Below are positions 1 to 15,775 of a stretch of DNA of 15,775 nucleotides, one piece after another. The position numbers were made by a program, and so were the translations under genes. Position 1 is the first letter of the stretch. Each line of letters opens with the position of its first letter. This DNA comes from Candidatus Borrarchaeum weybense (GTDB lineage: Archaea; Asgardarchaeota; Sifarchaeia; Borrarchaeales; Borrarchaeaceae): contig JAHQJS010000001.1 of the NCBI GenBank assembly GCA_019057385.1, forward strand, positions 74,871 through 90,645, written 5' to 3'. The notes under the pieces were generated by a model. The model worked only from the letters and a program-made list of their open reading frames with translations, was not told the DNA's origin and searched no databases.

Positions 1-44
1 TTCTTCTTATGAGGCAGGCAAGCTAACCACTGCTCTACGCCGCA
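1..44 (-). tRNA. 5' half of a tRNA-Met(CAU)-like gene, truncated by the window edge, with an imperfect anticodon stem
   Basis: The minus strand from 44 reads TGCGGCG TA GAGC AGTGGTTA GCTT G CCTGC CTCATAA GAAGA. This gives an acceptor 5' strand, T8-A9, a D-stem GAGC/GCTT with a GG-containing loop, and the anticodon loop CTCATAA (CAT at 11-9). The anticodon stem has 2 mismatches (CCTGC/GAAGA). It starts 3 nt after the stop of the 1124-aa ORF. Confidence 0.7.
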
Positions 45-47
45 ATA

Positions 48-3000
48 TTATTCAAGAAGACCCCGTAATCTTTCTTCGGCCTTTCTTTCAGTAATATCCT
101 CATGCTCATCCACTTGGATTTTACTTTCCTTTTTGGCCTTAGCCTTCTTTTCTTTTTCTTCTTTTTCCTTCTTAGCTTTAGCTTCCTTCTCAGCCTTTTC
201 CTTTTTGGCCTTTGCTTCCTTTTCAGCTTTTTCCTTCTTAACCTTTTCAGCCTTGGCCTTAGCATCCTTGTCTTTCTTCTCTTCTACAGACGAATCCTCT
301 TTAGACTCATCCGCTGGTGTTTCCTCTTCGGAATTTTCTTTCGCCTCAGGCTCTTCTGCTGGTGTTTCCTCTTCCTTCACCTCTTCAGATTCTTTTGCTT
401 CGGGCTCAGATTTTTCTTCCTTGTCATCCTTGTCATCTTTGTCGTCATCTTTCTTGTCGTCCTTATCATCCTTGTCATCTTTGTCGGCCTCTCTTTCGGC
501 CTCAGAAGGAACCACATTTTCTATATCCGCTAGCTTCATTCCATAATCTGCGACCTTACTATACTCTCCAGCCTTGAGAGCATCAGATGCCATCTTAATC
601 AAAGCTTTTACACCTTTGGCCACATCAATCTCGTTAATTCCGCACTCTGCCAACTTCTTGAGAATTTGCTTTTCGTTGTCACCCTCTTTTGTAGCCTTGC
701 CTTCCTCCTGCTTTTCCAGCTTTTCAGCTTCTTTGAGAAGCTCCTCAGCTTTGGCTCTCAAACTCTCCGGAGTTTTTTCCTCTTTCATTTCAATATCCCC
801 TACATTTTCATTTTCAGATTTGTTTTGCTCCTCCGACTTTGGAGCTTCTTCTGTTTCCTCCATGGCTTTTCCGCTTCCATCCTTGTCTTTCTTCTCAATA
901 CCAACCGCTCGTTTTTGATACTGAGTATAATCTTTACCAAATTTCTTAAGCATTATAGCATCAATGAGATCTTCTTTCTCAGGCAATGTTTTAGCCTGAT
1001 CACCCATGGCATCTCTGAGCTCTTGCATGGACATCCCATCAAGGATATCCAGTTCTTTTTCAATGGCGGCTACGTCTTCATTTACTGCAAGGCCTCTTTT
1101 AGCTATCTCCTTCTCAACTTCTGCCTTATCAGATTCATAAGTAGCAATTCGATATCCTTCATCCATATGTTTGTAGAATGCTACGAGTTCATCATCCTTC
1201 ATGTCGTAAATGTGGCAAACACATTCGTTCTTTTCCATTGGACAAGGCTCTCCAGCTTCTTTTCTTTTGCCTACATCGCTCATCTGCTTCTGACGTGAGC
1301 CTTTGAACGGTCCTGTCCCATCCCTTTTTCCTGGCGTTTCCTTGCCTTCCTCCTGCTTCTCGCTTTTAGTCAGGAGCTCGTGATAATCAGTTTCATCCAT
1401 ATTTGATAGAGCATCAAGAGTGAGTTCCCTCAAGCCTTCTTCAGAAATCTTGCCAGTTTCATCTTTCCACATGGAAACGAACTCAGGACTAAAACTAAAT
1501 TCTTTTTCATTAATACTAATGATAACATCAGTATCTGATTCCAGAAGAACGTAAACATCAAAAGTATTTCCTTGTGGATCAGTTACTTTCATCTCCTTCA
1601 TTTCTTTTGGCTCAGGAGCTTCTTTGGATTCGGATTTTCTTCGATCTACTTCTACTACATTTCCCTCAGGGTCAACAAGCTCCCAGGCGGAATCCTCCCA
1701 AGCGAAGCCATCGCCTACAGGAATTTCTTTATGATTAAAAGGTTGAATAAACTTTTCATCCGCGTCAGATACTTTGAAATCTTGAGTAGGATCCGATTTC
1801 AAGCGGATTGTCCATCCTCTAATATCAGGAGCCACTCCATCCAACTCTAAATCTTTCCAGCCTAGATCAGTCCAAGTTGTTAACTCATTAATTTTTCTCT
1901 CATTAGTTTTAGATTCTGCTATCCTTTCTCCATCTTTTGACTCCATTCTATGAGATGGTTTTCCTCTTGGATCCTCTTTACCCACATACACTCCTCCAAT
2001 GGCAGTGGCTATTTTTGTGCCAGCGGCATCGGCCGCCTCTTCACTTACAAACGTAAATATCACAGTTGCGGAACGACTTCCTTCTCTGGTCTTTAGAACT
2101 TGCCAACCATCTCCAAGTGACGCCTTATTTATAAAGATGATATTATTTTCATGTGAGGTAAGCTGCTCATTTACTTTCGACTCTCTTGGCTCTCCAAGAT
2201 AACTCATAACAGCACGGGAAATCAATGTTCGTAATTCTTCATTCTCTGTAAGCTGCTTCCATATAAATTCTTCAGAAAAAGTTTCGCCCAGTTCTTCTTC
2301 TGCTTCCCAAGCCTCCCGGATGATAGCAGCCATATTATGAAGTACAGTTCTTTCCCATCCTCTTTCATCTACTTTCGATTCAGATAACTTATCAACTTCA
2401 GCATTATAAGCGTTCCAATAACTTCTATCAGAACTACTTAATGTCTGACCCTTAAGCAGCTTATCTGTAATATCTCCCATCCTTTTCTTAATAGCAGCTT
2501 TATCCCTATTCTTCAGATCCGTTTTGAATCCTTCCTCTATCTTTGATTCATGCTGCTTACTCGCCGCAAGTCTCTCAGGCTCTTCCTCTTCAGGAGCTAG
2601 AGGCTTTTTCTTAGGTTCTTCATACATCTCTACCTCAGGCATCTCTTCTTCTTCTAACCTAGGAAGGATATATTTCAGGAATATTCCACGCTCTATTGAC
2701 GCTATATCAACTTCTCGGATAGCATCAATTATAAAATCAACTACTGTCTCTTCCGAAACTTCTATATTATGATCCCGAGCTGAGAATCTCTTTACTCCTT
2801 CTTGGTCTACAACTACAAAGTCTTCAATCTCGCCTTCTTCACCTTCATCTGTGATAAAATAGTAATGCGTGTCTTCAGTCTTTCCGAGATATTCTTTCCG
2901 TGCTTCTACTGGCTTTTCAGGTTCTTTTACCTCTTCTGGTGGAGGTGGCGGTGCATCTGGATCTTCCTCATCTGGTTCATAATCTTGCTCTGTTAGCTTT

Positions 3001-3422
3001 TTCCTTCCAGCTTCGGCATTCAGGTCTTTGGATTCTTTAATTTTAGATTCAAAACCTGGTTGGTCTCCTAAATCTAATTCTTTAACTGCATTCAGAATGA
3101 TATCTTCTGCTTCAAAAGTTGTGATTCCAAACTTTCTAGCAGCTTCATCTCTAATACCTATCTCATCATAATGACCCTTGGTATCTATCTGATGCATTAT
3201 TTGTTTCTTAATGTACTCCAGAGCTTCTTGGTATATCTGCTCACCAATTCCTTCATTAGCCCTCTTCTCAGCAAGATCGCTTTCGTGAATCTTATCCAGA
3301 AGATTAGTAAAGCGTTCATCTTCTTTCAGCTTGTCATTAGCAGAGCTATGAACGGTTTCTTCAACCTTTTTCTTCTTGGGCATGCCAGGATTTTCTGCTA
3401 TTAAGTCAAAATATTTATCCAT
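48..3422 (-). CDS. 1124-aa acidic modular protein; probable prohead core/internal head protein or polyprotein
   Basis: Long ORF with an AAGGA SD-like site just upstream of the ATG. Very Glu/Lys-rich, with repeated ESKxxE and [ILV]xE motifs between small globular-looking segments and a low-complexity charged C-terminus. The CDS itself is secure; the function is inferred. Confidence 0.85.
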   Translation of the reverse strand: MDKYFDLIAENPGMPKKKKVEETVHSSANDKLKEDERFTNLLDKIHESDLAEKRANEGIGEQIYQEALEYIKKQIMHQIDTKGHYDEIGIRDEAARKFGITTFEAEDIILNAVKELDLGDQPGFESKIKESKDLNAEAGRKKLTEQDYEPDEEDPDAPPPPPEEVKEPEKPVEARKEYLGKTEDTHYYFITDEGEEGEIEDFVVVDQEGVKRFSARDHNIEVSEETVVDFIIDAIREVDIASIERGIFLKYILPRLEEEEMPEVEMYEEPKKKPLAPEEEEPERLAASKQHESKIEEGFKTDLKNRDKAAIKKRMGDITDKLLKGQTLSSSDRSYWNAYNAEVDKLSESKVDERGWERTVLHNMAAIIREAWEAEEELGETFSEEFIWKQLTENEELRTLISRAVMSYLGEPRESKVNEQLTSHENNIIFINKASLGDGWQVLKTREGSRSATVIFTFVSEEAADAAGTKIATAIGGVYVGKEDPRGKPSHRMESKDGERIAESKTNERKINELTTWTDLGWKDLELDGVAPDIRGWTIRLKSDPTQDFKVSDADEKFIQPFNHKEIPVGDGFAWEDSAWELVDPEGNVVEVDRRKSESKEAPEPKEMKEMKVTDPQGNTFDVYVLLESDTDVIISINEKEFSFSPEFVSMWKDETGKISEEGLRELTLDALSNMDETDYHELLTKSEKQEEGKETPGKRDGTGPFKGSRQKQMSDVGKRKEAGEPCPMEKNECVCHIYDMKDDELVAFYKHMDEGYRIATYESDKAEVEKEIAKRGLAVNEDVAAIEKELDILDGMSMQELRDAMGDQAKTLPEKEDLIDAIMLKKFGKDYTQYQKRAVGIEKKDKDGSGKAMEETEEAPKSEEQNKSENENVGDIEMKEEKTPESLRAKAEELLKEAEKLEKQEEGKATKEGDNEKQILKKLAECGINEIDVAKGVKALIKMASDALKAGEYSKVADYGMKLADIENVVPSEAEREADKDDKDDKDDKKDDDKDDKDDKEEKSEPEAKESEEVKEEETPAEEPEAKENSEEETPADESKEDSSVEEKKDKDAKAKAEKVKKEKAEKEAKAKKEKAEKEAKAKKEKEEKEKKAKAKKESKIQVDEHEDITERKAEERLRGLLE
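130..486 (-). repeat. Coding low-complexity tandem repeats: (DKD)n, EETPA x2, AKAKKEKAEKE-like units
   Basis: 9-nt periodic units (tccttgtca-like) at about 420-483 and AKAKKEK.EKE units at about 130-262 lie within the C-terminus of the 1124-aa ORF. Confidence 0.85.
2617..2640. repeat. Copy 1 of an exact 24-bp dispersed direct repeat encoding PEVEMYEE
   Basis: tcttcatacatctctacctcaggc is identical to 10252-10275. Confidence 0.9.
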
Positions 3423-3445
3423 TTTCCTTGTCCACCTATTCTATT

Positions 3446-3784
3446 TTAGAACCCAAATATATCGCCGACTTTTACTTCCCATTGCTTTTCAATATCATCA
3501 GTATTAGCAGGAGCACCCCCAAGTTGTTTGTACACAATTATATCGTAAGTATCAGCTGGAACGTCTTTCGACATCACTACTGGAAATACGCCAGTCGTTC
3601 CTTCTTCAACTAGTAGCGTTACTGAATTTGCCCAAGTAATACTACCAACCGCCTTCATTTCTTTACTATTCGGATTCCAGATTTTACTATCTGTTCGACT
3701 AATAAGTCTCATATAGTAGGTATTACCAGTATGTCCACATGCATCATGTAAATGCCGTTCTATCCAATCGTTTGGAAGAGCCAT
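3446..3784 (-). CDS. Hypothetical protein, probable small Ig-like beta-sandwich virion protein (about 112 aa)
   Basis: ORF 3446..3793. The ATG at 3784 follows AAGGGG and is the more likely start. Beta-strand pattern LVEEGTTGVFPV...DTYDIIVY. Confidence 0.7.
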   Translation of the reverse strand: MALPNDWIERHLHDACGHTGNTYYMRLISRTDSKIWNPNSKEMKAVGSITWANSVTLLVEEGTTGVFPVVMSKDVPADTYDIIVYKQLGGAPANTDDIEKQWEVKVGDIFGF

Positions 3785-3796
3785 TATCAACACCCC

Positions 3797-4027
3797 TTAT
3801 TTCTTCTTCTTTAACTTCCTGTTATCCAGGTATACTTTACAAGCGAATATTCCTATAGTCACCAAAGCAGTGATCATGCTAATAGTGTACACAAAATGAT
3901 GCTCTAGATGGTTCGTTAACAATTGGTTCATCATATCTACTTTAGCGGATAAACCAGAGACTTCTTCGAGTAGCTTAATCAACAACTCATGATCTGATGA
4001 TGACACCAAAATATTAAACATTTCCAT
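3797..4027 (-). CDS. Small membrane protein (coiled coil, NHLEH, one TM helix, basic tail); possibly holin-like
   Basis: GAGGTGA SD before the ATG. Hydrophobic stretch FVYTISMITALVTIGIFAC followed by RKLKKKK. Confidence 0.7.
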   Translation of the reverse strand: MEMFNILVSSSDHELLIKLLEEVSGLSAKVDMMNQLLTNHLEHHFVYTISMITALVTIGIFACKVYLDNRKLKKKK

Positions 4028-4268
4028 TATTCACCTCATTCATAACGTTTCGCAAAGTTTGACACTCTCTCTGCCTTGATTCATTGTCATGTAAAGTTAC
4101 TTTAACTAGTATTCTCAGAAATCCCATAAGGTCGAGCAGATCTTTCGGTCCAGCTTGTTCTGGCCTTTTTAGTCTTACTACTGGATCAAACCGCGGATCG
4201 ATTACTGTTATGAGATTTTCTGCTTCCAACCAGCACTTATTAAACTGCTCTCGTTCTTCCTTAGTCAT
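4014..4268 (-). CDS. Hypothetical protein (84 aa)
   Basis: Fills the gap between neighbouring genes, has an AGGA SD-like site upstream, and is predicted helical. Confidence 0.7.
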   Translation of the reverse strand: MTKEEREQFNKCWLEAENLITVIDPRFDPVVRLKRPEQAGPKDLLDLMGFLRILVKVTLHDNESRQRECQTLRNVMNEVNNGNV

Positions 4269-4279
4269 TTTACAACATC

Positions 4280-4591
4280 CTATGTGTTTATCACATTGCC
4301 TCCAGGCGAGGATCGAAATCCACCAGACTCCTTCCTTATACTATAAGCTTGTGACCACTTCCTGACTACTATATCGTTCTTAATTTCAAAATATACTGCA
4401 ATATAAGGACCTTCACGAAAGGTATAATCAAAGTAATATAGTCCCTCTATCCCCGCCGCAGGAGTAAGCTCGATGTTTGTATGATTGTTTAGATCTGGGT
4501 CTAAGAGATCTACTCTAACTGATACACTATCAGAATTCGCTCTGATATGATAGAAAATCCTATTATCCCCAGGAGGATATATTTCAGCCAC
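4280..4591 (-). CDS. Hypothetical protein, probable Ig-like beta-sandwich virion protein (GTG start)
   Basis: Pattern VRVDLLDPD...IELTPAAGIEGLYYFDYTF..GPYIAVY resembles a small Ig-like fold. Tightly packed in the operon. Confidence 0.7.
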   Translation of the reverse strand: MAEIYPPGDNRIFYHIRANSDSVSVRVDLLDPDLNNHTNIELTPAAGIEGLYYFDYTFREGPYIAVYFEIKNDIVVRKWSQAYSIRKESGGFRSSPGGNVINT

Positions 4592-4611
4592 ATTAACTTC
4601 TCTCTCATTTC

Positions 4612-5088
4612 TTAGCTCACCATTGGTGGAGTATCAAGCGAACTTACTTTAGTATCCAGATTGTCAACTTTTGTTTCGATATCATTCGCTGTTGATTGAA
4701 CGGCGTCTACCTTACCATCTACTGCAGCAACATCACTATCAAGGTTAGCAACTGCAGATTGGATAGAACTTGCCTTACCATCAACATTACCTACAGCCTC
4801 GCCAACACTATGAACATTATGAGCGCCCACTGAATAACGTTTTACAACTTGGCCGTCCCCATTATCTTTATGGATTATCGCTCTCCATTCACCTTGAGCA
4901 TCTGGCGTGAAGGTATTCTTATAGCTTCCGGTGCCTCCCATTTCATCGAGAGTTACATCTGGAAAGTTTGAATCCTTTTCACCATTGGGAAGATAAATCT
5001 CCGCTACAATGGTTAGTCCACTTTCCTTATTTGGAGCTTGATAAAATACTTCAATCTCTTCACCTACTTTAAAAAACTTTTCAGCCAT
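4612..5088 (-). CDS. Ig-like domain plus C-terminal heptad coiled coil; probable virion fibre or decoration protein
   Basis: N-terminal beta pattern (IYLPNG...LDEMGGTGSYKNTFTPDAQGEWRAII) followed by heptads VGNVDGK/ASSIQSA/VANLDSD/VAAVDGK/VDAVQST/ANDIETK/VDNLDTK. AGGA SD upstream. Confidence 0.75.
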   Translation of the reverse strand: MAEKFFKVGEEIEVFYQAPNKESGLTIVAEIYLPNGEKDSNFPDVTLDEMGGTGSYKNTFTPDAQGEWRAIIHKDNGDGQVVKRYSVGAHNVHSVGEAVGNVDGKASSIQSAVANLDSDVAAVDGKVDAVQSTANDIETKVDNLDTKVSSLDTPPMVS

Positions 5089-5101
5089 TTCCTACTTCCT
5101 C

Positions 5102-5494
5102 TCATTCACCTTGAGGTTCCGTTTCTACTTTCAGCCTCTCAAAACCATACTTCGCATCATATACATTTTTGTCCACCACATCGAAATGCATGAGTATTGG
5201 TCTTCCTAAGGATACAGCATCATGAATATAAAGAGTTAACTGTCCTAGTTGATTCGTATCCTCAGCTGTTAAAGTTAAAAAGTACACTCCTGCACAGTTT
5301 GGAATCATGCTCCATTCATGATTAACAATATCAATAACTGTTCCATCAGCCTTTACTATATATCTCCAGTAAAACCAGTTGAGCTCCGCGTCCCATATTG
5401 GATCAATGGGTTCTTCATATCTTCGTGGATGAGCGAGGAGCACACCAATTCGCACTTTTCGCTCCGTCTCATGCCTTAGTTCTCCTGCGAACAT
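5102..5494 (-). CDS. Hypothetical virion-type beta-rich protein
   Basis: The motif GVYFLTLTAEDTNQLGQL...PILMHFDVV..NVYD is a pattern I associate with phage structural proteins (from memory). Confidence 0.7.
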   Translation of the reverse strand: MFAGELRHETERKVRIGVLLAHPRRYEEPIDPIWDAELNWFYWRYIVKADGTVIDIVNHEWSMIPNCAGVYFLTLTAEDTNQLGQLTLYIHDAVSLGRPILMHFDVVDKNVYDAKYGFERLKVETEPQGE

Positions 5495-5511
5495 ATCTCA
5501 TTCTCTCACCT

Positions 5512-5763
5512 TCACATATGTTTCTTTAAGTGCTCAATCTTTTTGTTTGCTTTTTTCTTCTTAACTTCTCTCTCCAACCTAAGAGCATCCAACTTAGTCA
5601 TTTCTTTGCTGACTATCCGTAGAGTTACAGGCAATCTCGTTCTTGTATATTTAGCCCCCTTACCAGAGTTATGAGCATGAATTCTTCTTTTGATATTGTT
5701 GGTGGCTCCACAATAAAGTGTGCCATCACTACACTCAACCAAATATACAACCCAGTTGTTCAT
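5512..5763 (-). CDS. GIY-YIG nuclease, UPF0213 (YazA/YhbQ-like) family
   Basis: [41 protein letters not shown]...ALRLE..VKK matches the hallmark UPF0213 pattern. Confidence 0.92.
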
Positions 5764-5770
5764 ATAATTC

Positions 5771-6601
5771 TCAGTCGCCTTTTACCCACTTCCTGCGCCA
5801 CTCGCCTTCCTCTGCGGCGATCATCACGCCTTCTGCTGAGCCAACAATCGGAGTTTTATATCTTGGATAACTGTACCCTTGAGGATCTATACCAATGAAT
5901 CGCCTTCCATCCGTAGCTATAACCGTGACATTTCCTTGGCCATCTAAAGCGTCAAGAAGGTCGGGGTCTGGAATAGTCTCTTCGAAGTCTTCCAGGGTGT
6001 AAGCAAGAGTATTAAACTCTTCCTCAGTCACTTCGAATGGGCCAACCTGTTCTCCACCTTGCTCGAGAATAGGCTTTCCCTCAGAGTTAACATCTTCATT
6101 AGTATCCTCTGGAATATCTCGAGTTTTGTCTCCGCCTTTCTTGTTCTCCATAGGCTCACTTTCTTCAGCTCTTAGCTTATCGAGTAATTCCAACTTCTCT
6201 TCAGTATCCATCTTATCCAAAATCATTCGGGCTATGGCATAAGGAAGCGGACCTAATTCTGCTTTTTCGTCGAAGAGAGTCTCTATCTTCTCAAGAGGTA
6301 GATTGATTAAAAGTTCAAACAGTTCATCCTCTTCATCAATATCCTCCACCTCTTGCTCTTCAACTTCTGCTGGCTCATCATCCTCCTTGACTCCATCTTT
6401 GTTTTCTTCAGAAGATTCTTCAGACTCCAGAGCAATTACTTTTTCCTTGTCGCCATCTTTGCCTTTTATCTCTTTGGGTTTGCCTCCCATAGAATCCTTA
6501 GCTTCGTCTTGGACATCCACATTCTTGTTCTCATCGTTCTCTACTTTTTCTTTGAAGCTCTCCACCAACTTTTCGAAATTAGCATCGTTTCCTGTACTCA
6601 T
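5771..6601 (-). CDS. 276-aa acidic protein with a C-terminal D-x-Q-G-Y-x-Y-x-R-Y domain; probable internal head or core protein
   Basis: GAGGT SD upstream. Acidic low-complexity N-terminus with LVE, VKE and ILE motifs, and a C-terminal globular segment containing [13 protein letters not shown]. Confidence 0.85.
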
Positions 6602-6622
6602 TTATCTCTACCTCATTTCTTG

Positions 6623-7003
6623 TTACAGAACATTATAAATTGTTTCGCTCAACTTTTCCAAAATGCCGGGAATAAGTAAAGCGAACTCTTTATTCCCATG
6701 CTCACACTCGATAATAATATGCGTCAAGAGGCTGCTAATACCTTTAGCCGTGACGACATCATTTTCTACTTTGCCTTCCTGAATTTTCTTCAGGGTTTTG
6801 TATACAGATTTTCCTTTTAGTTTTTCAACAAGAGCATTCAGAACATCCAAGTCAGAAGGAAGCCTATTAAGTTGTTTCTTACATGATTTAAATTCGCCAT
6901 TCTCAAAAAGCTTTCTCGCTTCATCGACTATAGATTTGTATTCTTCTCTGACAAAATACTTTTCAGCTCTCTGTAGCTTGCTGAATAATTCCATGTTGTC
7001 CAT
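6623..7003 (-). CDS. Hypothetical helical protein (126 aa)
   Basis: The ORF track gives 6623..7045. The ATG at 7003 (MDNMELF) has GGAG upstream and is the likelier start. Confidence 0.8.
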   Translation of the reverse strand: MDNMELFSKLQRAEKYFVREEYKSIVDEARKLFENGEFKSCKKQLNRLPSDLDVLNALVEKLKGKSVYKTLKKIQEGKVENDVVTAKGISSLLTHIIIECEHGNKEFALLIPGILEKLSETIYNVL

Positions 7004-7208
7004 GATGAAATACTCTCCAAATAAAGTAGATGAATGCTCCAACATCCAAAATTAGTTTTGTAATTAACCAGCACACAACCGCGTATGCAAGATTTTTCTT
7101 CATATTAAAATTATGAACGAAGTAAATAACAACTGGTGTATCCAGCATCAGTTTTGTAAGTAACCAAGTGATAACTACATAATCAAGTTTTCTCACTCCT
7201 GCTGACAT
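6963..7208 (-). CDS. Small membrane protein with two internally duplicated TM segments
   Basis: YVVITWLLTKLMLDTPVVIYFV and YAVVCWLITKLILDVGAFIYFI are clear repeats of each other. The ORF starts 3 nt after the stop of the upstream Zn-ribbon gene. Confidence 0.7.
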   Translation of the reverse strand: MSAGVRKLDYVVITWLLTKLMLDTPVVIYFVHNFNMKKNLAYAVVCWLITKLILDVGAFIYFIWRVFHHGQHGIIQQATES

Positions 7209-7211
7209 CTT

Positions 7212-7376
7212 CTACCACTTTCCCGTCCCTGGTCTTTTTCCTTTTGTTCCACAACCGGGACAAATATCATAAAGGTACTCGCCTCCTATATCAACGTTCA
7301 GGTTATATAGCATACCACATTCCGGGCAGCAATGTTCTTCTTCATTAAGAACCGCGGGATATTTGTTCACTCCCAT
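7212..7376 (-). CDS. 54-aa Zn-ribbon protein (not in the ORF track)
   Basis: Manual translation MGVNKYPAVLNEEEHCCPECGMLYNLNVDIGGEYLYDICPGCGTKGKRPGTGKW* has two CPxCG knuckles. A strong AAGGAG SD lies 6 nt before the ATG. Confidence 0.8.
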   Translation of the reverse strand: MGVNKYPAVLNEEEHCCPECGMLYNLNVDIGGEYLYDICPGCGTKGKRPGTGKW

Positions 7377-7995
7377 TTATTCTCCTTCTCTCGTTTATGA
7401 ATTTAGTCCAATATTCTCGATTCCAGTTAACTCTACTATTGCATCCTCCACAAAGAGATAATAGATTTTCTGGATCGCAATTGTTCTTGTCATAATCAAT
7501 ATGATGAATCGCCAGTTTCCTACCAAGCTCCTCTTCCTCAGCGCTTTCGAGCTTCCCGCACAACTGACAAATATGATTATCCCTTCCTCTAATCGATTCT
7601 TTTAATTCTTCGTTGAATTTTATAGGATAAGGAAGATTTGAAGAGCCTCCACTCCAATTATGATTATTTTCGCCACTAACTTTTTCCAATACCTCTGGCC
7701 GGTTCATCGCCTCTTTTTGCGCAATACTAATATTCATAACATGTTCAGGTGATAATGTTCGGCCAGTTAATGAACTCTTTATCTTTTCAATAGCTTCTTT
7801 TGAATGACTTTCTCCTTTCCAAGCATTATTCATATTCTCAATGCACTTCTGAGCAATCTCAGGATGTTTTTCAAAATAAGCTTTCATCCTCCCACTTTGC
7901 TTAGACCTTTCTTCAAGGCTTTGCCATCTTCGCTTAGCCGCTACTCTAAGTTTTTCCTTATATTTTTCGTCTCTTGCAAAAACCCTGCTTGGCAT
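7345..7995 (-). CDS. Free-standing NUMOD3 + HNH homing endonuclease
   Basis: NUMOD3-like repeats (HSKEAIEKIKSSLTGRTLSPEHVMNISIAQK), a GENNHNWSGG linker, then RDNHICQLCG...IHHIDYDKNNCDPENLLSLCGGCN (HNH/HNN with Zn knuckles). Confidence 0.9.
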   Translation of the reverse strand: MPSRVFARDEKYKEKLRVAAKRRWQSLEERSKQSGRMKAYFEKHPEIAQKCIENMNNAWKGESHSKEAIEKIKSSLTGRTLSPEHVMNISIAQKEAMNRPEVLEKVSGENNHNWSGGSSNLPYPIKFNEELKESIRGRDNHICQLCGKLESAEEEELGRKLAIHHIDYDKNNCDPENLLSLCGGCNSRVNWNREYWTKFINERRRINGSEQISRGS

Positions 7996-8049
7996 TTCTT
8001 ATCCTGAAATTCACTTCTCTCATCACTGGTAAGTTGAAATCCAGCCCAA

Positions 8050-8454
8050 TCAATCAGCCTTAGCTTGAGTATTCTCAGTCGCTTTTTCACTGAGGATTTC
8101 ATCAACTTTTACTCCACTGGCAGCTAAAAAATTCATCAGTAGTAGTTTCCACTTTCCGCCAAGAATTTCGTCGGCGTCTATTTCCACTACTTCTACCTTC
8201 TCAAACGATCCTATAAACTGAGTCTTTCCTGTATCCAAACACAGAACTGAAGTTTTGTTTTCTGGTACTTGAACCTTAAGAATCTTTGGCTCTTCCTTTC
8301 CAACAACATCTGGATGTTGTTTCATCCTAGTAGAAAGGCCATCCACATCTATCTTCATAAAGATAAAACTGCTCTCTGGTATTTTGAAAGTGCTTCTAAT
8401 CTCAAGGTCTTTCAAAATCTTTTGTTCTCTCTTTTGCAAACGAATTTTAAGCAT
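8050..8454 (-). CDS. Hypothetical protein (134 aa)
   Basis: GGAG SD upstream and tightly packed with the upstream gene. No family recognised. Confidence 0.75.
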   Translation of the reverse strand: MLKIRLQKREQKILKDLEIRSTFKIPESSFIFMKIDVDGLSTRMKQHPDVVGKEEPKILKVQVPENKTSVLCLDTGKTQFIGSFEKVEVVEIDADEILGGKWKLLLMNFLAASGVKVDEILSEKATENTQAKAD

Positions 8455-8457
8455 CTC

Positions 8458-8700
8458 TTACTCTCCTCTTATGCTCCCTTTCTGAGCGATTAGGTCACTA
8501 GTAATGCATGTTGGTGTAGTAAACAATGGAATATATGGGCAATAAATAAAGCCTGCTTTCATAAAATCTACTTTGGTATATCCTGCAATAGTCCGATATT
8601 TTTCTTCCTTTGGCTTCTCTTCACTGAATCCAATTCTTGGAAGTAGGGCTATGGCTATCGCACTTCCTATAGCTTTCTTCAAAAAGATTCTTCTATTCAT
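8458..8700 (-). CDS. 80-aa protein: twin-arginine-like signal plus a T4 gp23 (major capsid) C-terminal-like motif
   Basis: N-terminus MNRRIFLKKAIGSAIAIALLP (NRRxFLK followed by a hydrophobic region). C-terminus AGYTKVDFMKAGFIYCPYIPL resembles the gp23-family motif GYKG....DAG.FY.PYVPL. Confidence 0.75.
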   Translation of the reverse strand: MNRRIFLKKAIGSAIAIALLPRIGFSEEKPKEEKYRTIAGYTKVDFMKAGFIYCPYIPLFTTPTCITSDLIAQKGSIRGE

Positions 8701-8707
8701 GCATCTC

Positions 8708-9343
8708 TTACTTCTCCTCCTCCGGAATTTCTAGGATAGCCAGATAGTTCACGATACCTACACCCAGACCAGCATCTTTAAATACCAAACGATATTCTCC
8801 ATTCTGTTTGATATAACCTGATACTCCCTGACCTGTCGTTGGTTTAACTTGACCATCTGGAGTTCCTCTTCCAAGCTCTATTCCACTGGCAGTTGAAATG
8901 GTTAACATTTCTCGATGGACTATCTTAAAGTTCGGAGGCATTGCAAGTGTGCCTTGACTCGCTCCAGCATCAGAATCAACCAGAACTTTTCCTGACATGC
9001 TCTCCGGCCTTGCTTGAGGCTTCGCCGCCATCTTAGCTTGGATATTCTTAGGTATTGATACCGGTTCAGATTCATTTGTAACCGGCTTAGCTTCATTTGT
9101 AACTTGCTGAACTTGTGGTTTTGGTACTTGAGCCGGTTGCTGTGGTGTACTTGAAGTTAATCCAACCATCTCTTCATATGCCTCAAGCACCTCTGTAGCT
9201 TCTTCAATAGATGCAGTATCAGTAATCTCAGGCCAGCCGTTACATAAATCTTCACAAACATCTTTTAGTGTTTGGTAAAGAAACTTTTCCCATCCACCAG
9301 CCGCCTTCACTAACTTGTCAAATAGCTTATTTCTCTTACTCAT
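8708..9343 (-). CDS. Hypothetical two-domain protein with a P/Q-rich linker (211 aa)
   Basis: GGGAG SD. Helical N-domain, PQQPAQVPKPQVQQVTNEAKPVTNE linker and beta-rich C-domain. Confidence 0.8.
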   Translation of the reverse strand: MSKRNKLFDKLVKAAGGWEKFLYQTLKDVCEDLCNGWPEITDTASIEEATEVLEAYEEMVGLTSSTPQQPAQVPKPQVQQVTNEAKPVTNESEPVSIPKNIQAKMAAKPQARPESMSGKVLVDSDAGASQGTLAMPPNFKIVHREMLTISTASGIELGRGTPDGQVKPTTGQGVSGYIKQNGEYRLVFKDAGLGVGIVNYLAILEIPEEEK

Positions 9344-9371
9344 CTTTCTCTCCCGTGTTTCCTTTCTCTAT

Positions 9372-11387
9372 TTAACCTACGGGTTTATAATGTTTACTTT
9401 TGTAAATCGGTCTGTTATCCCATTCCTCTTGAGATTCAGTTCCGGTATATCTATTCCCTTCCTCATCTTCTTTTATGAAGTATTCATCGTCCACATCCCA
9501 ATATGTTTTTCCACCATCATCAGAAAAACATGATGGGCTTCTCTTCGACTGCCATCGCATACCTTTAACATCTTTTGGTTGATGATTAACTCCATTTTCA
9601 TCCTTCTCTGTTAAATCTTGCCACTCGTCAGGATTATCAGTAAGTTCGGTCAAAGGCTTCCAGTCGGCTAACTTGCTAAATAAATCAGTTGTCCATGCAG
9701 CACTAAAACCTGAATGTCCTTGCCCAGCGAATGCTTGGATTAATTCCATAACAGCTTCGCCAAGAGCTCCTTCATAATCGCTATCCTTATCAAATAACCC
9801 AGCAAGCTCTAACTCATATTTAGCATGGTCAACTAAACCCTCACTAACAGTATATCCAGTCTTATGATGATATTTCATAAGGCCAGATACCACTAAAGAT
9901 CTCAAAACTTCTTCTTCAGGGATACTCAAATTTCTTGAAATCTTTCTAACTGCTTCTTTAGAATCTACATCCTGGCCGATAAGTGTTTTGAACTCTGCAG
10001 CTATCTCTTCATCGTGGGCGGGTGTAATATCTTCATTCTTAGTTGATATATGATGTAGCAATTGCTCTGCATCTTGCCTGCTAAGAGGCTTGGATAATAT
10101 CTCTCCTGTATTCCTATCTACCAAATCCCAGTAGCCATCTCTAACAGGATGTAGTTCAATATCTTCAACCGGTGGGTATATTTTCTTCTGAGGAGTTTCA
10201 TCCGGCTGCTCATCCCATTCATCTTCATCATCATTCCACTCTTCCTCAGGCTCTTCATACATCTCTACCTCAGGCTTAAGCCCTACACCATATCGCTCAA
10301 TCTCTGCTTTAACCATAGTTCTGATTTCATCATTCCATTCAACATACCATGGTGCAGTACTTGCAACATAATCTAATACCGAGTCAACATCAGCTTGTTC
10401 CTCTGGTATCTCTTGGAGATAGGCCTCAATTTGATCTGTTACCCAATCAGGTACTCTTTCTTCTCTTGCCTCTTCAACAACTCCTTCTACTTTCCAGCCG
10501 GCCGCTTTTGCATCAGCTATTGAATCAAACATCGAAACAGCACCAGCAGCATGTGGACCTTTATCATATATGTAAAGCCTTCCGCCTTTGCCTAAGTAAA
10601 GCTCCCAGTCTTCTGAACCTACCCTGGATAAGATAACCTTCTTAAGGCCATCTTCATTTATAGCTTCCCAAGGTTTTCGCTCTTTAGATTTTCCAACTTT
10701 AAGATAGCTTGTCAAATCTTGAGCAGAAGAAATATGAGATCTGGTTTTATCATAAACTCCAGTAGAAGTATAAACAGTACTAATTGGATAGTTTTTGAAA
10801 AGGTACTTAACCGATGCTACTTGTTGAGGTGTTAACTTCCTCTTGCTTCTTAAACCAAGATCCTCATCTTCAGCATCAACATAACCTGCAATGGCTCCAG
10901 CCATCATCAACTCATCATATGAAGTCTTCGCCAACTTAGCTGCTTCAGCATGCGAAAAGGTAACTGGTACGATTGTTCCATCGGTAAGAAGCCAAAACTT
11001 TCTCCAGTCTGCTTCCATTGGATCTTCTTTACCAAAAGTAGTAACCGTCAAACGTCCGTTCAGGATATCCTTAAACCTAACCCTCAACATGTTTTCCGGA
11101 TTTGCTACTTTAGTAGTTGCTCCAGCTTCTTCTATCTCAATCACCGGCTCTACTGTAAATCCATCTCGAGAGCAAAGGAATTCATTCTTCTTAGCCTGGA
11201 GCTTCATTACCATTTTACGGAAAGCCTCGGAATTCTCTTTGCACATATCATCCGCAGTATCAATATCATCGAGTATTCCATAGAGAGCCTTAGCGATGTA
11301 TTCCCAGCTCTTTCCTTCAAAGAGGAACTGAAGCCTACGCTCTATCACTTCTCTATCTCTTATGTTTTCGAAAATACTCTCAATCAT
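9372..11387 (-). CDS. 671-aa acidic multi-domain protein (LDDIDTA domain ... C-terminal GHSGFSA/Tad3-like domain); probable polyprotein
   Basis: Long ORF overlapping the stop of the upstream gene. About 7 compositionally distinct segments are separated by LFE, IEE, INE, VEE, KNE and VSE linkers. The C-terminus reads HAKYELELAG...AVMELIQAFAGQGHSGFSA...KPLTELTDNPDEW...WQSKRSPSCF. Confidence 0.88.
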   Translation of the reverse strand: MIESIFENIRDREVIERRLQFLFEGKSWEYIAKALYGILDDIDTADDMCKENSEAFRKMVMKLQAKKNEFLCSRDGFTVEPVIEIEEAGATTKVANPENMLRVRFKDILNGRLTVTTFGKEDPMEADWRKFWLLTDGTIVPVTFSHAEAAKLAKTSYDELMMAGAIAGYVDAEDEDLGLRSKRKLTPQQVASVKYLFKNYPISTVYTSTGVYDKTRSHISSAQDLTSYLKVGKSKERKPWEAINEDGLKKVILSRVGSEDWELYLGKGGRLYIYDKGPHAAGAVSMFDSIADAKAAGWKVEGVVEEAREERVPDWVTDQIEAYLQEIPEEQADVDSVLDYVASTAPWYVEWNDEIRTMVKAEIERYGVGLKPEVEMYEEPEEEWNDDEDEWDEQPDETPQKKIYPPVEDIELHPVRDGYWDLVDRNTGEILSKPLSRQDAEQLLHHISTKNEDITPAHDEEIAAEFKTLIGQDVDSKEAVRKISRNLSIPEEEVLRSLVVSGLMKYHHKTGYTVSEGLVDHAKYELELAGLFDKDSDYEGALGEAVMELIQAFAGQGHSGFSAAWTTDLFSKLADWKPLTELTDNPDEWQDLTEKDENGVNHQPKDVKGMRWQSKRSPSCFSDDGGKTYWDVDDEYFIKEDEEGNRYTGTESQEEWDNRPIYKSKHYKPVG
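10252..10275. repeat. Copy 2 of the exact 24-bp dispersed direct repeat encoding PEVEMYEE
   Basis: Identical to 2617-2640. Confidence 0.9.
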
Positions 11388-11785
11388 TCTTGAGCCCTAT
11401 AGTGTAAAGATCGAAGCAGCCAACATCTTTCATCTGAAACACAAAACCATCCGGAACATATTTGAAATTACCAAAACCTGCCATAGCAATAGGTTCTATC
11501 GGTTGCCAGGAAAAGATATCAAACACTACAACCGTTCCCTCATCGAAAACATCATCTGTTCCTATCACAGGATAACTATAATCCCTAACCTCATGAACTA
11601 CAAAGTAGCCTTGAATAAAACCATCCTCAATAACAAATACTTTACTTCCTTGTTTAACTGGAGGAGCTTTTCCAAAAGGATATGTTCTGCTATTCAATCA
11701 ATCCTTGTGATTCAAGAGATTCAGCAGCTTTCAAAGCCTCTTCTTTTATTTTGCTTTTGGCAACTGTAACTATTATGTCCGCCAT
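11380..11785 (-). pseudogene. Phage hypothetical gene split by a frameshift (4-bp duplication at 11695-11702)
   Basis: The ATG at 11785 opens MADIIVTVAKSKIKEEALKAAESLESQGL, then IE and a TAG at 11692-11690. The 105-aa ORF continues in the +1 frame (NSRTYPFGKAPP...PIAMAGFGNFKY). Removing one CAAT of caatcaat fuses them into one ORF of about 133 aa. Confidence 0.65.
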
Positions 11786-11931
11786 CGTTTCACAGAACTT
11801 TTCAATTGAGGTAGCAAATTAATATCATGCTCTTTCATCGCATCCAATACTGCTGCAGGACAACTCACTTGCCGATTTGGACATCCAAAAACATTCCTAA
11901 GTTTGCAAAAACAAACTCTCTTCCTGTCCAT
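11773..11931 (-). CDS. 52-aa Cys-rich hypothetical protein (not in the ORF track)
   Basis: Manual translation MDRKRVCFCKLRNVFGCPNRQVSCPAAVLDAMKEHDINLLPQLKSSVKRWRT*. It fills the gap between neighbouring genes. Confidence 0.5.
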   Translation of the reverse strand: MDRKRVCFCKLRNVFGCPNRQVSCPAAVLDAMKEHDINLLPQLKSSVKRWRT

Positions 11932-11936
11932 CCTCT

Positions 11937-12053
11937 TCACTTCTTAACAGCCATGATATTAGGTTGATGTTCCAAAGTGCCCATCTCGTGAGCACATCCT
12001 GCACAAAAACCAATCAGAAGGATTAGAATTACCAATAATCTTAACCCTTTCAT
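11937..12053 (-). CDS. 38-aa small lipoprotein (not in the ORF track)
   Basis: MKGLRLLVILILLIGFCAGCAHEMGTLEHQPNIMAVKK*: basic N-terminus, hydrophobic core and lipobox-like CAGC. AGGAG SD upstream. Confidence 0.7.
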   Translation of the reverse strand: MKGLRLLVILILLIGFCAGCAHEMGTLEHQPNIMAVKK

Positions 12054-12061
12054 TTTCTCTC

Positions 12062-12826
12062 CTATACCAGCATGTTCTTCTTAATTGTAGAAACAGCTAG
12101 CTTAGTATCCGAATCTTGCTTGCCGGCTAGTGAAGACTTCATCTCAATAAGGAACGCTTCCTTAACTGCTTCAACAAGCTGCTTTTCCCTCTCAGATAGT
12201 TCAGTAGTAGCCACTCCAATAGTAGCAGCGATAGCTTTCTCTACCTCAGGCAATGGTTTCTTATTCTTAAGCCCGTTGAAGATATCTTGAATTCCCATAA
12301 CCACTTGAGTTATATGCTTGTCTTTAGCGGTTAACTCAGCAGTAGATTTGCCCTGAATATCAGCAACTGCCTGTTCCATAATTGTCTTGGAAATCTCGCC
12401 AGGCTTACTTATCATCAAGCCGGTAAGTCCGGATACACCTATTCCCGCTAATCCAAGTGCTACAGAAACAATTCCTTTAGGACCAAACCATGCCGCAGCG
12501 CGAGCTTTATCTTGCTCAAAAGCATCTGCTACGATCTTCTTAAACTTGGTATAGTCTTCTCTGTCTCTTGCCTTCTTAAGGTCTAGTTGAAATTGAATCT
12601 CTCGAGTTGCCATATCTAAATATTCATTCAGCAACTGCTGCTTAGCAACGTTCCAATAACCTTCAAGTGCGTTAGGATCACATACACCTGATTTGAGAAC
12701 ATACTCTACAGCTTTCTCATTTCGCCTACTACCAGGCATTATATGCCATGCTAAAGGACCAGATACACATCCGGCTACCATCAGAAATATACCAAGAATA
12801 AACCCTGCAATTTTTGTCCTACTCAT
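12062..12826 (-). CDS. Lipoprotein with an additional internal TM segment (254 aa)
   Basis: Signal peptide and lipobox MSRTKIAGFILGIFLMVAGC; a central Gly-rich hydrophobic stretch GIVSVALGLAGIGVSGLTGLMI; helical remainder. Confidence 0.8.
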   Translation of the reverse strand: MSRTKIAGFILGIFLMVAGCVSGPLAWHIMPGSRRNEKAVEYVLKSGVCDPNALEGYWNVAKQQLLNEYLDMATREIQFQLDLKKARDREDYTKFKKIVADAFEQDKARAAAWFGPKGIVSVALGLAGIGVSGLTGLMISKPGEISKTIMEQAVADIQGKSTAELTAKDKHITQVVMGIQDIFNGLKNKKPLPEVEKAIAATIGVATTELSEREKQLVEAVKEAFLIEMKSSLAGKQDSDTKLAVSTIKKNMLV

Positions 12827-12855
12827 CTTACTTTCCCTTTCTAATATGTTATCTT

Positions 12856-13611
12856 TTATTTACGGCTTACCTTTTTCTTATAACTAAATCCAGATACTCC
12901 TGCTCCTTGCCGGATATCAATCCTGTCGGATTCCGCAGAAAGTGATGCTCGGTACACCTCCATGACATCTTCAATCTTCTTGAAGAATCCCAGGCTGCCT
13001 CCTGTGGGCATTCCCGCTAACATTATCCCAACAAGTTCTCCATCTGAATTATAAGCAGGTCCACCGCTGCAGCCTCCCGCACCATAGCTATCTACTTGCA
13101 CTAAATCTACATTCTCAAAAATATCTCTACCAGGATGTGATACAATTCCCTTGGCCAGTGTAAATTTGAATTGCAGATTAAACGGAGTACCTATTGAATA
13201 TACATCCTCGCCCAACTTCGGACAACGACCCGGATGGGCTATGGCCATCTCTTCAATATCTACAGTTATAATAGCAACATCTGTTGCTTCATCAATATAA
13301 ACACTTGTGGATTCCCGGATAGTGCCATCACGTAGTTCAACCTTAGCCTTATCCTGATTGATCATAGTGAATATATGAGCGGCCGTAGCTACTTTATTGT
13401 CCGCTATAAATACTCCAGCTCCGCCTCCTGTTCTTCCGTTTGGTAATGTTACATGTATTGTTGCAGAGGCAGCTACCATGTTATCATATATGCTTCTGGG
13501 ATTATGACTTTCTTTCAATTCAGACCGGACGGTTGATACGCTTAATGCTATAATGTCTCCGATACATGCCAAAATTATAGCAACAAATACAAATGTTTTA
13601 ACTCGTTTCAT
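12856..13611 (-). CDS. Trypsin-like (S1, HtrA/Trypsin_2-type, no PDZ) serine protease with N-terminal signal or TM anchor
   Basis: Catalytic triad motifs TAAHI, DVAII and GCSGGP, plus IGTPF and KGIVS. Hydrophobic N-terminus. AAGGGAG SD upstream. Confidence 0.9.
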   Translation of the reverse strand: MKRVKTFVFVAIILACIGDIIALSVSTVRSELKESHNPRSIYDNMVAASATIHVTLPNGRTGGGAGVFIADNKVATAAHIFTMINQDKAKVELRDGTIRESTSVYIDEATDVAIITVDIEEMAIAHPGRCPKLGEDVYSIGTPFNLQFKFTLAKGIVSHPGRDIFENVDLVQVDSYGAGGCSGGPAYNSDGELVGIMLAGMPTGGSLGFFKKIEDVMEVYRASLSAESDRIDIRQGAGVSGFSYKKKVSRK

Positions 13612-13691
13612 CTTTACTCCCTTTCGCTAAAATTAAAAATGACTCATTATGATGTTTCCGACGAGCTTTTACGCTTGATTATCTGATTAGT

Positions 13692-15326
13692 TTATATCAT
13701 AACTTTCCTTATTGCCATACTCAGCGTAGACCAGACACTTCCACTTTGAACACGATATTCAAACTCTAAATTCGGATCAAGTTCTACTTCTCTTTCATAA
13801 GCCTGTGTCATGCCAGCAATTACTGAGGTATAAATTCTTCCTGTGTTGACATAATTAACATTACCTTTTTTCCTAAGAAGGATCAATCTCATTGCATCAT
13901 TAACTGTGGCTATTATAACTACCCCAATACGTTTTGTATCGGCTGGGACTTTACCTGCACAAGAAAAAGTATGCCAATCATTATCTTTAATAAAATCATT
14001 TACCAACCAGTCATAATTAGCTGGGTCTCCCGCATCTACTGTGCTTCCACCAGAGCCTCCACCACTGGGGTAATCGTGAGTATGTAAAGCTGTTATTGAA
14101 CCATCGGTTAGCTCTTCCAATTCAGCTGCTGTAACGCCACTCTCTATTGCAGAAACTACTCTATTATTAATTGCAAGAATACCGTCTGGGGTATTGGGTG
14201 GAAGTATGATGATAGATCCATTCTGATCCGGCAACTCTGCCGTCCTTACATTACCTGGTGTAATTTTAGATAAATCAAGTTTCGCTCGCTTGGATGGATC
14301 TTTACCATCAAATAATTCCAGACCATCTATATCCGGCGTGGTTAGAGGAATCATGCTATCTATCGCAGCTTCTACTTCCTGGAAAGGATTATGAACAGTT
14401 ATTGTAGTAGAACCAGCAAACAATAATCCTACTGCCCTTTGACCATTCTTCTCTACAAGCAAACTACCACTATCTCCACCTTGGGACATTAAGGTAGTAA
14501 TTATCTGGTTCTCAAATCTCGCTGTGCCTCCTGGGTAACCTCCAACATCCACCGTGGCATTTATCTGGATAACTTCACCTTCAAGGTATTGAGTCGTTCG
14601 ACCATACTTACGGACGAGCATACCTAAGCTTGCTTCTACTGAACCAGATACTATTCCTATATCCAATATCTCATTTGGTATTACAACATCTGGATTCACT
14701 GGCTTAGCTAAGGCACAGTCTACTTTGTTTAACGCTCCTGGGGTGTAATCTATCGGAACGAAGTTCTCTAAATGAGCAATTGTATCTGCTAGAAGTCCAC
14801 CGTCATAAACACCTGGCTGATAAATTGGGTCGCCAATGCTGGCATTGTTGCCATTAGCTAAGACATGATTATTACTGAGAATATAAACTTCATCTGCTTT
14901 CGGTTGAGCATCAGAAGGCCATCCTATTCTTAAACCATTTACTTGAAAGAATGACTCACCGTCCTTAATAGCTGAGCCTTGAGACCTTGCTATCGTAACA
15001 CCAAGAGTACCAGCGGTGGTACTTGGATGTCCTATACTAACTCCACCTGGAGCAGGGCGGAACTTTCCAGTTGGAATATGATGTACTAATAAATCATTTG
15101 CTTCAAAAACATCTGTTGAAACACCATCAATAGTAGCAGGAACAACATCCTCAGGTGCAAGAGTTCCCGCATCTACTTTCTGAGAAACATTTATTACTAC
15201 TGAAATCTCAGTAGTTTTCACCCCACCAACAAATTTAAAACCTGTTGATACACCAACAACATTCGCCTTACCCATTAATTCTTCTGTGTGATTGTCTTGA
15301 ATCTGTATAATCTCTTCAACAGTCAT
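13692..15326 (-). CDS. Nal1-type trypsin-like serine protease fused to tail-fibre-like C-terminal modules (544 aa)
   Basis: Likely start is the ATG at 15326 after AAGGA. Pro-domain NVVGVSTG.K...V..K...VP..IDGV.TDV, then RPAPGGVSIGH, GTLG, ILSNNHVLA (His), VDCALA (Asp), KYGRTT, GGDSGS (Ser), GLLFAG. This is followed by DPSKRAKLDLS.IT.G..RT..LPD..G, an LHTH motif, a Gly linker and a final beta domain. Confidence 0.88.
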   Translation of the reverse strand: MTVEEIIQIQDNHTEELMGKANVVGVSTGFKFVGGVKTTEISVVINVSQKVDAGTLAPEDVVPATIDGVSTDVFEANDLLVHHIPTGKFRPAPGGVSIGHPSTTAGTLGVTIARSQGSAIKDGESFFQVNGLRIGWPSDAQPKADEVYILSNNHVLANGNNASIGDPIYQPGVYDGGLLADTIAHLENFVPIDYTPGALNKVDCALAKPVNPDVVIPNEILDIGIVSGSVEASLGMLVRKYGRTTQYLEGEVIQINATVDVGGYPGGTARFENQIITTLMSQGGDSGSLLVEKNGQRAVGLLFAGSTTITVHNPFQEVEAAIDSMIPLTTPDIDGLELFDGKDPSKRAKLDLSKITPGNVRTAELPDQNGSIIILPPNTPDGILAINNRVVSAIESGVTAAELEELTDGSITALHTHDYPSGGGSGGSTVDAGDPANYDWLVNDFIKDNDWHTFSCAGKVPADTKRIGVVIIATVNDAMRLILLRKKGNVNYVNTGRIYTSVIAGMTQAYEREVELDPNLEFEYRVQSGSVWSTLSMAIRKVMI

Positions 15327-15336
15327 ATGTTTTTCC

Positions 15337-15774
15337 TTATGCAAACCTATGTATTGTCAAATTAGTTCTTTCACGAGCACCTTGTAAGTTTCTGGGAGCA
15401 GCATTAGATTGAGCAACGAATATTTCTATATACTCTCCGGCAGCTAAATAAACATCTTTAAAGCAGGATACATCAATATTACCTACTGTTGGAAAACAAT
15501 ATCTTAATGTCTGGTCAACAACCTCCCCATTAACTTTTATTTGAAGTTGACAGTTATTGTTTGTATCGAGACTTTGAAACCTTCCATTTGCCTTAACAGA
15601 ATAATACCCAGCATTCGTAGCCGTATACCTATAATTCGTAGAATTATCAAATTCACCATCAATGTCATAATCTTCAGAATCAAATTCAACTTTTTCAAAA
15701 GCGAGGCCTCCTGAAATAGACTGGTTTGTAGAAAGATAAACACTTATTTTCGAACTGAATCCTCCACCTACATT
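15337..15774 (-). CDS. Partial CDS (start lies outside the window): C-terminal C1q/TNF-like domain, probable tail fibre or receptor-binding protein
   Basis: Open frame of 145 codons, not in the ORF track: ...SKISVYLSTNQSI...EKVEFDSEDYDIDGEFDNSTNYRYTATNAGYYSV...LQIKVNG...DVYLAAGEYIEIFV...TNLTIHRFA*. It matches the C1q pattern F-D....D..G.F....Y/F-T....G-Y-Y and L..G(D/E).I. Confidence 0.82.
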   Translation of the reverse strand, partial: NVGGGFSSKISVYLSTNQSISGGLAFEKVEFDSEDYDIDGEFDNSTNYRYTATNAGYYSVKANGRFQSLDTNNNCQLQIKVNGEVVDQTLRYCFPTVGNIDVSCFKDVYLAAGEYIEIFVAQSNAAPRNLQGARERTNLTIHRFA

Positions 15775-15775
15775 T

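Follow-up and report, generated by a model that had tools for sequence, protein, structure and literature searches.

P0001 and the head module

The window, a stretch of 15,775 nucleotides, comes from a 179-kb contig of a T4-like phage, and it carries on its minus strand the gene of P0001 (48..3422, stop codon included), the 1,124-residue carrier or candidate polyprotein described here. The contig is binned with an Asgard archaeal genome; that it belongs to a T4-like virus of an Asgard archaeon is a more remote possibility, suggested by the binning alone. P0001 is rich in Glu (17%) and Lys (13%), and its start is supported by the MDKYFDLI N-terminus, conserved in homologues. The protein has no Pfam or PHROG match, and fold searches with its domains return weak matches at most, such as AcrIF5 (E 0.17) and DUF2188 (TM 0.61 by target, 0.42 by query).

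P0001 lies in a head-morphogenesis module. The next gene downstream encodes P0022, a gp21-type (Peptidase_S77) protease, which is the enzyme that the original prediction called for. The P0022 N-domain matches Peptidase_S77 (Pfam PF03420, 4.5e-9) and the head maturation protease family phrog_207 (1.5e-29), its profile matches the T4 gp21 structure (PDB 5jbl, 3.9e-5), and its invariant catalytic residues His75 and Ser128 correspond in the alignment to His85 and Ser140 of T4; judged by sequence, the protease is apparently active. Its protease domain is fused to about 1,000 further residues, which include a long coiled-coil region that looks scaffold-like. A Gp23-family capsid gene comes after P0022 and a T4-type portal gene lies upstream, and the order carrier, S77 fusion, Gp23 is kept in all five of the related metagenomic loci (5/5). 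The position equivalent to that of P0001, directly upstream of the protease gene, is occupied in T4 by the prohead core genes 67 and 68. Seven neighbouring genes (C1:59568-66825) encode leaders similar to that of P0001, of the form M.ELLEKL..E, which end in [LI]-x-E before an A or S.

Backbone, cassettes and linkers of P0001

From N- to C-terminus, with all coordinates on the minus strand, P0001 opens with a family-conserved leader, MDKYFDLIAE (residues 1-10, 3393..3422), which ends in I-A-E and by analogy resembles a capsid-targeting sequence. There follow a three-helix N-terminal domain (residues 59-115, 3078..3248, AlphaFold pLDDT ~90) and a linker (residues 125-145, 2988..3050, pLDDT <50) with the sites ESKIKE (residues 125-130, 3033-3050), ESKD and KKLTE; homologues have an orthologous K[LVI][TN]E site 35-45 aa ahead of core A. 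Core A (residues ~170-260, 2643..2915) is a beta sheet with two helices, modelled at pLDDT 84-98, and is 45-69% identical across more than 90 homologues. The linker after it includes a 24-bp stretch (2617..2640) encoding PEVEMYEE that is identical in a Tad3-bearing protein (window 10252-10275), and no other member of the family has this peptide.

Between cores A and B there are four cassettes. The site ESKIEE (residues 292-297, 2532..2549), where homology blocks stop, falls in the model within the first turns of a helix (pLDDT 61-80). Behind it lies helical cassette 1 (residues 298-347, 2382..2531; pLDDT 80-90 for the helical unit 284-348), with homologues also inside the protease fusions of other phages (P0087, P0090 and P0092). 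ESKVDE (residues 348-353, 2364..2381) coincides with a break between modelled helices 330-348 and 353-378, and leads into helical cassette 2 (residues 354-413, 2184..2363), which has only 2-3 homologues and is modelled as a helical unit spanning 353-408 at pLDDT ~60. ESKVNE (residues 414-419, 2166..2183) is unstructured in the model, 8 residues ahead of the first strand of the next domain; of the homology blocks, sixteen begin at 410-419 and a further four at 420-429. Cassette 3 (residues 420-493, 1944..2165) contains an alpha/beta domain of beta-beta-beta-alpha-beta fold (427-480, pLDDT 94-98). It makes up entire stand-alone proteins of 76-90 aa, and its end matches the end of these stand-alone homologues; in every multi-cassette homologue its start follows [VT][DNE]E directly. 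The triple site ESKDGE / ESKTNE / RKINE (residues 494-513, 1884..1943, pLDDT 50-66) lies outside that fold and precedes the Trp-rich cassette 4 (residues 514-597, 1632..1883), which has 8-10 homologues and no confident model. Its homology begins at 504-509, and in some homologues it stands directly behind a leader ending NVDE. A linker (residues 598-610, 1593..1631) starts with ESKE at residue 598 (Glu codon at window 1629-1631) and ends in M-K-E right before core B.

Core B (residues 611-693, 1344..1592, pLDDT 90-97) has more than 60 homologues. It is followed by a basic DGTGP peptide cassette (residues 696-730, 1233..1337), disordered in the model, whose family also occurs as stand-alone proteins of 45-70 aa; by a Cys/His-containing unit ending A-V-N-E (residues 731-781, 1080..1232), also found N-terminal of Tad3 domains in other proteins; and by a four-helix unit (residues 782-839, 906..1079, pLDDT 87-96), previously described as HeH/SAP-like, that has no Pfam match. 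Beyond the conserved helical core C (residues ~890-970, 513..755) lie a low-complexity region, acidic then Lys-rich (residues 976-1098, 129..497), the family-conserved site ESKIQVDE (residues 1099-1106, 105..128), and a C-terminal amphipathic helix ending L..LL[GE] (residues 1107-1124, 51..104, pLDDT 76-78), conserved in the alignment.

About 170 homologues have in common the collinear cores A, B and C, the N-terminal leader and the C-terminal tail, and between the cores cassettes are gained and lost. The cores A and B, separated in P0001 by about 300 aa of cassettes, are adjacent in about 12 relatives, and the distance between them ranges from ~30 to ~440 aa among homologues. Homologues of the cassettes are found in four other proteins of the same phage, in which sister carriers bear a Tad3 anti-defence domain. 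From these alignments P0001 is best described as a conserved backbone (leader, cores A/B/C and tail) with variable cassettes inserted. The original prediction had proposed a chain of unrelated exchangeable mini-domains. The mini-domains do correspond to real units (the folds at 284-348, 353-408, 427-480 and 782-839, the homology block 504-600 and the DGTGP family), and the cassette gain and loss it anticipated between conserved anchors is seen in the homologues; what does not hold is that all modules are exchangeable, as the backbone is conserved.

The linker motif and the candidate cleavage site

All the ESK-type motifs listed in the original prediction are present where it placed them in the minus-strand ORF 48-3422, and we find two more, at residues 130 and 1039. 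We compared motif counts in P0001 with 20,000 composition-preserving shuffles. ESK occurs 10 times (1.32 expected) and ESK..E, for which enrichment had been proposed, 6 times (0.23 expected), and no shuffle is as high for either (p<5e-5). No shuffle reaches the 4 occurrences of ESK[IVL].E either (0.04 expected), and both [SK]K[LVI].E (7 vs 0.73 expected) and [KR][LVI].E (14 vs 5.3 expected) exceed expectation. The plain [ILV]xE motif is neither enriched in P0001 relative to the shuffles (39 vs 31, p=0.06) nor excluded from its folded blocks, so the prediction of sites rests on the extended motif. Across 161 homologues, ESK appears 299 times against 72 expected, in the context ESK[VIT][ND]E[EQ]. 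On the contig, ESK is concentrated in P0001 instead of being spread across the other 347 ORFs, and its near-absence from the phage's other head proteins means that the protease cannot in general require ESK itself. The ESK serines of P0001 are encoded by five kinds of codon (TCT, TCC, TCA, TCG and AGT), which identifies a motif selected as a peptide, and not a DNA repeat.

The motifs avoid the folded and conserved units, as had been predicted. Only 1 of 199 ESK occurrences in 57 homologues is inside core A or B, against 39 expected, and 132 of 248 homology blocks start just after an ESK, against 49 expected (p=0.005). AlphaFold models agree: ESK125/130, 414, 494, 503, 1039 and 1099 are in low-confidence linkers, and no core with pLDDT >90 contains an ESK. 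Homology breakpoints and modelled domain edges coincide with the motifs, so that P0001 has, as a viral polyprotein does, a repeated consensus at the edges of independently folding units. The leader and the C-terminal tail are each split from the body by a [VLI]-x-E-type site, and aliphatic-x-Glu sites thus occur at accessible positions that include a short N-terminal leader, as in S77 substrates.

Junctions that have no ESK still carry [VLI]-x-E right before the domain start. At the junction before core B, 51 of 56 homologues have Glu at P1 and 48 of 56 have L/V/I at P3, although the L-x-E there touches the first strand of the domain and its conservation could come partly from folding. Read from the alignments, the general linker site is K-[LVI]-x-E, the T4 gp21 rule, with ESK as a frequent but dispensable upstream extension. 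ESKxxE was originally taken as the standard linker; it is indeed frequent at junctions, but too narrow a definition of the site.

Proposed processing, alternatives and known relatives

S77 proteases cut after Glu, at L/I-X-E in T4, S/A/G-X-E in phiKZ and A-X-E in SPN3US (PMC9026906; PMC5694885). Cutting divides the T4 core proteins gp22, gp67 and gp68 into several pieces, and it strips T4 internal proteins of a leader, the capsid-targeting sequence (PMC9026906). On balance, we favour the view that P0001 serves a distant T4-like myovirus as a prohead-core carrier, cut by the neighbouring protease so that its cassettes are released. P0001 would probably be built into the head core through its leader, which is like the T4 targeting sequence, through the conserved C-terminal helix, or through both, and would thus probably take cargo into the capsid and be cut there. 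The gp21-type serine protease from the next gene probably cuts C-terminal to Glu at K-[LVI]-x-E, with an upstream E-S-K at many sites giving the form ES[KE]-[VIT]-[ND]-E. Since the predicted sites are in the flexible linkers that separate small autonomous domains, cutting there would free cores A, B and C together with the lineage-specific cassettes, which in P0001 are two helical units, a 55-residue alpha/beta domain, the Trp-rich domain, the DGTGP peptide, the Cys/His unit and the four-helix unit; it would also remove the targeting ends. The fragments may then be retained and ejected, or expelled. Cassettes are swapped among carriers, namely P0001, the protease-scaffold fusion and other leader-bearing proteins. 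The observation behind the original prediction is confirmed, and all the computational checks that it suggested gave favourable results; its interpretation as a capsid-loaded cassette polyprotein, which would yield about 10 products, is partly supported.

The inserts are where this reading parts from a fairly unlikely one in which P0001 is a core or scaffold protein with a function analogous to that of gp67, gp68 or gp22, which helps to shape or size the head before it is cut up at the same sites and expelled; the inserts would then be filler or size-tuning spacers rather than delivered cargo. Like T4 genes 67/68, its gene immediately precedes that of the protease; cores A/B/C, leader and tail are kept in all relatives, as for a structural role; the acidic and Lys-rich low-complexity region near the C-terminus is reminiscent of gp67 and gp68, whose tails are acidic and basic, respectively; and fragments of T4 core proteins mostly exit the head (PMC9026906). 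However, the inserts are autonomous folded domains that also exist as stand-alone proteins and move between carriers, sister carriers of the same phage bear the Tad3 anti-defence domain, a coiled-coil scaffold-like region is already available to the phage as part of its protease fusion, and an hhalign comparison of the C-terminal tail with gp68 is negative (probability 0.35%).

Whether the linkers are cut at all bears on a second and quite improbable reading, that P0001 is an uncleaved, beads-on-a-string internal or virion protein in which ESK..E serves for docking (to the capsid interior or scaffold), phosphorylation or cross-linking. The invariant E-S-K is not the portion needed by the T4 rule, the motif is almost confined to the P0001 family and some protease fusions, and there are packaged phage proteins of several domains, the N4 virion RNA polymerase among them, that escape processing (PMC5512222). 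Yet junctions missing ESK retain [VLI]-x-E directly before the domain start, the gene of an apparently active protease of Glu-specific type is always adjacent, and leader and tail are each set off by such a site. We give very little credence to cutting by another enzyme, for example a trypsin-fold protease acting after the Lys of ESK or after Glu. Two such genes do lie in the window, 9-12 kb upstream of P0001 (12856-13611 and 13692-15344; matches to Trypsin_2, 6e-21, and to phrog_20754 'protease', 2.5e-64), and a trypsin-like gene is also upstream in the related locus L013, but the related locus L011 is without one within 10 kb, and junctions without ESK keep the x-E part only. The 251-aa trypsin-like protein has a hydrophobic signal-like start, and a lipobox-like signal is present in its neighbour; this protein at least is therefore probably exported rather than located in the prohead. 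The 550-aa trypsin-fold protease has no signal-like segment.

Among known systems, the T4 internal proteins (IPI, IPII, IPIII and Alt), which gp21 processes, resemble P0001 in coming from a T4-type head module that includes an S77 protease, in having a short N-terminal leader with I/L-x-E at its end and cutting after Glu (predicted for P0001), and in carrying cargo units that are small, diverse and fast-evolving, and in some cases basic. T4 cargo is encoded by separate genes with one leader each, whereas P0001 puts many units and internal sites on one 1,124-aa chain and has a conserved C-terminal tail. With gp67, gp68 and gp22, P0001 shares gene position, multiple L/I-x-E sites, and acidic and basic low-complexity tails, but it is 5-14 times longer and has folded autonomous domains and variable cassettes. 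We find no sequence homology of P0001 to gp67, gp68, gp22 or the internal proteins. In herpesviruses (the M-site of the assembly protein) and at the C-termini of phage scaffolds and proteases, the maturation protease removes a C-terminal capsid-binding tail. P0001 is similar in having a conserved C-terminal amphipathic helix, a putative binding tail, behind a conserved protease-type site.

In phiKZ, 201phi2-1 and SPN3US, a gp21-related protease (gp175/gp245) acts on many proteins of the head interior, cutting behind the Glu of a three-residue motif; it also shortens itself at the C-terminus, and several sites occur in long propeptides (PMC5694885). The substrates there have S/A/G at P3 and come from separate genes or paralogue families, in contrast to the fused units, aliphatic P3 and ESK extension of P0001. 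Polyvalent proteins (Iyer et al. 2017) are large multidomain proteins whose genes neighbour those of the virion; packaging and delivery are predicted for them, their domains are shuffled, and these may be released by proteolysis (PMC5512222). P0001 likewise has a domain content that varies among relatives and lies among virion genes. The defining feature of polyvalent proteins is the presence of recognisable conflict enzymes (MPTase, ART, methylases, ParB-like and others), in many cases alongside an embedded peptidase; P0001 and its cassettes have no Pfam domain and no recognised conflict-related domain (the polyvalent range is 2-15), and P0001 would depend on a separate prohead protease and standardised linkers.

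A more tentative and somewhat doubtful extension is a plug-and-play cargo system, in which a pool of effector cassettes is shuffled at the DNA level among carriers with the linkers as junctions, and a customised cocktail of effectors is released in the head by one maturation protease and co-injected with the DNA. The pooled cassettes are possibly anti-defence proteins, like the Tad3 domain on the sister carrier.

The P0001 family, about 170 clusters without Pfam or PHROG annotation and previously uncharacterised, is a fixed component of the head module in an uncultured T4-like clade from sediments, and a variation on the T4 internal-protein and prohead-core theme. In T4, a ten-residue leader and a three-residue protease site suffice to load foreign proteins into the capsid and deliver them to cells, a principle already used in engineered T4 vectors. 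If the P0001 family is processed as predicted, it would represent a natural polyprotein format in which the backbone is conserved, the linkers are standard and the cassettes are freely exchanged. This would explain the quick diversification of injected protein sets in large phages, and would provide a catalogue of small domains with candidate roles in early host take-over or anti-defence.

A repeated peptide between domains

Coding in the window is nearly all on the minus strand. The ORF at 48-3422 (-) encodes P0001, a protein of 1,124 aa (17% Glu, 13% Lys) described in the original prediction as a polyprotein of small domains strung between repeated linkers, and all the motifs listed there are found at the positions given. 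By computation, the tripeptide ESK occurs 10 times in P0001 against 1.3 expected from 20,000 shuffles, the longer ESKxxE has 6 occurrences where 0.23 are expected, and ESK[IVL]xE has 4 where 0.04 are; none of the 20,000 shuffles reaches any of these three counts. The plain pattern [ILV]xE shows no enrichment (39 occurrences, 31 by shuffling). Every other protein among the 348 ORFs of the contig has two ESK or fewer. The serines of the P0001 copies are encoded by TCT, TCC, TCA, TCG and AGT. The use of five serine codons rules out a DNA-repeat origin of ESK, and thus the repeat is maintained at the peptide level.

The same prediction placed these linkers between domains. As far as this is testable from homologue counts, block starts and AlphaFold2 models, the motifs do sit there. 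Among 57 homologues, just one ESK out of 199 lies inside the conserved cores A and B, where 39 are expected, a depletion that is partly trivial in that conserved cores without ESK remain without ESK. Of the 248 homology-block starts on P0001, 132 are at -3 to +20 residues relative to an ESK (49 expected, p=0.005), and the proximity to ESK of starts and ends pooled has p=0.002. The AlphaFold2 model of the whole protein, from a 56-row alignment and with a mean pLDDT of 61, has confident domains at residues 60-120, 170-260, 284-348, 606-693, 782-839 and 915-970. In this model ESK125/130, ESK414, ESK1039 and ESK1099 are in segments with pLDDT <50, ESK348 is at a helix break, and ESK292 is within the opening turns of a helix of moderate confidence, while the cores with pLDDT >90 include no ESK at all. 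A second model for residues 400-515 (23-row alignment, pLDDT 80) has a beta-beta-beta-alpha-beta domain at residues 427-480 with pLDDT 94-98; ESK414-VNE419 and ESK494/503 are outside this domain, with pLDDT 50-70. The Trp-rich cassette 4 (residues 514-597) has no confident model because MAFFT misplaced its homologues.

A Foldseek search with the full P0001 model identifies nothing in the PDB at E<=0.001. The model of cassette 3 (residues 420-493, window 1944-2165 (-)) has a weak likeness to the anti-CRISPR AcrIF5 (Foldseek probability 0.98, E 0.17) and another to DUF2188 (TM 0.61 by target and 0.42 by query, 56 residues). These matches are too weak for us to adopt a function for cassette 3 from either of them.

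The neighbouring protease and the predicted site

The phage contig C1, with 179,096 bp, 39% G+C, a strong strand bias and 11 tRNA genes, has the features of a T4-like myovirus: a Gp23 capsid, a T4-type portal, an S77 protease and a sheath. The window corresponds to C1:74871-90645. The portal gene is upstream of P0001. In order of transcription, P0001 is followed by a 448-bp gap with two tRNA genes, by the S77 protease fusion P0022 (1,235 aa, C1:70762-74469, just outside the window), by the Gp23-family major capsid protein P0021 (Pfam 2e-36), and further on by the tail sheath gene. The gene order in T4 is 20-67-68-21-22-23, so P0001 occupies the place of the small T4 prohead-core genes 67 and 68. 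The order of carrier, S77 fusion and Gp23 is kept in all five of the related metagenomic or viral loci examined. Cultured phages related through their capsid protein (Thornevirus, such as Listeria phage LIS04) have the protease-capsid pair without such a carrier.

Several other genes are found around the head module. The tRNA-Leu(TAG) and tRNA-Thr(TGT) genes that occupy the carrier-protease gap are at C1:74513-74748 (L005:14513-14748), 123-358 nt before window position 1, and a gap of 220-1,220 bp is likewise present in relatives. An HNH homing-endonuclease-like gene at window 7345-7995 (-) (phrog_8446, 1e-14) breaks up the stretch between head genes, as does a small ORF at 5512-5763 (-) with a marginal PHROG endonuclease match (E 0.008); relatives have GIY-YIG genes at comparable places. 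Window 12062-15344 (-) includes three consecutive genes. The first encodes a 254-aa protein that is lipobox-like, the second a Trypsin_2 protease of 251 aa whose N-terminus is signal-like, and the third a protease of 550 aa (phrog_20754) with a NAL1_N-like N-terminus. At least the 254-aa and 251-aa proteins look exported, which is unusual beside a head module.

C1 is binned with an Asgard archaeal assembly, which has 7% contamination. Comparison of the phage contig with the remainder of the assembly reveals no spacer-like matches, and core A is found neither in 4 congeneric genomes nor in 185,579 representative genomes. An Asgard virome paper from 2026 includes no description of such a virus. 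The lipobox-like and Tat-like signals of the contig and its Thoeris inhibitor domain fit a bacteriophage, and none of them is exclusive to bacteria. The binning reflects either mis-binning or an unrecognised host link.

A gp21-like protease had been predicted to lie in the rest of the genome, and it is present as the S77 domain of the very next gene, P0022. The first ~225 residues of P0022 form a prohead protease of the T4 gp21 type (Pfam Peptidase_S77 4.5e-9, phrog_207 1.5e-29). A profile built from six such N-domains matches the T4 gp21 structure 5jbl at 3.9e-5, whereas the protease domain searched against the PDB as a single sequence has no success. The invariant His75 and Ser128 align with residues that wild-type T4 gp21 has as His85 and Ser140, and the protease is apparently active. 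P0022 is modular: after the protease domain come a module (residues 345-446) that the C-terminal part of P0001 homologues also has, two Zn-ribbon units with [VL]DE on either side, and a coiled coil of great length. The sole ESK of P0022 is near residue 210, where the protease domain ends and where self-trimming is known from S77 proteases.

The site itself can be compared across homologues. Just before the cassette 3 domain, they have KKVDE, ETNE, EEVDE, VVVDE or KTNE, with ESK present or absent. For the junction before core B, 56 aligned homologues have Glu at P1 in 51 cases and Leu, Val or Ile at P3 in 48 (counting positions before the predicted cut), and a typical text is ESKNLIE/MKVTD or IKKLIE/MKV. 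A conserved K[LVI][TN]E with acidic residues after it precedes core A by some 35-45 residues, and in P0001 it is KKLTE at 141-145. Like sites appear in the protease fusions, both in this phage and in relatives, as in SESEVDE, ESEEIDE and ESKVNE. The common denominator of all these comparisons is aliphatic-x-Glu, usually with a Lys before it. Across the contig, [IV][DN]E is over-represented in P0022, the capsid protein, P0001 and a 255-aa protein whose gene is 0.8 kb downstream of that for the portal, which together with two short one-hit ORFs top the ranking. The predicted site is that of the rule established for T4 gp21, L/I-X-E with the cut after Glu (PMC9026906), and it is of the same type as the related S/A/G-X-E rule of phiKZ and A-X-E rule of SPN3US (PMC5694885). 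Read from the sequences, ESK is a frequent extension of the aliphatic-x-Glu site at about P6-P4. It could make extra subsite contacts, or it could provide a second cut after its own Glu, with Ser at P1'.

Cores, cassettes and leaders

P0001 has no match in Pfam, a single marginal match in PHROGs to a family of unknown function, and no relatives by tblastn or megablast in 50,697 phage records. About 170 relatives are found among 1.8 billion cluster representatives. Three cores are collinear in them: A (residues ~170-260, 45-69% identity), B (611-693) and C (~890-970). The N-terminus of the family (MDKYFDLI...) and its C-terminal tail are both conserved. Cassette gain and loss between conserved segments, as anticipated for exchangeable units, is seen among the homologues: 57 representatives carry A and B, in that order without exception, and the spacing from A to B varies between ~30 and ~440 residues. 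In about a dozen relatives the two cores are adjacent; P0001 has four cassettes (~300 aa) between them. A MAFFT alignment of 140 homologous fragments stacked all of them on core A and was set aside, and ESM Atlas feature searches with cores A and B give no usable match.

Cassettes also appear outside this family. Cassette 3 constitutes whole stand-alone proteins of 76-90 aa elsewhere, and the DGTGP peptide (residues 696-730) constitutes stand-alone basic proteins of 45-70 aa. Cassettes of P0001 homologues from other phages recur in four other proteins of this phage: P0022, a leader-bearing 797-aa protein (C1:61782-64175), an acidic 276-aa protein (window 5771-6601 (-)), and a modular 671-aa protein (window 9372-11387 (-)) with a C-terminal Tad3 domain, an inhibitor of type I Thoeris (Pfam 5e-33). 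The N-terminal and Tad3 parts of this last protein recur in proteins that also bear the Cys/His unit of P0001 (residues 731-781), and it is a possible sister carrier for loading an anti-defence domain. The same 24 bp, encoding PEVEMYEE, are found without a mismatch at window 2617-2640, in the linker that follows core A in P0001, and at 10252-10275, in a linker of the protein with Tad3. No other family member has the peptide, which together with the identity points to a recent exchange between carriers at the DNA level. The 24-bp element also holds an SD-like GAGGT and then an in-frame ATG.

The ten-residue leader of P0001 ends in I-A-E and is conserved family-wide. Downstream of the window, at C1:59568-66825 (L004/L005), seven of nine consecutive and otherwise unrelated genes start with a like leader, M.ELLEKL..E followed by A or S, and one of them encodes the 797-aa protein. 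In relatives, several genes are headed by similar LFE.L-type leaders. These leaders match the concept of the T4 capsid-targeting sequence. The 276-aa protein has a second leader type, which in other phages heads proteins with P0001 cassettes 3 and 4. At the opposite end, the last 18 residues of P0001 form a conserved amphipathic helix (AlphaFold2 pLDDT 76-78), and a conserved KESKI.VE site lies between the body and this helix. The tail appears in no other protein of the contig.

Probable processing in the prohead and its rivals

We consider it probable that P0001 is a prohead-processed carrier. Its leader, its tail or both would bring it into the prohead core, the S77 protease of the neighbouring gene would cut it at the linker sites, its ends would be removed, and its cores and cassettes would be set free. 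The computation establishes that the motif is enriched and sits in linkers, that cassettes turn over, that leaders are shared and that an apparently active protease is adjacent; entry into the prohead, which bonds are cut and the number of products are what we infer here. The fragments may be kept in the head and ejected, or they may leave the head. In the main rival, which we find rather unlikely, P0001 would be a core or scaffold protein and undergo nothing but degradation. The conserved backbone and the gene position favour this rival; against it speak the cassettes, which are autonomous and mobile, and the separate scaffold-like coiled coil of the protease fusion. We give even less weight to P0001 being an uncleaved beads-on-a-string protein, where ESK would be a short motif of another kind. 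Processing by the trypsin-fold proteases of the window is very improbable. The 251-aa protease and its neighbour begin with signal or lipobox-like sequences, and export of both is probable.

A prohead-processed P0001 would be like the T4 internal and prohead-core proteins and the phiKZ-like processed inner-body proteins in function, and like the 'polyvalent proteins' of Iyer et al. (PMC5512222) and viral polyproteins in format. P0001 shows no homology to gp67, gp68 or gp22 in Pfam and PHROGs or in an hhalign comparison of its tail with T4 gp68, and it does not have the domain content of polyvalent proteins. What we rate as new is that T4-type capsid targeting and processing would act on a multi-cassette carrier whose linkers are standardised and whose protein family is without annotation.

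Follow-up and report, generated by a model that had tools for sequence, protein, structure and literature searches.

The cargo proteins of the T4 head, IPI, IPII, IPIII and Alt, are single proteins that carry a short leader ending in aliphatic-x-Glu and undergo one N-terminal cut; the phage encodes its own gp21-type protease, and the cargo genes lie near head genes. The T4 internal proteins are basic, and they include anti-defence cargo: IPI*, which blocks GmrSD, is carried in the capsid and acts on the restriction enzyme from the first second. Cleavage by gp21 occurs at L/I-x-E, and the T4 capsid-targeting sequence (CTS) corresponds to residues 1-10 of IPIII, in which an Asp at position 10 stops cutting but leaves targeting unaffected (PMC9026906). 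In the giant phages phiKZ, 201phi2-1 and SPN3US, inner-body and ejection proteins are cut at multiple S/A-x-E sites (PMC9026906, PMC5694885). Polyvalent proteins have been proposed to serve as injected counter-defence (Iyer, Burroughs, Anand, de Souza and Aravind 2017, PMC5512222). The Tad3 protein forms a homodimer that binds ThsB, which its N-terminal helices touch, and rescues phage growth under type I Thoeris; known Tad3 acts as an expressed cytoplasmic protein (PMC13728456).

The protein described here, P0001, resembles the T4 cargo proteins in its candidate leader, which is short and ends in aliphatic-x-Glu, in the presence of a gp21-type protease in its own phage, in the position of its gene near head genes and in its candidate anti-defence content. 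By analogy with IPIII, the Asp at its usual first site (I-R-D) would be expected to permit targeting and not cutting. It differs from T4 cargo in that one leader of 24 aa is followed by six modules with further sites, in that the chain is acidic, and in that its modules recur as separate leader-bearing genes, in tandem arrays and in other orders. With the giant phages it would share several post-Glu cuts per head protein, made there by a diverged gp21 homologue, and ejected products; however, most of the additional sites in those phages are in long propeptides, which are thrown away so that a single mature fragment remains, whereas each inter-site piece of P0001 is a predicted folded domain, and several of these pieces have stand-alone relatives of their own. 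The P3 residue is aliphatic in P0001, as in T4, and Ser or Ala in the phiKZ-type phages. Like the polyvalent proteins (PMC5512222), P0001 and its relatives combine many unrelated small domains per chain with extreme mosaicism and a virion-gene context, but none of the polyvalent hallmark domains (MuF, zincin-like MPTase, ART, ParB, methylases) was found in P0001 by Pfam, and processing of polyvalent proteins is ascribed to the built-in MPTase whereas the joints of P0001 carry a prohead-protease motif and its units occur with CTS-like leaders. Finally, residues 517-671 fall within the Tad3 family (PF25185; structure 9b7d) well above the cut-off, although the verified Tad3 is a free, cell-expressed protein of 194 aa and the P0001 domain forms the C-terminal end of a T4-type phage protein of 671 aa.

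The P0001 gene was analysed within a stretch of 15,775 nucleotides (the window, meaning the whole stretch at its full length), which belongs to a contig, C1, of 179 kb. The contig is that of an uncultured T4-type phage. It encodes the capsid protein gp23 (PF07068, E 1.7e-36, C1:69321-70481) and a gp21-type prohead protease, matched by PF03420 (Peptidase_S77) at 39.8 bits (cut-off 27) at C1:73960-74355, within an ORF of 1235 aa (C1:70762-74469). Both lie on the same strand as the P0001 gene, about 10-15 kb downstream of it, and the P0001 gene itself is located within the structural/head-cargo region of that shared strand. The genes for two relatives, P0003 and P0005, are found on contigs of 156 kb and 160 kb that also encode gp23 and gp13, and are embedded in the middle of a cluster of genes that all open with the same leader type. 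A single leader type heads unrelated small proteins that are clustered beside head genes.

P0001 is encoded by an uninterrupted ORF of 671 codons (9372..11387, minus strand). An earlier, sequence-only reading had divided this ORF into a leader and seven segments by a series of short motifs, all of which were located in the ORF at matching nucleotide positions: FLFE at residues 21-24, IEIEE at 83-87, AINE at 242-245, VVEE at 303-306, TKNE at 449-452, TVSE at 513-516 and GHSGFSA at 557-563. With 78 E and 60 D among its 671 residues, P0001 is strongly acidic. Module 4+5 (M45) consists, in order, of an acidic helical unit, a disordered acidic spacer (residues 372-400) and a GYWDLVD beta/helix unit; a 24-bp repeat within the spacer encodes PEVEMYEE. 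A frameshift or an assembly chimera was ruled out by the occurrence of the same architecture in uninterrupted relatives, and internal translation starts at the joints were ruled out by the residues that follow the joints (A, D, A, D and G), none of which is Met.

Table 1. Features of the P0001 gene (positions in the window)
Feature	Position	Strand	Description
Leader, aa 1-24	11316..11387	-	Predicted helix ending L-F-E24, then G25; candidate capsid-targeting propeptide
Module 1, aa 25-87	11127..11315	-	LDDIDTADD helical domain; end I-E-E87, then A88
Module 2, aa 88-245	10653..11126	-	FWLLTDG alpha/beta domain; end I-N-E245, then D246
Module 3, aa 246-306	10470..10652	-	Small beta unit; end V-E-E306, then A307
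Module 4+5, aa 307-452	10032..10469	-	End K-N-E452, then D453 (weak site)
Module 6, aa 453-516	9840..10031	-	Predicted three helices and beta hairpin; end V-S-E516, then G517
Module 7, aa 517-671 and stop codon	9372..9839	-	Tad3-family domain with GHSGFSA motif
24-bp repeat	10252..10275	-	Same 24 bp as at 2617-2640 of the 1124-aa gene (exact identity checked)

Database searches with the whole protein gave few matches. Tad3 was the sole domain matched by Pfam, the gene had no megablast match among 50,697 phage records, and residues 1-512 and 500-671 as single-sequence queries against the PDB found nothing. In tblastn searches of deposited phage genomes, matches were confined to residues 479-660 and mostly covered 507/518-658, essentially the Tad3 module; modules 1-5 are therefore absent from deposited phage genomes at the sensitivity of tblastn.

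The borders of the modules were set by homology and fall at E24, E87, E245, E306, E452 and E516. Among 35 relatives, BLAST HSP ends cluster at residues 84-87 (16 HSPs) and 243-245 (6 HSPs), and HSP starts cluster at residues 513-514 (16 HSPs). Together with the stand-alone relatives described below, these HSPs independently place domain borders at the xxE linkers, as the sequence-only reading had proposed. Five of the six borders carry [ILVM]-x-E, the motif of T4 gp21; such sites occur 19 times in the 671 residues of P0001, and the chance of at least five of six borders meeting the motif in a 5-residue window is about 2e-4. The weakest of the six is TKNE452, whose P3 is Lys and not aliphatic and which sits where a predicted helix ends.

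The same motif recurs at the joints of the relatives. At the N-terminal border of module 2 (M2), 48 of 50 copies have E at P1 and 46 have I, V, L or M at P3, while 14 different residues occur at P2. The motif stands just upstream of module 7 in 47 of 57 fused copies, and windows contain it at 32 of 38 internal M2 copies and at 7 of 7 M45 copies, against a background of 2.6% per position; homologous copies are non-independent events, and binomial p-values therefore overstate the significance of such counts. Of 59 fused proteins, 45 have the motif after module 1 (M1), mostly at a spacing of exactly 5 residues past the domain; among 39 copies that stand alone or at the C-terminus, 9 have it. That [ILV]xE forms part of the fold of each domain was ruled out, because stand-alone M1 and Tad3 proteins lack it or start or stop there. 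As judged from these alignments, the motif goes with the joint and not with the fold. Because P3 and P1 are kept while P2 drifts, and because the motif is rare after M1 in stand-alone copies, selection appears to maintain the site when the modules are fused.

Predicted structures are consistent with this organization. The full-length AF2 model, computed with a whole-protein alignment (A3), has a pTM of 0.35 and the appearance of beads on a string, with confidence lowest at the joints: pLDDT falls below 50 at residues 83-92, 236-247 and 304-308 and dips at 451-460 and 501-520. Modelled alone, module 2 gave a pLDDT of 89.7 and a pTM of 0.82, with floppy ends. Module 3 is predicted as one helix and five strands, and module 6 as winged-helix-like.

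Six module types were found in many arrangements across 173 proteins, and module content differs strongly between close relatives. Close relatives of P0001 were found in the samples JGI 3300028823 and ERZ4220366. The M1 HMM found 115 proteins, including stand-alone ones of 64-100 aa that begin at approximately P0001 residue 25; module 1 had no match in Pfam or the PDB. Module 2 is present in 101 copies across 63 proteins, in tandem runs of up to 6, and has a nearly invariant Glu (E241) within 'PWEA'. Stand-alone module 2 proteins open with a leader, for instance MFDLLEKLFE, and continue with VVAT..NPEK, where P0001 has IEIEE87 followed by AGATTKVANPEN. The predicted fold of module 2 gave no Foldseek match to the PDB at E <= 1e-3, matched just uncharacterised domains of large phage proteins in BFVD (E 4e-4 to 1e-3), reached a best Z of 5.3 in the VIA-wide comparison (half a metallo-beta-lactamase fold, not meaningful) and in the Atlas did not exceed a TM of 0.49 by query. 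Pfam searches with the stand-alone M1, M2 and M45 proteins found nothing.

For module 4+5, the alignments of stand-alone relatives begin at residues 305-309 of P0001 and end at residues 447-452. Four of these (P0037, P0070, P0073 and P0089; 155-161 aa) have leaders ending in LLE, LNE, LIE or LNE; the distance from the leader end to a PDW motif is 4-6 residues in the stand-alone proteins and 7 in P0001, and their C-termini lie 0-3 residues from the position of E452. The separation of segments 4 and 5 by the sequence-only reading was borne out in part: the two are joined in most stand-alone relatives, but segment 4 occurs alone as the 71-aa gene of P0071, in a related phage locus (L008). Relatives of module 3 are found only in fused form (P0003, P0063), with I-x-E in front each time, and module 6 was found elsewhere only in P0003, with V-D-E in front. 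IMG/VR scans found no relative of module 3 or module 6, and a word-index search of short proteins found none with module 3; ESM Atlas feature searches gave no usable match for either module. The expectation that stand-alone homologues are bounded by the xxE linkers thus holds for segments 1, 2, 4+5 and 7, but not for 3 and 6, for which these searches found none. The stand-alone forms of segments 2 and 4+5 have T4-CTS-like leaders that end in [ILV]xE at the position of the internal xxE of the fused protein. In certain fused relatives, P0033 and P0049 among them, a complete leader survives within the chain (..DLLEKILE then VVAT..).

In the chains of the family, M1 almost invariably opens the series of modules and Tad3 almost invariably closes it. 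On the basis of these comparisons, the ground plan of the family is leader-M1-...-Tad3 with variable modules between M1 and Tad3, and not a free string of recruits. Because the leader-M1-Tad3 plan takes its extra modules there, the protease-site linker between M1 and Tad3 is suggested to act as a docking point for new cassettes.

Module 7 matches the Tad3 family profile (PF25185) with 113.7 bits (cut-off 27, E 5.4e-33) over profile positions 3-110 of 119, and a whole-genome scan found a single copy of the domain. A profile built from 46 module-7 copies matches crystallised Tad3 (9b7d_B) at E 5.4e-10, aligning with Tad3 residues 33-120; a single-sequence phmmer search found nothing, Tad3 being reached by profile alone. 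Foldseek with the full P0001 model listed 9b7d_D with a probability of 0.75 and a sequence identity of about 18%. Stand-alone Tad3-like genes, beginning MSLKEF.. in a Rhizobium phage and MSLSNH.. in a Xanthomonas phage, have their initiator Met aligned to E516, and the verified, crystallised Tad3, a free protein that has no M1, likewise starts at the module border. These genes and the stand-alone M1 proteins agree with the statement of the sequence-only reading that segments 1 and 7 exist as small independent proteins and that segment 7 begins right after VSE. Residues 517-671 are by profile similarity a Tad3-family protein, a relative of the known Thoeris inhibitor, and may have anti-Thoeris activity. 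A ThsB-like/PDC-M50A pair was found at C6:741104-744397.

The leader is predicted by AF2 to form a helix at residues 2-23 with a break after it, and orthologues keep LFE, IFE or VCE at positions 22-24. A PSSM trained on leaders from unrelated cargo proteins scored 29 of 51 family N-termini above the 99th percentile of the null. The first nine residues of P0001 gave a moderate match at the 96th percentile, and its orthologues match clearly. We place the leader cut at E24 because the usual first site in P0001 reads I-R-D.

We consider P0001 to be, probably, a capsid-cargo polyprotein whose chain is packaged and cut and whose pieces are injected with the DNA. All computational checks set by the sequence-only reading spoke for its proposal of a packaged polyprotein released by cutting after Glu. 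The amphipathic leader (aa 1-24) would bring the whole chain into the prohead core, like the T4 CTS of IPI-III and Alt. The gp21-type serine protease would then cleave after Glu at exposed [I/V/L]-x-E sites (E24, E87, E245, E306, E516 and perhaps E452); here we assume, by analogy with T4, that the specificity of this protease is that of gp21. Five or six folded proteins of 61-158 aa would be freed, retained in the head and carried into the host with the DNA. The product 517-671 would be a Tad3-family protein, its new N-terminus equal to the residue to the start of stand-alone Tad3-like proteins, and once injected it may block a ThsB-type TIR sensor ahead of phage gene expression.

One alternative, which we think unlikely, keeps the packaging and dispenses with most of the cutting: P0001 could be a polyvalent protein from which only the leader, perhaps with a few further residues, is removed, one multidomain counter-defence chain entering the host, and its [ILV]xE joints would then be flexible linkers left over from the fusion of leader-bearing genes. 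A known precedent for a protein that enters its host as one multidomain chain is the N4 virion RNA polymerase. Packaging in multidomain form is predicted for polyvalent proteins (PMC5512222), the nearly fixed places of M1 and Tad3 suggest a need to act in cis, and the whole internal leaders of P0033 and P0049 show that fusion relics exist. Against this alternative, P3 and P1 are retained, with P2 drifting, over dozens of diverged internal joints, and the motif is found after M1 in fused copies and rarely in stand-alone ones, a pattern that indicates selection on the site. The verified Tad3, moreover, is a free protein that starts at the module border, and its contacts with ThsB involve its N-terminal helices (PMC13728456).

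It is less probable still that P0001 is never packaged, and acts as a cytoplasmic multidomain anti-defence protein of infection in which the leader and the xxE joints are linkers, aid solubility or serve another protease. Two copies of the T4 late promoter (TATAAATA) lie in the window, a frequency not above chance, and neither is upstream of the P0001 gene; a trypsin-like peptidase (PF13365, E 6e-21) and a NAL1-like protease are encoded 1.5-4 kb upstream of the gene; the leader score of P0001 is modest; and known Tad3 works when expressed in the cytoplasm. But the motif, with Glu at P1 and an aliphatic residue at P3, fits gp21 and not a trypsin-like specificity, and the gene lies on the shared strand of the head region here and amid a run of leader-bearing genes near gp23 and gp13 in two related phages; one leader type also precedes unrelated small proteins that cluster beside the head genes. 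We regard as very improbable a scaffold-like role, in which the chain builds or sizes the prohead core and is then cut and expelled like T4 gp22, gp67 and gp68, its modules being no effectors. Several gp21 cuts are typical for T4 core proteins (PMC5694885), and the acidic composition with its disordered spacer is compatible with such a role; the modules, though, are predicted as compact folded domains, as the pLDDT of module 2 illustrates, and not as coiled coils, one of them is a Tad3-family anti-defence domain, and module content varies among close relatives to an extent unlike that of an essential scaffold.

Beyond the preferred reading of P0001 as a cleaved capsid-cargo polyprotein, a wider reading is put forward as somewhat less likely than not. 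This group of T4-type phages would use a simple and general head-loading grammar of leader, cargo and aliphatic-x-Glu, into which any small gene could be plugged singly, as a tandem array or as a link of a polyprotein. The M1/Tad3 linker would be the insertion point for cassettes, and one leader would co-deliver pre-made counter-defence proteins, including Tad3, in fixed ratio.

On the preferred reading, P0001 is T4-type capsid cargo in the form of a cassette polyprotein. The inhibitors known for Thoeris, CBASS and comparable systems are generally taken to be synthesised once infection has begun. If the wider reading is true, no inhibitor of a signalling-type defence would have been seen pre-packaged before, nor any phage that delivers ejected effectors by way of a polyprotein; Tad3 could silence the TIR sensor before any phage gene expression, and, with a capsid-carried inhibitor that acts at once, the view of the timing of the race between sensor and inhibitor would be revised. 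By association, modules M1, M2, M3, M4/5 and M6 are prime anti-defence candidates, M2 alone being present in more than 100 copies among the collected proteins. For uncultured T4-type phages, the leader and site grammar would offer a sequence-only search rule for capsid cargo, and hence for anti-defence candidates. The arrangement also suggests a natural design for the delivery of several proteins in fixed ratio from a T4-type head, which bears on T4-based vehicles.

Module borders in P0001, the 671-residue product of the longest intact reading frame in that part of the window (9372..11387, minus strand), were set from homology, ignoring the motif. BLAST HSP ends cluster on P0001 at residues 84–87 (n = 16) and 243–245 (n = 6), and HSP starts at 513–514 (n = 16). 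Stand-alone M1 proteins (64–100 aa) begin at about residue 25, and the stand-alone M4+5 proteins P0037, P0070, P0073 and P0089 (155–161 aa) align from 305–309 to 447–452, ending 0–3 residues from E452. Five of the six borders placed in this way carry an [ILVM]-x-E motif (LFE24, IEE87, INE245, VEE306 and VSE516), the exception being KNE452, where TKNE makes a poor site. The chance of at least five of six borders falling on the motif within a 5-residue window is approximately 2e-4, given 19 [ILVM]xE sites in 671 residues. All of the motifs named in the sequence-only reading were found in the P0001 translation.

Features of P0001 and head genes of the contig C1
Feature	Location	Strand	Result
M1 HMM	P0001 residues 25-82		in 115 of 173 proteins
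M2 HMM	P0001 residues 100-240		101 copies in 63 proteins, at most six in tandem
M3 HMM	P0001 residues 248-302		in 3 proteins
M4+5 HMM	P0001 residues 312-448		in 8 proteins
M6 HMM	P0001 residues 455-512		in 2 proteins
M7 (Tad3) HMM	P0001 residues 520-655		in 57 proteins
FLFE	P0001 residues 21-24		
IEIEE	P0001 residues 83-87		
AINE	P0001 residues 242-245		
VVEE	P0001 residues 303-306		
TKNE	P0001 residues 449-452		
TVSE	P0001 residues 513-516		
GHSGFSA	P0001 residues 557-563		
Peptidase_S77 (T4 gp21-type) domain	inside 1235-aa ORF C1:70762-74469	same as P0001 gene	39.8 bits, cut-off 27
gp23-type major capsid protein	C1:69321-70481	same as P0001 gene	E 1.7e-36

The motif extends across the family. 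Sixty M2 copies were aligned; of the 50 informative rows, 48 have Glu in the E87 column and 46 have I, V, L or M at P3, with 14 different residues at P2 and chiefly A, V or S at P1'. This pattern is that of the published T4 gp21 logo, L/I-x-E, originally seen at a Glu-Ala bond (PMC9026906). In the stretch directly upstream of the module start, [ILVM]xE is present for M7 (47/57), internal M2 (32/38), N-terminal M2 (20/20) and M4+5 (7/7), against a background of 2.6% per position. Among 59 fused proteins, 45 have the motif after M1, in most cases as R-V-[D/N]-E at a distance of exactly five residues from the domain. Among 39 M1 copies that stand alone or are C-terminal it is present in only 9, without a fixed position. 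All of these counts are over related sequences, and nominal p-values from them are not real probabilities; it is the contrast of fused with stand-alone copies, and the freedom of P2, that argues for the joint motif being kept as a site rather than as an element of the fold.

Structural models place the joints in flexible positions. M2 modeled alone has a pLDDT of 89.7 and a pTM of 0.82, and is floppy only at its first ~10 and last ~17 residues. The pTM of 0.35 for the full-length model indicates that P0001 has no fixed domain arrangement. Its pLDDT is below 50 at residues 83–92, 236–239, 241–247, 304–308 and 372–400, the last an acidic spacer within M4+5, and in a short loop within M1 (46–50); weaker dips occur at 451–460 and 501–520. 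In the model, the leader helix (2–23) and the helix that opens M1 are separated by a break that contains E24; E516 has a beta hairpin before it and the first helix of Tad3 after it, and E452 is at a helix end.

The expectation that stand-alone homologues would match the xxE linkers held for M1, M2, M4+5 and M7, based on aligned ends or starts; for M3 and M6 the searches run gave no stand-alone relatives. Stand-alone M2 proteins have leaders such as MFDLLEKLFE, MINLLKKLFE and MFDSLFENLFE, followed immediately by VVAT..NPEK; the P0001 counterpart of this joint is IEIEE87 followed by AGATTKVANPEN. Stand-alone M4+5 proteins start with MKKLLEKLLE, MRELFEKLLSE, MFEKLFEACLNE and the like, with a conserved PDW 4–6 residues on, and in P0001 PDW lies seven residues after VVEE306. 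Stand-alone Tad3-like genes start with MSLKEFAKDEL in a Rhizobium phage (138 aa) and MSLSNHARRELELAGL in a Xanthomonas jumbo phage, and P0001 at this joint reads E516-GLVDHAKYELELAGL. In both phage genes the initiator Met aligns with E516 and therefore sits where the P1 Glu is, the residue after it being the first of the predicted Tad3 product, which bears out the earlier claim that segment 7 begins right after VSE, where homologues would have their own start. Whole leaders are also kept inside fused chains: the relative P0033 has ..WESRVEDDLLEKILE and then VVATKVDPEK, and similar internal leaders are found in P0049, P0047, P0081, P0098, P0076 and P0082. Because stand-alone leaders match the joints and internal leaders persist, we consider the family proteins to be concatenated leader-plus-cargo units; by sequence comparison, the internal leaders of P0001 are reduced to their last three residues.

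A word-index search gave 35 relatives of P0001 (371–1002 aa), 34 of them with Tad3, and an exhaustive HMMER search with query residues 1–512 gave 218 proteins at E <= 1e-3. For a module census, HMMs from six P0001 segments were run over 173 collected proteins. The most frequent architecture was leader-M1-(variable content)-Tad3 and the smallest had M1 fused straight onto Tad3 (P0113, P0072), the middle region of other relatives holding GNAT, HNH, lysozyme or cytidylyltransferase domains. M1–M6 matched no named family in Pfam, PHROGs, PDB or fold libraries. The metagenomic proteins P0044, P0040 and P0041 contain four to six tandem M2 copies with joints ..D-E then A-V-A-T, and look like polyproteins of one cargo type.

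M7 could be assigned, residues 518–639 of P0001 matching PF25185 (Tad3, type I Thoeris inhibitor; E 5.4e-33, 113.7 bits). A profile from 46 M7 copies matches crystallised Tad3 (9b7d, 194 aa; E 5.4e-10), and since profile positions 29–117 align with Tad3 residues 33–120, the N-terminus of Tad3 itself falls about at the start of M7. The M1 profile had no match to 9b7d. Homodimeric Tad3 binds the TIR protein ThsB, which its N-terminal helices contact (PMC13728456, a 2026 review). Outside the window, another contig of the assembly, a chromosomal one, carries a gene for a ThsB-type TIR protein (L012, G000:C6:741104-744397; PF08937 92 bits, PADLOC ThsB1 221 bits, PDC-M50B 224 bits), adjoining a PDC-M50A gene and with no ThsA-like SIR2 gene in view. 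Its product would be a possible target of a Tad3-like inhibitor if the phage infects that organism.

The P0001 ATG shares the tetranucleotide ATGA with the stop codon of the preceding ORF, making the gene a member of a same-strand operon. The window (C1:74871-90645) belongs to one of 8 contigs in the assembly; C1 is 179 kb (179,096 bp) with 39.2% G+C, compared to 36–38% for the remaining contigs. The assembly has a contamination estimate of 7%. The Peptidase_S77 and gp23-type head genes, both 10–15 kb downstream of the P0001 gene, identify C1 as a T4-type phage. Two more proteases adjoin the cargo genes: a trypsin-like peptidase with a hydrophobic N-terminal segment (window 12856-13611, minus strand; PF13365, E 6e-21), and a 550-aa protein (13692-15344, minus) whose N-domain is a NAL1-like protease (E 2.9e-6) and whose C-terminal part is tail-fibre-like. 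An HNH-like ORF (7345-7995, minus; weak Pfam matches under cut-off, E 2e-4) and, among the cargo genes, a small ORF that is GIY-YIG-like by the look of its sequence (5512-5763, minus) may both be homing endonucleases aiding cassette shuffling. An 80-aa ORF in mid-cluster (8458-8700, minus) has a twin-arginine-like signal at its start (MNRRIFLKKAIGSAIAIALLP). An exact 24-bp repeat shared by the 1124-aa gene (2617-2640) and the 671-aa gene (10252-10275), in both encoding PEVEMYEE in an acidic spacer, may be a relic of recombination between cargo genes.

Leaders are not confined to the P0001 family. Beside the head genes, at 57–66 kb of C1, lies a run of unrelated proteins starting with MHELIEKLHE, MFELLEKCLCE, MIDLIDKLVE, MRNLLEKILKE and similar sequences. 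Similar runs of leader-bearing genes, with the Tad3 fusion gene in mid-run, occur in two loci of related phages, L006 and L008, and in L008 unit 4 is present as its own gene (71 aa). Leader-like starts ending x-x-E also occur in the window at 48-3422, 5771-6601 and 6623-7045 (all minus): the 276-aa ORF has such a start, that of the 140-aa ORF is ..MELFSKLQRAE, and the very acidic, repetitive and Lys-rich 1124-aa protein starts with MDKYFDLIAE, close to the T4 IP leader. A 9-residue PSSM was built exclusively from leaders that stand-alone M2 and M4+5 proteins of other phages carry, with internal 9-mers beginning with Met as the null. The head-proximal C1 genes rank first, 29 of 51 Tad3-fusion family N-termini exceed the 99th percentile of the null, and P0001 lies at the 96th percentile. 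At the usual first leader site P0001 has I-R-D. Asp at that position of the T4 capsid-targeting sequence (CTS) permits targeting and prevents cutting (PMC9026906), so we assign the conserved leader site of P0001 to LFE24, where orthologues have L, I or V at P3.

By the proposed mechanism, the candidate leader would bring the P0001 chain into the prohead core, where the gp21-type protease would cleave it at exposed joints. The 24-residue leader would then exit the head, while pieces of 63, 158, 61, 146 (or 146+64 uncut), 64 and 155 residues would remain and be ejected with the DNA, such that the Tad3 piece could reach the host TIR sensor ahead of phage gene expression. Precedents are T4 IPI*, a CTS-bearing, gp21-processed and injected restriction-enzyme inhibitor, and giant-phage head proteins with multiple cuts (PMC9026906, PMC5694885). 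Several points argue against the mechanism: the specificity of the C1 protease is assumed by analogy with T4, the P0001 cargo is acidic, TKNE is a poor site, and M3 and M6 lack stand-alone relatives in the searches run. The near-constant order, M1 first and Tad3 last, might also reflect a need for one intact chain; more likely, new cassettes entered an ancestral leader-M1-Tad3 gene at its protease-site linker.

In the literature searched, work on the prohead protease with internal or ejection proteins did not use the term polyprotein, and work on the CTS and anti-defence gave no link beyond T4 IPI*. The nearest concept is that of polyvalent proteins, which differ from P0001 in their built-in zincin peptidases and in their domains (PMC5512222). 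Based on these comparisons, we rate the arrangement of P0001 as a new form of T4-type capsid cargo, inferred from sequence to be organized as a cassette polyprotein.
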